Part shown: positions 1 through 64,000 of the stretch, one piece after another
How the letters are laid out: every line of letters starts with the position of its first letter
Position numbering within the stretch: position 1 is the first letter of the stretch
NCBI RefSeq assembly: GCF_003334405.1
Contig: NZ_QOWM01000004.1
DNA length: 64,000 nt
Origin: Escherichia coli
Lineage (GTDB): Bacteria; Pseudomonadota; Gammaproteobacteria; Enterobacterales; Enterobacteriaceae
Direction: 5' to 3' (one strand)
Program-made: the position numbers and the translations under genes
Notes under the pieces: model-generated
What the model saw: only the letters and a program-made list of their open reading frames with translations
Database searches by the model: none
What the model was told of the DNA's origin: nothing

Positions 1-264
1 TCTGATCTTCTTTTGCCCCCAGACAACCGGTCACAATAACCTTGCCGTTTTCATTCAACGCTTCACCAATGGCTTCCAGTGATTCTTGTACCGCGCTGTC
101 AATAAAGCCGCAGGTGTTGACGATCACCATGTCCGCATCGTCATAGCTCGGTACCACGTCATAACCTTCAGTGCGGAGTTCGGTGAGAATACGCTCTGAA
201 TCAACAAGGTTTTTCGGACAGCCAAGGGAAACAAAGCCGATTTTCGGCTGGGGAGTTACTTTGC
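1..264 (-). CDS. rimO: Ribosomal protein S12 methylthiotransferase RimO, N-terminal part (gene continues beyond window start)
   Basis: Reverse-strand ATG at 264 gives [31 protein letters not shown]..., open to position 1; recognised RimO/YliG N-terminus and rimO-bssR synteny. Not in ORF track because it is truncated. Confidence 0.8.
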
Positions 265-480
265 TCATAGCTTAAAAAATATTCAGTTACAGGAAAGGTC
301 AGGGCAGGGATTCTACAGAGTTCTGGATAAAATTTGTATCGCAATCTCATTCGCTGGCGGAGGCGAAGGAAATGTAAATTTTGTTAATTCGGCGTGAAGA
401 ATTGATCCTGGACAGCATTTTGCTCAAAAAATAGCCATACTATTTAATTGCAACAAGGCTGGGAAGAGGAGGATCGAAGT

Positions 481-864
481 ATGTTCGTTGACAGACAGCG
501 AATCGATCTGCTGAACCGGTTGATCGACGCACGCGTTGACCTCGCCGCATACGTGCAACTGAGGAAGGCAAAAGGATACATGTCCGTCAGCGAAAGCAAT
601 CATCTACGAGATAACTTTTTTAAACTGAATCGCGAACTGCACGATAAATCGCTGCGGTTGAATCTTCATCTGGATCAGGAAGAGTGGAGTGCTCTTCATC
701 ATGCTGAAGAAGCATTAGCGACAGCCGCAGTATGTTTGATGAGTGGGCACCATGATTGCCCGACTGTTATTACCGTCAACGCCGATAAGCTTGAAAATTG
801 TCTGATGAGCTTAACGCTGAGTATCCAGAGCCTGCAGAAGCACGCCATGCTTGAGAAGGCCTGA
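481..864 (+). CDS. bssR: Biofilm regulator BssR (127 aa)
   Basis: Track ORF 448..864; start moved to ATG 481 (MFVDRQRIDLLNRLI...) preceded by aggagg RBS; recognised protein. Confidence 0.85.
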   Translation: MFVDRQRIDLLNRLIDARVDLAAYVQLRKAKGYMSVSESNHLRDNFFKLNRELHDKSLRLNLHLDQEEWSALHHAEEALATAAVCLMSGHHDCPTVITVNADKLENCLMSLTLSIQSLQKHAMLEKA

Positions 865-869
865 AAACT

Positions 870-910
870 AAGGGGGAGAAAGCGTCTCCCCCTTCATGTT
901 TAAGTTTTTG
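870..910 (+). terminator. Putative rho-independent terminator after bssR
   Basis: GC hairpin agggggaga/tctccccct with loop, followed by T-rich tract (ttaagtttttg). Confidence 0.5.
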
Positions 911-974
911 TAAAAATGAATTTGTTATCTCCTCCACTGACTACGCTTTAAGCCAGAGTCAATCCGGAGGCGTT

Positions 975-2090
975 ATGCATCGACAATCCTTTTTCCTTGT
1001 GCCCCTTATTTGTCTTTCTTCCGCTCTCTGGGCGGCTCCTGCAACGGTAAATGTCGAAGTACTGCAAGACAAACTCGACCATCCCTGGGCACTGGCCTTT
1101 TTACCCGATAATCACGGTATGTTAATCACTCTGCGCGGCGGCGAGTTGCGTCACTGGCAAGCAGGAAAAGGATTATCTGCGCCGCTTTCCGGAGTTCCGG
1201 ACGTTTGGGCGCACGGGCAGGGCGGCCTGCTGGACGTGGTTTTAGCGCCTGATTTTGCTCAGTCTCGCCGCATCTGGTTAAGTTATTCCGAAGTTGGCGA
1301 TGATGGCAAAGCCGGAACTGCTGTGGGTTATGGCCGCTTAAGTGATGATCTCTCAAAAGTGACCGACTTCCGCACCGTCTTTCGCCAGATGCCAAAACTG
1401 TCTACCGGCAACCATTTTGGCGGGCGGCTGGTATTCGACGGTAAAGGTTATCTTTTTATTGCTCTGGGCGAAAACAATCAGCGCCCGACGGCGCAGGATC
1501 TGGATAAATTACAGGGCAAACTGGTGCGTCTGACCGACCAGGGCGAAATCCCGGATGATAATCCTTTTATAAAGGAATCCGGTGCGCGCGCCGAGATCTG
1601 GTCTTATGGCATTCGTAATCCGCAAGGAATGGCGATGAATCCGTGGAGTAATGCACTGTGGCTGAATGAACATGGCCCGCGCGGTGGTGATGAAATTAAT
1701 ATCCCGCAAAAAGGCAAAAACTACGGCTGGCCGCTGGCAACCTGGGGAATCAACTATTCAGGCTTTAAGATACCGGAAGCGAAAGGGGAGATCGTCGCCG
1801 GGACCGAGCAACCTGTTTTTTACTGGAAAGATTCGCCCGCTGTGAGCGGCATGGCCTTCTATAACAGCGATAAATTCCCCCAGTGGCAGCAAAAATTATT
1901 TATTGGCGCGCTGAAAGATAAAGATGTCATTGTGATGAGCGTCAACGGCGACAAAGTGACAGAAGATGGCCGTATTTTAACGGACAGAGGGCAGCGAATT
2001 CGTGATGTTCGCACTGGACCCGACGGTTATTTATACGTTCTCACCGACGAGTCCAGTGGGGAATTACTTAAAGTTAGCCCACGCAATTAG
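975..2090 (+). CDS. yliI: Soluble aldose sugar dehydrogenase YliI (371 aa, signal peptide)
   Basis: Track ORF; N-terminal signal peptide; recognised protein and synteny. Confidence 0.9.
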
Positions 2091-2713
2091 CTAACGGGAA
2101 TCATCACCACTTTGCGCACTGCGGGGCGTTCAGTGAGTTGCTGATACCAGCGTTGCAGATTTGGACGCGGTGTCCAGGTCAGGCCAACGTTAAACAAATT
2201 GTAGATGAACGGTGCGATAGCGATATCGCCCACACCAAACTCGTCGCCAGAGAACCATTTTACTTTTGCCAGTTCCGCATCGAGCAGGGCAAACAGGGCG
2301 TCGCACTCTTTGCAACTGGCATCAATGGCGGCCTGATCGCGCTCTTCCGGTGGTGTTCTGACTAATCCCATCAGGATCCCGCGATGAGCATTACTGAGCG
2401 TCTGGTTTGCCCAGTCCATCCATTTTTCCGCTTCCGCACGACGTGCCGGTGAGTCGATCCACAGGCGTTTTTGCCCGTACTGTGCCGCCAGATAGCGGAC
2501 AATGGCGTTTGATTCCCAAAGAATGAGATCACTTTCGTCGTCACGCAACAACGGCACCAGCCCGTTAGGGTTCATCGCCAGAAAATCAGCATCGTGATTT
2601 ATCCCAAACTCACGGCCCGCGAGAATTTGCTCATAAGGTAGTTCCAGTTCTTCGAGCGTCAGCAATACTTTTTTTACGTTAGTTGAATTATTCCGACCCC
2701 ACAGCGTAATCAT
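2087..2713 (-). CDS. gstB: Glutathione S-transferase GstB (208 aa)
   Basis: Track ORF 2087..2719 trimmed to second Met ([15 protein letters not shown]...); converges on yliI with a 4-nt stop overlap. Confidence 0.88.
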
Positions 2714-2959
2714 ACTCACCCCTTTTCCGACAGGCAGCCACAGGCTGAACAGGACTCCGATGGTGAAGTAAAGTTAACTTTTAAGCAACAGCTGGCAAAA
2801 AAATGACACCAGAAGCAGCGAAGCGGCAGGATATTGCATAAACTTTAAAAACTTTACCAACTTACGGTTTCTTTAAGTTTGTGTGTGCGTTATTAATCAC
2901 CAAACTTATCATACGGCGATATAACGTATTTTTTTTGAATGGATACTCGGGTGGCATTT

Positions 2960-4162
2960 ATGACGCAATACTCCTCTCTCCTTCGTGGTCTTGCAGCGGG
3001 TTCTGCATTTTTATTCCTTTTTGCCCCAACGGCATTCGCGGCGGAACAAACCGTTGAAGCGCCGAGCGTGGATGCGCGTGCATGGATTTTAATGGATTAC
3101 GCCAGCGGTAAAGTGCTGGCAGAAGGCAATGCGGATGAGAAACTGGATCCCGCGAGCCTGACTAAAATCATGACCAGCTATGTGGTTGGGCAGGCGCTTA
3201 AGGCCGATAAGATTAAACTCACCGATATGGTGACGGTCGGTAAAGATGCCTGGGCGACGGGAAATCCGGCACTGCGTGGTTCATCGGTAATGTTCCTCAA
3301 ACCGGGCGATCAGGTTTCGGTGGCAGACTTGAACAAAGGTGTGATTATCCAGTCCGGTAATGACGCCTGTATTGCGCTGGCTGATTACGTTGCCGGGAGC
3401 CAGGAGTCATTTATTGGTCTGATGAATGGTTATGCCAAAAAACTGGGTCTGACCAACACTACCTTCCAGACGGTGCACGGCCTGGATGCGCCGGGGCAGT
3501 TCAGCACCGCGCGCGATATGGCATTGCTGGGTAAAGCATTGATCCACGATGTGCCGGAAGAGTACGCCATTCATAAAGAGAAAGAGTTCACCTTCAACAA
3601 AATTCGTCAGCCTAACCGTAACCGTCTGCTGTGGAGCAGCAATCTGAATGTTGATGGCATGAAGACAGGAACCACGGCAGGCGCGGGATATAATCTGGTT
3701 GCTTCGGCTACCCAGGGCGATATGCGTTTAATCTCCGTAGTGTTGGGGGCGAAAACCGACCGTATCCGTTTTAATGAGTCTGAGAAATTATTGACCTGGG
3801 GTTTCCGCTTCTTTGAAACCGTGACGCCAATTAAACCTGATGCCACCTTTGTGACTCAGCGCGTCTGGTTTGGTGATAAGAGCGAAGTGAATCTCGGGGC
3901 AGGTGAAGCGGGCTCAGTGACCATACCGCGTGGGCAGCTGAAAAACCTGAAAGCGAGTTATACGTTAACGGAACCGCAGCTTACCGCACCGCTGAAAAAA
4001 GGTCAGGTTGTCGGGACCATTGATTTCCAGCTTAACGGTAAATCCATTGAGCAGCGTCCGCTGATCGTGATGGAAAATGTGGGAGAGGGCGGATTCTTTG
4101 GTCGGGTGTGGGATTTCGTGATGATGAAATTCCATCAGTGGTTCGGCAGCTGGTTCTCTTAA
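2960..4162 (+). CDS. dacC: D-alanyl-D-alanine carboxypeptidase DacC (PBP6, 400 aa)
   Basis: Track ORF 2939..4162 trimmed to [11 protein letters not shown]...; signal peptide plus SxxK active-site motif (ASLTKIMT). Confidence 0.9.
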
Positions 4163-4171
4163 TCTTCTGAT

Positions 4172-4200
4172 AACCGGATGGCGCGAAACGTCATCCGGTT
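4172..4200. terminator. Putative hairpin between convergent dacC and deoR
   Basis: Inverted repeat aaccggatg...catccggtt (9-bp arms) between two convergent stop codons; no strong T tract. Confidence 0.35.
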
Positions 4201-4208
4201 ATACGTCA

Positions 4209-4967
4209 TTAATACATCAACTTAATGCGCTGCGTCTGCGCGTACTTCACATACTCATCTTCCGGGCAACAATCGCTCACCACAATATCAAAGCGTTTCA
4301 GGTCACCCATGCGCGCCGGACGCACCTTGCCAAATTTACTGTGGTCGACAACCAGCACATGCTTTTGCGCCATCGACATGGCCCAGTGTTTTACCGGCAA
4401 CTCTTCAAGATTAAAACAGGTAGCGCCTTTACTGACATGCACGCCCGCCGCAGAATAAAAAGCGATATCCGGGCAAAAATTATTCAGCGTTTGCTGAAAA
4501 TCGATGGGTTTGAAAATGGCGTTGCTGGCGTGAAATTCACCACCGCAAAGAAACGCGCGGCAATGGGGTTTCTCTTTCAGCGCCAGAAAGGTATTTAGCG
4601 AATAACAAACGGCGGTAAAAGGGATTTCATTATCAATCGCTTCAATAATCCACGGCGTGGTGGTGCCACAGTCAAAAAAGAGGGTCTGATCGGGTTCTAC
4701 CAGCGTCGCAGCCAGTTTTGCCGCCCGGCGTTTTTCTTCCACCAGGCGGGATTTTTGATCGCTTAACAGGTAATGGCTGGCACTGCGCGGTTCCAGAACA
4801 ATATAGCCGCCGAGCAAAACGACGGGCGCACTGTGGTTGTTCAGATCGCGACGAATCGTCATCTCCGAAACCCCAAGCAGGGCGGCGGCGTCTTTAAGAT
4901 GTAACTTATCGCTGCGTTTTAATTCTTGCAGCAGCTGCCCGATACGCTCTTCGCGACGTGTTTCCAT
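4209..4967 (-). CDS. deoR: Deoxyribose operon repressor DeoR (252 aa)
   Basis: Track ORF; N-terminal HTH (LHLKDAAALLGVSEMTIRRDL); recognised protein. Confidence 0.9.
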   Translation of the reverse strand: METRREERIGQLLQELKRSDKLHLKDAAALLGVSEMTIRRDLNNHSAPVVLLGGYIVLEPRSASHYLLSDQKSRLVEEKRRAAKLAATLVEPDQTLFFDCGTTTPWIIEAIDNEIPFTAVCYSLNTFLALKEKPHCRAFLCGGEFHASNAIFKPIDFQQTLNNFCPDIAFYSAAGVHVSKGATCFNLEELPVKHWAMSMAQKHVLVVDHSKFGKVRPARMGDLKRFDIVVSDCCPEDEYVKYAQTQRIKLMY

Positions 4968-5024
4968 AATCCCTCTGAATAGTTATTGAAGCGAGCCGCT
5001 CAATACTACACTTTTTAGCAGAGA

Positions 5025-5621
5025 TCAGTCACGCACCCAGCCTTTGCGGATCGGTAATGCAAAACAGACGCGATACCACGATTGCAGACGTTGATAGAGT
5101 TTATGCCCCATCGCTTGCCAGATAATCTGGGCACTAAGGCAGCCAATCATACCTGCCAGCAATCCACCGAGCATATCCAGCGGCCAGTGGACGCCAAGAT
5201 AAACGCGCGACCAGGCAATGACGACGGCCAGCACCATTAAAAGTGAGCCGGACCACAGGCGATGCCAGCATAAAAATGCCAGTGCAAAGGTGAAAATCAC
5301 CGTACCGTGATCGCTTGGGAATGAGTCATCCGCCGCATGATGCAGGAAGTTATAGCCGATATTTTCGACAAAGGGTCGGTCGTGCGGAAAAAGATGTCCC
5401 ATCGTCCAGGACACAAACAGGCTGACCGCCAGCGCGATAGCGATTTTTATCACCAGTTGCCGTTGTGCTGTAAGCCCCCACAACCAAAGTACCACGGCCA
5501 GCAACGGCACCACGGTAATCAAATCTTTAGCAATAAAAATCGCCAACGAGATCATCCACGGAGCCGAGTCTGGCGTCGCGTTAATAAGAGAGAATAGAGA
5601 GAGATTCAAATTTTCCAGCAT
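5025..5621 (-). CDS. ybjG: Undecaprenyl-pyrophosphate phosphatase YbjG (PAP2 family, 198 aa)
   Basis: Track ORF 5025..5636 trimmed to MLENLNLSLFS...; hydrophobic membrane protein; synteny. Confidence 0.85.
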   Translation of the reverse strand: MLENLNLSLFSLINATPDSAPWMISLAIFIAKDLITVVPLLAVVLWLWGLTAQRQLVIKIAIALAVSLFVSWTMGHLFPHDRPFVENIGYNFLHHAADDSFPSDHGTVIFTFALAFLCWHRLWSGSLLMVLAVVIAWSRVYLGVHWPLDMLGGLLAGMIGCLSAQIIWQAMGHKLYQRLQSWYRVCFALPIRKGWVRD

Positions 5622-5905
5622 AACTTCCCGACGCAAAGTGATTAAAAGGGAGCCAATACAGGCAAGTCGTTGAGAATAAAGTGCAGGTTAAACTGGGTAA
5701 AGCGGCATCGTCTTATTTCCCTCAAGCGGCCTGTTTACGGTGGGTGATTGTAACGGGCATAGGTTAAATAAAACTTAAAGAAAGCGTAGCTATACTCGTA
5801 ATAATGTAAGAATGTGCTTAACCGTGGTTTCAGCTACAAAATTCGCTTTCTCGTTAGCTGCGCTTTTATTAAACTCTGCGCGATTATTATTGGCGAAGAA
5901 ATTGC

Positions 5906-7138
5906 ATGCAAAATAAATTAGCTTCCGGTGCCAGGCTTGGACGTCAGGCGTTACTTTTCCCTCTCTGTCTGGTGCTTTACGAATTTTCAACCTATATCGG
6001 CAACGATATGATTCAACCCGGTATGTTGGCCGTGGTGGAACAATATCAGGCGGGCATTGATTGGGTTCCTACTTCGATGACCGCGTATCTGGCGGGCGGG
6101 ATGTTTTTACAATGGCTGCTGGGGCCGCTGTCGGATCGTATTGGTCGCCGTCCGGTGATGCTGGCGGGAGTGGTGTGGTTTATCGTCACCTGTCTGGCAA
6201 TATTGCTGGCGCAAAACATTGAACAATTCACCCTGTTGCGCTTCTTGCAGGGCATAAGCCTCTGTTTCATTGGCGCTGTGGGATACGCCGCAATTCAGGA
6301 ATCCTTCGAAGAGGCGGTTTGTATCAAGATCACCGCGCTGATGGCGAACGTGGCGCTGATTGCTCCGCTACTTGGTCCGCTGGTGGGCGCGGCGTGGATC
6401 CATGTGCTGCCCTGGGAGGGGATGTTTGTTTTGTTTGCCGCATTGGCAGCGATCTCCTTTTTCGGTCTGCAACGAGCCATGCCTGAAACCGCCACGCGTA
6501 TAGGCGAGAAACTGTCACTGAAAGAACTCGGTCGTGACTATAAGCTGGTGCTGAAGAACGGCCGCTTTGTGGCGGGGGCGCTGGCGCTGGGATTCGTTAG
6601 TCTGCCGTTGCTGGCGTGGATCGCCCAGTCGCCGATTATCATCATTACCGGCGAGCAGTTGAGCAGCTATGAATATGGCTTGCTGCAAGTGCCTATTTTC
6701 GGGGCGTTAATTGCGGGTAACTTGCTGTTAGCGCGTCTGACCTCGCGCCGCACCGTACGTTCGCTGATTATTATGGGCGGCTGGCCGATTATGATTGGTC
6801 TATTGGTCGCTGCTGCGGCAACGGTTATCTCATCGCACGCGTATTTATGGATGACTGCCGGGTTAAGTATTTATGCTTTCGGTATTGGTCTGGCGAATGC
6901 GGGACTGGTGCGATTAACCCTGTTTGCCAGCGATATGAGTAAAGGTACGGTTTCTGCCGCGATGGGAATGCTGCAAATGCTGATCTTTACCGTTGGTATT
7001 GAAATCAGCAAACATGCCTGGCTGAACGGGGGCAACGGACTGTTTAATCTCTTCAACCTTGTCAACGGAATTTTGTGGCTGTCGCTGATGGTTATCTTTT
7101 TAAAAGATAAACAGATGGGAAATTCTCACGAAGGGTAA
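5906..7138 (+). CDS. mdfA: Multidrug efflux MFS transporter MdfA/Cmr (410 aa)
   Basis: Track ORF; 12-TM-type hydrophobic sequence; recognised protein. Confidence 0.92.
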
Positions 7139-7172
7139 AAAAATGCCTGACTGCTTTGTGCGATCAGGCATT
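7137..7172. terminator. Bidirectional hairpin terminator between mdfA and ybjH
   Basis: A-run, then 9-bp arms aatgcctga...tcaggcatt; reads as hairpin plus T-run on the minus strand (ybjH side). Confidence 0.5.
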
Positions 7173-7178
7173 CTCGAA

Positions 7179-7463
7179 TTAATGGTGATGGTCGTCAATC
7201 TGGTGTTCGATAACCATCCCTTCACCTACGCTGGCAAGATGGCGAACATAAGGATGCGGGCGGTAAGCCGGAGCTGGCGCAGGAGCCACATAGACGGTTT
7301 GCGGCACAGTCGCGACGCTGACCGCTTGTGGAACGCTGACTGAATCAGGAACCACAACCACTTTGTATCCACTCGGCACATCGACGGTGACACTTTGCGC
7401 CATCGCCACACCAGTAAAGCCCATTAAAAGCGCGCCCAACAGTAGACAATTTTTCATAATCAT
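7179..7463 (-). CDS. ybjH: Small secreted protein YbjH (94 aa)
   Basis: Track ORF with signal peptide (MIMKNCLLLGALLMGFTGVAMA); synteny. Confidence 0.8.
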   Translation of the reverse strand: MIMKNCLLLGALLMGFTGVAMAQSVTVDVPSGYKVVVVPDSVSVPQAVSVATVPQTVYVAPAPAPAYRPHPYVRHLASVGEGMVIEHQIDDHHH

Positions 7464-7548
7464 TTCGCCTGAAATAATGCAGCGGGTTAATTTCCGCGAA
7501 TTATGCAGCCTTCATTCAGGCATTGTGTTGCCGGGCGTGCTGCCGGTT

Positions 7549-8364
7549 TTATTGGTCAAATGGCGCTTCGTGTTTAAGAACTTTATCGATCACATCCAGT
7601 ACGCCTTCACGGTTATTGGAGCCTGCGCGGTATTTTGCCGCTGCGACGACCGCGCTACCGGCATTTTCCATTGCAAAACTAAAGCCTGCCTGACGCAGCA
7701 TCTCAATATCGTTACCGCCATCGCCAAAGACCACCACTTCGCTGTCGTCTATTCCCCATAATTTCTGCAGTTGGCGAAGGCCATTGGCTTTATGTACGCC
7801 GGGGATAATCAGATCGATGCTGCCGTTGCCGGTGTGGACCGACACCATAATATCGCCGATGGCCTCATGTAATGCTTTTTGTACTTGTGGAATCAGTTCA
7901 TCGGAAAGATTCAGGCCAAACTTAAAGAAGATATCCTCTAAGTTGTCAAAGTTATCGACGTATTCCAGACGGTGATAATACATTTCCGCCACCGTTTTCA
8001 TGGCATCGTCATATTTTTTGAGTGTATAGGCACTATTTTTTCCGCAGGCAATAATTTCCACTTCCGGGCGCGTCAGCAAATGTTCCACGACAGTAGCAAA
8101 CGCATCCTTCGATAGCTCGCCATTAAAAACATCTTTGCCTTCGCTCACTACCCAGCCGCCGTTTTCAGCCACAAAGGCAATTTCATTAGCAATTTCAGGG
8201 AAGAAAGAGATCAACTGATAATATTGATTCCCGCTGGCGACTACAAAGCGAATTCCTTGTGCTTTCATTTGCTGATACTGAGCCATAAACCGCTCACGGT
8301 TATAGGTTTTTTGATCGCTTAAGAAAGTACCATCCATGTCTACCGCAATTAATTTAATGCTCAT
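7549..8364 (-). CDS. ybjI: HAD-family FMN/sugar phosphatase YbjI (Cof-like, about 271 aa)
   Basis: Track ORF 7549..8367; HAD motif I (AVDMDGT); start is either of two adjacent Met codons, the second overlapping the ybjJ stop (TGATG). Confidence 0.85.
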   Translation of the reverse strand: MSIKLIAVDMDGTFLSDQKTYNRERFMAQYQQMKAQGIRFVVASGNQYYQLISFFPEIANEIAFVAENGGWVVSEGKDVFNGELSKDAFATVVEHLLTRPEVEIIACGKNSAYTLKKYDDAMKTVAEMYYHRLEYVDNFDNLEDIFFKFGLNLSDELIPQVQKALHEAIGDIMVSVHTGNGSIDLIIPGVHKANGLRQLQKLWGIDDSEVVVFGDGGNDIEMLRQAGFSFAMENAGSAVVAAAKYRAGSNNREGVLDVIDKVLKHEAPFDQ

Positions 8365-9572
8365 CAACTATTCTCCATCGCCGTCTGCGTTTTGGTATCG
8401 GGTTTGGCGACGGCTTTCGCGACAATAGCCGCGAGAATAACCAGCGCCAGTACAACCAGCATTGCACTACGTAATCCATAATGTTCGCCGAGATAGCCCA
8501 GCAGCGGCGGCCCGACGAGGAAAGCCAGATAACCGGTCGTTGCTACCACACTGACGCGGGTTGGTGCATCGGGGCCGGTATCGCTGGCGGCAGAAATGGT
8601 CAGCGGGAAGCCCAGCGAGGCACCCAGTCCCCAGAGTACAACAGACACCCCAGCGACCCAGGCGCTATCGACAAAAATAATCAGCCCAATACCCAACGCC
8701 CCCATTAGTGCACTGGCCCGAACCACGGCAACGCGACTGTAACGGTCGATGAACCAACCGCCGGTGAAGCGTCCAACGGTCATCCCCAGGGTAAAACCGG
8801 CATAAATCAGCGAGCCGGAAGTAGGGCTAAAACCGTGACCGTCAACCATTAATAAGGGTAACCAGTCGTTGGCAGAACCTTCGGCAAAGGCCATCGCCAG
8901 CACCACAACACCTATCAGCAGCAACTGGATATCGCGATAAAAAGGTACGCCTTTTTCGCCATGCTGGGTGCCATCGGCAGCATTTTTGCCCGTACCGTCA
9001 GGGATTGCCTGAATGGCGATATAAATAGGTGCGATACCTACCAGCGCCGCCAATAAAATGTGCACCGTTGCCGGAACGCCAAAGGCCGTCAGTGCCATCC
9101 CGACACCTGCGCCTGCCAGCGTGCCCAGGCTATAAAAACCGTGCATCATCGGCAAAACCGTCTTATTCATTTCTCGCTCAACGGCAGCACCTTCAACGTT
9201 TATCGCCACTTCCGCAGAACCAAAACTTGCCCCAAAGACGCCGAGACCAACGGCAAAGAGCAGGGGCGATGTCAGCCAGAGTGCCAGACTTAATATCATC
9301 ATCCCGATCAATGCGCAGGACATCGTGACCAGGATGACATTACGTGTCCCAAAGCGTTTCACTAACCACGCCGAGCAGAGAATACCGCTCATCGAACCGA
9401 TCGACAGACCAAAGAGAACACCGCCCATTTCAGCGATCGAGACAGAGAGAATATCGCGGATAGCAGGCGTACGGGTTGCCCAGGACGCCATTAACAGGCC
9501 TGGCAAAAAGAAGAACATAAACAGCGCCCAGGTTCGGCGTTTCAATGCATTACGTGAAGAATTTACGGTCAT
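8364..9572 (-). CDS. ybjJ: MFS transporter YbjJ (402 aa)
   Basis: Track ORF; polytopic hydrophobic protein; synteny. Confidence 0.88.
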
Positions 9573-9655
9573 AGATCACGTCAAAATAAGAAGAGGGAAG
9601 ACAACATTAGCAAGGTTGTGTACATTTGTACACAATTGCAGAGAGAGGAAATGAC

Positions 9656-10192
9656 ATGCGTCGCGCTAACGATCCGCAACGGCGAGAAAAAATTATCCAG
9701 GCCACGCTGGAGGCGGTGAAACTTTACGGAATACATGCTGTTACGCACCGCAAAATTGCTACCCTTGCCGGGGTACCGTTGGGATCGATGACCTACTATT
9801 TTTCAGGAATTGATGAGTTGTTACTGGAGGCGTTCAGCAGTTTTACTGAGATCATGTCCCGGCAATATCAGGCATTTTTTAGCGATGTTAGTGATGCTCC
9901 GGGCGCATGCCAGGCTATCACCGATATGATCTACAGCTCACAGGTTGCAACGCCGGATAACATGGAGCTGATGTACCAGCTCTACGCGCTGGCTAGCCGA
10001 AAACCGCTATTAAAAACGGTAATGCAAAACTGGATGCAGCGCAGTCAGCAAACGCTCGAACAATGGTTTGAACCCGGAACCGCCCGCGCGCTTGATGCGT
10101 TTATTGAGGGGATGACGCTGCATTTTGTCACCGACCGTAAGCCGCTATCGCGCGAGGAGATTTTGAGGATGGTTGAGAGGGTTGCAGGGTAG
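9656..10192 (+). CDS. rcdA: TetR-family regulator RcdA/YbjK (178 aa)
   Basis: Track ORF 9626..10192 trimmed to [15 protein letters not shown]...; TetR-type N-terminal HTH. Confidence 0.85.
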
Positions 10193-10211
10193 TAGATAAG
10201 TTTTAGATAAC

Positions 10212-10290
10212 AAAAAACCCATCAACCTTGAACCGAAATGGCGGGGTTGATGGGCTCCACAAAATGGGGACATCAAAGAAAAGCAGTGGC
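10212..10290 (-). ncRNA. rybB: Small RNA RybB (sigma-E dependent, Hfq-binding), about 79 nt
   Basis: Minus strand reads gccactgcttttctttgatgtccccattttgtggagcccatcaaccccgccatttcggttcaaggttgatgggtttttt, the RybB sequence as I recall it, ending in a terminator hairpin plus U-run; lies in the rcdA-ybjL gap where rybB maps. Confidence 0.85.
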
Positions 10291-10296
10291 ACTAAT

Positions 10297-10324
10297 TAAG
10301 ACTGATGCCCTGCGGAAAAGTTCT
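10297..10324 (-). promoter_or_regulatory. Putative sigma-E promoter of rybB
   Basis: Minus strand upstream of the RybB 5' end reads GAACTT, 16-nt spacer, TCTTA, matching the sigma-E -35/-10 pattern. Confidence 0.55.
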
Positions 10325-10366
10325 GCGGTTGTGCAAAAAAATTTCATTTTCAGGGCAACTTCAGTT

Positions 10367-12052
10367 TTATCCTAATCCTGGCCATACCATGACGATGATT
10401 GTCCCTGCCAGCGTCAGCAGGACGTTGGCGATTGCATAGGTGCCCGCATAGCCCAGCGCCGGGATGTTACTGCGAGCTGTATCACTGATGATCTCCATTG
10501 CCGGCGCGCAGGTACGTGCGCCCATCATTGCGCCGAACAACAGCGCGCGGTTCATTCGCAATACATAAGCACCGAACAAGAAACAGATAACCACGGGCAC
10601 CAGACTGACAATCAATCCGGCAATCAACATCTGACCGCCAATCGCGCCCAGGCCGTTATTAATACCGCTACCGGCGCTCAGACCAACGCCTGCCATAAAC
10701 ACCATCAAGCCGAACTCTTTCACCATGCTTAATGCACCCTGCGGAATGTAACCGAAGGTCGGGTGGTTAGCACGCATAAAGCCCAGCATAATTCCGGCGA
10801 ATAACAACCCGGCAGCGTTCCCCATGCCGAAACTGAATGTGCTGAACTGGAAGGTGATCATCCCGATCATCAGCCCAATAACAAAGAAGGCGCAGAATGC
10901 CAGCAGGTCAGTGACCTGGCTGTGAATCGAGATAAAGCCGATGCGATCGGCGATGGTTTTTACGCGGCGGGCATCGCCGCTGACTTGTAAAACGTCACCT
11001 TTGTTAAGCACGACGTTGTCATCTATCGGCATCTCAATCTGGCTACGAATGACGCGGTTAAGGAAGCAACCGTGATCGGTCAACTTCAGTTGTGCGAGAC
11101 GTTTACCTACAGCGTTATGGTTTTTAACGACCACTTCTTCAGTGACGATACGCATGTCGAGAAGGTCACGATCGAAAACTTCTTTACCGTTACGGAAGCT
11201 GGGATCGAGTCGGGCATGGGCGTCGGGATAGCCTACCAACGCTATTTCATCGCCCATTTGTAGCACGGCATCACCGTCTGGATTTGCCAGAATCCCGTTA
11301 CGTCGAATACGTTCAATGTAGCAGCCGGTTTGTCGATAAATACCCAGTTCACGCAGATTTTTGCCGTCGGTCCAGGCCACCAGTTCCGGGCCGACGCGAT
11401 AGGCGCGGATCACCGGTAAATAAACCTTACGGTTGGCATCAGTGTCCAGGCCACGTTCGCGGGCGATTTGCTGGGCGCTGGTCTGTAAGTCCTGATGCTG
11501 CAATTTCGGCAAGTAACGCGCACCAACAATCAAACTCACCAGACCGATTAAATAGGTTAAGGCATACCCGAGGCTCAGATTATCCAGTGCCAGTGAGAGC
11601 TGCCTGCTTTCCATGCCGGAATGACGCAGTGTATCGCCAGCACCGACCAGAACCGGTGTCGACGTCATAGAGCCTGCTAACATACCGGCCGTCAGGCCAA
11701 TATCCCAGCCAAACAGCTTACCTAACCCTAAGGCGATCACCAGCGCACTGCCAACCATCACCAGTGCTAACATTAGGTAATTTTTCCCATCGCGAAAAAA
11801 AATGGAAAAAAAGTTCGGTCCGGCTTCGACCCCGACGCAGAAAATAAACAGCATAAAGCCAAGATTAAGCGCATCGGTGTTAATGCTGAAATGTTGTTGG
11901 CCTAATAACAGCGATACGACTAAAACGCCAATGGAATTACCCAGTTGGATCGAACCAAGTCGTAACTTTCCGAGACATAGCCCAAGCGCGAGGACCACAA
12001 ATAATAACAGAATGTAATTCCCATTTAACAATTCGGCGACGTTTATATTCAC
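10367..12052 (-). CDS. ybjL: Putative AAE-family transporter YbjL (561 aa)
   Basis: Track ORF; membrane domains flanking central soluble domains; synteny. Confidence 0.9.
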
Positions 12053-22808: not shown

Positions 22809-22878
22809 GATGGAACTCCCGTCTGTCAATCTTATGATTTTTGGCCGTGTCTGCGGCATGGGATAACAATGCCATCAA

Positions 22879-22896
22879 GTGAATTTATATGCAATA
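22879..22896 (-). promoter_or_regulatory. Putative ArgR operator (ARG box) upstream of artJ
   Basis: gtgaatttatatgcaata resembles the TnTGAAT-N4-ATTCAnA ARG box; artJ is a known ArgR target. Not scored computationally. Confidence 0.4.
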
Positions 22897-22923
22897 AACA
22901 TGATTAAATAATTTAAATGAAAT

Positions 22924-22958
22924 AAAAAAGACGGACAACTTAGTGGGTTGTCCGTCTT
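22924..22958 (-). terminator. Rho-independent terminator of artPIQM
   Basis: Minus strand: hairpin gacggacaac...gttgtccgtc followed by tttttt. Confidence 0.6.
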
Positions 22959-22977
22959 CATTATAAGAATTTATGCA

Positions 22978-23072
22978 CTATGTAGGCCGGATAAGGCGTC
23001 CCCGCCGCATCCGGCACAGGCACCGTGCTGATGTCTGATGCGACGCTGGCGCGTCTTATCAGACCTACAAAA
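22978..23072. repeat. REP/BIME palindromic units
   Basis: tgtaggccggataaggcgtccccgccgcatccggca and gcgtcttatcagacctaca are REP-like. Confidence 0.8.
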
Positions 23073-23098
23073 CCCCCCGGCGAATGTACGCAGCCACA

Positions 23099-23767
23099 TT
23101 AATTTCGCCGTTCGAATGCCAGCGCTTTGCGCTCGATCAGACGCATCATCAGCGTCAGCAGGCCGTTAACGACCAGGTAAATAATCCCTGCCGCACCGAA
23201 CACCATTACATCGTAGGTGCGTCCGTACAACAACTGGCTGTATCCCATCACTTCCATCAGCGTAATGGTGTATGCCAGAGAGGTACTTTTGAATACCAGC
23301 ACCACTTCGTTGGAATAAGAAGAGAGCGAGCGTTTAAAGGCATACGGCAGCAGGATCGCCAGCGTATCTTTTTTGCTCATTCCCAGGGCGCTACAGGACT
23401 GCCACTGACCTTCCGGGATCGCACGAATTGCACCGTAAAACAGCTGCGTGGTATACGCCGCACTATTCAGCGACAACGCAATCAGCGCACATAACCACGG
23501 TTCTGACAACAAATGCCACAGTGCCGGATACTCCTGCAAAGTCGGAAACTGGCCCGGCCCGTAATAAATCAGGAAGATCTGCACCAGCAGCGGCGTACCG
23601 GTAAACAGCGTGATATAACCCCGCACCAGCCACACCAGCACCGGCGTTTTCAGCGTCAGGATGATGGTAAAAATCAATGCCAGAATCAGTGCCACAATCA
23701 GCGAGGCAACGGTTAGCGTCAGGCTGGTGTGTAGCCCTTTCATCAGTTCGGGTAAATACTCAAACAT
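23099..23767 (-). CDS. artM: Arginine ABC transporter permease ArtM (222 aa)
   Basis: Track ORF; recognised; synteny. Confidence 0.92.
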   Translation of the reverse strand: MFEYLPELMKGLHTSLTLTVASLIVALILALIFTIILTLKTPVLVWLVRGYITLFTGTPLLVQIFLIYYGPGQFPTLQEYPALWHLLSEPWLCALIALSLNSAAYTTQLFYGAIRAIPEGQWQSCSALGMSKKDTLAILLPYAFKRSLSSYSNEVVLVFKSTSLAYTITLMEVMGYSQLLYGRTYDVMVFGAAGIIYLVVNGLLTLMMRLIERKALAFERRN

Positions 23768-24483
23768 TAGCTGGGCCTCCGCTCAAAACGTGTCGCGCGC
23801 AGGTCAATGCGTTTGAGAATGTACTGACTGAGCAGGGTGATCACCAGGTAAATCGCCGCCGCCACAATGTACCAGGTAAATGGTTCCTGGGTACGAGTAG
23901 CGATGCTTTTTGTTTGCAGCATTAAATCATTCACACTAATCAAACTGACCAGCGCGGTATCTTTCAGCAGCACCAGCCACTGGTTACCGAGGCCAGGCAG
24001 CGCATGACGCCACATCTGCGGCATCACCAGACGGAAAAAGATAGCCGATTTCGACAGCCCCAGCGCCTGACCAGACTCCCACTGACCCACCGGCACCGCT
24101 TTCAACGCGCCCCGAAGCGTTTGCGAGGCATAGGCGGCATACAGCAGTGACAGAGCGATGACACCACAAAGGAACGGGCTAACGTCGAAGTTCTCAATGT
24201 CCATCTGCACTGGGATCTGCACGAACCCAAGATTGATAGTGAAGCCATCCGAAAGCGTCAGCAGCAGCTGCGAGGAGCCAAAATAGATAAACAGCACCAC
24301 CAGAATTTCTGGCAGGCCACGCAGAATGGTTACCAGCGCTGAACCTGCCCACGCGACAGGACGCCATTTTGCCGACTCCCATACCGCAAAGAACATCGCC
24401 AGCGCCAGCCCGACAATCAATGCACAAACGGCAAGGCCGACGGTCATCCCGGCGGCGCTTGCTAAAGGAAAAAATTCATTCAT
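23767..24483 (-). CDS. artQ: Arginine ABC transporter permease ArtQ (238 aa)
   Basis: Track ORF; 1-nt overlap with artM. Confidence 0.92.
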
Positions 24484-24489
24484 CAGGAA

Positions 24490-25221
24490 TTACTTCTGGA
24501 ACCATTTGTTGTAGATGGTTTCGTAAGTGCCATCTTTCTTCACTTTTTCCAGCGCAGTGTTGAGTTTCTGCTGCAGCTCAGTGTTGCCCTGACGTACCGC
24601 GATGCCGAGGCCAGTGCCGAAGTAATCTTTATCGGTCACTTTGTCGCCCACCGCCGCCAGTTTCGGGTTATCTTTCAGCCACTCAGTGACCACTGCGGTG
24701 TCACCGAAGACGCCGTCGATACGCCCGTTTTGCAGATCCAGTTTTGCGTTCTGGTAGCTGTCATACGGAACGGTAGTGATTTCCGGGTGCTTATCCATAA
24801 TGAATTTCTGGTGTGTCGTCCCGTTCTGTACGCCGACTTTTTTGCCTTTCAGCTGATCAACACTGGTGTATTTGCCTTGCTGACCCACAAACAGGGCAGA
24901 GTTGTCATAGTACGGGGTGGTAAACAGCACCTGCTTTTCACGCTCCGGAGTGATATCCATGCCCGCCATCACGGCTTCTACGCGACGGAATTTCAGGCTT
25001 GGGATCAGGCTGTCAAACGCCTGGTTAGAGAAAGTGCAGGTTGCATCAATCTCTTTACACAGCGCTTGTGCCAGGTCGACGTCAAAACCAACGATCTGGT
25101 TGTTTGCATCAATCGATTCAAACGGAGGATAGGAGGCTTCGGTAGCAAAACGAATGGTTTCGGCAGCTGTGGCGGAAAGACTAAAACCTGCAATTAACGC
25201 GGCAATCAGAACTTTTTTCAT
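24490..25221 (-). CDS. artI: Arginine ABC transporter periplasmic binding protein ArtI (243 aa)
   Basis: Track ORF; signal peptide; paralog of ArtJ. Confidence 0.92.
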   Translation of the reverse strand: MKKVLIAALIAGFSLSATAAETIRFATEASYPPFESIDANNQIVGFDVDLAQALCKEIDATCTFSNQAFDSLIPSLKFRRVEAVMAGMDITPEREKQVLFTTPYYDNSALFVGQQGKYTSVDQLKGKKVGVQNGTTHQKFIMDKHPEITTVPYDSYQNAKLDLQNGRIDGVFGDTAVVTEWLKDNPKLAAVGDKVTDKDYFGTGLGIAVRQGNTELQQKLNTALEKVKKDGTYETIYNKWFQK

Positions 25222-25238
25222 TGTTGTTATCCCGAATC

Positions 25239-25967
25239 TTAGTGAGAGAGATAGTTTTTAAATGCTTCGGTTTGCGGCTCGGTAAAGCAGCTCGCGTCGC
25301 CTTGTTCTACGATATGACCATTTTCCATATACACCACTCGGCTGGCGGTTTTACGCGCCACTTCAACTTCGTGGGTGACGATCACCTGGGTAATATTCGT
25401 TTCTGCCAGCTCACGAATGATGCTGACGATTTGTGCCGTAATTTCCGGGTCCAGTGCGGCGGTCGGTTCATCGAACAGCAGTACCTGCGGTTCCATCATC
25501 AACGCACGGGCAATAGCAACACGCTGCTGCTGACCACCAGAAAGATGCAGCGGGTAACGATCGCTATAAGGTTTGAGACGCAGACGTTCCAGCAGTTTTT
25601 CTGCACGGGCCAGCGCCTGATCTTTACTCAACCCCAGTACACGGCAGGGCGCTTCAATCAGGTTTTGCTGCACGGTCAGATGCGGCCACAGGTTGTATTG
25701 CTGAAACACCATGCCAACGTTACGACGCAAATCGCGAATCGCTTTGTCAGAGGGTGTTTTGGTGAAATCGAAATGGTTGCCTGCAATGTTGAGCGTACCG
25801 GAGCGCGGCATCTCAAGCAGATTGAGTACACGCAGCAGCGAGCTTTTACCCGCGCCGCTGGGGCCAAGTAACACCAGCGTTTCGCCCTGTGGGCAATCCA
25901 GCGTGATATCGAACAGCGCCTGATGCGCGCCGTAGAAGCAATTAATGCCGTTTAATTGAATACTCAT
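25239..25967 (-). CDS. artP: Arginine ABC transporter ATPase ArtP (242 aa)
   Basis: Track ORF 25239..26066 trimmed to [16 protein letters not shown]...; Walker [10 protein letters not shown], signature LSGGQQQR. Confidence 0.9.
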
Positions 25968-26009
25968 TGACACTCGTATACTGGCAGTCTGATAGCTATT
26001 GAGGTCGAA

Positions 26010-26045
26010 GATAGTACCTTTGACAGAATAATTATGCAATATTTC
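26010..26045 (-). promoter_or_regulatory. Putative ArgR operator region upstream of artP
   Basis: agaataattatgcaatatt is ARG-box-like and AT-rich; placement approximate. Confidence 0.3.
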
Positions 26046-26184
26046 TGCTTTAAAAGTTAAAAGCAAAGCGCATTATTCAATAAACATAGCACAAAATAAC
26101 GGGGGCGGTGGTCGGCGAGCATAAATGTCGGCATTCCTCACGAAATGCCGGACAATTTACGGGGTTTATTGGTTGATCAAGGCG

Positions 26185-26700
26185 TTAGCGATTCTCGATG
26201 GACTGACGGAGCGTACCCGCCGTGGCATGAACGCTACCGCCTAAGTAACGCACATCGTCGATGACCCAACACTGGCCTTCCTGAATCATTAACACTTCAT
26301 CCTGCCAACCCTGGTCACCCTGTTTGAGATCCACGCGCAATGGAATGTTACGGGCATCACGATTAGGGATAGTCGATGCACTGGCAACGTGGGCGCTATC
26401 TGGCAAGGTGGTTCGACTGGAGAATGGATCGTTGGTCAGTAGTTCCCGATGGTTATTATCCCGGGAGGCATCGCTAAGCAGTGTCGCCAGTTTGTCGCTC
26501 AGATAAGGGCGCAAGGCGGTGATGTCGTTGCTGCGGTGCAAAATGCGGTAGTCATAAAATTGCTGGGCCACGTTATCCGGGCCTCCTTCAACGCAAGGAC
26601 CACTGCGTGTGCCGTTATCTTTATAAGCTGGAGTGACTGTGGTGCAGGCACTGAGGAGCAGTGCGCAGGGGATAAGCATTGTCAATTTGCTGTAGCGCAT
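26185..26700 (-). CDS. ybjP: Lipoprotein YbjP (171 aa)
   Basis: Track ORF; lipobox LLSAC. Confidence 0.85.
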   Translation of the reverse strand: MRYSKLTMLIPCALLLSACTTVTPAYKDNGTRSGPCVEGGPDNVAQQFYDYRILHRSNDITALRPYLSDKLATLLSDASRDNNHRELLTNDPFSSRTTLPDSAHVASASTIPNRDARNIPLRVDLKQGDQGWQDEVLMIQEGQCWVIDDVRYLGGSVHATAGTLRQSIENR

Positions 26701-26825
26701 AATGATTTCCTTATAAGCGATCGCTCTGAAAGCGTTCTACGATAATAATGATATCCTTTCAATAATAGCGTATCAGTCTGATAATGCTTTTGAGATCGAA
26801 GGCTTAGCAAACAAGGAGATCGATC

Positions 26826-27149
26826 ATGCAATTTTCTACAACCCCAACTCTGGAAGGCCAGACCATCGTTGAATATTGCGGTGTGGTGACCGGCGAAGCG
26901 ATTTTAGGTGCCAATATTTTCCGTGATTTCTTTGCCGGTATCCGCGATATCGTTGGCGGACGTTCCGGTGCGTATGAAAAAGAACTGCGTAAAGCACGGG
27001 AGATCGCCTTTGAGGAATTAGGCTCCCAGGCGCGGGCGCTGGGGGCCGATGCCGTCGTCGGTATTGATATCGACTACGAAACGGTCGGGCAAAACGGCAG
27101 TATGCTGATGGTTAGCGTCAGCGGTACGGCGGTGAAAACGCGTCGATGA
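26826..27149 (+). CDS. ybjQ: YbjQ (UPF0145 family, 107 aa)
   Basis: Track ORF; synteny. Confidence 0.85.
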
Positions 27150-27976
27150 GAAGATTCTTCTGGCTGGTCGCTGCCGCTCTGTTATTGGCAGGGTGTGCAG
27201 GCGAAAAAGGCATTGTCGAGAAAGAGGGATATCAGCTTGATACCCGACGCCAGGCGCAGGCGGCGTATCCGCGCATTAAAGTGCTGGTGATCCACTACAC
27301 CGCAGATGATTTTGATAGCTCGCTGGCGACACTGACCGATAAGCAGGTCAGCTCGCATTATCTGGTCCCTGCGGTACCACCGCGATACAACGGTAAACCG
27401 CGCATCTGGCAACTGGTGCCGGAACAAGAACTGGCCTGGCATGCGGGGATTAGCGCCTGGCGCGGGGCAACGCGCCTTAACGACACCTCTATTGGCATTG
27501 AGCTGGAAAACCGTGGCTGGCAAAAATCGGCCGGAGTGAAATATTTTGCCCCGTTTGAACCGGCACAGATTCAGGCGCTTATTCCACTGGCGAAAGATAT
27601 TATTGCCCGTTATCACATCAAGCCGGAAAACGTAGTGGCACATGCGGATATCGCACCGCAGCGCAAAGACGATCCGGGGCCATTATTTCCCTGGCAGCAA
27701 CTGGCGCAGCAGGGGATTGGTGCCTGGCCGGATGCGCAGCGGGTTAACTTTTACCTTGCCGGGCGCGCGCCGCACACACCGGTAGATACCGCGTCATTGC
27801 TGGAGCTTTTGGCGCGCTACGGTTATGACGTTAAACCTGATATGACACCGCGCGAGCAGCGGCGCGTGATTATGGCATTCCAGATGCATTTCCGCCCGAC
27901 GTTATATAACGGCGAAGCGGATGCAGAAACTCAGGCGATTGCCGAAGCATTGCTGGAGAAATACGGGCAGGATTAG
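27146..27976 (+). CDS. amiD: N-acetylmuramoyl-L-alanine amidase AmiD (lipoprotein, 276 aa)
   Basis: Track ORF; lipobox LLLAGCAG; ATGA overlap with ybjQ. Confidence 0.9.
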
Positions 27977-28986
27977 CGCGGCAGTTTTCCGTGGTCGCGT
28001 AGCCAGGCGGCAGTTTTCTCGATACCTTCATCCAGGGTGATGACCGGCTGATAACCTAACTCTTCCTGCGCACGCGTAATATCCAGCGTAAAGTCAAAAT
28101 TCAACTTGGAGACGCCGTAGTGGGTCAGCGGCGGCTCTTTTGCTGACTTGCGGCCTAAACGCTCCATGCTGCGGGCGATCATATCCAGCATCGGGTAGGG
28201 GACGGAACGAATACGACAGTCAATATTCAACTCGTCGATCAGCTTCTGCACGATGCTGCGCAGTGTGCGATGCTCGCCGTTGGTGATGTTGTACACACGC
28301 CCGGAAGGTAGCTTATCGCAGGCTTCCTGGCTTGCCAGCCACATTGCGTGCACGGCATTTTCATAGTAGGTCATATCGACCAGCGCACTGCCGCCATGCG
28401 GTAACAGAATACTGCCGTAGTGGTGCATCATATGCGCCAGACGGGGAATAAAGACTTTATCGTGCGGTCCGAACAGACTTTGTGGGCGCAGAATAGTAAA
28501 GCGCGTTTGTGGATTCGCCTGCGAAAGCATATTGATCACTTCTTCGCTGGCTGCTTTGCTGCGGGCAAACTCGTTGGCGAAGCGGTGAGGGCGAAAATCT
28601 TCTTTAATATCGCGATGGTGGTGATAATCGAAGTACAGGGAGGGGGAAGAGATATGAATAAAGTTACGCACACCCCAGGCGACAGCCCATTCACCCAGGC
28701 GGCGAGTGGCGCGAACGTTAGCCAGATCGAAAGCCTGTTGTGTCCCCCAGGGTGAGGTAAAGCTGGAGCAGTGCCACAGCGTATCAATGCCCGCGAGCAT
28801 CACTTTAGCTTGTGATGAAACCAGCTCGGTCAGATCCGCCGGAACAAACTCTGCGCCCATTTTTTCCAGCAATTTGCCCATTGCCTCGTTGCGACCGGTC
28901 GCTCGCACGCTGATGCCTTTCTGGCATAAAAACTCTACCGCGTTTCGACCTAAGCCGCTGGTGGCGCCGGTAACCAGTACCTTCAT
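27973..28986 (-). CDS. ybjS: NAD(P)-dependent epimerase/dehydratase family protein YbjS (337 aa)
   Basis: Track ORF 27973..29049 trimmed to [20 protein letters not shown]... (Rossmann GxxGxxG). Confidence 0.85.
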
Positions 28987-29084
28987 ATCAATCCACTGTT
29001 GTTGAGAAAATAACGTGCGCATTCTTCCGTGATTTCCCCCATGATGCAATGGGAAACATGAAAGAATAACGCAGGTTTTGTCGA

Positions 29085-30515
29085 TTAATCTGTGCTTTGT
29101 TCTGCCAGTCTGGCGATTTGTTTTGCCATTCCGCGAAAAATAAACAGATGCGCGGGGATCATCAATAACCAGTAAAACAGCCCCGGCATACCGTGCGGAT
29201 GCCAGAAAGCGCGGACATCGATAGTACGATAGTCGCCTTTATCTTCCAGGCTAAAACACAGTCGTCCCAGCCCCGGCGCTTTCATGCCAAATAACAACGT
29301 AAGTTGTTTTTCCGGTTCAACGACAATCACTTTCCAGCTATCCACCGCATCGCCAGTCTGTAAATATTCGCGCTCCGGGCGGCCTTTCGCCAGCTTATGA
29401 CCGATCGCGCGGTCCATCAACGCCCGTGTCTGCCACAAAATATTGCCAAAGAAATAACGCTCTTTACCGCCGATTTGGTTCACTACCTGCCATAAAGCAG
29501 CAAGGCTGGCGGACGTTTTAACGGTAAACCCCGCCTGTTTGGCAAAATAACCGTACTCCGGTCGCCAGCGGGCAAAGGCCTGAGCGTCGTAGCCCCAGTC
29601 GCTGGAGTTGACCAGTTTTTCCTCCTCTTTCAACGTGCTACGTACCGCGTCATCGAAAGCGATCAGCCGTTGTGGGATGAGTGCACGTAGCGCGGTATCA
29701 TCCGCCAGCAGATCGTGTTTCAGCCCCTGAATCAACGCCCTGGCGGTGGTGGGCGGTACGGAAGTAATCACATTGAGAAACCACACCGAAATCCAGCGGG
29801 TGGGGAGGGGGATGGGGATCAACCAGCGGCGCTTACCGCTCACCGCCATAAAATGTTCAAACTGTTGCTGATAACTGAGCACCTCTCGTCCGGCGGCTTC
29901 GAAGATGCGGTGTTCGCTGGCCGGATGATCTAACAACGCAACCAGATAGTGCAGCAAGTTTTCCAGCGCAATGGGCGTGGTGCGTGAACGAACCCAGCGC
30001 GGAGGCGTTAAGACTGGCAGGTTGTAGACCATATCGCGCATGACTTCGAACGCCGCGGAACCTGCGCCAACGATAATTCCGGCCCGCAGTTCGGTCACGG
30101 GTACATTCGCTTCACGCAGAATGTCCGCCGTAGCCTGACGAGCACGCAGATGATCCGACTGCTCATGTGGCGGGGCCTGCAACGAACTAAGAAAGATTAA
30201 TTGCTTAACTGGTACTTCACGTAGCGCATCGCGGACGTTGAGAGCCACCTGGCGCTCCTGAGCGATAAAATCGCCGCCTTCGCCCATGCTGTGCACCAGA
30301 AAATAGACCGTATCGATATCCTGCAACAGGGCCGGTAGGTTATCCGGCCAGCTGAGATCGACTTTATGGCAACTGACGTTTGCCAGTTGCAGCTTTGCAA
30401 GCCTGTCGACATGACGTGCCGCCGCCAGGATCTGATGCCCTTGCTGGCTGAGTGTGCGCACCAGATGCTGACCAATGTAGCCACTGGCACCGAGAACTAA
30501 AATGCGTTGCGGCAC
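29085..30515 (-). CDS. ybjT: NAD(P)-binding domain protein YbjT (about 476 aa)
   Basis: Track ORF 29085..30590; likely GTG start at 30515 ([19 protein letters not shown]) preceded by aggagaga RBS; start uncertain. Confidence 0.8.
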
Positions 30516-30525
30516 GTCTCTCTCC

Positions 30526-31527
30526 TTAACGCGCCAGGAATGCACGCCAGTGGGCGGCGACTTCCGCCAGTTGTTCGCGCGAGACGTCAAGATGCGTCAC
30601 CAGGCGGACAATCGGCGAGGCGTTAATCAGCACGTTTCTCGCTTTCATGTATTCGCCTAACGCGGCAGCATTTTCTTCCCCGACGCGAACAAACAGCATA
30701 TTGGTGTCCTGACGCATCACATCCGCGCCTGCTTCACGCAGCTGCTCCGCCATCCAGGCAGCGTTGTCGTGGTCTTCCTGCAAGCGCGCAACGTTATTTT
30801 TCAGGGCATATATCCCGGCGGCAGCCAGAATGCCGGACTGGCGCATCCCGCCACCTGTCATTTTCCGCCAGCGAATGGCACGTTTAATGTAATCACGATT
30901 ACCGACGAGTAATGAACCGACTGGCGTCCCAAGACCTTTCGACAGGCAAATGGTGAACGAATCACAATATTGCGTGATCTCTTTCAGTTCGCAGCCGTAA
31001 GCCACCACGGCATTAAAGATGCGCGCACCGTCAACATGCAGCGCCAGATTGCGCTCGCGGGTAAATTCCCATGCTTCTTTCAGGTATTCCCGCGGCAACA
31101 CTTTGCCGTTGTGGGTGTTTTCCAGACTGAGTAATTTGGTGCGGGCGAAATGGATATCGTCGGGTTTGATTTTCATCGCCACTTTATCCAGCGGTAGCGT
31201 GCCGTCGGCAGCCGCGTCTATGGGTTGCGGTTGAATACTGCCCAGCACCGCCGCGCCACCGGCTTCAAACAGATAGTTATGCGCGGCCTGACCGACAATA
31301 TACTCTTCGCCGCGTTCGCAGTGACTGAGCAGAGCGACCAGGTTGGCCTGAGTGCCGGTAGGCAGAAAAATGGCGGCTTCTTTACCGGAAAGCTCTGCTG
31401 CGTAGTCCTGCAGAGCATTAACGGTAGGGTCGTCTCCGTAAACGTCGTCCCCAACCGGGGCGGCCATCATCGCTTCGAGCATGGCGCGGCTTGGTCGGGT
31501 AACGGTATCACTGCGTAAATCAATCAT
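30526..31527 (-). CDS. ltaE: Low-specificity L-threonine aldolase LtaE (333 aa)
   Basis: Track ORF; recognised protein. Confidence 0.92.
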
Positions 31528-31563
31528 GGCATGTCCTTATTATGACGGGAAATGCCACCCTTT

Positions 31564-33282
31564 TTACCTTAGCCAGTTTGTTTTCGCCAGTTCGATCACT
31601 TCATCACCGCGTCCGCTGATGATTGCGCGCAGCATATACAGGCTGAAACCTTTGGCCTGTTCGAGTTTGATCTGCGGTGGAATGGCTAACTCTTCTTTGG
31701 CGACCACCACATCCACCAACACCGGACCGTCGATGGAGAAGGCGCGTTGCAGGGCTTCATCAACTTCAGACGCTTTTTCTACACGGATACCCGTAATGCC
31801 GCACGCTTCGGCAATGCGGGCAAAGTTTGTGTCGTGTAGTTCGGTGCCGTCAGTCAAATAGCCACCAGCTTTCATCTCCATCGCCACAAAGCCCAGCACG
31901 CTGTTGTTAAAGACGACAATTTTCACTGGCAGTTTCATCTGCACTACTGAGAGGAAATCGCCCATCAACATGCTAAAACCGCCATCGCCGCACATGGCGA
32001 CCACCTGACGTTCTGGCTCTGTCGCCTGCGCACCCAGCGCCTGCGGCATGGCGTTAGCCATCGAACCGTGGTTAAACGAACCTAACAGGCGACGCTTGCC
32101 GTTCATTTTTAGATAACGTGCCGCCCACACCGTTGGCGTACCAACGTCACAGGTGAAAATAGCGTCATCGGCGGCAAAATGACTAATTTGCTGCGCCAGA
32201 TATTGCGGGTGAATGGCTTTCTCGCTCGGTTTAGCTAAATCGTCCAGCCCTTTGCGGGCGTCGCGGTAATCTTCCAGCGCTTTATCCAGAAACTTGCGAT
32301 CGGCTTTTTCTTCCACCAATGGAAGCAATGCACGCAGAGTCGACTTGATATCGCCGACCAGTGCCATATCCACCTTGCTGTGAGCGCCGATGCTGGCTGG
32401 GTTGATATCAATCTGAATGATTTTGGCATCGGTCGGGTAGAAGGCGCGGTAGGGAAATTGCGTGCCGAGTAGCACTAACGTGTCGGCGTTCATCATGGTA
32501 TGGAAACCTGACGAGAAGCCGATTAACCCGGTCATTCCAACATCATACGGATTATCGTATTCGACATGTTCTTTACCGCGCAGGGCATGAACAATAGGCG
32601 CTTTAATTTTCCCGGCAAACTCAACTAACTCTTTATGCGCCCCCGCGCAGCCGCTGCCACACATCAGGGCGATATTGCTGGAATAACGCAGCAGTTGCGC
32701 CAGTTTGCGTAACTCTTCTTCTTCCGGCGTCACGACTGGTTGTGGCGCATGATACCAGTGCATGGTTGCCCCTTCTGGCGCAGGTTTTAACGCCACGTCG
32801 CCTGGTAACACGACAACCGAAACGCCACGGTTAAGCACCGCTTTGCGCATGGCAATCGCCAGTACTTGTGGGATCTGCTCCGGGCTGGAAACCAGCTCGC
32901 AATAGTGACTACATTCGCGGAATAGCTCTTGTGGGTGGGTTTCCTGGAAATAGCCGCTGCCAATTTCGCTGGAGGGAATATGAGCGGCAATCGCCAGTAC
33001 CGGAACGTGATTGCGGTGGCAATCGAACAGGCCGTTGATTAAGTGCAGGTTGCCGGGGCCGCACGATCCGGCGCAGACCGCCAGTTCTCCGCTAAGTTGT
33101 GCTTCAGCGCCAGCGGCAAAGGCCGCCACTTCTTCGTGGCGGGTGGACATCCACTCGATGGTGCCCATGCGATTAAGACTGTCACTAAGACCGTTCAGAG
33201 AGTCGCCTGTGACTCCCCAGATGCGTTTCACCCCTGCCGATTCGAGTGTTTTGGCGATATAAGCTGCAACCGTTTGTTTCAT
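31564..33282 (-). CDS. poxB: Pyruvate oxidase PoxB (572 aa)
   Basis: Track ORF; recognised protein. Confidence 0.93.
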
Positions 33283-33414
33283 GGTTCTCCATCTCCTGAA
33301 TGTGATAACGGTAACAAGTTTAGTTCATCTGACGGAGGGGGAAGGGATGGGAGAGAAAGGAGGCACTAACGGTTAAATAGCCCGATGAAAGGAATATCAT
33401 CGGGCATAAGGCGA

Positions 33415-34383
33415 TTATGCGAGAACCAAATCCCCCTGCGGATGGCAGGAGCAGGCCAGTACGTAACCTTCAGCGATTTCGGCGTCGGTCAGCGTCATTG
33501 TGCTGCTCACCGTATATTCACCGGAAACCACTTTTGTCTTACAGCAGCCGCAAACACCCGCACGGCAGGCAGCGACAACCGGAACGTTATTGCTTTCCAG
33601 CGCCTCCAGTAGCGTGGTGCCAACCGGGGCGTAAAATTCTCGTGCCGGTTGCAGTTTGGTGAATTTCAGACCGCTGGTCGCCGCTTCTGCTACTGGGGTG
33701 AAGAATTTCTCTTTAAAGAAACGCGTCACGCCGAGCGCTTTCACTTCCTGCTCTACCCAATCCATATACGGAGCCGGGCCGCAGGTCATCACGGTACGTG
33801 AAGCTAAGTCAGGTACACCTGCCAGCAGTTCGCGAGTGAGACGACCAGCGATAAAGCCTTCGGTAACGTTATTTTCTGCCACCAGCGTTACCGGATAGTT
33901 ACGCCACTCATCGGCGAAAATAACATCCTGCGGCGTACGCACGTTGTAGATCACCCGCACATCGGCCTGTGGACGGTTCTTCGCAAGCCAGCGACGCATC
34001 GACATAATCGGCGTGACGCCGCAGCCTGCCGCCAGCAACAGGAATTTATCTTCTGCTTTATCGTCGCAGGTAAATTCCCCCATCGCGTCCGAAAGCCAGA
34101 GATAATCACCGCGTTTTACATCGCGCGTCAGCCACTGGGTGCCGACACCGTCATCAATCCGCCGCACGGTCAGGGTGATATATTCACTCACGCCTGGCGT
34201 GGAGGAAATGGTGTAAGCACGCAGCGTTTCCGCTGAGTTTCGCACGCTGACCAGTGCATATTGCCCGGCGCGATATGGGTAGTAATCGTGGCAAATCAGG
34301 GAAATCGTCCACACATCCGGCGTTTCTTGCGTAATGTGATGAACCTGCATCCGCCACGGGCATTGATTCGTTGGCATCGTCAT
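33415..34383 (-). CDS. hcr: NADH oxidoreductase Hcr (322 aa)
   Basis: Track ORF 33415..34389 trimmed to MTMPTNQCPW...; C-terminal 2Fe-2S Cys cluster (CRAGVCGCC). Confidence 0.9.
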   Translation of the reverse strand: MTMPTNQCPWRMQVHHITQETPDVWTISLICHDYYPYRAGQYALVSVRNSAETLRAYTISSTPGVSEYITLTVRRIDDGVGTQWLTRDVKRGDYLWLSDAMGEFTCDDKAEDKFLLLAAGCGVTPIMSMRRWLAKNRPQADVRVIYNVRTPQDVIFADEWRNYPVTLVAENNVTEGFIAGRLTRELLAGVPDLASRTVMTCGPAPYMDWVEQEVKALGVTRFFKEKFFTPVAEAATSGLKFTKLQPAREFYAPVGTTLLEALESNNVPVVAACRAGVCGCCKTKVVSGEYTVSSTMTLTDAEIAEGYVLACSCHPQGDLVLA

Positions 34384-34394
34384 CGACAAACTCC

Positions 34395-36047
34395 TTACGC
34401 GCTCAACAGTTGCTTCATGTCTTCTTCAACAGTGGTGATAGAACGCAGGCCGAATTTCTCGTTCAGCACCGCCAGCAGGTCTGGTGTCAGGAAACCAGGT
34501 GCAGTCGGGCCGGTGACGATATTTTTCACGCCCAGAGAAAGCAGCGTCAGCAGAATGACGATCGCTTTCTGTTCAAACCAGGAGAGCACCAGCGACAGCG
34601 GCAGATCGTTGACACCGCAGCCCAGTTTCTCTGCCAGAGTGACAGCCAGAATAATCGCTGAGTAAGCATCGTTACATTGACCTGCATCTACCAGACGCGG
34701 CAGACCTTCGATATCGCCAAACTCAAGTTTGTTAAAGCGATATTTACCACAGGCGAGGGTCAGGATCAGGCAGTCATCCGGCACGCTGGTGGCGAAATCG
34801 GTGAAGTAGTGGCGCTCGCCGCGTGCGCCGTCACAGCCACCAAGCAGGAAGATATGACGCAGTTTTTCACGGCTCACCAGATCAATCAGCGTATCAGCAG
34901 CGCCAAGCAGCGTCTGGCGACCAAAACCCACGGTGATAAGGTGCGGAATTTCGCTGTACGGGAAGCCTGCCATCTGTTGCGCCTGGGTGATAACCGCAGA
35001 GAAATCATCACCGTCCAGATGACGCACGCCAGGCCAGCCAACAATGCTGCGGGTCCAGATACGATCGTCATAAGCGCCTACGGTTGGGTCGATGATGCAG
35101 TTCGAGGTCATCACGATGGGGCCAGGGAAACGAGCGAACTCCACTTGCTGATTCTGCCAGCCGCTGCCGTAGTTACCGACCAGATGCTTGAATTTACGCA
35201 GCTCCGGGTAGCCATGCGCAGGCAGCATTTCGCCGTGGGTGTAGACATTAACGCCCGTGCCTTCGGTCTGTTCCAGCAGGTTGTAGAGATCTTTGAGATC
35301 GTGACCGGAAATCAGAATGCATTTACCCGCCGTCGCTTTGACGTTGACCTGGGTTGGCGTCGGGTGACCGTATTTACCGGTTTCGCCTGCATCCAGAATG
35401 CTCATCACTTTGAAGTTCATCTGGCCGATTTCCATTGAACACTCAAGAAGCGCGTTCATATCGGCAGGCCAGGTCCCCAGCCACGCCATGATTTTATGGT
35501 ACTGGGCATAAATATCGTTGTCGTATTGACCGAGAACATGCGCGTGTTCCATATAGGCCGCCGCACCTTTCAGGCCATACAGGCACAGCAGACGCAGGCC
35601 GAGAATGTTTTCGCCAATCGCCGCTTTATCTTTGTTAGGGGTAAATTCTGCTGCCTGACGTTGCAGCTCGCCGAGATCGTCGCTCACCAGTTGCAGGTCA
35701 GCCATCGGGTTATCGACGCGCGCGTTGGCATCTACAGCCAGGCATTGCGCTTTCAGCGCCTCGCGCAGGGCAATCGCTTCACGAGCGTAGCCGACAATAC
35801 GCGGAGAATCGAAGTTAACGTTGGTCAGGGTTGAGAAAAAGGCACGTGGCGCGAAGCTGTCAACATCGTGGTTGATGATGCCGTATTCACGCGCTTTTAC
35901 CGCCCAGGCAGAAAGCCCTTGCAGCGCCGCGATGAGTAAATCCTGAAGGTCAGAAGTTTCCGCCGTTTTACCACACATCCCCTGCGCGTATGAGCAGCCG
36001 TTTCCTGCCGGAGTACGGATAGTTTGTTCACATTGCACACAAAACAT
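34395..36047 (-). CDS. hcp: Hybrid-cluster protein Hcp (550 aa)
   Basis: Track ORF 34395..36053 trimmed to MFCVQCEQT...; N-terminal Cys motif. Confidence 0.92.
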
Positions 36048-36190
36048 GATCACACCTTTTAAAGTTATATTTAATATACATGTTTAAGGTTAAGACGCTT
36101 AACGCGGGGATAAAAGGGATTTTTCATGCAACTTTAAGGGAGATTGATTTAGCGCAATTTTGGCGGCAGGGATCTACCGCCAGAGAGGTA

Positions 36191-37090
36191 TTACGCAGAG
36201 AAAAAGGCGATGAGGATCGGCACTAACAGGCTAAGAATAAAACCGTGAACAATTGCCGCCGGGACCATATCCAGCCCGCCAGTACGTTGAAGAACGGGCA
36301 GGGTGAAATCCATTGATGTGGCACCGCATAAGCCCAGTGCAGTAGAGCGGCTGCGGCGAATCAGCCCAGGGATCAACATAATAGCAATCAGTTCACGGGC
36401 CAGATCATTAAAAAACGCCGCGCTCCCGATTACCGGACCAAAAGATTCGGTCAATAAAATACCGGAAAGAGAATACCAGCCGAAACCGGAGGCCATTGCC
36501 AGCGCGGTATTGATGGGGAGATCAAGAATAAAGGCGTTAATTAAACCACCAATTAATGAACTGACAACCACCACCACGGCGACAATCATTCCCCGGCGAT
36601 TAAGGACAATCTGCTTTAAGGTCATGCCATTATTGCGCAACTGAATACCAACGAGGAAAAGTAGCAAAATTAACGTGTATTCACTGGCTTCGGTCGCGTG
36701 TTGTAAGAAAGCCAGTCCACTTAGACCAATGGCAAAACCAATCACTACTACGCCGCACAGTTTTAGCGACTCCAGCGCCATCGCAATACGCGACGGGAGT
36801 TTTTCTTGCTGATGGTGGTTGCGCCACGGCAGGCCTCGCTCCAGCCACATCAGGGCGGCAATATTACACAGTAAAATAACGGTAATACTGACGGCAGAAT
36901 AATGCAGAATCGCCAACAGGTTACTGGCGAGGTTATCGAGAAACGCCAGACTGATACCCATAAAAAAGAGAATAAGGTAAACCATCCAGCTTAATAGCTG
37001 ATTAATAACTTTTAACGCAGCTTGTTGGCGAAGCGGAATGAGGTAACCCACAATCAGGGGAACCAGAATGATTAACAGCCCAGAAAACAT
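36191..37090 (-). CDS. lysO: Lysine exporter LysO/YbjE (299 aa)
   Basis: Track ORF 36191..37138 trimmed to MFSGLLIILVPLIVGYLIPL...; polytopic membrane protein. Confidence 0.85.
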   Translation of the reverse strand: MFSGLLIILVPLIVGYLIPLRQQAALKVINQLLSWMVYLILFFMGISLAFLDNLASNLLAILHYSAVSITVILLCNIAALMWLERGLPWRNHHQQEKLPSRIAMALESLKLCGVVVIGFAIGLSGLAFLQHATEASEYTLILLLFLVGIQLRNNGMTLKQIVLNRRGMIVAVVVVVSSLIGGLINAFILDLPINTALAMASGFGWYSLSGILLTESFGPVIGSAAFFNDLARELIAIMLIPGLIRRSRSTALGLCGATSMDFTLPVLQRTGGLDMVPAAIVHGFILSLLVPILIAFFSA

Positions 37091-37545
37091 GAAAACCCAG
37101 TCCTTGCAAAGATGAAGTCGAAATGCGCGATGACACACTACTGAAAGCGGAAGGACGAGTAAAGTTGCAATTAAAAGGAAATGTTATGCATAAGGAGCAG
37201 TAGAGTATTCGTTTTCATTTAAAGATATTCTTGCGCTTTAATTACAAACTGCACCGATGTTGGTGGCGTCAAAATCGCCGAGGCGTTCCCTGAAGGCCGG
37301 GGCAGCCCACATGGATGTGGGCTGAGGGCGCGTTTTACAGGGATGTTACCTCGCGCCCGACCCGGTAGCCGTAAGGGATAAGCCGAGGGCACCGCGCAGC
37401 GGCGATTTTGTTCGCCAGAGCCCGGGGGTGCAGGGGGCGGCGGCGATTGGCCGCCCCCTGCGCGCTCCTTGCGCCAGTGGCAATATGTTGCTTAGCTCAT
37501 GAAAGGAGCGCAACAAGATGATGAATCAACATATAACAACATCTT

Positions 37546-37574
37546 AAAAAAAGGCCTGACATTACGCCAGGCCT
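37546..37574 (-). terminator. Rho-independent terminator of aqpZ
   Basis: Minus strand: hairpin aggcctg...caggcct followed by ttttttt. Confidence 0.6.
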
Positions 37575-37584
37575 TCTGCGTTAA

Positions 37585-38280
37585 TTAATCACGCTTTTCC
37601 AGCAGGGTCCGGTAAATCAGACCACCGATAATGCCGCCGACAATTGGCACCACCCAGAAGAACCACAGTTGTTCTAATGCCCAGCCGCCCTGGAAGATAG
37701 CAACCGCGGTGCTGCGCGCCGGGTTAACAGAAGTGTTAGTCACCGGAATACTAATTAAGTGAATCAGGGTTAAGGCCAGACCAATAGCGATCGGCGCAAA
37801 ACCTGCCGGCGCGAATTTGTCGGTTGCGCCGTGGATCACCAACAGGAAACCTGCACTCAATACCAGTTCAACTACCAGCGCGGAAAGCATGGAATAACCG
37901 CCTGGTGAATGCTCGCCATAACCGTTAGAAGCAAAACCGCTGGCTGCCGCGTCAAAACCCGTTTTACCACTGGCAATTAAATACAGCAGCGCCGCTGCAA
38001 CAATACCGCCGACAACCTGGGCAATTACGTAGCCAACGACTTCTTTTGCCGGAAAACGTCCGCCAGCCCATAAACCAATAGTGACCGCCGGGTTAAAATG
38101 ACCACCAGAAATATGACCAACAGCAAAGGCCATCGTCAGAACGGTCAGACCGAACGCCAACGCCACGCCGGCAAAACCAATGCCTAATTCCGGGAAGCCT
38201 GCGGCCAGTACAGCACTACCACAGCCACCAAAAACAAGCCAGAAAGTACCAAAACATTCAGCTGCTAATTTTCTGAACAT
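37585..38280 (-). CDS. aqpZ: Aquaporin Z (231 aa)
   Basis: Track ORF 37585..38286 trimmed to [15 protein letters not shown]...; two NPA motifs. Confidence 0.93.
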
Positions 38281-38705
38281 ATCCACCTCAATTAAAAATT
38301 GACCCTGTGAAAAATATGGTCGTTTTATAGGGTCGTCGTAAAAAAGTGACGACGGAAATAATGCGCGGCTATTTTAAAAACGAAGGCGAGTCATTCACCA
38401 GATAAATAAATCCAGTAAATTTGATTTAGGGCAACAGCGGGTTGCCCCATATAGTCATTTGTCTGATTGACAGTGTAGTGCACGCAAAAGATTTAATCCT
38501 TTAGGCGTAATAAAAAATAATTTATCATGCTAATTATTTGATTTTGTTGTTTTTGCAGACTTATCAGCAAGAGGGAGTATAACGCGATTATTCGCTCATT
38601 TTTCAGACATTTGCCATGCTTAAATGTGATGTCATCACGTATTAGCAAGGCCTTTCCCGTTATACTGCCAGCGTAAAGGATAAGTCACATATTTCTGGAG
38701 GGGAT

Positions 38706-40364
38706 ATGATTCTTGAGCGCGTTGAAATTGTGGGTTTTCGCGGTATCAACCGTTTGTCGTTGATGCTGGAACAAAACAACGTCCTGATTGGGGAGAACGC
38801 GTGGGGTAAATCCAGCTTGCTGGACGCCTTAACTCTGCTGCTATCGCCAGAATCAGATCTCTACCATTTTGAGCGCGACGATTTCTGGTTCCCGCCGGGA
38901 GATATCAACGGGCGAGAACATCATCTGCATATTATTTTGACCTTCCGCGAATCGCTGCCAGGCCGACATCGGGTTCGCCGTTATCGGCCGCTGGAAGCGT
39001 GCTGGACGCCATGCACCGATGGCTATCACCGTATTTTTTATCGTCTGGAAGGGGAGAGTGCGGAAGACGGCAGCGTGATGACACTGCGCAGTTTTCTCGA
39101 TAAAGACGGACATCCGATTGATGTCGAGGATATTAACGATCAGGCACGCCATCTGGTGCGTTTAATGCCGGTGCTGCGCTTGCGTGATGCCCGTTTTATG
39201 CGCCGTATTCGTAACGGCACGGTGCCAAATGTCCCTAATGTGGAAGTCACCGCGCGCCAGCTCGATTTCCTCGCCCGTGAGTTATCCTCACATCCGCAAA
39301 ATCTCTCTGATGGGCAGATTCGTCAGGGACTTTCCGCAATGGTACAGCTGCTTGAGCATTATTTCTCTGAGCAGGGGGCCGGACAGGCGCGATATCGTTT
39401 AATGCGGCGGCGAGCCAGCAATGAGCAACGAAGCTGGCGCTATCTGGATATCATCAACCGGATGATTGACCGACCTGGTGGGCGCTCGTATCGGGTTATT
39501 TTGCTCGGCCTATTTGCTACTTTGTTGCAGGCAAAAGGCACATTGCGACTGGATAAAGACGCCCGTCCATTGTTGCTGATCGAAGATCCAGAAACCCGTT
39601 TACACCCCATTATGCTTTCAGTTGCCTGGCATCTGTTGAATCTTCTGCCATTGCAGCGCATTGCCACCACCAACTCGGGTGAGTTGCTTTCGTTAACGCC
39701 GGTAGAGCATGTTTGCCGACTGGTACGTGAGTCCTCGCGCGTTGCCGCCTGGCGTCTGGGGCCGAGTGGCTTGAGTACCGAAGATAGCCGACGCATATCC
39801 TTTCACATTCGTTTTAACCGTCCGTCATCGCTGTTTGCACGCTGCTGGTTGCTGGTGGAAGGGGAAACGGAAACCTGGGTTATCAATGAACTGGCGCGTC
39901 AGTGCGGACATCATTTTGATGCCGAAGGGATCAAGGTCATTGAGTTTGCCCAGTCCGGGCTAAAGCCACTGGTTAAATTTGCCCGCCGAATGGGGATTGA
40001 ATGGCATGTACTGGTCGATGGCGATGAAGCAGGGAAGAAATATGCCGCTACGGTACGCAGCCTGTTGAATAACGATCGGGAAGCCGAACGAGAACATTTA
40101 ACGGCGTTACCGGCGCTGGATATGGAACATTTTATGTATCGCCAGGGATTTTCCGATGTGTTCCACCGCATGGCGCAAATCCCGGAAAATGTACCGATGA
40201 ATCTACGCAAAATTATCTCGAAAGCGATCCATCGCTCTTCCAAACCCGATCTTGCCATTGAAGTGGCAATGGAGGCAGGACGTCGTGGTGTGGACTCCGT
40301 ACCGACGCTGCTGAAAAAAATGTTCTCACGCGTGCTGTGGCTGGCGCGCGGTCGCGCGGATTAA
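38706..40364 (+). CDS. ybjD: OLD-family ATP-dependent endonuclease YbjD (ATPase plus Toprim, 552 aa)
   Basis: Track ORF; Walker A GENAWGKSS, Walker-B-like LLLIEDPE, C-terminal Toprim-like motifs LVEGETE and LVDGDEAGKKY. Confidence 0.88.
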   Translation: MILERVEIVGFRGINRLSLMLEQNNVLIGENAWGKSSLLDALTLLLSPESDLYHFERDDFWFPPGDINGREHHLHIILTFRESLPGRHRVRRYRPLEACWTPCTDGYHRIFYRLEGESAEDGSVMTLRSFLDKDGHPIDVEDINDQARHLVRLMPVLRLRDARFMRRIRNGTVPNVPNVEVTARQLDFLARELSSHPQNLSDGQIRQGLSAMVQLLEHYFSEQGAGQARYRLMRRRASNEQRSWRYLDIINRMIDRPGGRSYRVILLGLFATLLQAKGTLRLDKDARPLLLIEDPETRLHPIMLSVAWHLLNLLPLQRIATTNSGELLSLTPVEHVCRLVRESSRVAAWRLGPSGLSTEDSRRISFHIRFNRPSSLFARCWLLVEGETETWVINELARQCGHHFDAEGIKVIEFAQSGLKPLVKFARRMGIEWHVLVDGDEAGKKYAATVRSLLNNDREAEREHLTALPALDMEHFMYRQGFSDVFHRMAQIPENVPMNLRKIISKAIHRSSKPDLAIEVAMEAGRRGVDSVPTLLKKMFSRVLWLARGRAD

Positions 40365-41353
40365 CCGCGAAACATCGTGGCCATTTGTGGCTGAATAGCG
40401 TCGAGCATCTCATAGCGCCGACGGTATTCAGCCCGTTTTTTACTGGCGATTTCGGCAATCTCTTTTCGTGCTATCTGTGCTGGAAGGCGGTAATGGCGTT
40501 CAGCATCACATACGCCGCCAACCGATTCCCAGAAAGCGTTGTAATCAGCGTGGATCTTGCCTTCTTTATCGCGATAACGCAGGCTGCGGTAAATATGCGT
40601 TTCATTGCTGACGGCAATAATCTGCTCTACCTGCAAACGTTGGGCAAACAGACAGGCCGCTTCCATCACGAGGCGTTTGGGAAATAGCCCGTGGCAGGCT
40701 TTCGTCGCATTCTGGATTTCCTGATGTGGAATTTCCCATTTTGCGCCTTGCAGTCCGCCAATAAACATCGTTCTTTTCCCCTGATATTCACACAGGGTAA
40801 ACGTGATCTCTGCCAGAGGAATACCTTCGCTGTTGCGGAACAGGATTGTGCTGTCACCTTCTTTATCCATTGAGATCATCATGGTCAGCTCAAGCGTGAA
40901 CTGCTCGCCGTTTTTGCCTTCCAGCTTCGCCAGTTGCAGCCCGGGGGTATTCAAATATAAGCTGAATTCTTCCGCCGACATACATTCGCGGAGTAACGCA
41001 TAATGGTAACGTAACGCCTCCAGCAATTGCTTACGGCTAAGATTCGCCGCAAGGTAAGGGCGATGCAGACGCACAGGCAGTCGCGGCTGGCGCGTTAACA
41101 ATACATTGAGATTAGGCCAGTGGGAAAGTTCGTTCATCCACTCAACGCTTAAACGCGGCATAATCAACGAGCGCAGCAAAAATTTCTGGCGAAAACTACG
41201 GCGATGCCAGAATTTACCCGGCCGACACTGTCCACGTGCCAGACTAAGAAAAAGTGACAGGCTGCTGAGAGATTCAGATGGCGTAAAGGTCCGTTCAGTT
41301 AGCTGCGACATATTCATGAAATCAATGGTTATACATGGCGTCGATTTCACCAT
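40361..41353 (-). CDS. ybjX: VirK-like protein YbjX (DUF535, 330 aa)
   Basis: Track ORF; converges on ybjD with a 4-nt overlap; synteny next to macAB. Confidence 0.85.
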   Translation of the reverse strand: MVKSTPCITIDFMNMSQLTERTFTPSESLSSLSLFLSLARGQCRPGKFWHRRSFRQKFLLRSLIMPRLSVEWMNELSHWPNLNVLLTRQPRLPVRLHRPYLAANLSRKQLLEALRYHYALLRECMSAEEFSLYLNTPGLQLAKLEGKNGEQFTLELTMMISMDKEGDSTILFRNSEGIPLAEITFTLCEYQGKRTMFIGGLQGAKWEIPHQEIQNATKACHGLFPKRLVMEAACLFAQRLQVEQIIAVSNETHIYRSLRYRDKEGKIHADYNAFWESVGGVCDAERHYRLPAQIARKEIAEIASKKRAEYRRRYEMLDAIQPQMATMFRG

Positions 41354-41467
41354 TGCGTATCTTAACCAAACATCAATAGTGTGATTACTAACGTAAATTT
41401 TAGGGTTTTGTTGATATTTCGTTGAAGTTAATGACCCGGATTGGCATATGGAGTATTCAGAAAATTT

Positions 41468-42583
41468 ATGAAAAAGCGGAAAACCGTGAAGAAGCGTTAC
41501 GTTATTGCGCTGGTGATAGTCATCGCCGGACTGATTACGTTATGGAGAATTCTTAACGCACCCGTGCCGACTTATCAGACGCTGATTGTGCGCCCCGGTG
41601 ATTTACAGCAAAGCGTGCTGGCGACCGGAAAGCTGGACGCGCTGCGTAAGGTTGATGTGGGCGCGCAGGTCAGCGGTCAGTTGAAAACTCTGTCGGTGGC
41701 GATTGGCGATAAAGTAAAAAAAGACCAGCTTTTAGGGGTTATTGATCCTGAACAGGCTGAAAACCAGATTAAGGAGGTCGAAGCAACGCTGATGGAGCTA
41801 CGTGCGCAGCGGCAGCAGGCGGAAGCGGAGCTGAAACTGGCGCGGGTGACGTATTCCCGTCAGCAACGTCTGGCACAAACGAAGGCTGTTTCACAGCAGG
41901 ATCTCGACACCGCCGCGACGGAGATGGCTGTGAAACAGGCGCAAATTGGCACCATTGACGCGCAAATCAAGCGCAATCAGGCTTCTCTCGATACGGCTAA
42001 AACCAATCTCGATTACACTCGCATCGTTGCCCCGATGGCCGGGGAAGTCACGCAAATCACCACTCTGCAAGGCCAGACGGTGATTGCCGCACAACAAGCA
42101 CCGAACATTCTGACGCTGGCAGATATGAGCACCATGCTGGTAAAAGCGCAGGTTTCTGAAGCGGATGTAATCCACCTGAAGCCGGGGCAAAAAGCCTGGT
42201 TTACGGTGCTTGGCGATCCACTGACGCGCTACGAGGGGCAAATCAAGGATGTACTACCGACGCCGGAAAAGGTTAACGACGCTATTTTCTATTACGCCCG
42301 TTTTGAAGTCCCCAACCCCAATGGTTTGCTGCGGCTGGATATGACTGCGCAAGTGCATATTCAGCTCACCGATGTGAAAAATGTGCTGACGATCCCTCTG
42401 TCGGCGTTAGGCGATCCGGTTGGCGATAATCGTTATAAAGTCAAATTGTTGCGTAATGGTGAAACACGCGAGCGTGAAGTGACGATTGGCGCACGTAACG
42501 ATACCGATGTTGAGATTGTCAAAGGGCTTGAAGCGGGCGATGAAGTGGTGATTGGTGAGGCCAAACCAGGAGCTGCACAATGA
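41468..42583 (+). CDS. macA: Macrolide efflux membrane-fusion protein MacA (371 aa)
   Basis: Track ORF 41441..42583 trimmed to [18 protein letters not shown]...; coiled-coil periplasmic adaptor. Confidence 0.9.
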
Positions 42584-44526
42584 CGCCTTTGCTCGAATTA
42601 AAGGATATTCGTCGCAGCTATCCTGCCGGTGATGAGCAGGTTGAGGTGCTGAAGGGCATCAGCCTCGATATTTATGCGGGTGAGATGGTCGCGATTGTTG
42701 GCGCTTCGGGTTCCGGTAAATCGACCCTGATGAATATTCTCGGCTGTCTGGATAAGGCCACCAGCGGCACCTATCGCGTCGCCGGTCAGGATGTTGCCAC
42801 GCTGGACGCCGATGCGCTGGCGCAACTGCGCCGCGAGCATTTCGGCTTTATTTTCCAGCGTTACCATTTGCTTTCGCATTTAACCGCCGAGCAGAACGTT
42901 GAAGTACCCGCCGTCTATGCTGGTCTTGAGCGGAAACAGCGACTGCTTCGTGCCCAGGAGTTGCTGCAACGGCTGGGGCTGGAAGACCGTACAGAGTATT
43001 ATCCGGCACAGCTTTCGGGTGGTCAGCAACAGCGCGTCAGCATCGCGCGGGCATTGATGAACGGTGGTCAGGTAATTCTTGCCGATGAACCAACCGGCGC
43101 ACTGGACAGCCATTCTGGCGAAGAGGTGATGGCGATCCTGCATCAGCTGCGCGATCGTGGGCATACGGTGATTATCGTCACCCACGATCCGCAGGTCGCT
43201 GCTCAGGCCGAGCGGGTGATCGAAATTCGCGACGGCGAAATTGTGCGCAATCCTCCCGCCATTGAAAAAGTGAATGTTACTGGCGGGACGGAACCTGTTG
43301 TCAACACGGTGTCTGGCTGGCGGCAGTTTGTCAGCGGTTTTAACGAGGCGCTGACGATGGCATGGCGGGCGCTGGCAGCGAATAAAATGCGTACTTTACT
43401 GACCATGCTGGGGATTATTATCGGTATTGCGTCGGTGGTTTCCATTGTCGTGGTGGGTGACGCCGCCAAACAAATGGTGCTGGCGGATATTCGTTCTATT
43501 GGTACGAATACTATTGATGTCTATCCCGGGAAAGATTTTGGCGATGACGATCCGCAATATCAGCAGGCGCTGAAGTACGACGACTTAATCGCCATCCAAA
43601 AACAACCGTGGGTCGCCTCAGCCACACCTGCCGTCTCGCAAAACCTGCGCCTGCGTTATAACAATGTTGATGTTGCTGCCAGTGCCAATGGCGTGAGCGG
43701 CGATTATTTTAATGTCTATGGCATGACCTTCAGTGAAGGAAACACCTTTAATCAGGAGCAGCTGAACGGTCGTGCGCAGGTCGTGGTTCTCGACAGTAAT
43801 ACTCGCCGCCAGCTTTTCCCCCATAAAGCAGATGTGGTTGGCGAGGTGATTCTGGTCGGCAATATGCCCGCCAGAGTCATTGGTGTGGCGGAAGAAAAAC
43901 AGTCGATGTTTGGTAGCAGTAAAGTGCTGCGTGTCTGGCTACCTTACAGCACGATGTCCGGGCGAGTTATGGGCCAGTCGTGGCTTAACTCCATTACTGT
44001 CAGGGTGAAAGAAGGATTTGACAGCGCCGAGGCGGAACAGCAACTCACGCGTTTACTTTCACTGCGCCACGGAAAGAAGGATTTCTTTACCTGGAACATG
44101 GACGGCGTCTTGAAAACTGTTGAAAAGACCACACGTACTTTACAACTGTTTCTGACGCTGGTGGCGGTGATTTCGCTGGTGGTGGGCGGTATTGGTGTAA
44201 TGAATATTATGCTGGTGTCAGTGACCGAGCGGACGCGGGAAATTGGCATTCGCATGGCTGTAGGTGCGCGAGCAAGCGATGTTTTGCAACAGTTCCTGAT
44301 CGAAGCCGTACTGGTTTGCCTGGTCGGTGGCGCGTTGGGAATAACACTGTCACTGTTAATTGCTTTCACCTTGCAGCTTTTCTTACCCGGCTGGGAGATT
44401 GGTTTTTCACCGTTGGCGCTGCTGCTGGCGTTTCTCTGCTCGACGGTCACCGGGATTTTATTTGGCTGGTTACCCGCACGAAATGCGGCACGACTGGATC
44501 CAGTAGATGCTCTGGCACGAGAGTAA
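42580..44526 (+). CDS. macB: Macrolide efflux ABC transporter MacB (648 aa)
   Basis: Track ORF; ATGA overlap with macA; Walker [10 protein letters not shown], signature LSGGQQQR, C-terminal FtsX-like permease. Confidence 0.93.
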
Positions 44527-44535
44527 TTTTTGAGA

Positions 44536-44566
44536 TAAAAATGCCAGCCGATCGGGCTGGCATTTT
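44536..44566. terminator. Bidirectional terminator between macB and cspD
   Basis: aaaaatgccagcc / ggctggcatttt stem (12 bp) with A and T tracts on either side. Confidence 0.65.
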
Positions 44567-44598
44567 GCCTTTAGGATGTACACAATGAGACAGAAGAG

Positions 44599-44823
44599 CT
44601 ATGCGACTGCCGCTTCTACTTCGACGGGCACAATAACACTGGCGTGATTGCCTTTTGGCCCCTGGTGGACATCAAACTGAACGGATTGTCCAGCTTTTAG
44701 CGTTCTGTAACCATCCATCTGAATGGTGGAATAATGAGCGAAAATATCTTCGCCGCCGCCTTCAGGGCAGATGAAACCAAACCCTTTGGCATTGTTGAAC
44801 CACTTAACAGTACCCTTTTCCAT
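44599..44823 (-). CDS. cspD: Stationary-phase cold-shock-domain protein CspD (74 aa)
   Basis: Track ORF 44599..44853 trimmed to MEKGTVKWFNNAKGFGFI... (cold-shock RNP motifs). Confidence 0.9.
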   Translation of the reverse strand: MEKGTVKWFNNAKGFGFICPEGGGEDIFAHYSTIQMDGYRTLKAGQSVQFDVHQGPKGNHASVIVPVEVEAAVA

Positions 44824-45145
44824 GCTTCGACATCCTTCGCAAATCTTATACAAGTAAGATGGAATAAACCGGGGTCAGAGAGGGGGCTGTTCAAAACCTC
44901 GCCAACTCTAGAAATACAATTTAGAGAATTAGGGCGAGCCGTCAAGCATTTGACAGGGGACAAGGGGCAGGTATGAATCAAAAATTTGAAGCAGTTAACG
45001 CTATTGACAGGAATGTGACAGATGTCGCTGATGCCAACGATAGATGATAGTTATCTATCATGTGGAGTAGATTGGTCAGGCAAATAAGCTCTTGTCAGCG
45101 GCAGGGCGTTCTGCCGATAACCGTAACCGAAGATGATAACTGACA

Positions 45146-45466
45146 ATGGGTAAAACGAACGACTGGCTGGACTTTGATCAACTGGCGGAAGAAAAAGTTC
45201 GCGACGCGCTAAAACCGCCATCTATGTATAAAGTGATATTAGTCAATGATGATTACACTCCGATGGAGTTTGTTATTGACGTGTTACAAAAATTCTTTTC
45301 TTATGATGTAGAACGTGCAACGCAATTGATGCTCGCTGTTCACTACCAGGGGAAGGCCATTTGCGGAGTCTTTACCGCCGAGGTTGCAGAAACCAAAGTG
45401 GCGATGGTGAACAAGTACGCGAGGGAGAATGAGCATCCATTGCTGTGTACGCTAGAAAAAGCCTGA
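45146..45466 (+). CDS. clpS: ClpA adaptor ClpS (106 aa)
   Basis: Track ORF; recognised protein. Confidence 0.93.
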
Positions 45467-45496
45467 ATGCAGGCATAAAAATTGGGGGAGGTGCCT

Positions 45497-47773
45497 ATGC
45501 TCAATCAAGAACTGGAACTCAGTTTAAATATGGCTTTCGCCAGAGCGCGCGAGCACCGTCATGAGTTTATGACCGTCGAGCACTTGTTACTGGCGCTGCT
45601 CAGTAACCCATCTGCCCGGGAGGCGCTGGAAGCGTGTTCTGTGGATTTGGTTGCGCTCCGTCAGGAACTGGAAGCCTTTATTGAACAAACCACACCCGTT
45701 CTGCCTGCCAGTGAAGAGGAGCGCGACACACAGCCGACGCTGAGTTTTCAGCGTGTACTGCAACGTGCGGTCTTCCATGTCCAGTCCTCCGGTCGCAATG
45801 AGGTTACCGGTGCAAACGTTCTGGTCGCTATCTTTAGCGAACAGGAGTCGCAGGCGGCATATCTGTTGCGTAAACATGAAGTCAGCCGTCTCGATGTGGT
45901 GAACTTTATCTCTCATGGCACGCGTAAAGACGAGCCGACACAGTCTTCTGATCCTGGCAGCCAGCCAAACAGCGAAGAACAAGCTGGTGGGGAGGAACGT
46001 ATGGAGAATTTCACGACGAACCTGAATCAGCTTGCGCGCGTGGGCGGAATCGACCCACTGATTGGTCGTGAGAAGGAGCTGGAGCGTGCTATTCAGGTTC
46101 TCTGCCGTCGCCGTAAAAACAACCCGCTGCTGGTGGGGGAATCTGGTGTCGGTAAAACCGCGATTGCGGAAGGTCTTGCCTGGCGAATTGTTCAGGGCGA
46201 TGTGCCGGAAGTGATGGCTGACTGTACGATTTACTCTCTCGATATCGGTTCTCTGTTAGCGGGCACAAAATATCGCGGCGACTTTGAAAAACGTTTTAAA
46301 GCGTTGCTCAAGCAGCTGGAGCAGGACACTAACAGCATCCTGTTTATTGATGAGATCCACACCATTATCGGTGCGGGTGCAGCGTCTGGTGGTCAGGTCG
46401 ATGCGGCTAACCTAATCAAACCGTTGCTCTCCAGCGGTAAAATTCGTGTAATTGGTTCGACAACCTATCAGGAGTTCAGCAACATTTTCGAGAAAGACCG
46501 TGCTCTGGCGCGTCGCTTCCAGAAAATTGATATTACTGAACCGTCGATCGAAGAAACTGTTCAAATCATCAATGGCCTGAAACCGAAGTATGAAGCGCAC
46601 CACGACGTGCGTTATACCGCAAAAGCGGTGCGTGCGGCGGTAGAGCTGGCGGTGAAATACATTAACGATCGTCATCTGCCGGATAAAGCCATTGATGTTA
46701 TCGACGAAGCGGGCGCTCGCGCACGCCTGATGCCGGTAAGCAAACGCAAGAAAACCGTTAATGTGGCGGATATTGAGTCCGTGGTGGCCCGTATTGCACG
46801 CATTCCAGAGAAGAGTGTTTCTCAGAGTGATCGTGATACCCTGAAAAACCTCGGCGATCGCTTGAAAATGCTGGTCTTCGGTCAGGATAAAGCCATTGAG
46901 GCGCTGACTGAAGCCATTAAGATGGCGCGTGCAGGTTTAGGTCACGAACATAAACCGGTTGGTTCGTTCCTGTTTGCCGGCCCTACCGGGGTCGGGAAAA
47001 CAGAGGTGACGGTACAGCTTTCGAAAGCTTTGGGCATTGAGCTTCTGCGCTTTGATATGTCCGAGTATATGGAACGCCATACCGTCAGCCGTCTTATTGG
47101 TGCGCCTCCGGGATACGTTGGTTTTGATCAGGGCGGTTTGCTGACTGATGCGGTCATCAAGCATCCACATGCGGTGCTGCTGCTGGACGAAATCGAGAAA
47201 GCGCACCCGGACGTGTTCAATATTCTGTTGCAGGTGATGGATAACGGTACGCTGACCGATAACAACGGACGCAAAGCAGACTTCCGTAACGTGGTGCTGG
47301 TGATGACCACCAACGCCGGGGTACGGGAAACTGAGCGCAAATCCATTGGTCTTATCCACCAGGATAACAGCACCGATGCGATGGAAGAGATCAAGAAGAT
47401 CTTTACACCGGAATTCCGTAACCGTCTCGACAACATTATCTGGTTTGATCATCTGTCAACCGACGTGATCCATCAGGTGGTGGATAAATTCATCGTCGAG
47501 TTGCAGGTTCAGCTGGATCAGAAAGGTGTTTCTCTGGAAGTGAGCCAGGAAGCGCGTAACTGGCTGGCCGAGAAAGGTTACGACCGGGCAATGGGCGCTC
47601 GTCCGATGGCGCGTGTCATCCAGGACAACCTGAAAAAACCGCTCGCCAACGAACTGCTGTTTGGTTCGCTGGTGGACGGCGGTCAGGTCACCGTCGCGCT
47701 GGATAAAGAGAAAAATGAGCTGACTTACGGATTCCAGAGTGCACAAAAGCACAAGGCGGAAGCAGCGCATTAA
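45497..47773 (+). CDS. clpA: ATP-dependent Clp protease ATPase ClpA (758 aa)
   Basis: Track ORF 45482..47773 trimmed to [20 protein letters not shown]...; two AAA modules ([16 protein letters not shown]). Confidence 0.93.
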
Positions 47774-47798
47774 TCTGATTGTTAGGTAGGTTGGTCAA

Positions 47799-47835
47799 GT
47801 CCGTAATCTCGAAAGAGGTTACGGACTTTTTGTTT
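47799..47835 (+). terminator. Rho-independent terminator of clpSA
   Basis: 12-bp stem gtccgtaatctc / gaggttacggac with gaaa loop, followed by tttttgttt. Confidence 0.75.
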
Positions 47836-47985
47836 ATGGGGTGGAGGAGGTTCAGACCCTTTTTTTAATGATGATGGTAAGTTGTTGATAATTAGTGCTG
47901 CGGGAAGGTAAGGATAAAAAAGGGTGCTGCAGGAGAATGGGATGGTTTTGCTTTATTAACAACGGGCTAAACGTGTAGTATTTGA

Positions 47986-48073
47986 GTTCACTGCCGTACA
48001 GGCAGCTTAGAAATTCACAGGTAACATACTCCACCCGCCCACCATGTTCACTGCCGTACAGACAGATAAAATG
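47986..48073 (+). CRISPR. Orphan type I-F CRISPR remnant: 2 repeats (28 bp) and 1 spacer (32 bp), no cas genes
   Basis: Repeat 1 gttcactgccgtacaggcagcttagaaa (47986-48013); spacer ttcacaggtaacatactccacccgcccaccat (48014-48045); degenerate repeat 2 gttcactgccgtacagacagataaaatg (48046-48073). The 28/32 geometry and repeat sequence match the Yersinia-subtype (I-F) consensus as I recall it. Confidence 0.8.
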
Positions 48074-48116
48074 CGAAAAAAAAGCTCGCACTTTCGTACG
48101 AGCTCTTCTTTAAATA

Positions 48117-48204
48117 TGGCGGTGAGGGGGGGATTCGAACCCCCGATACGTTGCCGTATACACACTTTCCAGGCGTGCTCCTTCAGCCACTCGGACACCT
48201 CACC
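48117..48204 (-). tRNA. serW: tRNA-Ser (anticodon GGA), 88 nt
   Basis: Minus strand reads GGTGAGGTGTCCGAGTGGCTGAAGGAGCACGCCTGGAAAGTG...GGTTCGAATCCCCCCCTCACCGCCA: class II tRNA with long variable arm, anticodon loop CT-GGA-AA, T-loop GGTTCGAATCC, 3' CCA encoded. Confidence 0.92.
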
Positions 48205-48392
48205 AAATTGTTTTGCTACCAAACCTCATGGGTGGCAACGGGGCGCTACTATAGGGAGTTGGAGTAAAACGGTCAAGAAGAATTTTAATGATAATTATTG
48301 TTTGCTCATACTGTAAACAAGTTGTGCAGTATATCTACATCGAGACAAGTTACGGACTTATACTTCCAAAGTACTTCATACATATCACAAAA

Positions 48393-48420
48393 TAAAAAGG
48401 CCGGTTAAACCGACCTTTTA
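48393..48420 (-). terminator. Putative rho-independent terminator of infA
   Basis: Minus strand: GC-rich palindrome (ggtcggtttaaccggcc) followed by tttttatttt. Confidence 0.5.
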
Positions 48421-48457
48421 CTCGTTCTTTCTCTTCGCCCATCAGGCGGTAAAACAA

Positions 48458-48679
<222 letters not shown>

Positions 48680-48960
48680 ATCCTCTGGGGTATCACTACC
48701 GTAATTTGAACCGGCAAGATAATGCCGAAGTTCTGTAAATAAGTAAAGATTTGCGCGCTAAATCGCAACAAACAGGTTCGGCACATTACTCCGAAAACAC
48801 ACGGCTAAGCCGCACCAAAAGCGCAACGTATAAGGGAGCGGTGAGATAAACGATGGGCGTTACCTGACGCGAAAAATTCCTTATCGGCAGCGGGGTAATG
48901 AGCGTAACCAACTCTGCGACCGCAATTATAACACTCTGGGGAGAAATGTGCCGAAAACAT

Positions 48961-49665
48961 TCATTCTTGTGGTGAAAACAAGCATCGTGGTACCCAGAAA
49001 TTATTCGGCAATCGTCCGAGGCGCATTTGATTGAGATAATTAAGGTAATCCCGGCGGGGAATTTCGCAGGCACCAAGCGATGCTGTGTGATCGTTAAGGA
49101 CCTGGCAGTCGATAAGCTTACCGCCATGACCGATAAATTCCTCACAGAATACCAGAAGCGCCGTTTTAGACGCATTTTCCATCCGGCTGAACATGGACTC
49201 GCCACAAAATAGCGTTCCCTGGGCCACGCCGTACATACCGCCGACAAGCTCATCTTCACGCCAGACTTCAATGGAGTGGGCATGGCCGAGTTCGTGAAGG
49301 CGATGGTAGGCTTCGACCACGCCACGCGTGATCCAGGTTCCTTCTTCGCGATCGCTGGCACAGCCTTCAATGACCTGACCAAAAGCGTAATTCATCGTGA
49401 CACGATAGGGCGAGCGTTTATGAAATCGCTTCATACTACGGCTGATATGCAGTGATTCTGGCCATAGCACCGCGCGGGGATCGGGCGACCACCAGAGGAT
49501 GGGGTCGCCTGGAGAAAACCACGGAAAAATACCACGCTGGTAAGCCATTAACAGGCGCGCAGGGCTAAGATCGCCCCCAAGTGCCAGCAGGCCGTTAGGC
49601 TCACGTAATGCGCCTTCCGGGGAAGGGAAGGCTATTGAATGGCGAGAAAGCTGAACCAGGCGCAT
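48961..49665 (-). CDS. aat: Leucyl/phenylalanyl-tRNA--protein transferase (234 aa)
   Basis: Track ORF; recognised protein; synteny. Confidence 0.92.
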
Positions 49666-49706
49666 GACCGCAAAACTCCACGCAAGTCGGATCGTTCAAT
49701 AATAGC

Positions 49707-51428
49707 TTACAAACCCTGCTTGAACTGGTAATAACGCCCCTGTCTGGCAAGCAGTTCTGCGTGAGTACCTTGCTCAATAATTTGCCCGTTGTCCATCACT
49801 ATTATTTGTTGGAAACGAGAGAGTCCGCGAAGTCGATGGGTGACCATTAACACCGTTTTCTCACGCATCATTTCTGCAAGCAATTCAAGGATCTGGCTTT
49901 CGGTTGTGGCATCTAAGCCTTCGGTAGGTTCATCCAGCAACACCAGTGGCGCATCATGTAACAGCGCACGGGCGATAGCCAGACGGCGCAGTTCACCACC
50001 GGAGAGCTGGCGTCCGCCTTCACCTAACCAACTGTTGAGACCTGCATCCTCGAGCAGCTTTTCCAGGCCAACGCGACGCAAGATCTCCGACAGAGCCTCA
50101 TCACTACTGCCAGGCGAGGCGAGTAAAAGATTATCACGCAGCGTGGCGCTAAACAGATGCACTCGCTGAGGAACAACGCTGATGGTCTGTCGTAGAGCCG
50201 CTTCATTCAGGCTGGCTATGGGGCTATCGTTAAGCAAAATCTCGCCCTGTTGCGGGTCCCATGCGCGGGTCAGCAGTTGTAACAGTGTTGATTTGCCGCA
50301 TCCGGTTCGCCCGAGAATCGCTATATGTTCCCCGGCGTTTACCTGAAGAGAAATCCCTTTAAGTGCCTGTTGAGATTGCTCCGGATAAGTGAACTGAACA
50401 TCCCGTAACGTCAGCGAAACGCGATCGGCAACACGAGTTTGGGTATCAGGAAAGGTGACCTCCGGTTTTTGATCCGTTAAGTCAGAGATACGTACGGCAG
50501 AGGCAATGACTTGCCCCAGATGCTGAAATGCACCCGTTACTGGTGCCAGTGCTTCAAACGCGGCTAACGCGCAGAAGACAAACAGGGCAATTAACGCGCC
50601 GGGTTGAGCATTGCCGCCAACGCCGCCAGACGCCATCCACAGCATCAGGATCACCGCTAACGCGCCAATGAGCAGCATTATCGCTTGCGACAATGCGGTC
50701 AGTTCAGATTGACGGCGTTGCGCTTCCAGCCATTGAATTTCTGTATTCTCTAGTTGCGTGCGATAACGATCGCTGGCACCAAAAATGGTCAGCTCAGCTT
50801 GCCCTTGCAGCCAGGCCGTCAGTTGTTGGCGATACTGTCCGCGAAGATGAGTCAGATTTTGCCCGGTGCTTTTTCCCGCACGATAAAACAGCGGTGGCAT
50901 CAGGAAAAGCGTCAGTAACATAATGCCGCCCAGCGTAAAGGCGAGGGTGAAATCAAGGAAACTTAACCCGATTGTCACCACCATAATCACCACAAAAGCG
51001 CCCACCAGCGGCGAGATAACGCGCAGGTAAAGATGATCGAGCGTATCAACATCCGCCACCACGCGATTGAGCAATTCGCCCTGACGATAGCGCGCCAGTC
51101 CGGCAGGGGAGAGGGGCAGCAATTTGCTGAAGGTGTAAATGCGCAGATGCTGCAACACGCGGAAAGTCGCGTCGTGACTTACCAGACGTTCAAAATAGCG
51201 CCCGGCAGTACGGGTGATTGCTGCGCCACGCACGCCCGCAGCGGGTAGCATATAGTTGAAGCTGTACAGTCCGGCAACCCCCGCAACCGCTGAGGCCGAG
51301 AGGAACCAGCCGGAAAGTGTCAACAGACCGATACTGGCGAGCAGCGTCACAATTGCCAGCACAATACCAAGACTTAACATCCATTTATGACGTTTATACA
51401 GTGCCAGATAGGGTAGCAAAGCGTGCAT
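49707..51428 (-). CDS. cydC: Cysteine/glutathione ABC exporter CydC (573 aa)
   Basis: Track ORF; N-terminal TMD plus C-terminal ABC ATPase (GRTGCGKST, LSGGELRR). Confidence 0.93.
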   Translation of the reverse strand: MHALLPYLALYKRHKWMLSLGIVLAIVTLLASIGLLTLSGWFLSASAVAGVAGLYSFNYMLPAAGVRGAAITRTAGRYFERLVSHDATFRVLQHLRIYTFSKLLPLSPAGLARYRQGELLNRVVADVDTLDHLYLRVISPLVGAFVVIMVVTIGLSFLDFTLAFTLGGIMLLTLFLMPPLFYRAGKSTGQNLTHLRGQYRQQLTAWLQGQAELTIFGASDRYRTQLENTEIQWLEAQRRQSELTALSQAIMLLIGALAVILMLWMASGGVGGNAQPGALIALFVFCALAAFEALAPVTGAFQHLGQVIASAVRISDLTDQKPEVTFPDTQTRVADRVSLTLRDVQFTYPEQSQQALKGISLQVNAGEHIAILGRTGCGKSTLLQLLTRAWDPQQGEILLNDSPIASLNEAALRQTISVVPQRVHLFSATLRDNLLLASPGSSDEALSEILRRVGLEKLLEDAGLNSWLGEGGRQLSGGELRRLAIARALLHDAPLVLLDEPTEGLDATTESQILELLAEMMREKTVLMVTHRLRGLSRFQQIIVMDNGQIIEQGTHAELLARQGRYYQFKQGL

Positions 51429-53195
51429 TTAAATCTCCTCCTGACGATGGGCCAGTAATGTGGCGAATGGGCCACCAGCCACACTTAATTCCGCGTAACG
51501 TCCTTGCTCAATAATCCGGCCATCCTGCATAACCCAAATGACATCCCAGTCAGCAAGATCTTCTAACTGGTGGGTGACCATTAACGTTGTCTGGCGCAGA
51601 GAGGCGGCATTCAGCGCCTCCATTACGCGCTGTTCACTGTGAGCATCAAGGCTGGCAGCGGGTTCATCCAACAGTAATAGCGAACAGGGATTTAGTAACG
51701 CACGGGCCACCGCCACGCGCTGCGCCTGCCCCACGGAAAGGCGGGCAGCCTGGTCGCCAACAGGCGTATCAACGCCTTGTGGGAGGAGCGGTAGAAACTC
51801 GCTGACCCAGGCGTTATCCAGCGCTGCTTGTAATTCTTGTTCGCTGGCATCAGGTCGCGCCAGTAGTACGTTATCCCGCAATGTTGCTGCCGGTAATTGT
51901 GGGTTTTGCCCAACCCAGGAGAGATGTTTACGCCATGATTCTGGTGATAAATCGCGTAATTCTATCCCGTTGATTCGTAGCGATCCCTGATATGAGAGAA
52001 AACCAGAAAGCGCGTTCAGCAGTGAGCTTTTACCTGAACCGCTGCGACCAACCAACACCGCACGTTGGCCTGCTGGCAAAGTAAAGTTCAGCGGTCCGGC
52101 CAGCGTTTTACCTTCCGGCGACGTGATAAACAGCTCCTCGGCCTCAATGGTCACCGGATCGGTCGATGCTAATTCCGCCTCACCACGTTGCGGATGGGCG
52201 AGCGGGGTTTCCATAAACGTTTTCAGACTGTCAGCTGCGCCAACAGCCTGGGCTTTAGCATGATAAAACGTACCGAGATCGCGTAATGGCTGGAAAAACT
52301 CTGGCGCAAGGATCAGGGCCAGAAAACCCGCAGCCAGCGTCACACCGGTATCGTAGTGACCAAAATCCAGCTCGCCGAGATAGGAAAAACCAAAGTAGAC
52401 CGCCACCAGAGCAATTGACAGCGAGGTAAAAAATTCGAGAATGCCGGAGGATAAAAACGCCAGCCGTAGCACTTCCATTGTCCGTTGGCGGAAATCTTCC
52501 GAAGCAGAACGAATACTTTCAATTTCAGCTTCACCACGACCAAAAATACGCAATGTTTCCATGCCGCGCAGGCGATCGAGGAAATGCCCACTTAAGCGAG
52601 CAAGAGCGAGAAAGTTACGTCGGTTAGCATCGGCAGCCCCCATTCCAACCAGCGCCATAAACAACGGAATTAACGGTGCAGTGCCCAGCAGAATGAGCGC
52701 CGCAGCCCAGTTAGAGGGGAAGATTGCCACCACAATCAGCAACGGCACCGACACTGCCAGCGCCATTTGCGGCAGATAGCGTGCATAGTAATCATGCATA
52801 TCGTCAATTTGCTCGAGTACCAGCGTCGCCCAGCTCCCCGCAGGTTTACCCTGAATCCACGCTGGCCCTGCTTGTTGCAGACGGTCGAGAACCTGACGGC
52901 GGATGGCAAAGCGGATATGCTGCCCGGCGTGATAACCCACCCGTTCGCGTAACCAGACCACCCATGCGCGCAGTACAAAGGTCAGAACCAGTAACGTAAA
53001 GGGAAGCAGCAGGGCTTCACGGGGAATATTCTCCATAATCATATGTTGCAGAATTCGCGCCATGAACCAGGCCTGGGCAATGATCAATATGCCGCTCACA
53101 AAGCCCAGCAGACGAGAAATATTCAGCCAACGTTGGGAGATGACGCTTTGCTGTTTTAACCAGCGGGTTAACTCTTTTTGACGAGATTTATTCAT
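51429..53195 (-). CDS. cydD: Cysteine/glutathione ABC exporter CydD (588 aa)
   Basis: Track ORF; abuts cydC; TMD plus ABC ATPase (GRSGSGKSS). Confidence 0.93.
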   Translation of the reverse strand: MNKSRQKELTRWLKQQSVISQRWLNISRLLGFVSGILIIAQAWFMARILQHMIMENIPREALLLPFTLLVLTFVLRAWVVWLRERVGYHAGQHIRFAIRRQVLDRLQQAGPAWIQGKPAGSWATLVLEQIDDMHDYYARYLPQMALAVSVPLLIVVAIFPSNWAAALILLGTAPLIPLFMALVGMGAADANRRNFLALARLSGHFLDRLRGMETLRIFGRGEAEIESIRSASEDFRQRTMEVLRLAFLSSGILEFFTSLSIALVAVYFGFSYLGELDFGHYDTGVTLAAGFLALILAPEFFQPLRDLGTFYHAKAQAVGAADSLKTFMETPLAHPQRGEAELASTDPVTIEAEELFITSPEGKTLAGPLNFTLPAGQRAVLVGRSGSGKSSLLNALSGFLSYQGSLRINGIELRDLSPESWRKHLSWVGQNPQLPAATLRDNVLLARPDASEQELQAALDNAWVSEFLPLLPQGVDTPVGDQAARLSVGQAQRVAVARALLNPCSLLLLDEPAASLDAHSEQRVMEALNAASLRQTTLMVTHQLEDLADWDVIWVMQDGRIIEQGRYAELSVAGGPFATLLAHRQEEI

Positions 53196-53252
53196 TGCAC
53201 GCTTAGCAGGTGAGTTATCAGAATTATTTGCAGAGCAATGTTACAACGGGGA

Positions 53253-53290
53253 AAAAATAAAGGCGACCCATAGTCGCATGGTGTCGCCTT
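53253..53290 (-). terminator. Rho-independent terminator of trxB
   Basis: Minus strand: hairpin aaggcgac...gtcgcctt followed by tattttttcc. Confidence 0.55.
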
Positions 53291-53317
53291 CTTTACTTTT
53301 GTTACTGATTTGTAAAA

Positions 53318-54400
<1,083 letters not shown>

Positions 54401-54827
54401 TCAAATTCTCCCGTCATTATCACCTCTGCTACTTAAATTTCCCGCTTTATAAGCCGATTAAATGATGAATAAACGCCCCTGTTAATGAATATCTGGCATG
54501 TTGTACTAAAAATCGATGTTTTGCTTTGACAATCCCCTGGTGTTTTGCGAAAACATTCGAGGAAGAAAAAAAACAGTATTCTTATATGCGCATAACCATG
54601 CATGTAAATACCATGTTTACCGTGCTAGTGAAATCTACGTATGGCGTGGACAGACGCCATTCGTGATGTCGATAGCTGCCACAAGGCAACGGTCTTCTCA
54701 CCGTAGACCCAGGCATTGCGCGCCGTGAATCTTCATGATTTCGGTCTATCGTGACGGGTAGCGACTCTGAACAGTGATGTTTCAGGGTCAGACAGGAGTA
54801 GGGAAGGAATACAGAGAGACAATAATA

Positions 54828-55322
54828 ATGGTAGATAGCAAGAAGCGCCCTGGCAAAGATCTCGACCGTATCGATCGTAACATTCTTAATGAGTTGCAAA
54901 AGGATGGGCGTATTTCTAACGTCGAGCTTTCTAAACGTGTGGGACTTTCCCCAACGCCGTGCCTTGAGCGTGTGCGTCGGCTGGAAAGACAAGGGTTTAT
55001 TCAGGGCTATACGGCGCTGCTTAACCCCCATTATCTGGATGCATCACTTCTGGTATTCGTTGAGATTACTCTGAATCGTGGCGCACCGGATGTGTTTGAA
55101 CAATTCAATACCGCTGTACAAAAACTTGAAGAAATTCAGGAGTGTCATTTAGTATCCGGTGATTTCGACTACCTGTTGAAAACACGCGTGCCGGATATGT
55201 CAGCCTACCGTAAGTTGCTGGGGGAAACCCTGCTGCGTCTGCCTGGCGTCAATGACACACGGACATACGTTGTTATGGAAGAAGTCAAGCAGAGTAATCG
55301 TCTGGTTATTAAGACGCGCTAA
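54828..55322 (+). CDS. lrp: Leucine-responsive regulatory protein Lrp (164 aa)
   Basis: Track ORF 54774..55322 trimmed to MVDSKKRPGKDLDRIDRNILNELQKDG...; recognised protein. Confidence 0.93.
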   Translation: MVDSKKRPGKDLDRIDRNILNELQKDGRISNVELSKRVGLSPTPCLERVRRLERQGFIQGYTALLNPHYLDASLLVFVEITLNRGAPDVFEQFNTAVQKLEEIQECHLVSGDFDYLLKTRVPDMSAYRKLLGETLLRLPGVNDTRTYVVMEEVKQSNRLVIKTR

Positions 55323-55360
55323 CACGGAACAGGTGCAAAATCGGCGTATTTTGATTACAC

Positions 55361-55380
55361 TCCTGTTAATCCATACAGCA
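55361..55380 (+). promoter_or_regulatory. Putative LexA (SOS) box in the ftsK promoter region (dinH)
   Basis: CTGTtaatccatACAG fits the CTGT-N8-ACAG LexA consensus about 80 nt upstream of the ftsK start; ftsK is known to have an SOS-inducible promoter. Confidence 0.5.
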
Positions 55381-55456
55381 ACAGTACTGGGGTAACCTGG
55401 TACTGTTGTCCGTTTTAGCATCGGGCAGGAAAAGCCTGTAACCTGGAGAGCCTTTC

Positions 55457-58400
55457 TTGAGCCAGGAATACACTGAAGACAAAGAAGTCACATTGACAAA
55501 GTTAAGTAGCGGCCGCCGCCTTCTGGAGGCGTTGCTGATCCTTATTGTCCTGTTTGCCGTCTGGTTGATGGCTGCCTTACTAAGCTTTAACCCTTCGGAC
55601 CCCAGCTGGTCGCAAACGGCCTGGCATGAACCTATCCATAATTTAGGTGGGATGCCCGGTGCGTGGTTGGCAGATACGCTGTTCTTTATTTTTGGCGTGA
55701 TGGCTTACACCATTCCCGTCATTATTGTCGGCGGTTGTTGGTTTGCCTGGCGTCATCAGTCCAGCGACGAATACATTGATTATTTTGCCGTTTCGCTACG
55801 CATCATTGGCGTTTTGGCGCTCATCCTTACCTCCTGTGGTCTGGCGGCAATCAACGCTGACGATATCTGGTATTTTGCCTCCGGTGGCGTCATTGGCAGC
55901 TTACTAAGCACTACGCTACAACCACTGCTACACAGTAGCGGGGGAACTATTGCGCTGCTCTGCGTTTGGGCAGCGGGCCTGACGTTGTTCACCGGTTGGT
56001 CATGGGTGACCATTGCTGAAAAACTCGGCGGCTGGATTTTAAACATTCTCACCTTCGCCAGTAATCGTACCCGTCGCGATGATACCTGGGTCGATGAAGA
56101 TGAGTATGAAGACGACGAAGAGTATGAAGATGAAAATCACGGCAAACAGCATGAATCACGCCGTGCCCGTATTCTTCGCGGCGCGCTAGCGCGTCGTAAA
56201 CGGTTGGCGGAAAAATTCATTAATCCGATGGGGCGGCAAACAGACGCTGCGTTGTTCTCCGGTAAGCGGATGGATGATGACGAAGAGATTACCTACACTG
56301 CACGCGGTGTGGCTGCCGACCCGGACGACGTCCTATTTTCGGGCAATCGTGCAACGCAGCCAGAATATGACGAATACGATCCATTATTAAACGGTGCGCC
56401 AATTACCGAACCTGTCGCTGTAGCAGCTGCTGCTACCACGGCGACACAAAGCTGGGCTGCGCCGGTTGAACCTGTGACTCAGACGCCGCCTGTTGCCTCT
56501 GTTGATGTTCCACCTGCGCAACCTACAGTAGCCTGGCAGCCTGTACCGGGTCCACAAACGGGAGAGCCGGTTATTGCTCCTGCACCGGAAGGTTACCCAC
56601 AGCAGTCACAATATGCGCAGCCTGCAGTGCAATATAATGAGCCGCTGCAACAACCAGTACAGCCGCAGCAGCCGTATTATGCACCTGCAGCTGAACAACC
56701 TGCGCAACAGCCGTATTATGCCCCTGCGCCAGAACAACCGGTGGCAGGTAACGCCTGGCAAGCCGAAGAGCAGCAATCCACTTTTGCTCCACAGTCTACA
56801 TACCAGACTGAGCAAACTTATCAGCAGCCAGCCGCTCAGGAGCCGTTGTACCAACAGCCGCAACCCGTTGAACAGCAGCCTGTTGTGGAGCCTGAACCCG
56901 TTGTAGAAGAGACAAAACCCGCGCGTCCGCCGCTTTACTACTTTGAAGAAGTTGAAGAGAAGCGAGCCCGTGAACGTGAACAACTTGCGGCCTGGTATCA
57001 ACCGATTCCAGAACCGGTTAAAGAACCAGAACCGATCAAATCTTCGCTGAAAGCACCTTCTGTTGCAGCAGTACCTCCAGTAGAAGCCGCTGCCGCTGTT
57101 TCCCCGCTGGCATCTGGCGTGAAAAAAGCGACACTGGCGACGGGGGCTGCCGCAACCGTTGCCGCGCCAGTCTTCAGTCTGGCAAATAGCGGTGGACCGC
57201 GTCCTCAGGTCAAAGAGGGGATTGGTCCGCAGTTGCCACGACCGAAACGTATCCGCGTGCCAACTCGTCGTGAACTGGCGTCTTACGGTATTAAGCTGCC
57301 CTCACAGCGTGCGGCGGAAGAAAAAGCCCGTGAAGCCCAGCGCAATCAGTACGATTCTGGCGATCAGTACAACGATGATGAAATCGATGCGATGCAGCAG
57401 GATGAACTGGCACGTCAGTTCGCCCAGACACAGCAGCAACGCTATGGCGAACAGTATCAACATGATGTGCCCGTAAACGCAGAAGATGCAGATGCTGCGG
57501 CAGAGGCTGAACTGGCTCGTCAGTTTGCGCAAACTCAACAACAACGTTATTCCGGCGAACAACCGGCTGGGGCGAATCCGTTCTCGCTGGATGATTTTGA
57601 ATTTTCGCCAATGAAAGCGTTGCTGGATGATGGTCCACACGAACCGTTGTTTACGCCAATTGTTGAACCTGTACAGCAGCCGCAACAACCGGTTGCACCG
57701 CAGCAGCAATATCAGCAGCCGCAACAACCAGTTCCGCCGCAGCCGCAGTATCAGCAGCCACAACAGCCGGTTGCGCCGCAGCCACAATATCAGCAGCCGC
57801 AACAACCGGTTGCGCCACAGCAGCAATATCAGCAGCCGCAACAACCGGTTGCGCCGCAGCAGCAGTATCAGCAGCCACAACAGCCAGTTGCGCCACAACC
57901 GCAGGATACCCTGCTTCATCCGCTGTTGATGCGTAATGGCGACAGCCGTCCGTTGCATAAACCGACGACGCCGCTGCCTTCTCTGGATTTGCTGACACCG
58001 CCGCCGAGCGAAGTGGAGCCGGTAGATACCTTTGCGCTTGAACAAATGGCTCGCCTGGTGGAAGCGCGTCTGGCTGATTTCCGTATTAAAGCCGATGTCG
58101 TCAATTACTCTCCGGGGCCGGTTATCACTCGCTTTGAATTGAACCTGGCACCGGGCGTAAAAGCGGCGCGCATTTCTAACTTGTCACGGGACCTTGCCCG
58201 TTCACTTTCGACGGTGGCGGTGCGTGTCGTTGAAGTTATTCCTGGCAAACCCTATGTAGGTCTGGAGTTACCGAATAAAAAACGACAAACCGTTTATCTG
58301 CGCGAAGTTTTGGATAACGCCAAATTCCGCGATAATCCGTCGCCATTAACCGTGGTGCTGGGTAAAGATATCGCCGGTGAGCCGGTGGTTGCCGATCTGG

Positions 58401-59446
58401 CGAAAATGCCGCACTTGTTGGTTGCGGGGACTACCGGTTCCGGTAAATCTGTCGGTGTGAACGCGATGATCCTGAGCATGCTTTATAAAGCACAGCCAGA
58501 AGATGTGCGTTTCATCATGATCGACCCGAAAATGCTGGAGCTTTCGGTTTATGAAGGCATTCCGCATCTGTTAACGGAAGTCGTTACTGATATGAAAGAT
58601 GCCGCCAACGCGCTGCGCTGGTGTGTTAACGAGATGGAGCGTCGGTATAAACTGATGTCTGCGCTGGGTGTGCGTAATCTGGCGGGTTATAACGAAAAAA
58701 TTGCTGAAGCCGATCGCATGATGCGTCCGATTCCAGACCCGTACTGGAAGCCGGGTGACAGTATGGATGCCCAGCATCCGGTGCTGAAAAAAGAACCATA
58801 CATTGTGGTGTTGGTTGACGAATTTGCCGACCTGATGATGACGGTAGGTAAAAAAGTGGAAGAGCTGATAGCACGTCTGGCGCAAAAAGCCCGTGCCGCG
58901 GGTATCCACCTCGTACTGGCAACTCAGCGTCCATCGGTTGATGTTATTACTGGTCTGATTAAAGCGAATATTCCGACCCGTATCGCCTTTACCGTATCCA
59001 GTAAGATTGACTCACGTACCATTCTTGATCAGGCTGGCGCGGAATCACTGCTGGGTATGGGGGATATGCTCTACTCTGGGCCGAACTCCACGTTGCCGGT
59101 ACGTGTCCATGGTGCTTTTGTTCGCGATCAGGAAGTTCATGCCGTGGTGCAGGACTGGAAAGCGCGTGGTCGCCCACAGTATGTTGATGGCATCACCTCC
59201 GACAGCGAAAGCGAAGGTGGTGCGGGTGGTTTCGATGGCGCTGAAGAACTGGATCCGTTGTTCGATCAGGCGGTGCAGTTTGTCACTGAAAAACGCAAAG
59301 CGTCAATTTCTGGCGTACAGCGTCAGTTCCGCATTGGTTATAACCGTGCAGCGCGTATTATCGAACAGATGGAAGCGCAGGGGATTGTCAGCGAACAGGG
59401 GCACAACGGTAATCGTGAAGTGCTGGCCCCACCGCCGTTTGACTAA
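55457..59446 (+). CDS. ftsK: DNA translocase FtsK (1329 aa)
   Basis: Track ORF starting at TTG 55457 ([27 protein letters not shown]...); N-terminal TM domain, Pro/Gln-rich repetitive linker, C-terminal motor with Walker A (GTTGSGKS). Confidence 0.93.
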
Positions 59447-59457
59447 CTAATGCATCG

Positions 59458-59494
59458 TATGCCGGATAAGGCGCGGTAGCGTCGCATCCGGCAC
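59458..59494. repeat. REP palindromic unit after ftsK
   Basis: gccggataaggcgcggtagcgtcgcatccggc is REP-like. Confidence 0.75.
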
Positions 59495-59604
59495 TCTATC
59501 AACTGAAAATTCAGTATTTTCTTCTTTCCTCAAGCTGATTATTAGCCTGGAATAGAGAGTAGAGGGAACTCCCGATCGGGAGTGACGTAATTTGAGGAAT
59601 AATG

Positions 59605-60216
59605 ATGAAAAAAATTGCCATCACCTGTGCATTACTCTCAAGCTTAGTAGCAAGCAGCGTTTGGGCTGATGCCGCAAGCGATCTGAAAAGCCGCCTGGAT
59701 AAAGTCAGCAGCTTCCACGCCAGCTTCACACAAAAAGTGACTGACGGTAGCGGCGCGGCGGTGCAGGAAGGTCAGGGCGATCTGTGGGTGAAACGTCCAA
59801 ACTTATTCAACTGGCATATGACACAACCTGATGAAAGCATTCTGGTTTCTGACGGTAAAACACTGTGGTTCTATAACCCGTTCGTTGAGCAAGCTACGGC
59901 AACCTGGCTGAAAGATGCCACCGGTAATACGCCGTTTATGCTGATTGCCCGCAACCAGTCCAGCGACTGGCAGCAGTACAATATCAAACAGAATGGCGAT
60001 GACTTTGTCCTGACGCCGAAAGCCAGCAATGGCAATCTGAAGCAGTTCACCATTAACGTGGGACGTGATGGCACAATCCATCAGTTTAGCGCGGTGGAGC
60101 AGGACGATCAGCGCAGCAGTTATCAACTGAAATCCCAGCAAAATGGGGCTGTGGATGCAGCGAAATTTACCTTCACCCCGCCGCAAGGCGTCACGGTAGA
60201 TGATCAACGTAAGTAG
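59605..60216 (+). CDS. lolA: Outer-membrane lipoprotein carrier LolA (203 aa)
   Basis: Track ORF 59602..60216 trimmed to the second Met ([21 protein letters not shown]...); signal peptide. Confidence 0.92.
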
Positions 60217-60226
60217 AGGCACCTGA

Positions 60227-61570
60227 GTGAGCAATCTGTCGCTCGATTTTTCGGATAATACTTTTCAACCTCTGGCCGCGCGTATGCGGCCAGAAAATTT
60301 AGCACAGTATATCGGCCAGCAACATTTGCTGGCTGCGGGGAAGCCGTTGCCGCGCGCTATCGAAGCCGGGCATTTACATTCTATGATCCTCTGGGGGCCG
60401 CCGGGTACCGGCAAAACAACTCTCGCTGAAGTGATTGCCCGCTATGCGAACGCTGATGTGGAACGTATTTCTGCCGTCACCTCTGGCGTGAAAGAGATTC
60501 GCGAGGCGATCGAGCGCGCCCGGCAAAACCGCAATGCAGGTCGCCGCACTATTCTTTTTGTTGACGAAGTTCACCGTTTCAACAAAAGCCAGCAGGATGC
60601 ATTTCTGCCACATATTGAAGACGGCACCATCACTTTTATTGGCGCAACCACTGAAAACCCGTCGTTTGAGCTTAATTCGGCACTGCTTTCCCGTGCCCGT
60701 GTCTATCTGTTGAAATCCCTGAGTACAGAGGATATTGAGCAAGTACTAACTCAGGCGATGGAAGACAAAACCCGTGGCTATGGTGGTCAGGATATTGTTC
60801 TGCCAGATGAAACACGACGCGCCATTGCTGAACTGGTGAATGGCGACGCGCGCCGGGCGTTAAATACGCTGGAAATGATGGCGGATATGGCCGAAGTCGA
60901 TGATAGCGGTAAGCGGGTCCTGAAGCCTGAATTACTGACCGAAATCGCCGGTGAACGTAGCGCCCGCTTTGATAACAAAGGCGATCGCTTTTACGATCTG
61001 ATTTCCGCACTGCATAAGTCGGTACGTGGTAGCGCACCCGATGCGGCGCTGTACTGGTATGCGCGAATTATTACCGCTGGTGGCGATCCGTTATATGTCG
61101 CGCGTCGCTGTCTGGCGATTGCGTCTGAAGACGTCGGTAATGCCGATCCACGGGCGATGCAGGTGGCAATTGCGGCCTGGGATTGCTTTACTCGCGTTGG
61201 CCCGGCGGAAGGTGAACGCGCCATTGCTCAGGCGATTGTTTACCTGGCCTGCGCGCCAAAAAGCAACGCTGTCTACACTGCGTTTAAAGCCGCGCTGGCC
61301 GATGCTCGCGAACGCCCGGATTATGACGTGCCGGTTCATTTGCGTAATGCGCCGACGAAATTAATGAAGGAAATGGGCTACGGGCAGGAATATCGTTACG
61401 CTCATGATGAAGCAAACGCTTATGCTGCCGGTGAGGTTTACTTCCCGCCGGAAATAGCACAAACACGCTATTATTTCCCGACAAACAGGGGCCTTGAAGG
61501 CAAGATTGGCGAAAAGCTCGCCTGGCTGGCTGAACAGGATCAAAATAGCCCCATAAAACGCTACCGTTAA
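60227..61570 (+). CDS. rarA: Replication-associated recombination protein RarA/MgsA (AAA+, 447 aa)
   Basis: Track ORF; Walker [10 protein letters not shown]. Confidence 0.93.
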
Positions 61571-61639
61571 TGTTATCGTTGCGGTAATGTTGTTACTGTA
61601 TCCCTGTGGTCGCAGGCTGTGGCCACATCTCCCATTTAA

Positions 61640-62953
<1,314 letters not shown>

Positions 62954-62973
62954 TACCCAATTTTTCTGAATCT

Positions 62974-63000
62974 AAAAAGCGCCTGCGGGCGCTTTTTTTG
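62974..63000 (+). terminator. Rho-independent terminator of serS
   Basis: aaaaagcgcc-tgcg-ggcgc hairpin followed by ttttttt. Confidence 0.75.
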
Positions 63001-63191
63001 TCTCCCTTTGATACCGAACAATAATTACTCCTCACTTACACGTAATACTACTTTCGAGTGAAAATCTACCTATCTCTTTGATTTTCAAATTATTCGATGT
63101 ATACAAGCCTATATAGCGAACTGCTATAGAAATAATTACACAATACGGTTTGTTACTGGAATCAATCGTGAGCAAGCTTGAGTGAGCCATT

Positions 63192-64000
63192 ATGAAAACG
63201 AAAATCCCTGATGCGGTATTGGCTGCTGAGGTGAGTCGCCGTGGTTTGGTAAAAACGACAGCGATCGGCGGCCTGGCAATGGCCAGCAGCGCATTAACAT
63301 TACCTTTTAGTCGGATTGCGCACGCTGTCGATAGCGCCATTCCAACAAAATCAGACGAAAAGGTTATCTGGAGCGCCTGTACAGTTAACTGTGGTAGTCG
63401 CTGCCCGCTACGTATGCACGTCGTGGACGGTGAAATCAAATATGTCGAAACGGACAATACCGGCGATGACAATTACGACGGCCTGCACCAGGTTCGCGCC
63501 TGCCTGCGTGGGCGTTCCATGCGTCGCCGTGTCTACAATCCGGACCGCCTGAAATATCCGATGAAACGAGTCGGGGCGCGCGGTGAAGGCAAATTCGAGC
63601 GCATTAGCTGGGAAGAAGCCTACGACATCATCGCGACCAATATGCAGCGCCTGATCAAAGAGTACGGCAACGAGTCTATCTATCTGAACTATGGCACCGG
63701 TACGCTGGGCGGCACCATGACCCGCTCCTGGCCGCCGGGAAATACCCTGGTCGCGCGGCTGATGAACTGCTGCGGCGGCTATCTGAACCATTACGGCGAC
63801 TACTCCTCCGCGCAAATTGCGGAAGGTTTGAACTATACCTACGGCGGCTGGGCAGATGGCAACAGCCCGTCGGATATCGAAAACAGTAAGCTGGTAGTGC
63901 TGTTTGGTAATAACCCTGGCGAAACGCGAATGAGTGGCGGTGGGGTGACTTACTATCTTGAACAGGCACGCCAGAAATCTAATGCCCGCATGATCATCAT
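63192..64000 (+). CDS. dmsA: Anaerobic DMSO reductase catalytic subunit DmsA, N-terminal part (runs off window end)
   Basis: ATG at 63192 gives MKTKIPDAVLAAEVSRRGLVKTTAIGGLAMASSALTLPF... (twin-arginine signal SRRGLV), open to position 64000; absent from ORF track because no stop is reached. Confidence 0.85.
   Translation, partial: MKTKIPDAVLAAEVSRRGLVKTTAIGGLAMASSALTLPFSRIAHAVDSAIPTKSDEKVIWSACTVNCGSRCPLRMHVVDGEIKYVETDNTGDDNYDGLHQVRACLRGRSMRRRVYNPDRLKYPMKRVGARGEGKFERISWEEAYDIIATNMQRLIKEYGNESIYLNYGTGTLGGTMTRSWPPGNTLVARLMNCCGGYLNHYGDYSSAQIAEGLNYTYGGWADGNSPSDIENSKLVVLFGNNPGETRMSGGGVTYYLEQARQKSNARMII

Follow-up and report, generated by a model that had tools for sequence, protein, structure and literature searches.

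What occupies the short gap between the convergent genes rcdA and ybjL of Escherichia coli, and does it hold a gene in its own right? The DNA under study, hereafter the window, is a stretch of 64,000 nucleotides from contig NZ_QOWM01000004.1 of assembly GCF_003334405.1. A sequence-only reading of it had proposed that the minus strand of this gap encodes the small RNA (sRNA) RybB behind a sigma-E-type promoter, and that the terminator of the sRNA also serves ybjL. Such a proposal raises several questions. Is the RNA really RybB? Is the promoter-like sequence a promoter, or a coincidence? Might the RNA be a fragment of the ybjL message, the element a bare terminator, or the transcript a coding one? 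Where do the transcripts of ybjL end?

Knowledge of RybB dates from 2001-2003, and that of its control by sigma-E from 2006. We conclude that the element is almost certainly rybB itself, an independent, sigma-E-transcribed gene for a trans-acting sRNA. In this analysis the conclusion is based on the identity of the rybB sequence, membership of the RNA family, the geometry and conservation of the promoter, covariation in the terminator and synteny; nothing was found to contradict it. The finding is already known, as E. coli rybB with its sigma-E promoter, and there is nothing new in the element.

The locus and its counterpart in K-12

The gene and its neighbours are placed as follows.

9656-10192, plus strand: rcdA, convergent with rybB and 3' of it (from correspondence with the K-12 annotation)
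10212-10290, minus strand: rybB, encoding the 79-nt RybB sRNA (79/79 against NC_000913.3 887979-888057; Rfam RF00110), with +1 at G10290
10367-12052, minus strand: ybjL, co-oriented with rybB and 5' of it (from correspondence with the K-12 annotation)

From 10290 to 10212 the minus strand reads GCCACTGCTTTTCTTTGATGTCCCCATTTTGTGGAGCCCATCAACCCCGCCATTTCGGTTCAAGGTTGATGGGTTTTTT, 79 nt, with GTTATC next. Comparison with the annotated gene, one of the checks suggested with the original proposal, gives 79 of 79 nucleotides identical to rybB of E. coli K-12 MG1655 (b4417, complement 887979-888057), which in that genome is annotated between rcdA and ybjL on the complement strand. The identity extends over the whole spacer (10193-10366, 174 nt between the stops of rcdA and ybjL; 174/174). 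The intergenic location given by the sequence-only reading is correct, and in the 5.5 kb surrounding rybB a single base differs from K-12, at 12168 in the ybjL leader. The 3' end of RybB is 17-19 nt from the rcdA stop codon. On the other side the ybjL stop (10367) lies 76 nt before the rybB +1, both being on the minus strand. The context described for rybB in Salmonella and E. coli is the ybjK(rcdA)-ybjL spacer, 3' of ybjL and on the same strand (PMC1804206), and the copy in the window is likewise co-oriented with and 3' of ybjL.

The rybB spacer is present as a single copy in 5419 of 5426 complete E. coli genomes. The annotation produced by the NCBI pipeline (PGAP) carries no feature at the locus in the E. 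coli RefSeq genomes sampled, and it is true, as had been remarked, that the element is invisible to a track of open reading frames. To call it hidden is fair for routine PGAP annotation but not for the K-12 reference, where rybB is annotated. As a discovery the element carries little weight. The practical point is that a core single-copy gene is without a feature in the sampled PGAP annotation, and the recovery of rybB, including its promoter, from raw sequence provides a useful positive control.

Two further observations concern these sequence comparisons. Small records labelled as plasmids, NZ_CP019246.1 (45 kb), NZ_CP148399.1 and NZ_CP148584.1 (74 kb), contain the rybB spacer at 97.7% identity; the remaining 'plasmid' matches are mostly megabase-sized and resemble mislabelled chromosomes. 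In the ybjL leader, the K-12 Term-seq data (PMC7815308 supplement) include an 'orphan' 3' end at 889895, corresponding to about 12128 on the minus strand of the window and 76 nt 5' of the ybjL start codon, which suggests premature termination or processing. Position 12168, the sole difference from K-12 in the 5.5 kb compared, falls in the same leader.

RNA family and comparative sample

A scan of the whole window with Rfam matches the RybB model RF00110 to 10209-10287 on the minus strand, with 105.3 bits against a gathering score of 40 bits and E = 1.3e-20, covering positions 1-79 of a 79-position model. This was the other check suggested, and the element passes it.

Orthologous loci were collected using one genome per species and an exact 22-nt stretch of the RNA, ACTGCTTTTCTTTGATGTCCCC, which returned at least 120 loci. 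The genera among the matches listed include Escherichia, Salmonella, Citrobacter, Enterobacter, Klebsiella, Serratia, Yersinia, Xenorhabdus, Providencia and Proteus, with others. Full flanks were present in 113 of these loci (at least 120 in all), and conservation was calculated over 114 Enterobacterales sequences. RNA positions 4-25 are the search key, so their invariance arises by construction and is not independent evidence; the promoter columns were anchored on the 5' end of the RNA and none is part of the key. Synteny with ybjL was counted on the 109 listed loci with at least 400 nt upstream.

Elsewhere in the window several other elements were noted. The segment 47986-48073 (plus strand), flanked by clpA and by the serW tRNA gene (minus strand, 48120-48204), contains a type I-F-like CRISPR repeat that is perfect over its 28 nt, GTTCACTGCCGTACAGGCAGCTTAGAAA (Rfam CRISPR-DR4, 50.1 bits), then a spacer of 32 nt and a second, degenerate repeat, GTTCACTGCCGTACAGACAGATAAAATG. 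The arrangement resembles a minimal orphan array, which we take to be the known clpA-infA CRISPR site of E. coli. A full-length match to STnc130, an enterobacterial sRNA family in Rfam, lies at 62967-63101 on the minus strand (140.1 bits against a threshold of 55) and ends in a GC hairpin and U-run. On the plus strand, 22985-23065 matches Rfam naRNA4 (75.5 bits), a REP-like double hairpin, and 21963-22005 matches ES036 at 42.2 bits, barely over the threshold of 37.6.

Structure of the RNA

Three features of the RNA are placed as follows.

10275-10290, minus strand: single-stranded 5' seed GCCACUGCUUUUCUUU (upper-case in the Rfam consensus; positions 1-3 invariant)
10216-10256, minus strand: terminator hairpin, a 12-bp stem (RNA 35-46 with 64-75) and an inner 3-bp stem in the minimum free energy (MFE) fold
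10210-10217, minus strand: terminator U-run UUUUUUGU (from the sequence and the Term-seq 3' end), the first two U closing the stem and so overlapping the hairpin

The fold of the 79-mer has an MFE of -25.2 kcal/mol (z = -3.48), and none of 200 shuffles is as stable. Six of the 12 base pairs in the terminator stem are G-C, and U6 follows the stem. The minus-strand RNA of roughly 79 nt with a terminal GC hairpin and U-run, as first described, is therefore present at 10290-10212. A simple terminator scan missed the hairpin because it allows loops of 3-8 nt and that of rybB exceeds 8 nt; our own scan and the fold both detect it. In the Term-seq data the dominant K-12 3' end is at 887977, or 10210 in the window, which gives an 81-nt RNA ending UUUUUUGU (Adams et al. 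2021, PMC7815308 supplement). This mapped main end is 2 nt beyond the end of the 79-nt gene (10212).

In the stem both sides change in seven of the 12 pairs, and over 94 distinct sequences pairing is kept in 98.3% of cells. When the three-helix structure was tested as a whole, none of 500 shuffles reached its covariation score, and slid controls had 21-50% of cells paired. The T-run columns are invariant or near-invariant in the RNA alignment among the species listed. The RNA thus ends, as RybB does, in a Rho-independent terminator with covariation support and U6. By analogy with other sRNAs bound by Hfq, the U-tail may double as the 3' Hfq-binding site.

At the other end the conserved RybB seed, GCCACUGCUUUUCUUU, is found in the window. 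RNA positions 1-3 (GCC), which are outside the search key, are invariant in 114 of 114 sequences among the species listed, and the Rfam RybB consensus is upper-case, that is highly conserved, across the 5' seed stretch. One helix of the MFE fold, CCAC(2-5) with GUGG(31-34), which would sequester the seed, was considered as a conserved feature and rejected: it displays no covariation, and the A4:U32 pair is broken in 26 of the 94 distinct sequences. That this helix is unsupported agrees with a free 5' seed.

Could the transcript code for a small protein, or be a dual-function RNA? The list of open reading frames contains a 43-codon frame at 10276-10145 on the minus strand, with TTG and ATG starts inside RybB. 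The frame has no stop codon within the RNA; it passes through the terminator and ends 65 nt beyond the mapped 3' end, there is no Shine-Dalgarno-like sequence before it, and the remaining frames are closed or lack a start. The compensatory changes in the stem are the pattern of a structured RNA and are not codon-like. With no stop codon before the terminator the coding reading of the 43-codon frame was rejected, and a protein-coding or dual function is scarcely credible.

The sigma-E promoter

Upstream of the RNA two features were identified.

10297-10324, minus strand: sigma-E core promoter, with -35 AGAACTT(TT) (10324-10316) and -10 (G)TCTTA (10302-10297) on either side of a 16-nt spacer
10334-10340, minus strand: T-tract TTTTTTT at about -50 to -44, with three columns at least 90% conserved among the 114 species listed

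Reading down from 10324 the minus strand is AGAACTTTT CCGCAGGGCATCA GTCTTA ATTAGT and then GCCACTGCTTTTCTTTGATGTCCCCATTTTGTGGAGCCCATCAACCCCGCCATTTCGGTTCAAGGTTGATGGGTTTTTT. The motif first reported, GAACTT-N16-TCTTA, is at 10323-10297 (GAACTT at 10323-10318, TCTTA at 10301-10297) and has no second match on either strand of the window; 6 nt separate the -10 box from G+1 (10290). A minor correction is that the -35 element is best given as AGAACTTTT, the consensus being GGAACTTTT. The published sigma-E consensus is GGAACTTTT with GTCAAA, and the rybB boxes are described as conserved (Papenfort et al. 2006, PMC1804206). The rybB -35 element agrees with the consensus at eight of nine positions and its -10 element, GTCTTA, at four of six, with TC..A retained. 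The arrangement is that by which a sigma-E promoter is recognized: a -35 element of the GGAACTT(TT) type, a spacer of about 16 nt, a TCnnA -10 element and a start about 6 nt further on.

How much weight can such a motif bear? An expectation of zero chance occurrences for the exact GAACTT-N16-TCTTA string was rejected as a test, the pattern having been taken from the sequence itself. The generic form GAACTT-N15-17-TCNNA has two matches against 1.26 expected over 128 kb (both strands), which is chance level. The stricter GGAACTT form has no match in the window because the first G is A at rybB. The sigma-E motif by itself is not significant; its position 6 nt 5' of the RNA, together with its conservation, is what makes it non-chance. 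The second generic match, GAACTT-N17-TCAAA at 45173-45200 on the minus strand, is antisense within clpS. It is probably a chance occurrence without meaning, since the total of two in the window fits the 1.26 expected.

The conservation is position specific. Among the species listed G-33 is kept in 113 of 114 sequences and A-32 to T-27 in all 114 (GAACTTT overall), as are G-12, T-11, C-10, A-7, T-1 and G+1 (114/114). Columns between the boxes are 38-70% conserved over the 114 species listed. Boxes that stay fixed while the spacer drifts are, on this comparative evidence, the pattern to be expected where a functioning sigma-E promoter starts transcription at a fixed site. The boxes are retained also in the 20 listed loci that do not have ybjL upstream. 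No sigma-70-like promoter is present in the rcdA-ybjL spacer.

Since the T7 tract has no stable hairpin before it, it probably represents an UP-element belonging to the sigma-E promoter and not the end of a terminator for ybjL. A/T-tract UP-elements have been described for sigma-E promoters including that of rybB (PMC3326320).

Published experiments point to the same promoter. In SELEX with the K-12 RpoE holoenzyme, the highest of all peaks in the genome (55-fold) fell between rybB and ybjL (Shimada et al. 2017, PMC5493296). In Salmonella, deletion of rpoE reduces rybB promoter activity to near background (Papenfort et al. 2006, PMC1804206). Rhodius et al. 2011 (PMC3326320) place the rybB promoter with the active core promoters and with the strong competitors in in vitro transcription, and rybB constructs that begin at the -35 box and reach +20 show activity (PMC3326320). 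Taken with the conservation in the 114 listed species, these K-12 and Salmonella experiments uphold the assignment of the promoter to sigma-E.

An element consisting of a terminator for ybjL, or a bidirectional one for ybjL and rcdA, together with a chance sigma-E-like motif and no functional sRNA, would fit the chance-level count of the generic motif and a hairpin that sits between convergent genes. It would leave unexplained the invariance of GCC at positions 1-3 in the 114 listed species, the conserved Rfam stretch 5' of the hairpin with the fixed spacing of the boxes, and the full-length, 105-bit match to the RybB model. Nor does the hairpin suit rcdA. On the plus strand it is followed by CTCCACAAAATGG, which has no U-run and makes a poor intrinsic terminator, and the Term-seq lists contain no plus-strand 3' end for rcdA; a bidirectional terminator also serving rcdA is not supported. 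Genetic evidence of RybB function has been published (PMC7815308, PMC1804206, PMC4102768), and the published northern blots and seed-mutant genetics, which apply to the identical K-12 sequence, refute a bare terminator. We regard that explanation as negligible.

The relationship with ybjL

Synteny raises another alternative. In 89 of the 109 listed loci the gene immediately 5' of rybB, in the same orientation, is ybjL, and in all but one of those 89 the aligned end of ybjL is 68-107 nt before the rybB +1. By comparison rcdA is a far less constant neighbour, being downstream in just 42 of 103 listed loci and often not adjacent. An RNA of the size of RybB might then be a 3'-UTR product, released when RNase E cuts ybjL read-through transcripts, with the promoter-like boxes incidental. 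The frequent linkage would suit such an origin, as would a co-oriented ybjL that ends 76 nt upstream without a terminator of its own, and embedded sRNAs such as MicL form a known class (PMC4102768). Processing does not account for boxes held at a set distance from +1 throughout the 114 listed species, including the 20 loci without ybjL. It is also at odds with the genome's strongest in vitro binding of RpoE holoenzyme in the spacer (PMC5493296), with promoter fusions that lose activity in the Salmonella rpoE deletion (PMC1804206) and with the activity of the constructs running from -35 to +20 (PMC3326320). Origin by processing is very improbable, and cleavage of ybjL transcripts is at most a minor extra source of RybB. 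Independent transcription from the sigma-E promoter is the reading that we retain.

Does the rybB terminator nevertheless serve ybjL? The sequence-only reading presented this as established. It is plausible that ybjL transcripts also end there, because the two genes run in the same direction, 76 nt separate the end of ybjL from the rybB start, and ybjL has no terminator of its own before the sRNA. A search for a hairpin with a T-rich tail found no other terminator in those 76 nt, and the best candidates between the ybjL stop and the promoter are irregular, at -4.5 to -9.1 kcal/mol compared with -23 kcal/mol for the rybB terminator. In the listed loci linked to ybjL the median spacer candidate is -1.5 against -22.7 kcal/mol for the rybB terminator. 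A wider rescan of the 89 listed loci, reaching into the end of ybjL, gives a median of -5.0 kcal/mol and no clean canonical terminator.

The loci where rybB does not follow ybjL, which among the matches listed include those of Proteus, Providencia, Xenorhabdus and others, provide a useful comparison. Five to seven of the 20 listed have a clean 12-16 bp terminator just 5' of the rybB promoter, and among the matches listed such terminators are confined to species where rybB is not behind ybjL. In five loci of Proteus and Providencia (L054, L056, L060, L077 and L098 of our list) the sigma-E boxes are kept and the clean terminator of the neighbouring gene stands just before the promoter.

Mapping of 3' ends is compatible with a shared terminator. 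Term-seq gives a very strong 3' end at rybB (PMC7815308 supplement), a signal that is not divisible between RybB and the ybjL mRNA, and the passages naming rybB, ybjL or rcdA give no minus-strand 3' end 3' of the ybjL stop other than that of rybB. The literature searched contained no report of ybjL-rybB read-through or of a full-length co-transcript, and the SMRT-Cappable-seq supplements name neither ybjL nor rybB. A Rho-dependent or processing-derived 3' end may be an alternative for ybjL. The claim of a shared terminator thus fits the sequence, the comparative data and the 3' end mapping; the word 'established' goes too far for an inference for which we found no direct evidence.

The second file of the Term-seq supplement lists position 887972, about 10205 on the minus strand of the window, a little beyond the rybB terminator, where it is antisense to the final part of rcdA. 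Its ratio is 2.5 (p = 2e-5), in a comparison that we take to be with bicyclomycin (Rho inhibition). If the file is that comparison, Rho may stop leakage through the intrinsic terminator of rybB.

The tandem of ybjL and rybB is perhaps more than a convenience, given that it is kept in 89 of 109 listed species at 68-107 nt in all but one, with no terminator between the genes. Read-through transcripts of ybjL with the whole of RybB embedded in them might give a sigma-E-independent trickle of RybB-like RNA, or transcription of ybjL and a sigma-E polymerase parked on the very strong rybB promoter might interfere mutually; we consider either to be unlikely, though less so than an origin of RybB by processing. 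If true, interference would couple expression of an inner-membrane transporter to the envelope-stress response.

Proposed mechanism and published function

The sigma-E dependence, Hfq binding and targets of the rybB copy in the window are expected to be those that published work gives for K-12, where the sequence is identical, and for the orthologue in Salmonella. Unfolded outer-membrane proteins would lead to active sigma-E and so bring polymerase to the AGAACTTTT-N-GTCTTA promoter (10324-10297). Transcription would start at G10290 and stop at the hairpin and U-run (10256-10210) to give an RNA of about 80 nt, which Hfq would bind. The single-stranded 5' end, GCCACUGCUUUUCUUU, would then pair with many omp mRNAs, ompC for example, blocking their translation and hastening decay, and the lowered synthesis of porins would feed back on sigma-E activity. 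Transcripts from ybjL would most likely stop at the rybB terminator also.

Several of these steps have experimental backing. RybB accelerates the decay of multiple omp mRNAs in Salmonella (PMC1804206), and in E. coli overexpression of sigma-E induces RybB (Guo et al. 2014, PMC4102768). In the same study both RybB and MicA were bound by Hfq, the pair had 31 target mRNAs between them, and the promoters of the two sRNAs ranked with the strongest of the regulon (PMC4102768). Seed pairing was demonstrated genetically with the rybB-M3 mutant and a compensatory change in the sponge FtsO, and an effect on ompC was reported (Adams et al. 2021, PMC7815308).

Comparison with known systems

The closest system is RybB itself (RF00110; K-12 b4417), with which the element in the window shares the same 79 nt, the spacer, the flanking rcdA and ybjL, the promoter boxes, the terminator and a full-length match to the model. 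Within the element there is no difference between K-12 rybB and that of the window.

MicA resembles RybB in being sigma-E-dependent and bound by Hfq, in having boxes like GGAACTTTT and GTCAAA, and in repressing omp mRNAs under envelope stress (PMC1804206; PMC4102768). It differs in that the sequence is unrelated, the gene occupies the luxS-gshA spacer, the seed is another one and the targets are mainly centred on ompA. The Rfam scan of the window gave no match to MicA.

The sRNA described in PMC4102768 offers a parallel for the arrangement with ybjL. It has its own sigma-E promoter near the end of a co-oriented gene and a terminator that would also serve the upstream mRNA, as is implied for ybjL and rybB. 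The promoter of that sRNA is inside coding sequence, whereas that of rybB is entirely beyond the stop codon of ybjL. Unlike that sRNA, rybB is found without ybjL upstream in 20 of the 109 listed loci and is, in conventional terms, a free-standing intergenic gene.

Follow-up and report, generated by a model that had tools for sequence, protein, structure and literature searches.

In Escherichia coli K-12, the genes for the hybrid cluster protein and its NADH reductase form the hcp-hcr operon, which is read from a promoter that has been under dissection since 2005 (Filenko 2005, 2007; Chismon 2010; Rodionov 2005, PMC1274295). Aligning the DNA upstream of hcp in eight enterobacteria, Rodionov et al. 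predicted binding sites for both FNR and NsrR in 2005 (PMC1274295). For the activator, hcp-hcr is classed as FNR-activated with a site at position -72.5, a value that Table 1 of a ChIP-seq study gives with reference to Filenko, Browning and Cole 2005, and the ChIP-seq-positive hcp site itself, TTGATTTAGCGCAA, is listed in Table S6 of the same work under 913134 (PMC3688515). As for the repressor, the hcp site of CFT073, AAGTTATATTTAATATACATGTT, is the second-best 11-1-11 NsrR site genome-wide and lies under a 12-fold NsrR ChIP-seq peak with its summit 22 bp upstream of the hcp ATG; hcp is also bound by NsrR in K-12 ChIP-chip, and nitrate induces it 43.7-fold (PMC5320621). In a Salmonella nsrR mutant, hcp mRNA is up 284-fold (PMC2884951), and an hcp promoter-lacZ fusion (plasmid pNF383) serves as a routine NsrR-dependent reporter of cytoplasmic nitric oxide (PMC9052748). 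Dependence of hcp transcription on NarL/NarP is cited secondarily in two papers (PMC1274295, PMC9262595).

Our findings that positions 36048..36190 of the window (the whole stretch of 64,000 nucleotides analysed here) are exactly the 143-bp intergenic region between lysO and hcp, both on the minus strand, place these data on the very DNA in question. A 501-bp query around the region found matches in 5,425 of 5,426 complete E. coli genomes, the flanking genes being annotated as lysO and hcp, and 161 aligned bases across the intergenic region proved identical to those of K-12 MG1655 (NC_000913.3, from whose coordinates the window numbering follows by subtracting 877,768). Since the region is thus base-for-base that of MG1655, experiments on the K-12 hcp promoter apply directly here. 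With the same locus, an identical 143 bp and the same FNR and NsrR sites, we find no difference from the K-12 promoter; this is the known system itself rather than a relative of one, and as such it is already known. Our main reading, to which we assign a probability of roughly 93%, is therefore that the interval is the promoter/operator region of the E. coli hcp-hcr operon under FNR activation and NsrR repression. The sole item that we could not match in the accessible literature is the second NsrR-like element (NsrR-II in Table 1) in the role of an operator. As to the gene borders, the program-made list of open reading frames starts hcp 6 nt further upstream than Table 1, at a GTG (36053). 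A riboswitch or small-RNA reading of the hcp leader was rejected, the Rfam scan of 35500..37500 (E up to 1) having returned no RNA family in the leader or promoter.

Table 1. Features of the lysO-hcp intergenic region and its borders, in window coordinates.
Feature	Sequence	Position	Strand	Basis or remark
lysO (ybjE) stop codon	TAA	36191..36193	-	upstream limit of the intergenic region
NarL/NarP-type 7-2-7 inverted heptamer pair	TACCTCT-ct-GGCGGTA	36190..36175	-	consensus match and fixed offset; directly after the lysO stop
FNR binding site	TTGCGCTAAATCAA on -, TTGATTTAGCGCAA on +	36144..36157	.	ChIP-seq-listed sequence, conservation
NsrR-II, second NsrR-like 11-1-11 element (putative)	AAGTTGCATGAAAAATCCCTTTT	36134..36112	-	matrix score
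-10 element (predicted)	TAACCT	36092..36087	-	conservation, fixed distance to the FNR site; -14 to -9
NsrR-I, primary NsrR operator, 11-1-11 inverted repeat, 23 bp	AACATGTATATTAAATATAACTT	36084..36062	sequence read on -	matrix score, ChIP-seq identity, conservation
Transcription start (predicted, about 2 nt uncertainty)		36078	-	from published FNR position -72.5 and FNR centre 36150.5
Shine-Dalgarno sequence	AAGGTG	36058..36053	-	5 nt before the hcp ATG
hcp start codon	ATG	36047..36045	-	K-12 annotation starts hcp at the homologous base

The repressor site was scored with a symmetrised matrix built from 25 of the 27 rows in Table 4 of PMC5320621, the hcp row being omitted and the sequence shared by c0118 and c0233 entered once. 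Although the hcp site was thereby left out of its own matrix, NsrR-I scored 26.3 bits and ranked first among 63,978 window positions, a value reached by none of 200 first-order Markov random sequences of 64 kb (mean best score 14.1 bits); taken by sequence alone, the match is overwhelming against chance. It consists of two 11-bp half-sites of the AANATGCATTT type, scoring 12.3 and 12.9 bits and parted by a 1-bp spacer, starts 2 bp past the -10 element and spans about -6 to +17. An initial annotation, made by eye, had pointed to aacatgtatattaaatataac on the minus strand upstream of hcp as an NsrR-like half-site at about 36064-36086. The motif is indeed there (36084..36064), so that the place was right and one end 2 nt off, and what it belongs to is no half-site but a full 11-1-11 repeat. 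Its assignment to NsrR is borne out by the finding that AACATGTATATTAAATATAACTT is, as an exact reverse complement, identical to the ChIP-seq-supported CFT073 site (PMC5320621).

Among other NsrR targets, the ytfE and hmp operators share with hcp the 23-bp 11-1-11 architecture, half-sites of the AANATGNATTT type and ChIP-seq binding (PMC5320621). The hcp site differs from them in an AT-richer core (TGTATAT / ATATAAC as against TGCATTT / AAATGCA in ytfE/hmp) and in a score of 25-26 bits compared with 31.6 for ytfE, and it is paired with an FNR activator site that lies far upstream.

That activator site is a full TTG-N8-CAA dyad (TTGCG-CTAA-ATCAA) with a perfect right and an imperfect left half (TTGCG), matching the TTGAT-N4-ATCAA consensus at 8 of 10 positions. 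The initial annotation had again spoken of a half-site; the sequence it named, attgcgctaaatcaa, lies at 36158..36144, and the 14-mer TTGCGCTAAATCAA sits precisely where it had been placed. Centred at 36150.5 and annotated at -72.5, the site spans -79 to -66. On a matrix from 61 ChIP-seq-positive sites (PMC3688515, Table S6; the hcp site and the neighbouring aqpZ/ybjD site omitted) it scored 12.9 bits, rank 3 in the 64-kb window, where about 1.4 equally good sites are expected per random 64 kb; a consensus search allowing up to 2 mismatches gave 43 window matches against 31 expected. Judged by its sequence, then, the FNR match does not exceed chance across the window and is suggestive no more than locally, about 0.003 such sites being expected when the search is limited to the 143-bp promoter. 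The matrix scan proposed as a check in the initial annotation, in other words, upholds the NsrR site and leaves the FNR site at background level over the window as a whole. We override this background-level score because the mapped-site evidence puts an FNR site at the very position named: TTGATTTAGCGCAA is the published ChIP-seq-positive hcp site at -72.5 (PMC3688515), so that both sites were found where the published elements lie. It is on this ChIP-seq result and on cross-species conservation, and not on its motif score, that we accept the FNR site as real. Class I CRP/FNR promoters (sites near -61.5, -72.5 or further) are alike in their single upstream dyad, weak -35 and conserved distance to the -10 element, yet for FNR the hcp position is unusual, as most FNR-activated promoters in Table 1 of PMC3688515 carry their site near -41.5.

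The conservation argument rests on hcp loci that were picked solely by the DNA that codes for the N-terminus of Hcp (MFCVQCEQT) in a species-level genome collection and hence independently of upstream DNA. From 120 such loci, 29 from outside the Enterobacterales were removed by hand, which left 86 unique Enterobacterales upstream sequences. In all 86, NsrR-I was found 24-33 nt upstream of the ATG with 19.4-30.4 bits (median 25.4), and in 81 the best FNR match lay 76.5-79.5 bp upstream of NsrR-I. Mean column conservation reached 96% in the FNR site and 87% in NsrR-I, compared with 49-64% in the unassigned spacers and 54% at the lysO end. The TTG and ATCAA of the FNR site are essentially invariant, and more than half of the sequences (56 of 86) carry the identical 14-mer.

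The same alignment points to the -10 element, which together with the 7-2-7 repeat and NsrR-II is absent from the initial annotation. Its first two positions (T, A) are at least 95% and its final T at least 80% conserved, and the hexamers met across species (TAACCT, TATGCT, TAATCT, TACCCT) vary at inner positions only. Between the FNR centre and the first -10 base we count 58.5 bp in 78 of the 86 species and 57.5 bp in 7 others, and the distance from FNR to NsrR-I drifts from 72.5 to 83.5 bp; a fixed FNR-to-promoter spacing next to a drifting FNR-to-NsrR spacing is what activation geometry predicts, and a fixed activator spacing combined with variation at inner positions only marks out a genuine -10 that is controlled by an activator. 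A sigma-70 and terminator scan of 35950..36300 found nothing, and there is no consensus -35 in that interval; we attribute the empty sigma-70 scan to a promoter without a usable -35, as expected for one that depends on an activator. The predicted +1 is a T located 9 nt downstream of the last -10 base, at the long end of the usual range, and the -10 position would permit a start anywhere at 36082..36078. On this numbering, the hcp leader measures 31 nt.

Further upstream, the 7-2-7 heptamer pair is centred at 36182.5, i.e. at -104.5 relative to the predicted start. This agrees with the NarL/NarP position reportedly given by Chismon et al. 2010. Measured against TACYYMT-NN-AKRRGTA, the pair has 2 mismatches, its left heptamer being perfect and its right one matching at 5 of 7 positions, and a consensus search gave 5 window matches against 2.6 expected, which is not significant by sequence alone. 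In 34 of the 86 Enterobacterales, however, it stands exactly 32 bp from the FNR centre and in about 13 more at 33-34 bp, and every form that its left heptamer takes (TACCTCT, TACTCCT, TACTTCT, TACCCCT) agrees with the consensus. The repeat is absent outside the Enterobacteriaceae; Yersinia, Serratia, Pectobacterium and Rahnella all lack it. As a MAFFT alignment includes such distant genera without the repeat, the 65% conservation it yields for the 7-2-7 pair is understated, and the offset-anchored count is the better measure.

NsrR-II is the second-best NsrR matrix match in the window. Its score, 18.2 bits against the base composition of the window and 17.7 bits against a uniform background, falls in either case among those of the training sites (11.9-31.6 bits). 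It would cover about -56 to -34, centred about -45, and so overlaps the -35 region 50 bp upstream of NsrR-I. Its left 11-mer, in the form AAGTTGCATTA, is among the possible NsrR sites listed for CFT073 hcp (PMC5320621), and AAGTTGCAT is part of the element.

Among E. coli genomes, 4,091 carry the 143-bp region at 99% identity or more and 1,334 at 95-99%; a 60-mer across NsrR-II matches exactly in 3,843 genomes and with 1-3 differences in 1,493. Two genomes sampled from the variant class (Eco889, Rb-50) show three intergenic differences, a C-to-T between the 7-2-7 pair and the FNR site, a G-to-T in the left and a C-to-T in the right half of NsrR-II. The element thus comes in two alleles: the K-12 type, AAGTTGCATGA..CCC, with 17.7 bits and a second haplotype, AAGTTGCATTA..CTC, with 19.4 bits, the latter in roughly a quarter of E. 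coli genomes. A single G-to-T change (L051) was rejected as the common variant, its exact 60-mer occurring in 1 genome only. The 7-2-7 pair, FNR site, -10 element, NsrR-I and Shine-Dalgarno sequence are invariant in Eco889, Rb-50 and E. albertii. The status of NsrR-II and its natural alleles are the only residue of novelty at this locus and may already have been described.

Put together, the elements suggest the following mode of control. Without oxygen, a dimer of FNR binds TTGCGCTAAATCAA at -72.5 and switches on a promoter in which a -10 can be recognised and a usable -35 is lacking. With its site so far upstream, FNR would act in a class I arrangement and contact the C-terminal domain of the RNA polymerase alpha subunit. 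Without nitric oxide, [4Fe-4S]-NsrR sits on the 23-bp palindrome over the start site and blocks initiation, to judge from its position by steric occlusion. NO arising from nitrite then nitrosylates the NsrR cluster, so that NsrR is released (for release by NO, see PMC9052748) and FNR-dependent transcription proceeds. The NarL/NarP-type heptamer pair at about -104.5 may add a nitrate/nitrite input. Firm parts of this picture are the sites with their conservation and geometry, their published occupancy in vivo and the published dependence of expression on FNR and NsrR, whereas the exact start, the class I contact, occlusion as the way of repression and any part played by NsrR-II are inferred.

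Could both motifs be chance resemblances in an AT-rich intergenic region and devoid of any regulatory role? The window-scale FNR figures above, with consensus matches and a matrix score near random expectation, would be compatible with this; the NsrR score, never reached in 200 random windows, would not. Chance is refuted by the coincidence of both sites with published ChIP-seq peaks and by a phylogenetic footprint in which the two sites (87-96%) stand out from their spacers and the distance from FNR to the -10 element is fixed, and we regard it as having next to no probability. What sets the promoter in motion is a different matter, since hcp-hcr might be transcribed from a sigma-E rather than a sigma-70 promoter, in which case the conserved TAnnCT would not be the operative -10. 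Sigma-70 ChIP enrichment is lacking at hcp-hcr, a report of sigma-E dependence is cited (PMC3688515), and the empty sigma-70 consensus scan fits in with both. However, a missing sigma-70 peak is to be expected if NsrR shuts the promoter in cells grown without nitrite, a sigma-70-type signature is given by the conserved T-A...T hexamer with its fixed spacing to FNR, and by eye no motif of the GGAACTT...TCAAA type was seen in the region. To our minds, a sigma-E promoter is therefore very improbable. Control of hcp by OxyR has reportedly been described as well, by Seth et al. in 2012.

The other two options leave FNR and NsrR in place and shift the weight between the elements around them. Induction by nitrite and nitrate might work mainly through NarL/NarP at the 7-2-7 pair, co-activating with FNR, and not through relief from NsrR. 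Literature that puts hcp-hcr in the NarL/NarP regulons (PMC1274295, PMC9262595) is in line with this, as is the fixed 32-bp offset in 34 species with substitutions confined to the consensus. Yet mutation of nsrR alone derepresses hcp in Salmonella by the large factor given above (PMC2884951), the hcp promoter is in use as an NsrR/NO reporter (PMC9052748), and Yersinia, Serratia, Pectobacterium and Rahnella, all without the 7-2-7 pair, nonetheless keep their FNR and NsrR sites. This makes a leading part for NarL/NarP improbable. Its role at hcp is also said to be minor, an assessment that is ascribed to Chismon et al. 2010. The promoter might, alternatively, have two NsrR operators, NsrR-II being a functional auxiliary that sits between FNR and RNA polymerase, blocks the activator-polymerase contact or the -35 and maybe cooperates with NsrR-I. 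Besides its rank and score in the window and the CFT073 listing of its left 11-mer (PMC5320621), this option can draw on the 27 of 86 species, spread over distant genera, in which the element reaches at least 14 bits, among them Escherichia, Kluyvera, Pectobacterium and Yersinia, where it is strong, and Buttiauxella, Mangrovibacter and Brenneria; in these it always lies 50-52 bp from NsrR-I, 50 bp being about five helical turns. In 46 of the 86 species, on the other hand, it falls below 8 bits, including Salmonella arizonae and most Enterobacter, genera in which it would then have decayed. Moreover, its better-conserved right half (..CCCTTTT, 82% compared with 67% for the left) coincides with the -35 region, so that this conservation may partly have another cause, and two sites 50 bp apart are closer together than ChIP-seq resolves. 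We thus see two working operators as a possibility with the odds somewhat against it, and we are slightly more doubtful still that NsrR-II, with its two alleles in E. coli, is a genuine auxiliary operator for NsrR which some lineages have retained and others have lost.

Looking beyond the Enterobacterales, hcp in other lineages is likewise under control by nitrogen oxides and anaerobiosis, exerted there by HcpR, NorR2, DNR or NarP (Rodionov et al. 2005, PMC1274295). In Aeromonas, the hcp loci show an FNR-type site of consensus sequence, TTGATCTGCATCAA, at a distance of about 108 nt from the ATG, and no site of the NsrR type, the best score being at most 12 bits. Shewanella hcp carries a palindrome, AACATGTAAAATTTATACATGAT, that reaches only 10-13 bits on the 11-1-11 matrix and that, by our reading, fits the Rodionov NsrR consensus gATGyAT-N5-ATrCATc, a motif described upstream of hcp-hcr in S. 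oneidensis (PMC1274295).

For a promoter with so long a record of dissection and a standard use as reporter of cytoplasmic nitric oxide, the value of our analysis is confirmatory, the calls made by eye having been right within 2 nt. It also shows that the FNR site would have been wrongly discarded had we gone by matrix or consensus score alone; what rescues it is its conservation and that of its distance to the -10 element. As a small further point, the lineage-variable and polymorphic NsrR-II may tune repression. If it does, species and strains would differ in how tightly hcp is repressed and, as a consequence, in the NO threshold at which Hcp is induced.

At hcp the left half of the FNR site reads TTGCG, a non-consensus half that has been kept unchanged: the identical 14-mer is present in 56 of 86 species (unique Enterobacterales upstream sequences), and no drift towards TTGAT is seen among them. 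The persistence of TTGCG without a move towards TTGAT suggests that selection favours a sub-optimal FNR site here, or else acts on some function that overlaps it. When the whole window was scanned with the FNR matrix (61 ChIP-seq-positive sites, those of hcp and aqpZ/ybjD left out), the top-scoring match was TTGATTTAGGGCAA, which differs from the hcp site by one base and is the ChIP-seq-positive 'aqpZ/ybjD' FNR site in Table S6 of PMC3688515.

Coordinates of features in the window
Feature	Position	Strand	Location	Basis
Putative NsrR site AAATTTCATTTTCAGGGCAACTT	10339..10361			NsrR matrix, 17.2 bits
FNR left half TTGCG	36153..36157	minus	hcp promoter	
Putative NsrR site AAGTTGCAATTAAAAGGAAATGT	37162..37184			NsrR matrix, 16.2 bits
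TwoAYGGAY RNA (RF01731), sub-threshold	37269..37408	+	lysO-aqpZ intergenic region	Rfam match
FNR site TTGATTTAGGGCAA	38421..38434		aqpZ-ybjD intergenic region	FNR matrix, 14.0 bits
NsrR site ATGTTGTACTAAAAATCGATGTT	54498..54520			NsrR matrix

Further matches to the NsrR matrix (11-1-11 sites, Table 4 of PMC5320621, without the hcp row) include two putative sites. AAATTTCATTTTCAGGGCAACTT (NC_000913.3 888107..888129) falls in the interval that separates the end of ybjL from the sRNA gene rybB, where it sits roughly 50-72 bp upstream of the latter, and AAGTTGCAATTAAAAGGAAATGT precedes the annotated start of lysO by 73-95 nt. Another match, ATGTTGTACTAAAAATCGATGTT, is the trxB NsrR site published in Table 4 of PMC5320621; it was matched by construction because it belonged to the training set of the matrix, and its presence confirms that the window reaches as far as trxB. 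The TwoAYGGAY match spans the full model length, scores 30.2 bits (gathering score 43; E = 0.035) and is on the strand opposite to both lysO and aqpZ.

In E. coli O169:H41 strain 2014EL-1345-2 (NZ_CP024223.1), a single-piece match covers only 84 of the 143 intergenic bases upstream of hcp and the region matches in two places, which suggests that an insertion or rearrangement has occurred within the hcp promoter of this strain.

Among the 120 hcp loci selected by the Hcp N-terminus coding sequence, those of Aeromonas (L007, L014, L029 and others) carry a consensus FNR-type site, TTGATCTGCATCAA, some 108 nt from the ATG, and the NsrR matrix found no NsrR-type site upstream of hcp in them. In Shewanella loci (L031, L052, L078), AACATGTAAAATTTATACATGAT and the ATG are roughly 32 nt apart; by our reading this sequence fits the NsrR consensus of Rodionov et al. 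2005 (PMC1274295). The regulators of hcp are lineage-specific according to that study, and this agrees with it.

Follow-up and report, generated by a model that had tools for sequence, protein, structure and literature searches.

A GC-rich block between lysO and aqpZ of Escherichia coli is very probably the TRIP1a repeat, the replication risk sequence RRS-lysO

The GC-rich hairpin block between lysO (ybjE) and aqpZ in a 64,000-nucleotide stretch of Escherichia coli DNA (GCF_003334405.1, NZ_QOWM01000004.1; this whole stretch is called the window here) is very probably the TRIP1a intergenic repeat and with it RRS-lysO, one of the two replication risk sequences (RRS) of E. coli. The element was already listed in 1999 (Rudd) and its function received experimental support in 2023-2026, so the identification itself is a rediscovery. 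An earlier sequence-only reading of the window had offered two possibilities, namely an uncatalogued structured RNA or leader, or a member of a GC-rich intergenic repeat family such as Box C. The second possibility was borne out, with TRIP1 in place of Box C as the family, and the element proved to be catalogued under the names TRIP1a and RRS-lysO, with an activity at the DNA level that has been shown experimentally.

Identity and architecture of the block

The TRIP1 family was first listed in Rudd 1999 and described further in Li et al. 2024 (Genes 15:236), where TRIP1a covers K-12 positions 915016-915281 (266 bp). It is given there as preceding the ybjE/lysO start by 158 bp and as following the aqpZ stop by 70 bp and, quoting Rudd, the aqpZ terminator by 31 bp. 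In the window, both genes lie on the minus strand with the annotated ATG of lysO at 37090 and the stop of aqpZ at 37585, and these distances put the element at 37249-37514. Identity to K-12 TRIP1a was 99.7% over 296 nt, followed by 94.5% to TRIP1c and 86.5% to the long TRIP1b, and against K-12 and further E. coli the identity over the stretch between lysO and aqpZ was 99.7-100%. By BLAST homology, for which Li et al. 2024 ask for more than 80% length coverage, the block belongs to the family, and its sequence mapped to K-12 915016-915281 and carried the G-quadruplex (G4) motif of the RRS. The RRS papers are Pham et al. 2023 and 2024 (NAR) and Kusi-Appauh et al. 2026 (bioRxiv). In the Methods of Pham 2024, RRS-lysO is a 222-bp stretch upstream of lysO (168-389 bp). 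The G4 motif of that paper, GGGGGTGCAGGGGGCGGCGG, had a single exact match on the plus strand of the window and zero on the minus strand, while none was expected by chance.

The element was matched in 5426 of 5426 complete E. coli genomes by BLAST, with a median of 3 places per genome and a range of 1 to 10, and is thus multi-copy as a member of a repeat family should be. Paralogues were found at dusC-yohP, putP-efeU and alx-sstT. Li et al. 2024 give putP-ycdN, yohI-yohG, alx-sstT and copA-ybaP as the other TRIP1 loci, each type occurring at one fixed locus, and the copies at dusC-yohP, putP-efeU and alx-sstT were likewise found at fixed loci. Compared with the published TRIP1 repeats, the sequence, the aqpZ-ybjE/lysO locus, the length of 266 bp, a GC content of 62-65%, the paralogues, a short form that has lost 125 bp internally and a direction that varies are all shared and nothing differs, as the block of the window is TRIP1a itself. 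With RRS-lysO and RRS-dusC it shares the 222-bp core and the exact G4 motif, with no difference in sequence, and its G4 strand would likewise be the template of the lagging strand.

The GC-rich hairpin block was confirmed as real. GC content was 64.8% over 37260-37520, the segment named in the sequence-only reading, compared to 37% in either flank and 51.7% in the whole window, and it rose to 65.4% for 37249-37514 and to 68.5% for 37258-37479, where the G-C skew was +0.13. The stems and inverted repeats of that reading were all recovered in place by the repeat finder, as were the two copies of CGGCGATT (Table 1). The GC stem was present as well, with 12 bp and an 8-nt loop where 11 bp and a 10-nt loop had been given. 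The gap between the two genes had been stated as 446 bp, which applies only from a GTG at 37138 and becomes 494 bp from the annotated ATG.

Table 1. Coordinates of the TRIP1a/RRS-lysO element and its parts, counted from the first letter of the window
Feature	Position	Strand	Sequence or form	Basis
TRIP1a repeat	37249..37514	+	266 bp, = K-12 NC_000913.3 915016-915281	distances to lysO ATG and aqpZ stop, identity
RRS-lysO core	37258..37479	+	222 bp	Pham 2024 definition; near-identical to K-12 dusC copy (L003) in alignment
Cloned "extended RRS", right end	37524	+		Pham 2024
Closing helix P1, 5' arm	37264..37280	+	UGGCG + CAAAAUCGCCG	RNA and DNA MFE folds, repeat
Long-range pair	37270-37285 with 37395-37410	+	16 nt, 88% complementary	repeat finder
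Internal module absent from short forms	37303..37427	+	125 nt, flanked by direct repeats GTTCCCTGAAGGCCGGGG and GTTCGCCAGAGCCCGGGG	repeats, alignment
Hairpin 1	37303..37324	+	9-bp stem, loop UGGA	repeats, RNA fold
Hairpin 1, arms	37303-37312 with 37315-37324	+	CAGCCCACAT/ATGTGGGCTG	repeat finder
10-mer in hairpin 1	37309-37318	+	ACATGGATGT	motif search
Hairpin 2	37326..37358 (37326-37332 with 37352-37358)	+	outer stem GGGCGCG/CGCGCCC, inner ACA-GGGA-UGU	repeats, RNA fold
10-mer in hairpin 2	37337-37346	+	ACAGGGATGT, 28 nt after hairpin 1 10-mer	motif search
Closing helix P1, 3' arm	37400..37417	+	CGGCGAUUUUG + CGCCA	repeat, folds, alignment
Direct repeat, two copies	37400-37407, 37441-37448	+	CGGCGATT	repeat finder
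Published G-quadruplex motif	37424..37443	+ only	GGGGGTGCAGGGGGCGGCGG	exact match; Pham 2024
Perfect GC hairpin	37430..37461 (37430-37441 with 37450-37461)	+	12 bp, 8-nt loop	repeat, RNA and DNA folds
Terminal helix	37462..37511	+	GCGCUCCUU/AAGGAGCGC around small variable hairpin	repeat, alignment
Terminal helix, arms	37462-37470 with 37503-37511	+	GCGCTCCTT/AAGGAGCGC	repeat finder
aqpZ intrinsic terminator (outside element)	37544..37581	-	AAGGCCUG...CAGGCCUU, then U run	sequence, repeat

ORFs of 37-57 aa overlap the block. It is not coding, since elsewhere the block is inverted or has lost about 75 nt (L004) or 125 nt (short forms) internally, and 125 is not divisible by three. The position between the two genes might suggest a lysO leader or regulatory region, or a 3' element belonging to aqpZ, and so might a Shine-Dalgarno-like AAGGAG at the right end of the element that is followed by ATGATG. 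Yet AAGGAG is a structural arm of the terminal helix that covaries with its partner and is absent in the E. albertii copy L021, and the 9-codon ORF at 37518-37547 is not conserved. Near-identical copies moreover adjoin the unrelated genes dusC, putP and alx, and at the locus itself the element is inverted or shortened in other strains that retain LysO and AqpZ. A role as leader or 3' element is therefore extremely improbable.

REP/BIME repeats and Box C resemble the element in being GC-rich, palindromic, intergenic and variable between strains. The REP-derived naRNA4 model gave no match in 36800-37900 at E up to 10, while it does detect REPs elsewhere (L005 203-280, 59.3 bits). In K-12, the alx-sstT cassette that replaces TRIP1d has a different palindrome, CCCTCTCCC/GGGTGAGGG, which we take to be Box C-like. 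No obvious similarity between this cassette and TRIP1 was seen by eye in a forced three-way alignment.

Conserved fold, deletion forms and orientation

Folding was compared with 200 dinucleotide shuffles per run, as RNA and as DNA and on both strands. As RNA, the MFE of the block was -146 kcal/mol on the plus strand and -134 kcal/mol on the minus strand, both with a z of -5.5. As DNA, it was -85.2 and -81.4 kcal/mol with z of -6.9 and -7.8, respectively, and in each of the four runs 0 of 200 shuffles matched the native folding. Every full-length copy folds alone into the common architecture, with the plus strand more stable by 10-30 kcal/mol in each of them. This surplus says little by itself, since any G-rich strand would be expected to show it.

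Pairing was examined across ten variants, comprising TRIP1a, the long TRIP1b, TRIP1c in both orientations, TRIP1d in long and medium form, two E. albertii copies, and the medium and short forms of TRIP1a. The MFE structure of the window was mapped onto this alignment, because the RNAalifold consensus of the mixed alignment was distorted by the gapped short forms. On this structure 91% of cells were paired, and 93.6% in the closing helix P1 (helix 1). Pairs that had changed on both sides numbered 14, compared to 5.1 in column shuffles, where 0 of 500 reached 14, and to 1-6 when partners were slid. The sample behind these counts is small, comprising 10 sequences that are related to each other, and one of these supplied the structure that was tested.

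The changes fell in several helices of the fold. In TRIP1d (L130), three stem pairs of hairpin 1 were changed on both sides with CAUGGAUG retained, and hairpin 2 showed one compensatory change from G-C to A-U. The GC hairpin of the inverted dusC allele (L005) had two compensatory changes from C-G to A-U, and the terminal helix of TRIP1b had paired U-to-C and A-to-G changes. In E. albertii L021, both arms of P1 were replaced compatibly, CCGGC..GUAAAUCGCCG pairing with CGGCGAUUUAC..GCCGG by eye, and the arms of its terminal helix read CGUUCAC/GUGAACG. These compensatory changes point to selection on the fold, and we infer that it acts on the entire multi-helix structure and not on the G-run alone.

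The short forms, which are represented by K-12 TRIP1b and a short inverted TRIP1a allele (L001), lack the internal module between two direct repeats that end in CCGGGG; this 125-bp internal deletion is also reported in Li et al. 2024. Two independent medium forms lacked only the two hairpins, the deletion again lying between short direct repeats, and the intermediate deletion forms L004 and L007 go beyond the short form described in that paper. All deletion forms retain the G-run, the GC hairpin and the terminal helix. An orphan 5' arm of P1 also persists in the short forms, which must therefore derive from the long form by deletion; the long form did not arise by insertion into the short one. 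The loss of hairpins between short direct repeats in L004, L007, L001 and K-12 TRIP1b is the outcome expected of slippage across DNA hairpins, and the hairpin core thus appears to be a separable module.

Orientation varied at both RRS loci. At lysO-aqpZ the element was inverted in L001 relative to the window, and at dusC-yohP it was inverted in L005 and L006 relative to the K-12 copy (L003), the flanking genes being unchanged in each case. Reversed copies make up 1255 of 4703 TRIP1a (27%, lysO) and 2789 of 5741 TRIP1c (49%, dusC) in Li et al. 2024. The orientation classes differed by about 7% in sequence, the neighbouring intergenic sequence differed as well, and alx-sstT in K-12 held a different palindromic cassette with no empty site. 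From the inversion classes, the differing neighbouring sequence and the alx-sstT cassette, the alleles look like old intergenic cassettes that were swapped by recombination. They resemble neither a switch that flips nor a transposon, as the adjacent sequence differs too and alx-sstT offers no empty site. The intermediate deletion forms, the count of compensatory changes and the alleles that differ as whole intergenic cassettes are additions to the published description of TRIP1.

Replication gaps, and the RNA reading of the hairpin core

Published experiments show that the element works as DNA. Unwinding at the fork exposes its G-rich strand, which corresponds to the plus strand of the window, as lagging-strand template, and the folded strand halts Pol I, II and IV in vitro and slows Pol III in vivo. 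The lagging-strand polymerase then releases and resumes synthesis downstream, and the gap that remains behind the fork, which can reach about 2 kb, is loaded with SSB and RecA.

The formation of RecA/SSB-loaded gaps has been demonstrated experimentally for the K-12 copy. In ssGap-seq, RecA and SSB peaks occur on the lagging-strand template beside both RRS, and deleting an RRS abolishes its peak. Relocated copies still produce RecA peaks and inverted ones none, the RecA/SSB peak being absent in the reversed orientation (Pham 2024). On M13 templates, synthesis by Pol I, II and IV along the G4 strand halts at the G4 site, and effects on the complementary strand are smaller and different (Pham 2024). 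Single-molecule assays gave a gap at essentially every replisome passage with the G4 strand as lagging-strand template, and fewer when it was reversed. The RRS papers further describe the element as conditionally essential and as affecting topology: both copies could be deleted only together with a 200-kb amplification, or with ectopic or inverted copies present, and deleting or inverting both altered psoralen binding and supercoiling genome-wide. The RRS authors further propose that the polymerase block is a G-quadruplex at 37424-37443 and that both copies, which lie symmetrically around dif, serve as topological relief valves.

The plus strand of the window corresponds by synteny to the top strand of K-12 in the right replichore, and cumulative GC skew is positive across the window, which fits the plus strand as lagging-strand template. 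On these two grounds the G4 strand would be the lagging-strand template in the source genome too; the window itself holds neither origin nor terminus.

Several observations bear on how the block would act. The 5' arm of the GC hairpin overlaps the G4 motif, so the two structures are mutually exclusive, and the perfect 12-bp hairpin would compete with the G4, which counts against the G4 mechanism. No test of a G4 point mutant was found in the portions of the RRS literature covered here. The natural inversions at both loci count against an orientation-dependent mechanism, and although the RRS papers, in the same portions, call position and orientation highly conserved, many natural strains have inverted or truncated copies. 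A pure roadblock model does not require loops that stay constant while their stems covary, as is seen in the core hairpins. The covered portions of the RRS papers stress the G4; the two GGA-loop hairpins, CsrA (0 occurrences) and TwoAYGGAY go unmentioned in them.

TwoAYGGAY (RF01731; Weinberg et al. 2010) belongs to the Rfam clan CL00106, which it shares with CsrB. Its model aligned full-length to 37269-37408 on the plus strand with 30.2 bits (E = 0.019 in the 1.1-kb region) against a threshold of 43 bits, and scored 33.1 and 28.4 bits on two other TRIP1 variants. The Rfam scan suggested by the sequence-only reading thus brought no family at threshold on 36800-37900 in a search to E 10, TwoAYGGAY being the best match and the others noise or on the aqpZ terminator. 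At the gathering threshold, TwoAYGGAY matched none of the E. coli or E. albertii loci tested. The likeness lies in two adjacent hairpins with apices ACAUGGAUGU and ACAGGGAYGU, a long closing stem P1 and a multi-copy, intergenic occurrence. TRIP1 differs in scoring only 28-33 bits, in showing no similarity outside the loops, and in having extra helices and a fused G-run/GC-hairpin module that the wider family is without. Membership of the TRIP1 core in TwoAYGGAY is not established.

In the window, the apices ACAUGGAUGU and ACAGGGAUGU are 28 nt apart and are the sole ACANGGAYGT sites in 64 kb. Loop 1 (AUGGAU) fits AYGGAY, loop 2 (AGGGAU or AAGGAC) has R for Y, and the P1 stem is present. An AGGGAC loop is also found in members of the original TwoAYGGAY alignment, and the loop words of the core occur in its Psychromonas members (Weinberg et al. 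2010). Both loops of the core hairpins, each located at a predicted apex, resemble the CsrA SELEX consensus RUACARGGAUGU; one matched at 9 of 12 positions and the other, UUACAGGGAUGU in hairpin 2, at 11 of 12.

These loops are what an action as RNA would build on: the plus strand would be transcribed, and two ACA-NGGA-UGU hairpins 28 nt apart would bridge a CsrA dimer as a decoy or cis element. Constant loops on covarying stems, the uniqueness of the two sites in 64 kb, the end-to-end alignment of TwoAYGGAY on the plus strand and the clan shared with CsrB all agree with this. Cappable-seq start sites on the plus strand convert to window positions 37061, which is antisense within lysO and has a score of 10.4, and 37251, whose score of 1.55 is at the detection limit, so the GGA strand may be transcribed at a low level. 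Against it stand Rfam scores that all fall under the 43-bit family threshold, the occurrence of both orientations relative to the neighbouring genes in E. coli, and the absence of a CsrA CLIP-seq peak and of an expression change for dusC and ybjE in the tables of Potts 2017, although reads from two copies so nearly alike may have been dropped there. The promoter and terminator consensus scan of the region recovered no sigma-70 consensus promoter and no terminator, having overlooked even the aqpZ terminator, where the loop is 9 nt. In its GGA-bearing hairpin loops that fit the SELEX consensus, TRIP1 resembles the sRNAs CsrB, CsrC and RsmZ; it differs from them in having only two sites, no promoter or terminator found and no CLIP-seq signal on the neighbouring genes, and CsrB scores 380 bits on its own Rfam model. 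CsrB carries about 20 CsrA sites. A structured RNA or leader as the main function, which the sequence-only reading had offered as one option, is not supported by Rfam scores, orientation or CLIP-seq, and the action as RNA through CsrA is quite improbable.

A composite of the replication risk sequence with the TwoAYGGAY-like core would make TRIP1 an enterobacterial offshoot of the TwoAYGGAY double hairpin that became fused to the G-run/GC-hairpin module, with the constant loops as candidate site of a sequence-specific protein. As the ACA-NGGA-YGU loops are constant while their stems covary, they may indeed be such a site, and the binder may be CsrA on a plus-strand transcript from 37061 or 37251, or a factor that binds hairpins of single-stranded DNA. 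We consider the composite unlikely as a whole.

The wider double-hairpin family and its bearing on the element

A scan for the two loop words over one genome per species returned at least 120 loci, and among the matches listed the double hairpin was present in several copies in many gamma-proteobacteria and in some Firmicutes MAGs, the genera including Marinobacter, Arenimonas, Lysobacter, Shewanella, Acinetobacter and Psychromonas. Of 20 loci tested with the TwoAYGGAY model, 18 of them from outside Escherichia, 3 reached the threshold (L110, L022 and L039). Homology of TRIP1a to the Psychromonas member L022 outside the loops was rejected, as the local score of 38 was below the shuffle mean of 43, and common descent is unproven for lack of such similarity.

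Among the matches listed, the wider family showed no replication-strand bias, with local GC skew positive at 48 and negative at 67 loci (p = 0.09). The direction of skew was, if anything, opposite to that in E. coli among these matches. A strict G4 lay near the core on the same strand in 4 and on the opposite strand in 3 of the 120 matches listed (about 3%, against a background of 0.9%), which is marginal at such small counts, and a relaxed RRS-like G4 pattern was not enriched near the listed cores (9% and 17% against a background of 10%). Between co-directional genes no preference for sense was seen, with 14 sense and 17 antisense among the matches listed, which also speaks against the RNA reading. 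Divergent, promoter-bearing intergenic regions were shunned (1 of 52 among the matches listed), as they are by REP-like repeats.

A wider family of this kind raises the question of a selfish or decaying interspersed repeat, REP- or MITE-like, which would have no selected host function, would cause gaps as a side effect of its hairpins and would survive in E. coli as a low-copy remnant. The same pair of loops within a long stem is multi-copy in other genera, some loci reach the TwoAYGGAY threshold, divergent regions are avoided with no bias relative to genes or GC skew among the matches listed, and in E. coli the copy number varies and deletion derivatives and cassette replacement are common. 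The repeat finder, however, detected no terminal inverted repeats, each TRIP1 type sits at one fixed locus (Li et al. 2024), the compensatory changes point to selection on the fold, and outside the loops there is no similarity to the Psychromonas member. A MITE or other transposable element was rejected, given the missing terminal inverted repeats and an alx-sstT cassette that was replaced whole, with no clean empty site or target-site duplication. A selfish repeat is accordingly an improbable account of the element.

As TRIP1a and RRS-lysO, the block is the first sequence in bacteria for which programmed post-replication gaps have been demonstrated, and it is proposed to ease topological stress along the borders of the Ter domain. 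The conserved fold and the often-deleted hairpin core bear on tests of G4 versus hairpins, and the frequent natural inversions challenge the view of a strictly conserved orientation. Through its TwoAYGGAY-like core with CsrA-site-like loops, an E. coli element that has been studied in depth is connected with a large repeat family still lacking an explanation. For RRS research, the leads offered here are this core, the modularity of the fold, and the inversions and deletions seen in natural strains. Should the composite reading be true, a protein bound at the loops would add another level of control to the replication risk sequence. In the opposite direction, the TwoAYGGAY "RNA motif", an orphan since its description in 2010, may in many bacteria be a structural element that works at the level of DNA and not an RNA.

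Start sites and a small ORF beside TRIP1a

Two published Cappable-seq start sites lie on the + strand near lysO and TRIP1a, the GC-rich repeat between lysO and aqpZ. The stronger lies within the 5' end of lysO, antisense to this gene, and TTGGCG-18-CACAAT is, from its sequence, a plausible candidate promoter for it. A transcript from this site would run across the lysO promoter region and then TRIP1a, on the G4 strand. The nine-codon ORF beside the right end of TRIP1a is probably not a gene: the SD-like AAGGAG before it forms one side of a helix that covaries, and other TRIP1 copies have a different ORF there or none.

Features near TRIP1a and at compared loci
Feature	Locus	Position	Strand	Remarks
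Cappable-seq start site	window	37061	+	U00096.2 914051, converted; score 10.4
Cappable-seq start site	window	37251	+	U00096.2 914241, converted; score 1.55
ORF MMNQHITTS	window	37518-37547	+	3' of SD-like AAGGAG (37503-37508)
K-12 TRIP1b, short copy	L132	1460-1600	-	
Diverged TRIP1-like copy	L021	345-660		Escherichia albertii; 83% over ~190 nt
Tandem hairpin arrays	L018	3525-3640		Colwellia piezophila
Tandem hairpin arrays	L111, L112			Thalassotalea
Hairpin GTNACTTTTCTCTTGG...CAAGAGAAAAGTNAC	L022	~600-660		Psychromonas
Hairpin GTNACTTTTCTCTTGG...CAAGAGAAAAGTNAC	L114-L117	upstream flanks		Proteobacteria MAG SZAS-93

TRIP1 copies at other loci

In the short K-12 TRIP1b copy (putP-efeU), the G-run is degenerate (GGGACAGCAGGGGGCGGCGG) and the G-rich strand is the presumed leading-strand template; either the degenerate run or the strand placement could explain the absence of a reported third RecA/SSB peak there. 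The E. albertii copy is surrounded by REP/BIME sequences and has weaker G-runs (GGG..GGG..GG..GG); its long closing helix P1 and its terminal helix are each rewritten in both arms in a pairing-compatible manner.

At alx-sstT, K-12 (L131 232-629) was compared with TRIP1d (L130 1553-2169) and its medium form (L007). K-12 carries an unrelated palindromic cassette, CCCTCTCCC/GGGAGAGGG/GGGTGAGGG, which we take to be Box C-like, at the TRIP1d position of some other strains. The exchange covers the entire intergenic cassette, and no clean empty site was found in this comparison.

L001, L004 and L008, whose records are labelled as E. coli plasmids and measure 42-155 kb, contain chromosomal segments including TRIP1 copies, either ybjX-ybjD-aqpZ-lysO-hcp-hcr or putA-putP-efeUOB. 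These could have been picked up from the chromosome or could be artefacts of assembly.

Double-hairpin repeats in distant genomes

In Colwellia piezophila and Thalassotalea, the ACATGGATGT and ACAGGGATGT hairpins are repeated in tandem, head to tail, with a unit length of 34-51 nt; elsewhere they are found as one pair within a long stem. In Psychromonas and the Proteobacteria MAG, the double hairpin comes together with a further hairpin that is conserved, GTNACTTTTCTCTTGG...CAAGAGAAAAGTNAC, which suggests that double-hairpin repeats are mosaics of shared modules, as BIMEs are.

Follow-up and report, generated by a model that had tools for sequence, protein, structure and literature searches.

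The stretch of DNA analysed here, called the window below, covers 64,000 nucleotides of an Escherichia coli genome (contig NZ_QOWM01000004.1). In its ORF listing, ybjD is an open reading frame of 552 amino acids with an ATG start on the plus strand, flanked by aqpZ upstream and by ybjX downstream, both on the minus strand (Table 1). These two neighbours had been named in the initial annotation and are confirmed by the ORF listing; likewise, the four motifs that it had read from the 552-residue protein are all present, letter for letter and in place. The encoded protein is 100% identical to the ybjD product annotated as "ATP-dependent endonuclease" in E. coli genomes. In E. coli K-12, ybjD was formerly counted in the uncharacterised "y-ome". 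Its expression in K-12 has been detected by RT-qPCR (PMC13261556). The "ybjD" of the SGI1 literature was set aside as a different locus carrying a transferred name; it is a Gabija-type gene that lies beside uvrD on genomic islands.

Table 1. Features of the ybjD locus, in positions of the window.
Feature	Position	Strand	Basis or remark
aqpZ	37585-38286	-	upstream of ybjD, divergent
Putative -10 element TATACT of ybjD, with a weak -35	38661-38666	+	upstream alignment; function predicted from sequence
Shine-Dalgarno GGAGGG	38697-38702	+	4 nt before the ATG; read from the sequence
ybjD (proposed name oldB) CDS	38706-40364	+	552 aa plus stop codon; ORF listing and Pfam
ABC-ATPase N-lobe, residues 1-60, with Walker A (K35)	38706-38885	+	Pfam, conservation
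Walker A motif GENAWGKSS, residues 29-37	38790-38816	+
Helical insertion in the ATPase head, about residues 162-277, presumed dimerisation domain by analogy	39189-39536	+	AlphaFold2 model
ATPase C-lobe: Walker B (E293, E296), D-loop-like H300, H-loop-like TTNS 321-324	39570-39683	+	conservation, analogy
Walker B motif LLLIEDPE, residues 289-296	39570-39593	+
Toprim core, residues 376-470: catalytic Glu E385, E389, DxD D438/D440	39831-40115	+	OLD-like_TOPRIM, conservation
Toprim motif LVEGETE, residues 383-389	39852-39872	+
Toprim motif LVDGDEAGKKY, residues 436-446	40011-40043	+
C-terminal helical domain, residues 472-552: putative metal-B ligands D472/E474, putative catalytic Lys K513	40119-40361	+
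ybjX (DUF535)	40361-41353	-	downstream of ybjD, convergent; 3' ends overlap by 4 nt

The region upstream of ybjD was aligned for 12 sequences, from 11 Enterobacteriaceae and Yersinia. A block, CCGCTATACTGC, lies about 35-40 nt 5' of the ATG; it is kept in most of the aligned sequences and is present in every one that aligns cleanly over that stretch. The GGAGG of the ribosome-binding site is also kept in this alignment. A palindrome upstream of ybjD is Escherichia-specific, its conservation ending at E. albertii. A consensus promoter scan upstream of the gene gave no match, no LexA box was found there, and an Rfam search of positions 36000-43000 gave no match.

The initial annotation had assigned YbjD to the OLD family from its ATPase and Toprim architecture, and this architecture was recovered by profile searches of Pfam, PADLOC and the PDB. 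In Pfam, the protein matched DUF2813 (E=3.5e-160) and, on residues 376-440, OLD-like_TOPRIM (E=7.8e-16), both matches being much too strong for chance. The ATPase head was matched by AAA_15, AAA_21, AAA_23 and SMC_N, with AAA_15, AAA_29, AAA_23 and SMC_N on residues 1-50. The best PADLOC match was the GajA model PDLC00094 (267 bits, E=6.8e-80), followed by many weaker GajA models, and the Old model scored 84 bits. The PDB profile search returned GajA (E=1.9e-15) and the Class 1 OLD of Thermus scotoductus (PDB 6P74; E=3.3e-12). NCBIfam gave no family at the curated cut-off, the only matches to MADS3, RecF, PtuA and Eco8 being at the P-loop level. Structure comparison, to which the initial annotation had been prepared to yield, upheld the assignment. 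The AlphaFold2 model of YbjD (pLDDT 85.7, pTM 0.83) matched in Foldseek GajA (E=7e-19), Thermus OLD (4e-17) and retron-Eco8 OLD (5e-14), its closest solved structures, and its overall predicted fold resembles that of solved OLD proteins. The likeness of YbjD to the SMC/Rad50/RecF/RecN ABC ATPases and to the Toprim domains of RNase M5 and DnaG is at the fold level only, these being separate proteins in separate pathways.

The OLD-family identification of ybjD is already known from the literature. Schiltz et al. 2019 (PMC6755086) started from YbjD as seed when they divided OLD proteins into Class 1 and Class 2, and its overexpression restricts phages Bas18 and Bas20 according to Atahualpa et al. 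2026 (PMC13261556). The earlier statement that its physiological role is not established is, in view of these two studies, partly outdated. What is added here consists of the core-genome, synteny and dN/dS data, the conserved Toprim site and the Class-2 fold of the nuclease module.

Residue conservation was followed in 68 diverse relatives, down to about 30% identity, and column invariance in nine orthologs. In the Walker A lobe, all 68 relatives share G29 and E30 and at least 90% of them keep K35, and 45% of the columns are invariant among the nine orthologs; over residues 61-265, this fraction is only 9%. The helical insertion is the least conserved part of YbjD. In the AlphaFold2 model it comprises helices at residues 177-195, 202-228, 237-255 and 260-277, the loops 164-175 and 224-237 being modelled with low confidence, and by analogy it would occupy the position of the dimerisation domain in Thermus OLD and GajA (PMC7049728, PMC10568477). 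In the C-lobe, at least 90% of the 68 relatives keep E293, E296 and H300, and the +7 spacing from E to H equals that of E276 and H283 in Thermus OLD. Class 1 homologs are described with an Asn that replaces the H-loop His, and N323 may be the corresponding residue, an assignment made by analogy only.

The Toprim core is as well conserved as the Walker A lobe, with 46% of its columns invariant versus 45%. None of the 68 relatives departs from E385, G386, E387, E389 or D440, and at least 90% of them keep D438; the Glu and the DxD motif correspond to the metal-A site of OLD nucleases. By alignment, the counterparts of E385 and E389 in Burkholderia pseudomallei (Bp) OLD are E400 and E404, and that of E385 in GajA is E379. 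Further downstream, the putative metal-B ligands D472 and E474 and the putative catalytic K513 are invariant in the same set and lie in the helical domain, as do T506, E508 and K562 of Bp OLD.

Neither in the window nor in about 90 related loci does a gene for a helicase, a reverse transcriptase or another defence function stand beside ybjD. A GajB (UvrD/PcrA/Rep-like helicase) was sought within 6-8 kb in about 90 loci, namely the window, 80 Enterobacteriaceae, Yersinia, Vibrio, Salinivibrio, Klebsiella, Proteus, Aeromonas and 8 distant DUF2813 contexts, and was found in none of them. No other partner gene was retained across these loci, no inserted gene occurs at the locus in 80 of 80 Enterobacteriaceae, and no neighbour of ybjD has a PADLOC match. 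Neither a retron RT/msr-msd nor a split ATPase/Toprim (Class 3, Class 4 PARIS) is found, ybjD being a single fused ORF. The convergent ybjX was considered as a functional partner and rejected: 17 of the 80 species, including Klebsiella, lack it, with ybjD staying in place; it is not adjacent to ybjD in Vibrio or Salinivibrio; it evolves 3-5 times faster; and it has no PADLOC match.

With the window and the related loci free of an adjacent helicase gene, YbjD belongs to Class 1 by the gene-context definition, as had been proposed initially, and since GajB is lacking beside it, YbjD is not filed as Gabija despite its GajA-like match. Structurally, however, the Class 1 assignment does not hold, the nuclease module being of the Class 2 type. 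Profile scores of YbjD were 27.7 bits for Bp OLD versus 16.6 bits for Thermus OLD. In the predicted structure, the C-terminal region has a TMq of 0.72-0.77 to Class 2 regions versus 0.39 to Thermus OLD, and it includes three C-terminal helices, at residues 473-547, whose lack in Thermus OLD is a Class 1 trait. The nuclease module of the model has the Toprim-plus-helical-domain fold of Class 2 (GajA/BpOLD), and not the Class-1 fold of Thermus OLD.

Of 5426 complete E. coli genomes, 5425 carry ybjD with its upstream region at 95% nucleotide identity or above, with a median of one copy and at most two, which bears out its earlier placement in the core genome. It occupies one syntenic slot in all of the 80 Enterobacteriaceae species, and its dN/dS of 0.015-0.07 is on par with that of its housekeeping neighbours hcp, aqpZ and macAB. 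Vibrionales and Aeromonadales have full-length orthologs with about 40-45% identity, more distant DUF2813 relatives are found in Beta- and other Proteobacteria, and a relative of ybjD is present in at least 581 species genomes.

A tblastn search of 50,697 phages gave as its sole match a 98-aa fragment of host-like DNA, and IMG/VR gave a single 100%-identical E. coli fragment and no real homolog. The strong PHROG matches of YbjD (phrog_4747) and YbjX (phrog_35383) may best be explained as host DNA within prophage-derived PHROG members. A phage or plasmid origin was rejected; the "plasmid" matches proved to be chromosomes or chromids under a wrong label, or else OLD proteins no more than 31% identical. 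Patchy spread, an island or mobile location and fast diversification, the hallmarks of defence genes, are thus not those of ybjD, which stands out by behaving like a conserved housekeeping gene, unlike a typical mobile phage-defence gene.

These data also bear on the possibility that ybjD is a remnant, a GajA orphaned by the loss of GajB and left without function, as its best PADLOC match, its Class 2 nuclease fold and the missing GajB could suggest. The ORF is nevertheless intact in the 5425 genomes and under purifying selection, the catalytic residues are invariant over the 68 relatives, and the gene is expressed in K-12. Moreover, all examined members of the clade are without GajB, and the solitary state is therefore ancestral for the clade and not a recent loss. 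The reading as an orphan or pseudogene is effectively refuted by the purifying selection and the invariant catalytic residues, and we regard it as extremely improbable.

The published phenotypes of YbjD are anti-phage. At low, non-toxic induction of plasmid-borne ybjD, plaquing of Bas18 and Bas20 is reduced and the plaques of Bas64-68 are smaller, only 7 of 68 BASEL phages being affected, whereas the Keio deletion of ybjD leaves phage susceptibility unchanged (PMC13261556). The phage assays that the initial annotation had called for thus speak for a narrow effect on overexpression and for none on deletion. The Toprim domain and RecBC are both dispensable for the restriction, and point mutations in three acidic Toprim residues are without effect; the Walker A lysine is dispensable as well, the K35A mutant is more toxic, and the toxicity of YbjD is RecBC-independent (PMC13261556).

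On the strength of this restriction, YbjD could be a dedicated single-gene anti-phage system, a functional Class 1 OLD that senses and aborts infection in the manner of P2 Old and Vibrio cholerae OLD. The characterised bacterial OLD proteins are all defence proteins, and the strongest profile matches of YbjD come from a defence-system library, which is in line with such a role. The effect requires a plasmid and an inducer, however, concerns few phages, and depends on neither the nuclease domain nor the Walker A lysine, unlike in P2 Old and V. cholerae OLD. The near-universal presence of ybjD in E. coli, its fixed slot, its low dN/dS, its neighbours without PADLOC match and its absence from phages and true plasmids are opposite to the usual traits of defence genes. 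We therefore consider a dedicated defence system doubtful. The candidate single-gene defence factor of the initial annotation keeps the overexpression phenotypes in its favour, but is little favoured by a gene that is core, syntenic, under strong purifying selection and borne by neither phages nor islands.

The identity of YbjD to GajA of Bacillus cereus and to the C-terminal regions of B. pseudomallei and Xanthomonas OLD is only 13-20%; in Gabija, GajA is island-borne and accompanied by GajB, whereas YbjD is core chromosomal and without a helicase in the loci searched. Among the Class 1 proteins compared (P2 Old, Thermus OLD and V. cholerae OLD), P2 Old is prophage-borne, activated by RecBCD inhibition, needs both of its domains and cuts tRNA; in contrast, the toxicity of YbjD does not depend on RecBC, nor its phage phenotype on Toprim. 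Cran1, the Class 5 OLD of Sulfolobales, is like YbjD lineage-conserved and vertically inherited; both have kept their ATPase and nuclease sites intact, and for both proteins anti-virus defence at native level is yet to be demonstrated. Unlike the dispensable and solitary YbjD, Cran1 is essential and shares an operon with a membrane-protein gene, and its clade is a separate one, of Archaea.

YbjD may be a housekeeping nuclease for genome or RNA maintenance, the bacterial counterpart of Cran1, with the phage effect as a by-product of overexpression. We give this reading a real chance, albeit one somewhat short of even: ybjD is non-essential, a repair, growth or RNA phenotype is unreported, the upstream region is devoid of a LexA box, no conserved neighbourhood points to a pathway, and conservation alone would be compatible with defence. 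Because the Keio deletion is without reported phenotype, a housekeeping role, if any, would be redundant or conditional. More tentatively, the whole YbjD/DUF2813 clade could be a line of GajA-like OLD proteins devoted to housekeeping and not primarily to immunity, in which the invariant Toprim site processes cellular DNA or RNA, possibly with a housekeeping SF1 helicase (UvrD or Rep) acting in trans in place of GajB, and in which the phage effect is a side effect of overexpressing the head.

The explanation that we favour, and hold as a whole to be very probable, takes YbjD as a genuine OLD-family enzyme, with an ABC/SMC-type ATPase head carrying a helical insertion, fused to a two-metal Toprim nuclease and a helical end. 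In the same explanation, ybjD has passed vertically through Enterobacterales as part of their core genome and forms a separate transcription unit: a conserved -10 box precedes it, its ribosome-binding site is strong, and it has no partner gene. The nuclease and ATPase activities, the substrate and the oligomeric state are predicted by analogy with relatives. YbjD would act as a homodimer held in check by its ATP-bound head, the published K35A mutant being the more toxic (PMC13261556), and the Toprim site (E385, E389, D438, D440, D472, E474 and K513) would cut a nucleic-acid substrate in a cellular transaction. The phage restriction probably reflects binding or sequestration by the ATPase head and not the main catalytic function, because it depends on overexpression, requires no more than the ATPase/dimerisation half and occurs without RecBC. 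Against this explanation, all phenotypes reported so far are anti-phage, a point in favour of defence, and they need neither Toprim nor ATP binding, the picture of an ATP-regulated nuclease being a prediction by analogy.

Several defence systems, namely Gabija, retron Eco8, PARIS and P2 Old, have an OLD protein at their centre. In YbjD, the product of a core gene, a Toprim site that hundreds of species have kept invariant is mismatched with a published phenotype that does not need the nuclease and is seen on overexpression only, and this mismatch points to a real job of YbjD other than the published one. The strong match of YbjD to the PADLOC GajA model is a practical warning for the automated annotation of defence systems. 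If YbjD does have a cellular job, this would caution against calling defence from homology and overexpression assays, and OLD enzymes in bacteria would be more than purely immune proteins.

In the ORF listing of the window, ybjD was confirmed as an ATG-started reading frame of 552 aa, and the four motifs quoted in the initial annotation were all recovered exactly, i.e. GENAWGKSS (residues 29-37), LLLIEDPE (289-296), LVEGETE (383-389) and LVDGDEAGKKY (436-446). Pfam assigned residues 1-375 to DUF2813 (E = 3.5e-160) and residues 376-440 to OLD-like_TOPRIM (E = 7.8e-16), with P-loop-level matches to AAA_15, AAA_29, AAA_21, AAA_23, SMC_N and ABC_tran; no NCBIfam family matched above its curated cut-off. 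The top PADLOC model was GajA (PDLC00094, 267 bits, E = 6.8e-80), several others reaching 80-138 bits and the Old model 84 bits. Against PDB sequences, YbjD alone gave a weak GajA match (E~1e-4), and a nine-ortholog profile retrieved GajA at E = 1.9e-15 and the Thermus scotoductus OLD (6P74) at E = 3.3e-12. The AlphaFold2 model, computed from a 68-sequence alignment (mean pLDDT 85.7, pTM 0.83), was compared with the PDB by Foldseek; the top matches were GajA (E = 7e-19), Thermus OLD (4e-17) and retron-Eco8 OLD (5e-14), followed by PtuA and SMC heads. Therefore, as HMM and structure searches both recover OLD proteins, the proposed ATPase-Toprim architecture is favoured, and we hold the family assignment and general enzymology to be very probable. 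Recognition of ybjD as an OLD-family gene is correct and well reasoned, but was already known: E. coli YbjD (b0876) served as the query that retrieved 833 OLD homologs, and E. coli was listed among the Class 1 members (Schiltz et al. 2019, PMC6755086).

Residue conservation was read from the same 68 sequences, whose identities to YbjD go down to 28%. Invariant positions were G29, E30, R362 and H367, N-terminal to the Toprim core, then R379, W381, E385, G386, E387, E389, W391, F414, G418, W433, D440 and G443, and, from residue 472 onward, D472, E474, G481, K513 and P514; K35, E293, E296, H300 and D438 were conserved in at least 90%. E385 and E389 align with E400 and E404 of the Burkholderia pseudomallei (Bp) OLD, E385 aligns with GajA E379, D438/D440 form the DxD motif, and the E293-to-H300 spacing equals that of E276/H283 in Thermus OLD. 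In the helical domain, D472, E474 and K513 are putative counterparts of Bp OLD T506, E508 and K562. Judged from these conserved and aligned residues, all those required for a two-metal Toprim nuclease and an ABC-type ATPase would be preserved, D472/E474/K513 by analogy.

The AlphaFold2 model places three helices (473-490, 500-527 and 534-547) after Toprim strand 465-467. A separate model of the C-terminal region (pLDDT 95.0) matched the Class 2 regions of the Burkholderia and Xanthomonas (Xcc) OLD proteins with TMq of 0.72-0.77 (E about 1e-6), B. cereus GajA with 0.43-0.60 and the Class 1 Thermus OLD with only 0.39 (E = 0.017, rank 18). Profile scores of this region were 27.7 bits for Bp, 26.2 for Xcc and 16.6 for Thermus OLD, which is described as being without a C-terminal helical domain. 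Considering the helical-domain model and these scores, the predicted structure of YbjD is GajA-like though the protein is Class 1 by gene context. The earlier Class 1 assignment thus stands for the context, no helicase being adjacent in the window or in related loci, and does not extend to the nuclease module, modelled as Class 2-type; this mixed class agrees with the reported nesting of Class 2 within Class 1 diversity. The PADLOC GajA model matches solitary YbjD, yet GajB is absent from every examined clade member; papers on SGI1 also use 'ybjD' for a Gabija-type gene adjoining uvrD. Both can confuse annotation.

No helicase, reverse transcriptase or other defence-type gene was found near ybjD in the window, and PADLOC gave no match for aqpZ, lysO or ybjX. 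The window ORFs agreed with the neighbours named from the sequence, aqpZ and convergent ybjX, flanked by hcp and lysO/ybjE upstream and by macA and macB downstream. This slot, between lysO/aqpZ and ybjX/macA, was identical in 80/80 species-level Enterobacteriaceae loci, and ybjD stays where ybjX (17/80) or aqpZ (several of 80) is missing; Klebsiella, among the species missing ybjX, has macA directly after ybjD, and Yersinia shows the order hcr-hcp-lysO-ybjD-ybjX-macAB-cspD-clpSA. The Vibrio and Salinivibrio orthologs (~43% identical) are solitary amid unrelated metabolic genes. More distant DUF2813 members (30-45% identity), from Chitinilyticum, a Succinivibrionaceae MAG, an Acidobacteria MAG and metagenomic contigs, were solitary in all contigs examined, next to e.g. 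ftsZ/lpxC, polA/cysS, ribosomal-protein or transporter genes. Some DUF2813 OLD variants are giant, reaching 1000-1900 aa: proteins P0175 (locus L100, 5001-9449) and P0150 (1867 aa), and further P0162, P0163, P0165, P0170, P0179, P0180, P0190, P0192 and P0196. P0175 has two insertions that interrupt its YbjD-like parts, one of ~380 aa following the Walker A lobe and one of ~470 aa within the C-terminal helical domain.

Features of the ybjD locus (window positions)
Feature	Position	Strand	Remark
aqpZ	37585-38286	-	upstream of ybjD, divergent
GC-rich hairpin	38424-38452		ATTTAGGGCAAC-N5-GTTGCCCCATAT; mid divergent aqpZ-ybjD promoter region
Inverted repeat	38613-38651		imperfect, 19-nt; perfect core GTGATG-T-CATCAC
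-10-like TATACT	38661-38666	+	block conserved in most of 12 aligned upstream regions
ybjD ORF	38706-40364	+	552 codons, ATG start
ybjX	40361-41353	-	downstream of ybjD, convergent; Pfam DUF535 (VirK family)

The aqpZ-ybjD spacer, which serves as a neutral integration site in engineered strains, is AT-rich and 419 bp long. The putative -10 box and a GGAGG ribosome-binding site preceding ybjD indicate, at the sequence level, an independent transcription unit; no LexA box was found upstream of ybjD and no Rfam element matched near it (36000-43000 scanned). The inverted repeat lies ~55-90 nt 5' of the ybjD start, overlapping the expected -35 region, and is shared by E. albertii but not by the other genera of the Enterobacteriaceae; possibly it acts as an operator confined to Escherichia. 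The 3' ends of ybjX and ybjD overlap by 4 nt, an overlap not kept in Yersinia, and the pair is among the convergent 'excludons' listed from RNA-seq (PMC12288877). In UPEC UTI89, a cathelicidin-derived peptide mildly induces ybjD (log-scale value 1.31), together with arnF, evgS and marR (PMC6737244), a response that may reflect expression linked to envelope stress or to PhoPQ/EvgAS, or else transcription reading through from ybjX.

At a threshold of at least 95% nucleotide identity, ybjD with its upstream region was present in 5425/5426 complete E. coli genomes (median one copy per genome, highest two), bearing out its placement in the core genome. Orthologs share 90% (Salmonella, Citrobacter), 86% (Klebsiella), 64% (Yersinia), 56% (Proteus), 45% (Aeromonas) and ~40-43% (Vibrio, Salinivibrio, Photobacterium) identity with YbjD, and a relative occurs in at least 581 genomes of a scan with one genome per species. 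Nei-Gojobori dN/dS values against E. albertii, Citrobacter, Klebsiella, Enterobacter and Cedecea were 0.015-0.07, similar to hcp, aqpZ, macA and macB and three to five times below ybjX. On these purifying-selection data, the idea that ybjD is an orphan remnant is rejected. ybjX itself (0.07-0.22) evolves far more rapidly than any of the genes around it.

True homologs were found neither in 50,697 phage genomes nor in IMG/VR, and true plasmids carried only OLD proteins at ≤31% identity, apart from one captured Serratia segment. The latter, on the Serratia proteamaculans conjugative plasmid NZ_MT039179.1 (L006, 6001-9784), is a chromosomal ybjD'-ybjX-macA piece by type IV pilus genes, in which ybjD' is N-terminally truncated or chimeric, its Walker A lobe being replaced. 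Matches of phrog_4747 to YbjD (390 bits) and of phrog_35383 to YbjX (505 bits), one IMG/VR contig (L088), an E. coli fragment of 100% identity, and a 2-kb record labelled 'Escherichia phage' that holds the first 98 ybjD codons are probably host DNA within prophage or viral-contig calls. This behaviour marks ybjD as a core gene passed on vertically rather than as a defence gene that is mobile and diversifies fast. With YbjD by itself universal in E. coli, we infer that it cannot be counted in the 0.45% of genomes given by DefenseFinder as the prevalence of Class 1 OLD proteins.

The initial view that the role of YbjD is not established is partly outdated because of the 2019 and 2026 papers: phage phenotypes are published and the proposed experiments have largely been done. 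Atahualpa et al. 2026 (PMC13261556), who proposed the name oldB, found that ybjD is expressed in K-12 and that phage susceptibility is unchanged in the Keio deletion. Induced from a plasmid, it lowered plaquing of Bas18 and Bas20 and plaque size of Bas64-68, of 68 BASEL phages. The effect was unchanged by deletion of the Toprim domain, lost with the ATPase domain and kept in K35A, with higher toxicity; overexpression is mildly toxic and restricts a few phages via the ATPase/dimerisation half. P2 Old kills recBC(ts) cells, whereas YbjD does not, its effect being RecBC-independent (PMC13261556).

From E. coli to Vibrio, invariant columns make up 46% of the Toprim core (residues 376-480), the highest share, 45% of the Walker A lobe, 28% of the ATPase C-lobe, 12% of the C-terminal helices and 9% of the insertion. 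Being the most conserved part, the Toprim core points to selection that maintains a predicted nuclease unused by the published phenotype. YbjD would dimerise through the helical insertion and be restrained by ATP binding, and its Toprim two-metal site would cut a nucleic-acid substrate in the native process; the overexpression phage phenotype probably reflects binding or sequestration by the ATPase head. That this process is a housekeeping nucleic-acid transaction is a tentative reading, somewhat short of an even chance; bona fide defence appears rather unlikely as the native role, and the remaining weight includes both. YbjD is a core-genome, GajA-like OLD protein and predicted nuclease whose sole known phenotype leaves its conserved catalytic site unexplained.

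Follow-up and report, generated by a model that had tools for sequence, protein, structure and literature searches.

An inverted repeat over the clpS promoter of Escherichia coli is very probably the core of an attB site used by a PICI lineage

Introduction

The spacer between cspD and clpS of Escherichia coli contains a short inverted repeat, and the question raised by this locus is which protein, if any, the repeat serves. The stretch of DNA analyzed here, 64 kb in length and referred to throughout as the window, has the K-12-like gene order macB, cspD, yljB, clpS, clpA. An earlier note on this DNA had described the repeat as an operator-like site for a dimeric protein controlling clpSA and/or cspD. 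We describe the geometry of the repeat, its state in complete E. coli genomes, the mobile elements found there and its relation to the clpS promoter, and we weigh these observations against a function in host regulation.

The elements that bear on this question are phage satellites. A PICI is defined by an int gene, an alpA-like regulator and a primase/replication module within ∼9–15 kb and by the lack of tail or lysis genes, and the capsid-forming type additionally carries capsid, protease, portal, HNH, TerS and TerL genes. Eight PICI att sites have been identified in E. coli, and prophages do not use them (PMC6092414). The capsid-forming family has six attB sites, four of which are common to classical PICIs (capsid-forming PICI paper).

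Results

Geometry and surroundings of the inverted repeat

The repeat consists of a left arm ATGATAG at 45044–45050, a center TTAT at 45051–45054 and a right arm CTATCAT at 45055–45061, and the two 7-bp arms form a perfect inverted match. The bases and coordinates reported previously are correct, as are the copy of GATAG just ahead of the repeat at 45039–45043, with a second copy at 45046–50, and the distance of 85 bp from the end of the repeat to the clpS ATG (45146). The description of this sequence as a perfect 18-bp palindrome has to be withdrawn, because the reverse complement of TTAT is ATAA and the center therefore lacks self-complementarity; the sequence is a 7-4-7 inverted repeat with a non-palindromic center. 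An overlapping perfect inverted repeat had been missed, in which GATAGAT at 45039–45 is matched by ATCTATC at 45053–59 across a 7-nt spacer. This 7-7-7 repeat is the better fit to the biology of the site.

On its own, the 7-4-7 repeat is statistically unremarkable, and repeats of this kind are common in the window. Perfect inverted repeats with 7-bp arms and loops of 0–10 nt number 79, compared with 54.5 ± 9.4 in Markov shuffles, and nine have a 4-nt loop (4.65 ± 2.2 in the shuffles). A scan of the 64-kb window for further copies of the repeat at up to two mismatches found none.

The site does lie between the divergent genes cspD and clpS, as had been claimed, but the intergenic region is not empty. 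macB ends at 44526 and cspD occupies 44599–44823 on the minus strand, its ATG 221 bp from the repeat. On the plus strand, RefSeq places yljB, a 24-codon small-protein gene, at 44973–45047 (Weaver 2019, as cited in a passage of PMC10117436), and the TGA stop codon of yljB (45045–47) is within the left arm of the repeat. Downstream of the site, also on the plus strand, clpS (45146–45466) is followed by clpA.

Phage satellites are inserted at the repeat in about 7% of complete E. coli genomes

We used the 322-bp cspD–clpS spacer as a megablast query against 5,426 complete E. coli genomes. The spacer is uninterrupted in 5,057 of these, and in the remainder the match breaks at the repeat. Junction queries built from S21EC, with a genome counted at ≥80% query coverage, detected the attL junction in 365 and the attR junction in 366 of the 5,426 genomes, an occupancy of ∼6.7%. 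These junction counts indicate that nearly all non-empty sites hold this type of element.

The inserted elements are phage satellites of 9–14.5 kb, either PICIs or capsid-forming PICIs, located at one identical position. The 14.5-kb S21EC element encodes a tyrosine integrase, an AlpA-like regulator, Icd-like genes, a primase and SSB, and then a packaging set made up of major capsid, prohead protease, portal, connector, HNH, TerS and TerL; tail genes are absent from its annotation. This gene content is the set described for capsid-forming PICIs. At the identical position, IHE3034 carries the 10.5-kb classical PICI EcCIIHE3034 and CEC96047 a PICI of ∼9 kb, and in all three elements the same 412-aa integrase gene directly follows yljB. 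RefSeq annotations of L003, L004 and L005, compared with the published definitions, agree in gene content with a PICI or capsid-forming PICI.

One genome record is broken at this site. The chromosome record of E. coli Z1323HEC0475 (L168, NZ_CP148326.1 / NZ_CP148327.1) is linearised exactly at window position 45043|45044, and the accompanying 42-kb 'plasmid' record is a chromosomal fragment that carries P2-like tail genes, then ybjL through macB and cspD, and ends in GATAG. These two records reflect an assembly broken at the att site, with one piece mislabelled as a 'plasmid'.

The att core is identical to a published PICI core

The sequence ATGATAGTTAT (45044–45054), which corresponds to the left arm plus the spacer of the repeat, is identical in attB, attP, attL and attR, and was found at both junctions in three E. 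coli genomes. The empty site attB, cgatagATGATAGTTATCTATCATgtgg, reads cgatag-ATGATAGTTAT-CTATCAT-gtggag. The corresponding attL, cgatagATGATAGTTATtTATCA(g/t), reads cgatag-ATGATAGTTAT-tTATCA(g/t)-(t/c)tagtg, and attR, tataaATGATAGTTATCTATCATgtgg, reads (c/a)tataa-ATGATAGTTAT-CTATCAT-gtggag. The predicted attP, tataa-ATGATAGTTAT-tTATCAt-ctagtg, was found as a contiguous sequence in the IMG/VR contig L086, 180 bp upstream of the integrase gene. Because L086 also ends in attR and clpS, its attP may reflect tandem elements or run-through assembly rather than an excised circle. Among the matches listed, at least 22 metagenomic attL junctions with several P′ arm sequences all fall at one position, and the flanks are of E. 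coli type in all 22.

This site is already known, as the published PICI att core for cspD–clpS. Table S1 of Fillol-Salom et al. 2018 (ISME J, PMC6092414) gives the att core ATGATAGTTAT and the att gene cspD-clpS for EcCIIHE3034 (NC_017628.1 920272–930825) and EcCI18098, and the published 11-nt core is exactly window 45044–45054. The int–att integration assay in that work was carried out with EcCICFT073, which has another att site (PMC6092414).

True phages were rejected as users of the site: a blastn comparison of attP with 50,697 phage records gave no match, and the closest integrase among these records is 47% identical, in line with the published statement on prophages. An IMG/VR match, L087, was discarded as a chance similarity to an unrelated A+T-rich contig. 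The integrase gene was found upstream of clpS in none of 80 representative-species loci. Taken with the junctions and the published core, the sequence comparisons lead us to consider it highly probable that the repeat is the core of attB for a PICI lineage that includes both classical members, such as EcCIIHE3034, and capsid-forming ones.

A half-site and overlap register common to four att sites

The 412-aa integrase ORF is located ∼180 bp from attL and has matches to Pfam Phage_integrase, the catalytic domain (2e-18), to Arm-DNA-bind_3, the N-terminal arm-binding domain (3e-15), and to PHROG_1. The adjacent gene is AlpA-like and matches excisionase/regulator PHROGs. GGTGTAGTTAAT occurs as two direct copies on both attP arms, together with several (C/T)TTGTTCG repeats, and we regard both kinds of repeat as candidate arm-type or accessory sites.

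Integrases that are 75–77% identical to this one occur at three further published PICI cores: GGACATATTT, ATAACAGCA and ACATTATTAATATCGTGA. On the element side, all four att sites consist of the identity block followed by (A/T)TTTATCA-nTTAGTG, and repeated GGTGTAGTTAAT arm motifs are common to all of them. When the four sites are aligned on TATCA, the 7 nt ending 4 nt leftward always lie inside the identity block (GATAGTT, GGACATA, AACAGCA and ATCGTGA). In the same register, the K-12 attB of one sister site reads TGAAGTAT / GGGCATA / TTTATTCA and that of another reads TTAAGAAT / AACAGCA / ATAAATAA.

Because this register fits the sister att sites, we read the cspD–clpS site in the same way. 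A putative left core-type half-site B, (C)GATAGAT, would occupy 45038–45045 on the plus strand and is the inverted partner of 45053–59. The predicted 7-bp overlap for strand exchange, GATAGTT (45046–45052), is wholly inside the attB/attP identity block. The putative right core-type half-site B′, ATCTATCA (45053–45060, minus strand), is identical at seven of eight positions to its attP counterpart C′, ATTTATCA. B matches the attP half-site C, the (a/c)TATAAT-type sequence TATAAAT, and also the B sequences of the sister sites, with T.A..AAT in common. At the sequence level, attB (GATAGAT/GATAGTT/ATCTATC) and attP (TATAAAT/GATAGTT/ATTTATC) therefore both present inverted half-sites around a shared overlap. 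Within the repeat, attB and attP differ only at 45055 (C versus T), which places the crossover to the left of that position. An alternative register centered on the 7-4-7 repeat, TGATA-N6-TATCA, may be considered, but the mismatch at 45055 would then fall inside the overlap.

Two further observations concern these sequences. E. coli EC21Z-014 (L289) has a 2-bp GA deletion corresponding to window 45039–45040, in the left half-site, which cuts its annotated yljB down to 22 codons. The deletion leaves the 7-4-7 repeat untouched, and another divergent strain likewise has the repeat intact. For EcCIDI14, the published 'att site core' is CGGTGTAGTTAATGGTGTAGTTAATT (att gene 'IS110 transposase'), a sequence that is found as a repeated arm motif on both attP arms of these islands, with copies at 612–640 and 14870–14895 of L003 and at 1–23 and 233–255 of L086. 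Because it is identical to this repeated motif, it is probably not a true chromosomal core.

The repeat overlaps the main clpS promoter

We placed the Cappable-seq table of MG1655 transcription starts (Ettwiller 2016, PMC4782308) on the window with a coordinate offset of 876,990, fixed by an offset scan on 26 listed starts. At no other offset do 23 of the 26 have a purine at +1 together with a clear excess of A at −11 and T at −7. With the offset validated in this way, the clpS start at U00096.2 position 922,070 (score 35.85) is G45080 on the plus strand, and among the plus-strand Cappable-seq starts listed between cspD and the clpS ATG it is the strongest. The −10 hexamer of the main clpS promoter, TAGATT (45068–45073, plus strand), is exactly at −12 to −7 of the mapped start. 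The only plausible −35 element is the candidate ATGATA at 45044–49, a weak match (4/6) with an 18-bp spacer. The repeat covers −36 to −19 of this promoter.

For cspD, no minus-strand start is present among the Cappable-seq entries listed; the sole promoter-like match of a promoter scan faces cspD. Several other features of the region can be recorded here. A plus-strand start at 44593 (U00096.2 921,583) has a score of 277, the highest in that part of the table; it is located just past the terminator of macB, 6 nt ahead of the cspD stop codon, runs antisense through cspD, has a putative −10 element CACAAT and may give rise to an antisense or 3′-overlapping RNA. Two plus-strand starts inside clpS, at 45241 (score 40.9, −10 TAAAGT) and 45311 (score 14.4, −10 TCTTAT), presumably mark internal promoters that serve clpA. 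An imperfect inverted repeat in the clpS 5′ leader at 45094–45121 (+15 to +42), GTCAGCGGCAG / CTGCCGATAAC, has 11-nt arms with 82% complementarity and a 6-nt loop, and its conservation in other genera is partial. A sub-threshold Rfam match to the cspA thermoregulator (39 bits versus a gathering score of 78) covers the leader and 5′ coding region of cspD (44700–44928, minus strand) and probably reflects paralogy and not a shared RNA switch.

The left part of the site is conserved across genera

In an alignment of the clpS upstream region from 12 Enterobacteriaceae genera, the −10 hexamer TAGATT is conserved in 11, and the block ATAG-ATGAT(A/T)-GTTATCT (−40 to −24) is conserved, with a variable right arm. 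The conserved block comprises 17 bp, ATAGATGAT(A/T)GTTATCT, at 45040–45056. Conservation in orthologous regions had been proposed as a check on the operator, and by this measure the 7-4-7 symmetry is not kept in close relatives; only the left arm and spacer are. All seven arm positions pair only in E. coli and E. albertii; five of the seven do so in Salmonella and in a cryptic Escherichia clade, and three to six in other genera. The 7-7-7 dyad is perfect in Salmonella, and its inner part, AGAT-N7-ATCT, is retained in most genera.

Coding by yljB was rejected as the cause of this conservation, because conservation of the DNA persists outside Escherichia even though the frame is disrupted there. 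The clpS promoter role of the site probably accounts for the conservation of its left part across the Enterobacteriaceae. Conservation of the spacer at −29 to −24, however, exceeds the needs of sigma-70 and is unaccounted for by the attB role.

Further upstream, inside the yljB ORF, a 24-nt block, AAAATTTGAAGCAGTTAACGCTAT (44981–45004), is invariant in the 12 genera, and TGTGA-N6-TCGC (45014–45029) is also conserved; the centers of the two blocks are 29 bp apart. Two CRP sites have reportedly been described for cspD at −83.5 and −112.5, and we presume that these two blocks correspond to them.

Possible host functions of the repeat

The site might have value to the host solely as the −35 region and spacer of the clpS promoter, its palindromic look being a coincidence of A+T-rich sequence and the islands using the site for its conservation. 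The mapped start at 45080 with its conserved −10 element, the frequency of 7-bp-arm inverted repeats in the window and the unconserved right arm are all in line with this explanation. It is, in fact, compatible with an attB function, and denies only the importance of the dyad. On that point the attachment sites themselves argue otherwise: the attP core has the same dyad architecture and the sister sites share the half-site pattern, which makes the symmetry relevant to the integrase. We regard a pure promoter role, with an accidental dyad, as a possible but somewhat unlikely account.

An operator for a host protein is unlikely, although it could coexist with attB. Here, the dyad or the 45040–45056 block would bind a host factor that tunes or represses clpS–clpA through the −35 region and spacer, or one that affects cspD from around −140. 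The location of the repeat at −36 to −19 of the mapped clpS start is compatible with an operator; positions −40 to −37 and −29 to −24 are invariant or nearly so across the 12 genera, beyond what a −35 hexamer needs; and the AGAT-N7-ATCT dyad is present in most genera, extending to the full 7-7-7 repeat in Salmonella. Against these points, only E. coli and E. albertii retain the 7-4-7 symmetry, so that the two half-sites are not both conserved, and no second copy with up to two mismatches exists in the 64-kb window. The conservation can also be explained largely by core-promoter function. In the literature searched, we found no regulator or binding site on the repeat and nothing useful on the clpS promoter or its regulators. 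Compared by eye with consensus sequences for Fur, DnaA, IHF, TrpR, MntR, Lrp, ArcA and Nac, the site gave poor or low-information matches; Fur reached ∼9/19, and the ATA-N9-TAT pattern is too common to be informative.

The nearest reported site is a PhoB ChIP-seq site for cspD/clpS at 45003–45020, 24 bp upstream of the repeat, and the expression values of cspD and clpS change little in that study (PMC10294691). The PhoB motif, TGTCACATTCCTGTCAAT, is the reverse complement of 45003–45020. Insertion of an island would part this PhoB site from clpS.

The operator proposal thus survives only in part. The dyad is indeed best read as a recognition site for paired protomers, and it does lie on the clpS control region, at −36 to −19 of G45080; the evidence, however, favors the tyrosine integrase of a satellite over a host transcription factor, no host regulator to go with the repeat was found in the literature searched, and none of the observations made here calls for one.

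Very improbable is an RNA hairpin that terminates, stabilizes or processes a yljB read-through transcript, for although folding predicts a 7-bp stem closed by a 4-nt loop (centroid −6.8 kcal/mol) that starts at the yljB stop codon, its z-score is −1.6 with 13 of 200 shuffles folding equally well, the stem is A–U-rich rather than G+C-rich and is followed by no U-tract, the terminator scan made no call, the pairing is lost in other genera instead of covarying, Rfam holds no match, and the sequence is absent from the main clpS mRNA because it lies upstream of the main clpS start.

Discussion

The best interpretation of these results is that the inverted repeat marks the attB core of a PICI lineage, embedded in the clpS promoter. 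In the mechanism that we propose, two integrase protomers would bind the inverted half-sites GATAGAT (45039–45) and ATCTATC(A) (45053–60), and strand exchange would take place over the 7-bp overlap GATAGTT (45046–52) with the attP core TATAAAT-GATAGTT-ATTTATCA. The 7-4-7 repeat would be a by-product of this arrangement: by chance, the overlap and the left half-site both open with GATAG. Integration is conservative. The yljB stop codon survives in attL, and attR retains the host sequence from −36 onward, so that the core promoter of clpS is rebuilt and only the DNA upstream of −36 is exchanged.

A bolder proposal, which we consider quite doubtful, would combine the two functions: the 17-bp block at −40 to −24, which takes in spacer bases not read by sigma-70, would be the operator of some host regulator of the ClpS–ClpA N-degron machinery, island integrases would have evolved to dock there, and insertion could rewire clpS–clpA. 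If this were true, replacement of the DNA upstream of −36, with its CRP-like and PhoB sites and the yljB read-through, could measurably alter clpS–clpA control in ∼7% of E. coli.

With the attB interpretation, a speculative operator is replaced by a documented function, that of one of the eight reported PICI docking sites of E. coli, occupied in roughly 1/15 of complete genomes. What the present analysis adds is a proposed half-site and overlap register common to four sister att sites, and the coincidence of the att site with two host features, the −35 region and spacer of the experimentally mapped promoter of clpS and the stop codon of yljB, both of which are rebuilt upon integration. These additions are perhaps useful for work on satellites or on Clp regulation and leave current understanding unchanged.

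Several known systems can be compared with this site. Palindromic repressor operators that cover a −35 element and spacer share its dyad symmetry and its position at −36 to −19; they differ in that no cognate regulator was found here, the symmetry is unconserved across genera and the 64-kb window contains no further copy. Another such system is lambda attB, whose B–O–B′ site recombines with an attP carrying arm-type sites. Both have inverted half-sites of 7–8 bp on either side of a 7-bp stretch shared by attB and attP, and here too the integrase has a separate arm-binding domain, candidate arm-type motifs are present on both attP arms and an excisionase-like gene is adjacent. The sequence is unrelated to that of lambda, however, and the integrase belongs to the Arm-DNA-bind_3 (P4-like) group and not with lambda Int.

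The integrases of P4-family satellites, which target gene 3′ ends, frequently those of tRNA genes, and restore the gene upon insertion, have the same domain architecture as the integrase described here. The target is rebuilt in this case as well, with the yljB stop codon at attL and clpS −36 to +1 at attR, but it comprises a promoter together with the last part of a small ORF and is not a tRNA gene. The PICI cspD–clpS att site of EcCIIHE3034 and EcCI18098 is the same site: EcCIIHE3034 (L004) was re-examined and has the same junctions, whereas the window holds the empty attB form. Fillol-Salom et al. 2018 give the identity block only, to which the half-site and overlap register and the overlaps with the yljB stop codon and the clpS promoter are added here. 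Among the users of the site are also elements that carry a full set of capsid and packaging genes.

What the first reader, a model, noticed from the sequence alone, without database searches (positions are those of the whole stretch)
47836..48116. Orphan type I-F CRISPR remnant (two repeats, one 32-bp spacer) between clpA and serW, with no cas genes
Seen: a 28-bp repeat gttcactgccgtacaggcagcttagaaa (47986-48013), a 32-bp spacer ttcacaggtaacatactccacccgcccaccat (48014-48045), and a second repeat gttcactgccgtacagacagataaaatg (48046-48073) whose first 16 nt are identical and whose 3' half has diverged. The 150 bp upstream are AT-rich and non-coding (leader-like). No cas gene exists anywhere in the window. 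Established: 28-bp repeats with 32-bp spacers and this repeat sequence are characteristic of I-F (Yersinia-subtype) CRISPR; in E. coli the I-F cas operon, when present, lies in the clpA-infA interval, and cas-less strains have been reported to retain a minimal array whose spacer matches I-F cas genes (proposed anti-cas immunity). Inference: this is such a cas-less strain. The ORF track covers the array only with three spurious ORFs.
Basis: partly seen in the sequence, partly recalled or inferred. Interest (0 to 1): 0.65.

Follow-up and report, generated by a model that had tools for sequence, protein, structure and literature searches.

The report
Known E. coli orphan anti-cas CRISPR array
This is the well-described leftover type I-F CRISPR mini-array found between clpA and serW in most E. 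coli, K-12 included; its single spacer targets the missing system's own cas1 gene, so the finding is real and correctly read but already known.

Summary
A canonical 28-nt I-F repeat lies at 47986-48013 (Rfam CRISPR-DR4, 50.1 bits against a gathering score of 35). A 32-nt spacer follows at 48014-48045, then a degenerate terminal repeat at 48046-48073. The array sits between the clpA terminator and the serW terminator. There are no cas genes in the 64-kb window.

- In I-F-positive strains the operon sits in exactly this interval (LF82, ATCC 43896).
- The spacer hits cas1f, antisense, next to the I-F PAM (5'-CC). It matches 30/32 in LF82 and 31/32 in the E69 allele, where the only mismatch is at position 6, which I take from memory to be unpaired.
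- In 13 other E. coli loci the orphan arrays held 8 distinct spacers. All map to cas1f, cas3f or csy3, and all have a CC PAM.
- cas1f is present in only 241 of 5,426 complete genomes. It almost never co-occurs with this spacer.

This is the CRISPR4.1-2 (CRISPR3) "anti-cas" array of Diez-Villasenor 2010, Touchon and Rocha 2010 and Almendros 2016. Reviews report that it is expressed and blocks uptake of I-F cas plasmids. The array here is identical to the one in K-12 and B strains.

One local detail: a G17A change weakens the terminal-repeat hairpin (-8.6 to -1.4 kcal/mol). That hairpin is needed to mature the only crRNA, so this lineage's copy may be decaying.

The parts
47797..47828 (+). clpA intrinsic terminator, the left boundary of the locus
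   Evidence: 14-bp stem followed by a T-run. The clpA stop codon is at 47773.
47829..47985 (+). CRISPR4.1-type leader, AT-rich
   Evidence: About 94% identical over 212 nt to the leader of the CRISPR4.1 array in LF82. The 33 nt next to the first repeat are 100% identical. GC is 41%. No strong sigma-70 consensus was found by the scan. Transcription is claimed only from the literature.
47986..48013 (+). Type I-F repeat 1, canonical: 5-bp hairpin plus an 8-nt 5' handle CUUAGAAA
   Evidence: Rfam RF01317 CRISPR-DR4 at 50.1 bits, E=2.7e-10. Hairpin MFE is -8.6 kcal/mol.
48014..48045 (+). 32-nt anti-cas1f spacer. The crRNA would be complementary to the coding strand of cas1f, codons 33-43.
   Evidence: 30/32 to LF82 cas1f with a 5'-CC PAM and mismatches at positions 4 and 6. 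29/32 to ATCC 43896 cas1f. 31/32 to E69 cas1f, mismatch at position 6 only. No plasmid or phage target.
48046..48073 (+). Terminal, degenerate repeat. Nt 1-20 would form the 3' handle and Cas6f hairpin of the only crRNA. It carries G17A (at 48062), and nt 21-28 have diverged to ATAAAATG.
   Evidence: 20 bits. G17A lowers the hairpin MFE from -8.6 to -1.4 kcal/mol. The A variant is present in at least 2,937 of 5,426 genomes. The G variant is seen in O157:H7 and B2-type loci L008, L010-L012 and L014.
48066..48077 (.). 12-nt junction (ATAAAATGCGAA) with no counterpart in cas-positive strains. This is the inferred deletion or recombination joint.
   Evidence: Local alignments show that homology to LF82 stops after nt 20 of the repeat and resumes at the serW terminator. 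The same junction is present in all 13 sampled cas-F-less loci.
48076..48111 (-). serW intrinsic terminator, abutting the array. It may also end + strand transcripts.
   Evidence: 16-pair stem followed by T8 on the minus strand. 45/48 identical to the cas6f-serW spacer region of LF82.
48117..48204 (-). serW tRNA-Ser(GGA), the right boundary of the locus
   Evidence: ARAGORN and Rfam tRNA at 53.8 bits.

Best explanation
This is the orphan type I-F array of E. coli. It is called CRISPR4.1-2 in the CRISPR-III locus by the Mojica group and CRISPR3 by Touchon and Rocha. It consists of the CRISPR4.1 leader, one full repeat, one spacer and a terminal repeat, and it is all that is left where the I-F cas operon sits in about 4% of strains.

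The spacer was acquired by a genuine I-F adaptation machinery from the cas1f gene itself. The evidence for that is its 32-nt length, its 5'-CC PAM and its inverted orientation relative to the gene.

Proposed mechanism. Step 1 is asserted only through the literature. Steps 2 and 3 are inferred from the sequence anatomy, and the outcome as a whole is reported in the literature.
1. The array is transcribed constitutively from the leader.
2. The transcript is inert while no I-F proteins are present. If an I-F cas operon enters the cell, its own Cas6f and Csy proteins load the resident crRNA.
3. The resulting complex recognises the incoming cas1f and recruits Cas2-3. The incoming DNA is degraded, or primed acquisition of further anti-cas spacers is triggered. 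Either way the I-F system cannot establish.

In the copy in this window, the crRNA has a seed mismatch (position 4) to both cas1f alleles that circulate in E. coli, so priming is more likely than direct interference against those. It pairs fully, apart from position 6, with the E69-type allele.
For: Identity and anatomy.

Same locus as the operon in LF82 and ATCC 43896. Leader homology and a shared junction.

Spacer against cas1f with a CC PAM.

Generality: the arrays in 13 other cas-F-less loci held 8 distinct protospacers. All lie in cas1f (2), cas3f (5) or csy3 (1), on both strands, with 0-3 mismatches to the closest allele. All 8 are preceded by CC on the ATCC 43896 operon, where the background CC frequency is 0.0555, giving P of about 9e-11. 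Three of them match 32/32.

Exclusivity: cas1f is in 241 of 5,426 genomes. The spacer search gave 2,583 places in 2,579 genomes, so at most 4 genomes can hold both the array spacer and the cas1f target. The arrays of LF82 and ATCC 43896 contain none of the anti-cas spacers.

No other target.

Literature: PMC2886076 proposes the anti-CRISPR role. PMC8616872 and PMC5972030 report that native orphan arrays are constitutively expressed, interfere with plasmids carrying the complete I-F cas set, and prime new acquisitions (Almendros et al. 2016, Nat Microbiol 1:16081, which I could not read directly). The GG/CC PAM of E. coli I-F is in PMC3506596.
Against: - The window's spacer mismatches LF82 cas1f at seed position 4 and ATCC 43896 cas1f at positions 4 and 10. 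This should weaken direct interference against the alleles actually present in E. coli.
- The terminal repeat has G17A, which collapses the predicted Cas6f hairpin of the only crRNA.
- No convincing sigma-70 promoter was found on the + strand by the simple scan.
- Expression and interference were not and cannot be tested here. I do not know whether the K-12-type array specifically was among those tested in 2016.
- I-F operons were found on no E. coli plasmid (0 places on plasmids), so how often the threat arises is unclear.
Confidence: 0.8

Rival explanations
1. The array is a relic without a current function. An ancestor with a complete I-F system acquired self-targeting spacers against its own cas genes, and autoimmunity selected for deletion of the operon (Diez-Villasenor 2010). 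The mini-array is a scar that persists by inertia and is decaying in this lineage.
For: - A single shared junction and terminal repeat in all sampled cas-F-less loci fits one ancient deletion.
- There is clear differential spacer loss: L003 has sp1-sp0, the window has only sp0, and L007 and L009 have only sp1, all with the same G17A terminal repeat.
- Decay marks are present in the window's copy. These are the spacer T6A change relative to the O157/E69 form, the seed mismatch to E. coli cas1f alleles, and the hairpin-breaking G17A fixed in at least 2,937 genomes. A 4-nt deletion inside this spacer is seen in L004 and L006.
Against: - Every sampled array keeps at least one anti-cas spacer and nothing else.
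- Some spacers are still 32/32 to extant alleles.
- Different spacers best match different operon alleles. sp5 matches E69 at 0 mismatches against 1-2 for the others. sp7 is closest to LF82. sp1, sp6 and sp8 match ATCC 43896 exactly. This hints at several encounters rather than one event.
- The literature reports experimental interference and priming by native orphan arrays (PMC8616872).
- The origin as a scar and a present anti-cas function are not mutually exclusive.
Confidence: 0.17
2. The crRNA-like transcript has a cas-independent role, for example regulating a chromosomal gene by antisense pairing or affecting clpA or serW expression.
For: Nothing specific. The array lies tightly between two terminators. 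A 14-nt imperfect inverted repeat links the spacer (48023-48036) with 47839-47852 in the leader.
Against: - In E. coli genomes the spacer's only strong matches are the array itself and cas1f.
- Other lineages carry entirely different spacers at the same place, all anti-cas. A conserved host target would not allow that.
- The 14-nt inverted repeat is 86% complementary and within chance expectation.
Confidence: 0.02
3. The pattern is a chance repeat or an annotation artefact and not a CRISPR array.
For: There are only two repeats. PGAP leaves the array unannotated in almost all genomes.
Against: - Rfam E=2.7e-10.
- Exact 28+32 periodicity.
- A leader homologous to a bona fide array.
- Arrays of 2-3 spacers at the same site in other strains.
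- PAM-flanked protospacers.
Confidence: 0.01

Closest known systems
E. coli CRISPR-III locus orphan array CRISPR4.1-2 (Diez-Villasenor 2010; Almendros 2014, 2016), the same as CRISPR3 'anti-CRISPR' of Touchon and Rocha 2010
   Same: Everything matches: the clpA-serW-infA location, the type-4 (I-F) repeat, a single 32-nt spacer matching cas1 of the I-F system, the conserved degenerate terminal repeat, and the absence of cas-F genes. The array in the window is base-for-base the one in K-12 MG1655, W3110, DH10B and BLR(DE3).
   Different: Nothing at the level of kind. The local particulars are the G17A terminal-repeat variant and the T6A spacer variant.
Complete type I-F CRISPR-Cas of E. coli LF82, ED1a, UTI89 and ATCC 43896
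   Same: Same repeat, same leader (about 94% identical), same chromosomal site, and same PAM (CC on the spacer-sense strand, written GG in PMC3506596).
   Different: Those strains have the six cas genes, two long arrays (9-22 spacers, aimed mostly at plasmids according to PMC2886076) and no anti-cas spacers. The window has one spacer and no cas genes.
Self-targeting spacers and CRISPR autoimmunity leading to cas loss (general phenomenon)
   Same: The spacer targets the genome's own (former) CRISPR-Cas locus, and the cas genes are gone.
   Different: Here the target is the cas operon itself. The array is retained species-wide and is reported to act as a barrier against re-acquisition.

Membership tests
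Type I-F CRISPR array (Rfam CRISPR-DR4 / CRISPR-4 repeat type) | 28-nt repeat matching the I-F consensus with a 5-bp stem and 5-nt loop hairpin | tested here: met
   Repeat 1 scores 50.1 bits against a gathering score of 35, matches 27 of 28 consensus positions, and has a hairpin MFE of -8.6 kcal/mol.
Type I-F CRISPR array (Rfam CRISPR-DR4 / CRISPR-4 repeat type) | Regular repeat-spacer periodicity (28 + 32 = 60 nt) with at least 2 repeats | tested here: met
   Repeat starts at 47986 and 48046, spacing 60. Sister strains have 3-4 repeats at the same spacing.
Type I-F CRISPR array (Rfam CRISPR-DR4 / CRISPR-4 repeat type) | AT-rich leader upstream, homologous to the leader of a cas-associated array | tested here: met
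   About 94% identity to the LF82 CRISPR4.1 leader over 212 nt. GC is 41%.
Type I-F CRISPR array (Rfam CRISPR-DR4 / CRISPR-4 repeat type) | Spacers derived from protospacers flanked by the I-F PAM (CC 5' on the spacer-sense strand) | tested here: met
   CC precedes the cas1f protospacer in LF82, ATCC 43896 and E69. All 8 distinct orphan-array protospacers have CC.
Orphan anti-cas CRISPR4.1-2 array of E. coli | Located between clpA and serW/infA | tested here: met
Orphan anti-cas CRISPR4.1-2 array of E. coli | No I-F cas genes in the genome | tested here: inconclusive
   None are in the 64-kb window. Genome-wide absence cannot be tested for this window. However, cas1f occurs in only 241 of 5,426 genomes, always at this locus, and at most 4 genomes could carry both the spacer and cas1f.
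Orphan anti-cas CRISPR4.1-2 array of E. coli | Spacer(s) match I-F cas genes of related strains | tested here: met
   cas1f at 30/32 (LF82), 29/32 (ATCC 43896) and 31/32 (E69).
Orphan anti-cas CRISPR4.1-2 array of E. coli | Conserved characteristic terminal repeat (...CAGATAAAATG) and junction to the serW terminator | tested here: met
   The same terminal repeat is in the 13 sampled cas-F-less loci (L013 carries two additional substitutions in nt 1-20). The window has the G17A variant.
Orphan anti-cas CRISPR4.1-2 array of E. coli | Constitutive transcription, processing by incoming Cas6f, and interference or priming against I-F cas DNA | not testable with these tools
   Reported in the literature for native orphan arrays (PMC8616872 and PMC5972030, citing Almendros 2016). 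Not shown here for this variant.
Orphan anti-cas CRISPR4.1-2 array of E. coli | Intact 3'-handle hairpin (nt 1-20 of the repeat downstream of the spacer) for Cas6f binding | tested here: not met
   G17A creates a C-A mismatch in the 5-bp stem. MFE is -1.4 kcal/mol against -8.6 for the G variant, no better than shuffles. This bears on function in this lineage, not on what the locus is.

The most novel reading that the evidence does not exclude
In the lineage represented by this window (K-12, B and more than half of all sequenced E. coli), the anti-cas module may be functionally dead or only able to prime.

- The sole crRNA needs the terminal repeat's hairpin for Cas6f binding and 3' maturation. 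That hairpin is disrupted by a fixed G17A change.
- The spacer also has a seed mismatch to both cas1f alleles present in E. coli.

If this is so, the species-wide persistence of the array in this clade would reflect inertia rather than selection. These strains would then be open to re-acquiring I-F systems.
Probability: 0.25. Interest if true: 0.3.

Novelty: already known. Interest (0 to 1): 0.15.

Why it matters
It is a textbook-grade curiosity rather than a discovery. A CRISPR array that outlived its cas genes is turned against them, which shows that some bacteria are better off keeping adaptive immunity out. The only points that may add to the literature are these. The terminal-repeat G17A hairpin defect is fixed in at least 54% of complete genomes. 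The ancestral form of the K-12 spacer matches perfectly a divergent cas1f allele (strain E69) rather than the alleles common in E. coli.

Tried and rejected
- Plasmid and phage targets for the spacer. The only hits were a 22/25 match in Vitreoscilla cas1f and a 17-nt chance hit in phage Lw1, so the spacer has no mobile-element target other than cas1f.
- Other Rfam families over the region (sX4, MicC, Thr_leader and others). All are far below their gathering scores and are driven by the tRNA and its terminator.
- Promoter scan. No + strand sigma-70 consensus was found in the leader, so transcription cannot be argued from sequence.
- Scan of species-representative genomes for the 26-nt spacer core. 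Only two loci were returned. One is an E. coli-identical MAG contig. The other is E. coli E69, and only 3.9 kb of that locus was held, so I could not map the other spacers on its cas3f or csy genes.
- Almendros 2016 could not be read directly, so its results are cited through two reviews.
- I considered that the spacer might be a deletion remnant of cas1f rather than an acquired spacer. I rejected this because it is inverted relative to the gene, is exactly 32 nt long, is bounded by repeats, and starts right after a CC PAM.
- Exact per-genome co-occurrence and spacer census across the 5,426 genomes could not be extracted. The search tool lists at most 60 rows, so I used counts and evenly spaced samples instead.

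Full report
**What is there**

- Repeat 1 (47986-48013) matches 27 of the 28 positions of the Rfam CRISPR-DR4 consensus. It scores 50.1 bits against a gathering score of 35 (E=2.7e-10).
- It occurs once in the window and never in 100 shuffles.
- A 32-nt spacer follows (48014-48045).
- A second repeat follows at 48046-48073. Its first 20 nt differ from repeat 1 at one position (G17A) and its last 8 nt are unrelated.
- The array is boxed in by the clpA terminator (47797-47828) and the serW terminator (48111-48076, minus strand).
- The ORFs that overlap the array are artefacts of six-frame ORF calling.

**No cas genes in the window**

Positions 10197-64000 are 99.98% identical and collinear with E. 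coli ML35. The annotation there runs ybjL ... macAB-cspD-clpS-clpA-serW-infA-aat-cydCD-trxB-lrp-ftsK-lolA-rarA-serS-dmsA. Positions 1-10300 match K-12 W3110 at 100% and hold yliI-dacC-mdfA-ybjJ and neighbouring genes. A tblastn search of the six LF82 Cas-F proteins against the window gives nothing better than E=0.05. The only cas1f-related hit is the spacer itself.

**Relation to the complete system**

In LF82 and ATCC 43896 the order is clpA, leader, CRISPR4.1 array, cas1f, cas3f, csy1, csy2, csy3, cas6f, serW, leader, CRISPR4.2 array, infA.
- The window's leader is about 94% identical to the LF82 CRISPR4.1 leader, and 100% identical in the 33 nt next to the first repeat.
- Homology to LF82 stops after nt 20 of the terminal repeat. 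It resumes, 45/48 identical, at the serW terminator.
- That leaves a 12-nt junction (48066-48077) with no counterpart in LF82.
- The cas-less state therefore looks like the cas-positive state minus about 8.6 kb, joined inside a repeat.
- The same junction and terminal repeat are present in all 13 other cas-F-less loci I fetched. This suggests one ancestral event.

**What the spacer targets**

Searching the 32-mer against 5,426 complete E. coli genomes gave hits in 2,579 of them.
- 1,433 genomes hold an identical copy. 888 have a best match in the 95-99% identity band, which includes the one-mismatch O157:H7 form and a few 26-nt partial matches.
- In I-F-positive strains the hit is cas1f at 30/32.
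- In LF82 the protospacer lies on the antisense strand of cas1f (codons 33-43), so the crRNA would pair with the coding strand.
- The protospacer is immediately preceded by CC. This is the E. coli I-F PAM, written as GG on the other strand in PMC3506596.
- Mismatches are at spacer positions 4 and 6 in LF82, plus position 10 in ATCC 43896.
- A scan of one genome per prokaryotic species for the spacer core found a third cas1f allele in E. coli E69, about 92% identical to the other two. It matches the O157-type spacer variant 32/32 and the window's spacer 31/32, again after CC.
- The single mismatch to E69 is at position 6. From general knowledge of type I complexes, every sixth crRNA base is flipped out and unpaired (not tested here).
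- The position-4 difference from LF82 corresponds to a synonymous AGC/AGT serine codon in cas1f. The window's A at position 6 would make a cysteine codon, so it is more likely drift in the spacer than a cas1f polymorphism (my inference).
- Plasmid and phage collections hold no target.

**Generality**

The 13 other cas-F-less loci carry arrays of 1-3 spacers. Together with the window they hold 10 spacer sequences that represent 8 distinct protospacers.
- Every one maps to the I-F operon: cas1f twice, cas3f five times and csy3 once. They fall on both strands.
- They have 0-3 mismatches to the better-matching allele, and three match ATCC 43896 at 32/32.
- All 8 are preceded by CC on the ATCC 43896 operon. 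The background CC frequency there is 0.0555, giving P of about 9e-11.
- The arrays of the two cas-positive strains contain none of these spacers.
- cas1f is present in 241 of 5,426 genomes, always chromosomal.
- The spacer search returned only 4 more places than genomes. So at most 4 genomes can hold both this spacer and its target.
- The window's spacer is leader-distal, and therefore the oldest, in every multi-spacer array that has it.
- Arrays sp1-sp0 (L003), sp0 alone (the window) and sp1 alone (L007, L009) all share the G17A terminal repeat. This shows differential spacer loss from a longer ancestor.

**How it most likely works**

The anatomy fits the published model.
1. The orphan array is transcribed.
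2. The transcript is inert until an I-F operon enters the cell.
3. The invader's own Cas6f, Csy complex and Cas2-3 are then guided by the resident crRNA against the invader's cas genes. This destroys the carrier DNA or primes the acquisition of more anti-cas spacers.

Touchon and Rocha proposed this in 2010 (PMC2886076), calling the array CRISPR3, an 'anti-CRISPR'. Diez-Villasenor et al. 2010 proposed the alternative that self-targeting drove cas loss. Two reviews from the Mojica group state that native orphan arrays are constitutively expressed, interfere with plasmids carrying a complete I-F cas set, and trigger primed adaptation (PMC8616872 and PMC5972030, citing Almendros et al. 2016, Nat Microbiol 1:16081). 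I could not read the 2016 paper itself. Almendros 2014 (PMC3903273) names the locus CRISPR-III and the array CRISPR4.1-2. [quoted passage not shown]

**What is particular to this copy**

The array is identical over 100 nt to that of K-12 MG1655, W3110, DH10B and BLR(DE3). From evenly spaced sampling, roughly a quarter of all complete genomes share it.

The mature I-F crRNA is the 8-nt 5' handle, the spacer, and nt 1-20 of the downstream repeat. The hairpin in those 20 nt is bound by Cas6f (established knowledge, Haurwitz 2010, cited from memory). For a one-spacer array, that hairpin comes from the terminal repeat.
- In the window, G17A puts a C-A mismatch in the 5-bp stem. The predicted stability falls from -8.6 to -1.4 kcal/mol, no better than shuffled sequence.
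- O157:H7 and B2-type loci keep the intact stem.
- The A variant is present in at least 2,937 of 5,426 genomes.

Together with the seed mismatch to the two E. coli cas1f alleles, this raises the possibility that the module is weakened in this clade. I rate that at about 25%. It cannot be settled without an experiment.

**Verdict**

The feature is already known and, according to the literature, has been tested experimentally. Interest is low. The finding serves mainly as a correct recognition of a small element that automated annotation skips: the PGAP features under the match are 'none'.

Noticed in passing
window 48062 (position 17 of the terminal repeat, 48046-48073): A G17A substitution breaks the 5-bp Cas6f hairpin of the terminal repeat (MFE -1.4 against -8.6 kcal/mol). 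The variant is fixed in at least 2,937 of 5,426 complete E. coli genomes, while O157:H7 and B2-type loci keep G.
   Followed up: partly
L017 924-955 (E. coli E69, CP089930): A third cas1f allele, about 92% identical to the LF82 and ATCC 43896 alleles, carries a perfect CC-flanked protospacer for the O157-type variant of this spacer. Different anti-cas spacers best match different operon alleles, which hints at several acquisition episodes.
   Followed up: partly
L005 about 643-820 and L014 about 643-820 (strains ECCNB20-2 and GPEC856): A 177-bp insertion lies between the orphan array and serW. It consists of a partial duplicate of the serW 3' end, an element that PGAP calls 'RtT sRNA', and a second copy of the serW terminator. 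It is absent from the window.
   Followed up: partly
L013 718-1116 (strain MS1050): PGAP annotates a 132-aa 'hypothetical protein' (WP_012602745.1) on the minus strand directly across a 3-spacer orphan array. It is almost certainly a spurious CDS. In nearly all genomes the 2-repeat array has no annotation at all.
   Followed up: no
L016 1-1338, then 1339 onward (MAG 'Proteobacteria bacterium' JADFJT010000085): The contig is 99.9% identical to window 46864-48201 and then diverges 3 nt inside the 5' end of serW into unrelated genes. This is either an assembly chimera or an island inserted at serW.
   Followed up: no
window 57674-57904: An internal tandem-like repeat within ftsK: 192 nt matching itself at a 39-nt offset with 87.5% identity. 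This is probably the repetitive linker region of FtsK.
   Followed up: no
window about 10197 (left of ybjL): Strain ML35 carries a P2-like prophage (tail, tape-measure and ogr genes) ending here. The window has the uninterrupted K-12-type yliI-dacC-mdfA-ybjJ region instead, so this is a prophage integration site that is empty in the window.
   Followed up: no

Follow-up and report, generated by a model that had tools for sequence, protein, structure and literature searches.

Two in-frame 39-bp tandem arrays in the Escherichia coli FtsK linker are known strain-typing loci that vary in unit number

Placement of the repeats in ftsK

The window analyzed here, a 64,000-nucleotide stretch of an Escherichia coli contig, contains ftsK at positions 55457-59446 on the plus strand (TTG start, 1329 aa), the host gene of all of the repeat features described below. 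The encoded protein matches the NCBIfam FtsK equivalog NF007615 across residues 1 to 1329 (3049 bits), the RefSeq annotation of K-12 MG1655 carries ftsK at the same length as the window open reading frame (ORF), and the window was identified as E. coli K-12 sequence, its positions 57000-58500 being 100% identical to that strain. Pfam domains were placed at aa 137-191 (4TM), 840-940 (alpha), 948-1161 (ATPase), and 1264-1324 (gamma). The main repeat array (aa 742-816) lies between the 4TM region and the alpha domain of a bona fide FtsK, that is, in the linker (FtsKL), where a first-pass annotation made from the sequence had put it. It is the final element of the linker ahead of the motor domain and stops one residue short of the crystallized motor domain (PDB 2IUS), which starts at residue 818; no solved structure covers FtsK residues before 798.

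Proline and glutamine together make up 79% of the array, 29% of the linker, and 19% of the whole FtsK, which agrees with the earlier description of the linker as a low-complexity, Pro/Gln-rich region. The array was modeled by AlphaFold2 from a shallow alignment of 9 rows as coil with pLDDT below 50, and the array peptide is probably disordered. Reviews describe FtsKL as a P/Q-rich segment that joins the membrane domain to the motor and varies among species in length and composition, and the window array is of this kind. Reviews also describe FtsKL as devoid of conserved features, whereas the distal linker of Enterobacterales carries an invariant 17-residue segment and a twin helix motif. The linker has been reported to be non-essential for growth (PMC3140498).

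Structure of the arrays and the twin motif

The repeat features of the linker are as follows.

57674..57904, plus strand: main 39-bp in-frame tandem array (VNTR CVN001 = ms07), from TRF, a shuffle control, and a unit table
57680-57718, 57719-57757, 57758-57796, 57797-57835, and 57836-57874, plus strand: full units in codon register
57875-57904, plus strand: partial unit of 30 nt
56666..56743, plus strand: upstream 39-bp in-frame array (VNTR ms06), 2 units in K-12, aa 404-429, from TRF
57404..57445, plus strand: twin motif (ELARQF), copy 1, 14 residues, aa 650-663
57509..57550, plus strand: twin motif (ELARQF), copy 2, 14 residues, aa 685-698

The main array is composed of 5 full 13-codon units and a 10-codon partial unit, with a QQ lead-in from aa 740. 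TRF delimits it at 57674-57894 with a period of 39, 5.7 copies, 88% matches, and a score of 344, so that the earlier count of about five and a half tandem copies from 57673 holds with a start one base off; a higher-order period of 117 bp (three units, 94%) is reported as well. Self-identity of the array is 0.885 at lag 39 and 0.942 at lag 117, while the best lag reached an identity of 0.584 on average and 0.701 at most when the codons of this stretch were shuffled in frame 2,000 times. The periodicity is thus far above the codon-shuffle controls, and chance periodicity arising from P/Q low complexity is ruled out. A self dot plot of 56000-58100, the check that had been suggested for the repeats, displays the periodicity as diagonals only at lags 39, 78, 117, and 156, together with a weak one at lag 105.

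The duplication noted earlier near 56650-56740 is the upstream array, which TRF places at 56664-56739 with a period of 39 and 1.9 copies. A common origin of the two arrays was considered and rejected, with 20 of 39 positions identical in the best rotation compared with a codon-shuffle mean of 20.5. The duplicated block that had been reported near 57410-57550 is indeed present in two copies, though its full AELARQ start occurs only in copy 2, as the motif is preceded by D in copy 1 but by A in copy 2. These copies are 105 nt apart and not in tandem; they are identical at 14 of 14 residues and differ by 8 synonymous and 0 non-synonymous changes. The motif is kept across genera and is predicted to form a helix, and it is under purifying selection. 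Its conservation was read from a homology search of the distal linker that returned nearly all short partial fragments and served for motif conservation, not as a taxonomic survey. A text search of the literature for the strings ELARQFA and PQQPVAPQ, and for "PQ-rich" together with FtsK, found no match.

Identity with established typing markers

Primers of published multilocus VNTR analysis (MLVA) schemes each have an exact single match in the window.

57561..57579, plus strand: CVN001 forward primer (PMC8143711, Table 1)
57986..58005, minus strand: CVN001 reverse primer
57414..57433, plus strand: ms07 forward primer (PMC8215070, Table 1)
57981..58000, minus strand: ms07 reverse primer, amplicon of 587 bp
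56556..56575, plus strand: ms06 forward primer
56837..56856, minus strand: ms06 reverse primer, amplicon of 301 bp

The main array is the known strain-typing VNTR CVN001/ms07 and the upstream array is ms06; both loci were already known. CVN001 belongs to the generic E. coli MLVA scheme (Lindstedt et al. 2007, cited in PMC8143711, PMC5217547, and PMC3407997), has the same 39-bp unit, and is amplified by two primers that flank the array; no difference from the window locus was found. In those three MLVA papers it is treated as an anonymous size marker, and the gene is not named. The CVN001 amplicon here is 445 bp, which corresponds to allele 5 by the published formula, (445-250)/39 (PMC8143711). 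The Shigella/E. coli MLVA panel (Gorge et al. 2008, used in PMC8215070) likewise gives 39-bp units for ms07 and ms06, whose primers flank the main and the upstream array, respectively. Only the numbering convention separates ms07 from CVN001, K-12 being scored as about 6 at ms07 by amplicon size and 5 at CVN001. For ms06, sizes of 301 to 379 bp and alleles 2, 3, and 4 have been reported (PMC8215070), of which the 301 bp of K-12 is the smallest. The discovery value of the repeats is therefore small, as the locus has been a routine typing marker for nearly two decades and a variable P/Q-rich FtsK linker is textbook knowledge.

Copy-number variation among E. coli alleles

Comparison of 18 E. coli ftsK alleles revealed 2 to 9 units in the main array and 2, 3, or 4 in the upstream array, the latter being exactly the published ms06 alleles. 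Strain-variable linker length had been given as established in the first-pass annotation, and both this comparison of copy number and the MLVA literature bear it out. Measured between fixed anchors, the main array is 30-121 aa long and the upstream one 33-59 aa, and annotated FtsK proteins have lengths of 1303 to 1394 aa. In every one of 12 pairs compared, which together cover all 18 alleles, the two arrays are separated by 915 nt. The lengths of the two arrays sum to every annotated difference, and the two arrays therefore explain all FtsK length variation in this set; differences within 1303-1394 aa reflect these two 39-bp arrays entirely and are not to be mistaken for annotation errors. The reading frame is kept in each of the 18 E. 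coli alleles and in every array from other species, and the irregular indels (-9, +15, and a 24-bp deletion) are likewise multiples of 3.

Population frequencies were estimated from a quantile sample of 60 out of 5426 complete genomes, part of which were fetched and read while some were assigned from look-alikes. In this sample about 38% have the K-12 length and about 47% are one unit longer; the rarer lengths are -156, -39, -9, +15, +78, and +117 nt relative to K-12, making eight length classes in all. PCR typing gave 1, 40, 40, 13, and 5% for CVN001 alleles 4, 5, 6, 7, and 8 (PMC5217547), in agreement with the genome sample. Most ST131 isolates carry CVN001 allele 6, alleles 2 and 5 each being found in a single isolate (PMC3407997), and PCR sizes range from 1 to 12 (PMC8215070). 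We rejected assembly errors as the source of the copy-number differences, given that complete assemblies were used and that independent PCR sizing arrives at the same allele range and similar frequencies.

Closely related alleles show what kinds of changes occur. Alleles L003 and L015 match at all 3467 flanking nt and are separated by a 24-bp deletion flanked by 6-bp direct repeats (CCGCAA). Alleles L001 and L011 have 2 flank mismatches and differ by one upstream-array unit, and L008 equals L011 plus an exact two-unit duplication. The length is unchanged in laboratory derivatives of K-12 (MG1655, TOP10, HB101, and others), which suggests that the locus is not hypermutable on laboratory timescales.

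The repeat unit in related bacteria

Salmonella and Citrobacter carry the same 13-residue unit at the equivalent position, whereas Klebsiella-like homologues have a P/Q-rich, non-periodic stretch there. Some variants are array-wide and species-specific, such as QQHYQQ in Citrobacter sedlakii and YQP in Escherichia sp. MOD1, each found in most units. Unit identity is 0.86-0.97 within arrays, 0.82-0.90 between arrays of the same genus, and 0.81-0.93 between different genera, values that are suggestive of a modest effect of concerted evolution of the units. A genome-wide pattern scan also returned isolated single matches outside the enterobacteria, in Streptomyces, Bifidobacterium, and metagenome-assembled genomes.

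The closest described counterpart is STTR7 (= SENTR2) of Salmonella enterica, which like the window array is a 39-bp VNTR in ftsK; S. enterica arizonae has the same peptide unit at the same site. It is strain-variable, with 7.5 versus 8.1 copies among Typhimurium genomes and an 84-bp indel in Enteritidis. It differs from the window array in belonging to another species with unit variants of its own, and Typhimurium has an extra adjacent 30-bp repeat. When the 84-bp ftsK repeat indel was swapped between Salmonella Enteritidis strains, no phenotype was observed in one assay, survival in egg white (PMC6137255). In-frame VNTRs also occur in other extended envelope or division proteins. One of them, the 45-bp repeat of tolA (SENTR1), resembles the ftsK array in being a coding, strain-variable typing marker whose unit length is divisible by 3, although gene and unit are unrelated. 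The tolA repeat region probably functions as an extended spacer.

Mechanism of variation and selection on the unit

We consider it highly probable (roughly 0.88) that the main array is a known in-frame VNTR of the ftsK linker that gains and loses units by misalignment and forms a length-tolerant flexible tether. Units would be gained or lost when near-identical units misalign, through either replication slippage or unequal sister-strand exchange, and microhomology deletions within a unit would occur now and then. The arrays differ between alleles with identical flanks, which fits either process. The earlier characterization of the repeats as slippage-prone is likewise in accord with the in-register, in-frame changes, the exact adjacent duplications, and the 24-bp deletion between 6-bp repeats, with unequal recombination equally compatible. 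At the protein level, the array stretch may act as a flexible tether from the septum-anchored N-terminal domain to the motor, its exact length being tolerated over about 2 to 9 units while the peptide itself would remain under purifying selection.

Selection on the peptide is indicated by comparison of the units with one another. This comparison yields pN/pS ratios of 0.08 (main array) and 0.11 (upstream array) at a synonymous divergence of about 0.4-0.6, and the Tyr and Val positions of the main-array unit are nearly fixed. The repeat peptide thus appears, on these substitution patterns, to be under purifying selection. Because the differences between units are mostly silent and the unit is conserved in three genera, a purely neutral spacer does not explain everything.

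These same observations could be read as the signature of a sequence-specific module, in which each 13-residue unit, with its one Tyr, takes part in multivalent binding or self-association and copy number is tuned by selection. The low pN/pS in both arrays, the conservation of the unit at orthologous positions of the Escherichia, Salmonella, and Citrobacter proteins, the species-specific variants common to most units of an array, and the concentration of allele frequencies at 5 to 6 units all point in this direction. However, natural isolates range from 2 to 9 units and PCR sizes from 1 to 12, the Klebsiella-like stretch at the same place is non-periodic, the Salmonella allele swap had no phenotype in the single assay tried, the region is modeled as disordered, and the concentration at 5 to 6 units is equally compatible with clonal population structure. 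We therefore regard such a module as improbable. A more specific version, in which the unit would be a copy-number-tuned multivalent element beside the motor that aids FtsK subunit assembly or partner binding, with the twin motif and the invariant 17-residue segment serving as undescribed docking sites, is a speculative proposal and unlikely to be correct. The repeat peptide and the two neighboring motifs, which show clear purifying selection, are specific mutational targets for studies of the role of the linker in division or dimer resolution.

Two further explanations fare much worse than the length-tolerant tether. On/off switching of FtsK expression, or of the C-terminal domain, by frameshifts in a phase-variable (contingency) repeat is suggested only by the general fact that intragenic tandem repeats can work in this manner, and is hardly credible for a 39-nt unit, a multiple of 3, at a locus where all alleles and irregular indels keep the frame. 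It is also exceedingly improbable that the copy differences are assembly errors or the periodicity a chance effect of P/Q-rich composition: the linker is compositionally biased and many of the database fragments here come from broken short contigs, but the shuffle maximum of 0.701 is exceeded and the allele range and frequencies obtained by PCR agree.

Spurious ORFs in the other reading frames

Three long ORFs in other frames overlap the main array.

57302..58045, minus strand: spurious 247-aa ORF in the codon-aligned antisense frame, from the ORF list and pN/pS
57651..57998, minus strand: spurious 115-aa antisense ORF through the array, which is stop-free in this frame
57627..57929, plus strand: spurious 100-aa out-of-frame ORF on the same strand through the array, which is stop-free in this frame

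Opposite-strand ORFs of this kind had been attributed in the first-pass annotation to the repeats. This is correct insofar as the main array has no stop in 5 of 6 frames, but of the 744 nt that make up ORF 57302..58045 the array contributes no more than 221. This ORF exists because there is no sense TTA, CTA, or TCA codon between 57302 and 58184. Both of the opposite-strand ORFs are long, at 247 and 115 aa, yet the probability that either represents a real overlapping gene is negligible. The limits of the 247-aa ORF coincide with the sole sense TTA/CTA/TCA codons in the region, at 57302 and 58184, the K-12 annotation has no such gene, and the antisense frame lacks purifying selection: for the flanks within 57302-58045 of the 18 alleles, pN/pS reaches 1.18 when read in the codon-aligned antisense frame, compared with 0.03 in that of ftsK, and among the units it is 0.78 in the antisense frame compared with 0.08 in that of ftsK. 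In practice, short-read assemblies appear to break at the arrays, which also yield long false ORFs in five of the six reading frames. Such ORFs outside the ftsK frame arise as a by-product of codon usage without stop-generating triplets, and a second stop-free gap of 696 nt (56606-57302) lies wholly outside the array.

The ftsK gene and the place of the repeats in the protein

The window is E. coli K-12, with positions 57000-58500 being 100% identical to K-12 MG1655 and many of its derivatives. Gene order around ftsK is lrp, ftsK, lolA, rarA. The gene, the domains of its product (Pfam query beginning at residue 131) and the two repeat arrays are as follows.

55457-59446, + strand: ftsK ORF, 1329 aa, TTG start; full-length match to the NCBIfam FtsK equivalog
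aa 137-191: FtsK 4TM region (Pfam)
aa 840-940: FtsK alpha domain (Pfam)
aa 948-1161: FtsK ATPase (Pfam)
aa 1264-1324: FtsK gamma domain (Pfam)
56666-56743, + strand: upstream array, two 39-bp units
57674-57894, + strand: main array as called by TRF, period 39, 5.7 copies, 88% matches

The TTG start codon occupies 55457-55459, and the ORF from there has exactly the annotated RefSeq length. The main array lies in the Pro/Gln-rich linker, as the first-pass annotation had proposed. The domain positions put it between the 4TM region and the motor; its Pro+Gln content is 79%, versus 29% in the linker and 19% across all of FtsK. The Pfam domain positions, together with the start of the crystallised E. 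coli motor construct (2IUS) at residue 818, make the array the final linker element, ending one residue ahead of the conventional C-terminal domain start. It is predicted to be coil with pLDDT <50 in an AlphaFold2 model built from a small orthologue alignment.

Structure and periodicity

In codon register the main array comprises five full 13-codon units (57680-57874) followed by a 10-codon partial unit to 57904 (aa 742-816), which bears out the about five and a half copies originally noted. The array matches itself with an identity of 0.885 at a lag of 39 nt and 0.942 at a lag of 117 nt, while 2000 in-frame codon shuffles gave a best lag with mean 0.584 and maximum 0.701; the periodicity is not explained by composition. 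A self dot-plot of 56000-58100, of the kind the first-pass annotation had suggested, places main-array diagonals at lags 39, 78, 117 and 156, and elsewhere a lag-39 diagonal at ~56660 and a weak lag-105 diagonal at ~57400. TRF reports a second period of 117 bp (94% matches), a three-unit block present about twice. Units 1-3 are thus closer to units 4-6 (94%, lag 117) than neighbours are to each other (88%, lag 39), which argues for a past duplication of a three-unit block in the K-12 array. The upstream array corresponds to the earlier duplication described near 56650-56740, and despite the equal 39-bp period no relationship between the two arrays was detectable. In the proximal linker, a 9-bp repeat, GAGTATGAA, is present in 3.2 copies at 56102-56130 (TRF) and encodes an acidic 11-residue patch.

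Known typing markers and variation among strains

Both arrays coincide with published MLVA loci, whose primers map as follows.

57561-57579 (+) and 57986-58005 (-): CVN001, generic E. coli scheme (PMC8143711); exact, unique matches in the window
57414-57433 and 57981-58000: ms07, Shigella/E. coli panel (PMC8215070); match the window
56556-56575 and 56837-56856: ms06; match the window on either side of the upstream array

The CVN001 product in the window is 445 bp, corresponding to allele 5 by (445-250)/39, and the ms06 product of 301 bp is the smallest ms06 size reported. The main array is the already known VNTR CVN001/ms07, and the upstream array is the known marker ms06. The observation in the first-pass annotation is correct and its interpretation essentially right. 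Salmonella STTR7, the same locus as SENTR2, is also a 39-bp VNTR and is stated to lie within ftsK (PMC2430564; PMC3391293).

Copy number differs among E. coli alleles, contrary to the identical copy number in all strains that the first-pass annotation had named as a refutation. We fetched 17 further ftsK alleles spanning the similarity ranking; across the resulting 18, the main array has 2 to 9 units (terminal partial unit counted), and the region bounded by the fixed anchors LFTP and DTLLHP measures 30, 69, 79, 82, 87, 95, 108 or 121 aa. The upstream array, with 2, 3 or 4 units, is itself a VNTR. FtsK is annotated at lengths of 1303 to 1394 aa, and all of this length variation comes from the two arrays; the segment between them is constant at 915 nt in every allele pair compared. 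In a quantile sample of 60 out of 5426 complete genomes, in which rows not retrieved took the class of retrieved rows sharing their alignment pattern, ~38% have the K-12 length and ~47% are one unit longer, with rarer classes at -156, -39, -9, +15, +78 and +117 nt. Similar frequencies were obtained by PCR for Swedish ESBL-producing isolates, where CVN001 alleles 4/5/6/7/8 account for 1/40/40/13/5% (PMC5217547). The ST131 clone nearly always carries CVN001 allele 6; one isolate has allele 2 and another has allele 5 (PMC3407997). Most database proteins that match the distal linker are short pieces labelled "partial FtsK", encoded on contigs a few hundred bases long and in some cases frameshifted, which suggests that the ftsK arrays often interrupt short-read assemblies or introduce errors into them.

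How the arrays change

The reading frame is kept in every array change, and otherwise identical or near-identical alleles differ within the arrays. Alleles L003 and L015, with 0 mismatches in 3467 flanking bases, are set apart by a 24-bp deletion bounded by the direct repeat CCGCAA; L001 and L011 differ by 2 flanking bases and one upstream unit; and in L008 one pair of neighbouring units of L011 has been duplicated exactly (G H G H I J K L M versus G H I J K L M). Two identical adjacent units are also present in L005 and in L016. Misalignment between near-identical units, through replication slippage or unequal sister-strand exchange, would produce such changes, and the patterns appear to be those expected from misalignment, a term that here covers both routes together. 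The K-12 derivatives compared have all retained the same length, so on laboratory timescales the locus is not hypermutable.

Age and constraint of the unit

A degenerate-pattern scan with one genome per species recovered the main-array unit, repeated every 39 bp, in Salmonella enterica subsp. arizonae, Citrobacter sedlakii, C. amalonaticus and one Citrobacter metagenome-assembled genome, and single unit matches in ftsK of Escherichia whittamii and one further Escherichia species. The same flanking peptides border the array in all of these species; Klebsiella-like fragments have a non-periodic P/Q-rich stretch at the site. Most of the differences between units are synonymous (pN/pS = 0.08 among 38 distinct main-array units; 0.11 for the upstream array). 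This low ratio and a synonymous divergence of ~0.4-0.6 between units indicate that the units are not recent copies and that the peptide is under purifying selection. Private variants are common to most units of some arrays (QQHYQQ in C. sedlakii, YQP in Escherichia sp. MOD1), which suggests some homogenisation, but the identity contrast within versus between arrays is modest.

Published accounts portray the linker as rich in Pro and Gln, differing from species to species and dispensable for growth, and also credit it with a part in divisome interactions and in full dimer-resolution activity (PMC5357621, PMC3140498, PMC5391129). In Salmonella Enteritidis, swapping an 84-bp repeat indel in ftsK had no effect on the single phenotype tested (PMC6137255). 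From this literature, the natural range of 2-9 units and inference, the simplest reading is that the main array serves as a flexible tether and that changes in its length are tolerated. The strong bias towards silent differences among units still allows a sequence-specific role of the peptide, which we consider improbable.

Opposite-strand and out-of-frame ORFs

The first-pass annotation attributed long spurious opposite-strand ORFs to the repeats. This holds for 57651..57998 (-), and also for the same-strand 57627..57929 (+), which exist because the main array is free of stops in five of the six frames, but only in part for the example it named.

57302..58045, - strand: antisense ORF, frame aligned with ftsK codons, in which only a sense TTA, CTA or TCA can create a stop

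None of these three sense codons occurs in ftsK between 57302 and 58184. Of the 744 nt of this ORF the array contributes only 221, and another stop-free gap of 696 nt (56606-57302) lies upstream of the array; the ORFs therefore reflect the Leu/Ser-poor linker in its entirety and not the repeats alone. That the opposite-strand ORFs are real genes is ruled out by pN/pS across the 18 alleles (1.18 in the antisense frame versus 0.03 in the ftsK frame).

Conserved segments of the linker

The duplicated block reported near 57410-57550 is present as a 14-residue twin motif, although the first copy is preceded by D, not A.

57404-57445 and 57509-57550, + strand: twin motif, two non-adjacent copies (aa 650-663 and 685-698)

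The copies are identical at 14/14 residues and differ at 8 of ~9 synonymous and 0 of 33 non-synonymous sites; such silent-only differences point to an old duplication under strong purifying selection. The motif is conserved in Salmonella, Citrobacter and Klebsiella, and fragments from further afield contain two or three copies of a looser version, L..F......RYG. A 17-residue segment (aa 589-605, window ~57221-57271) shows no variation across an alignment of nine enterobacterial sequences, and none of the papers searched contains the strings of the motif or of this segment. The invariant segment sits in a linker that reviews call devoid of conserved features. Both twin motif copies lie within predicted helices, with moderate confidence (AlphaFold2).
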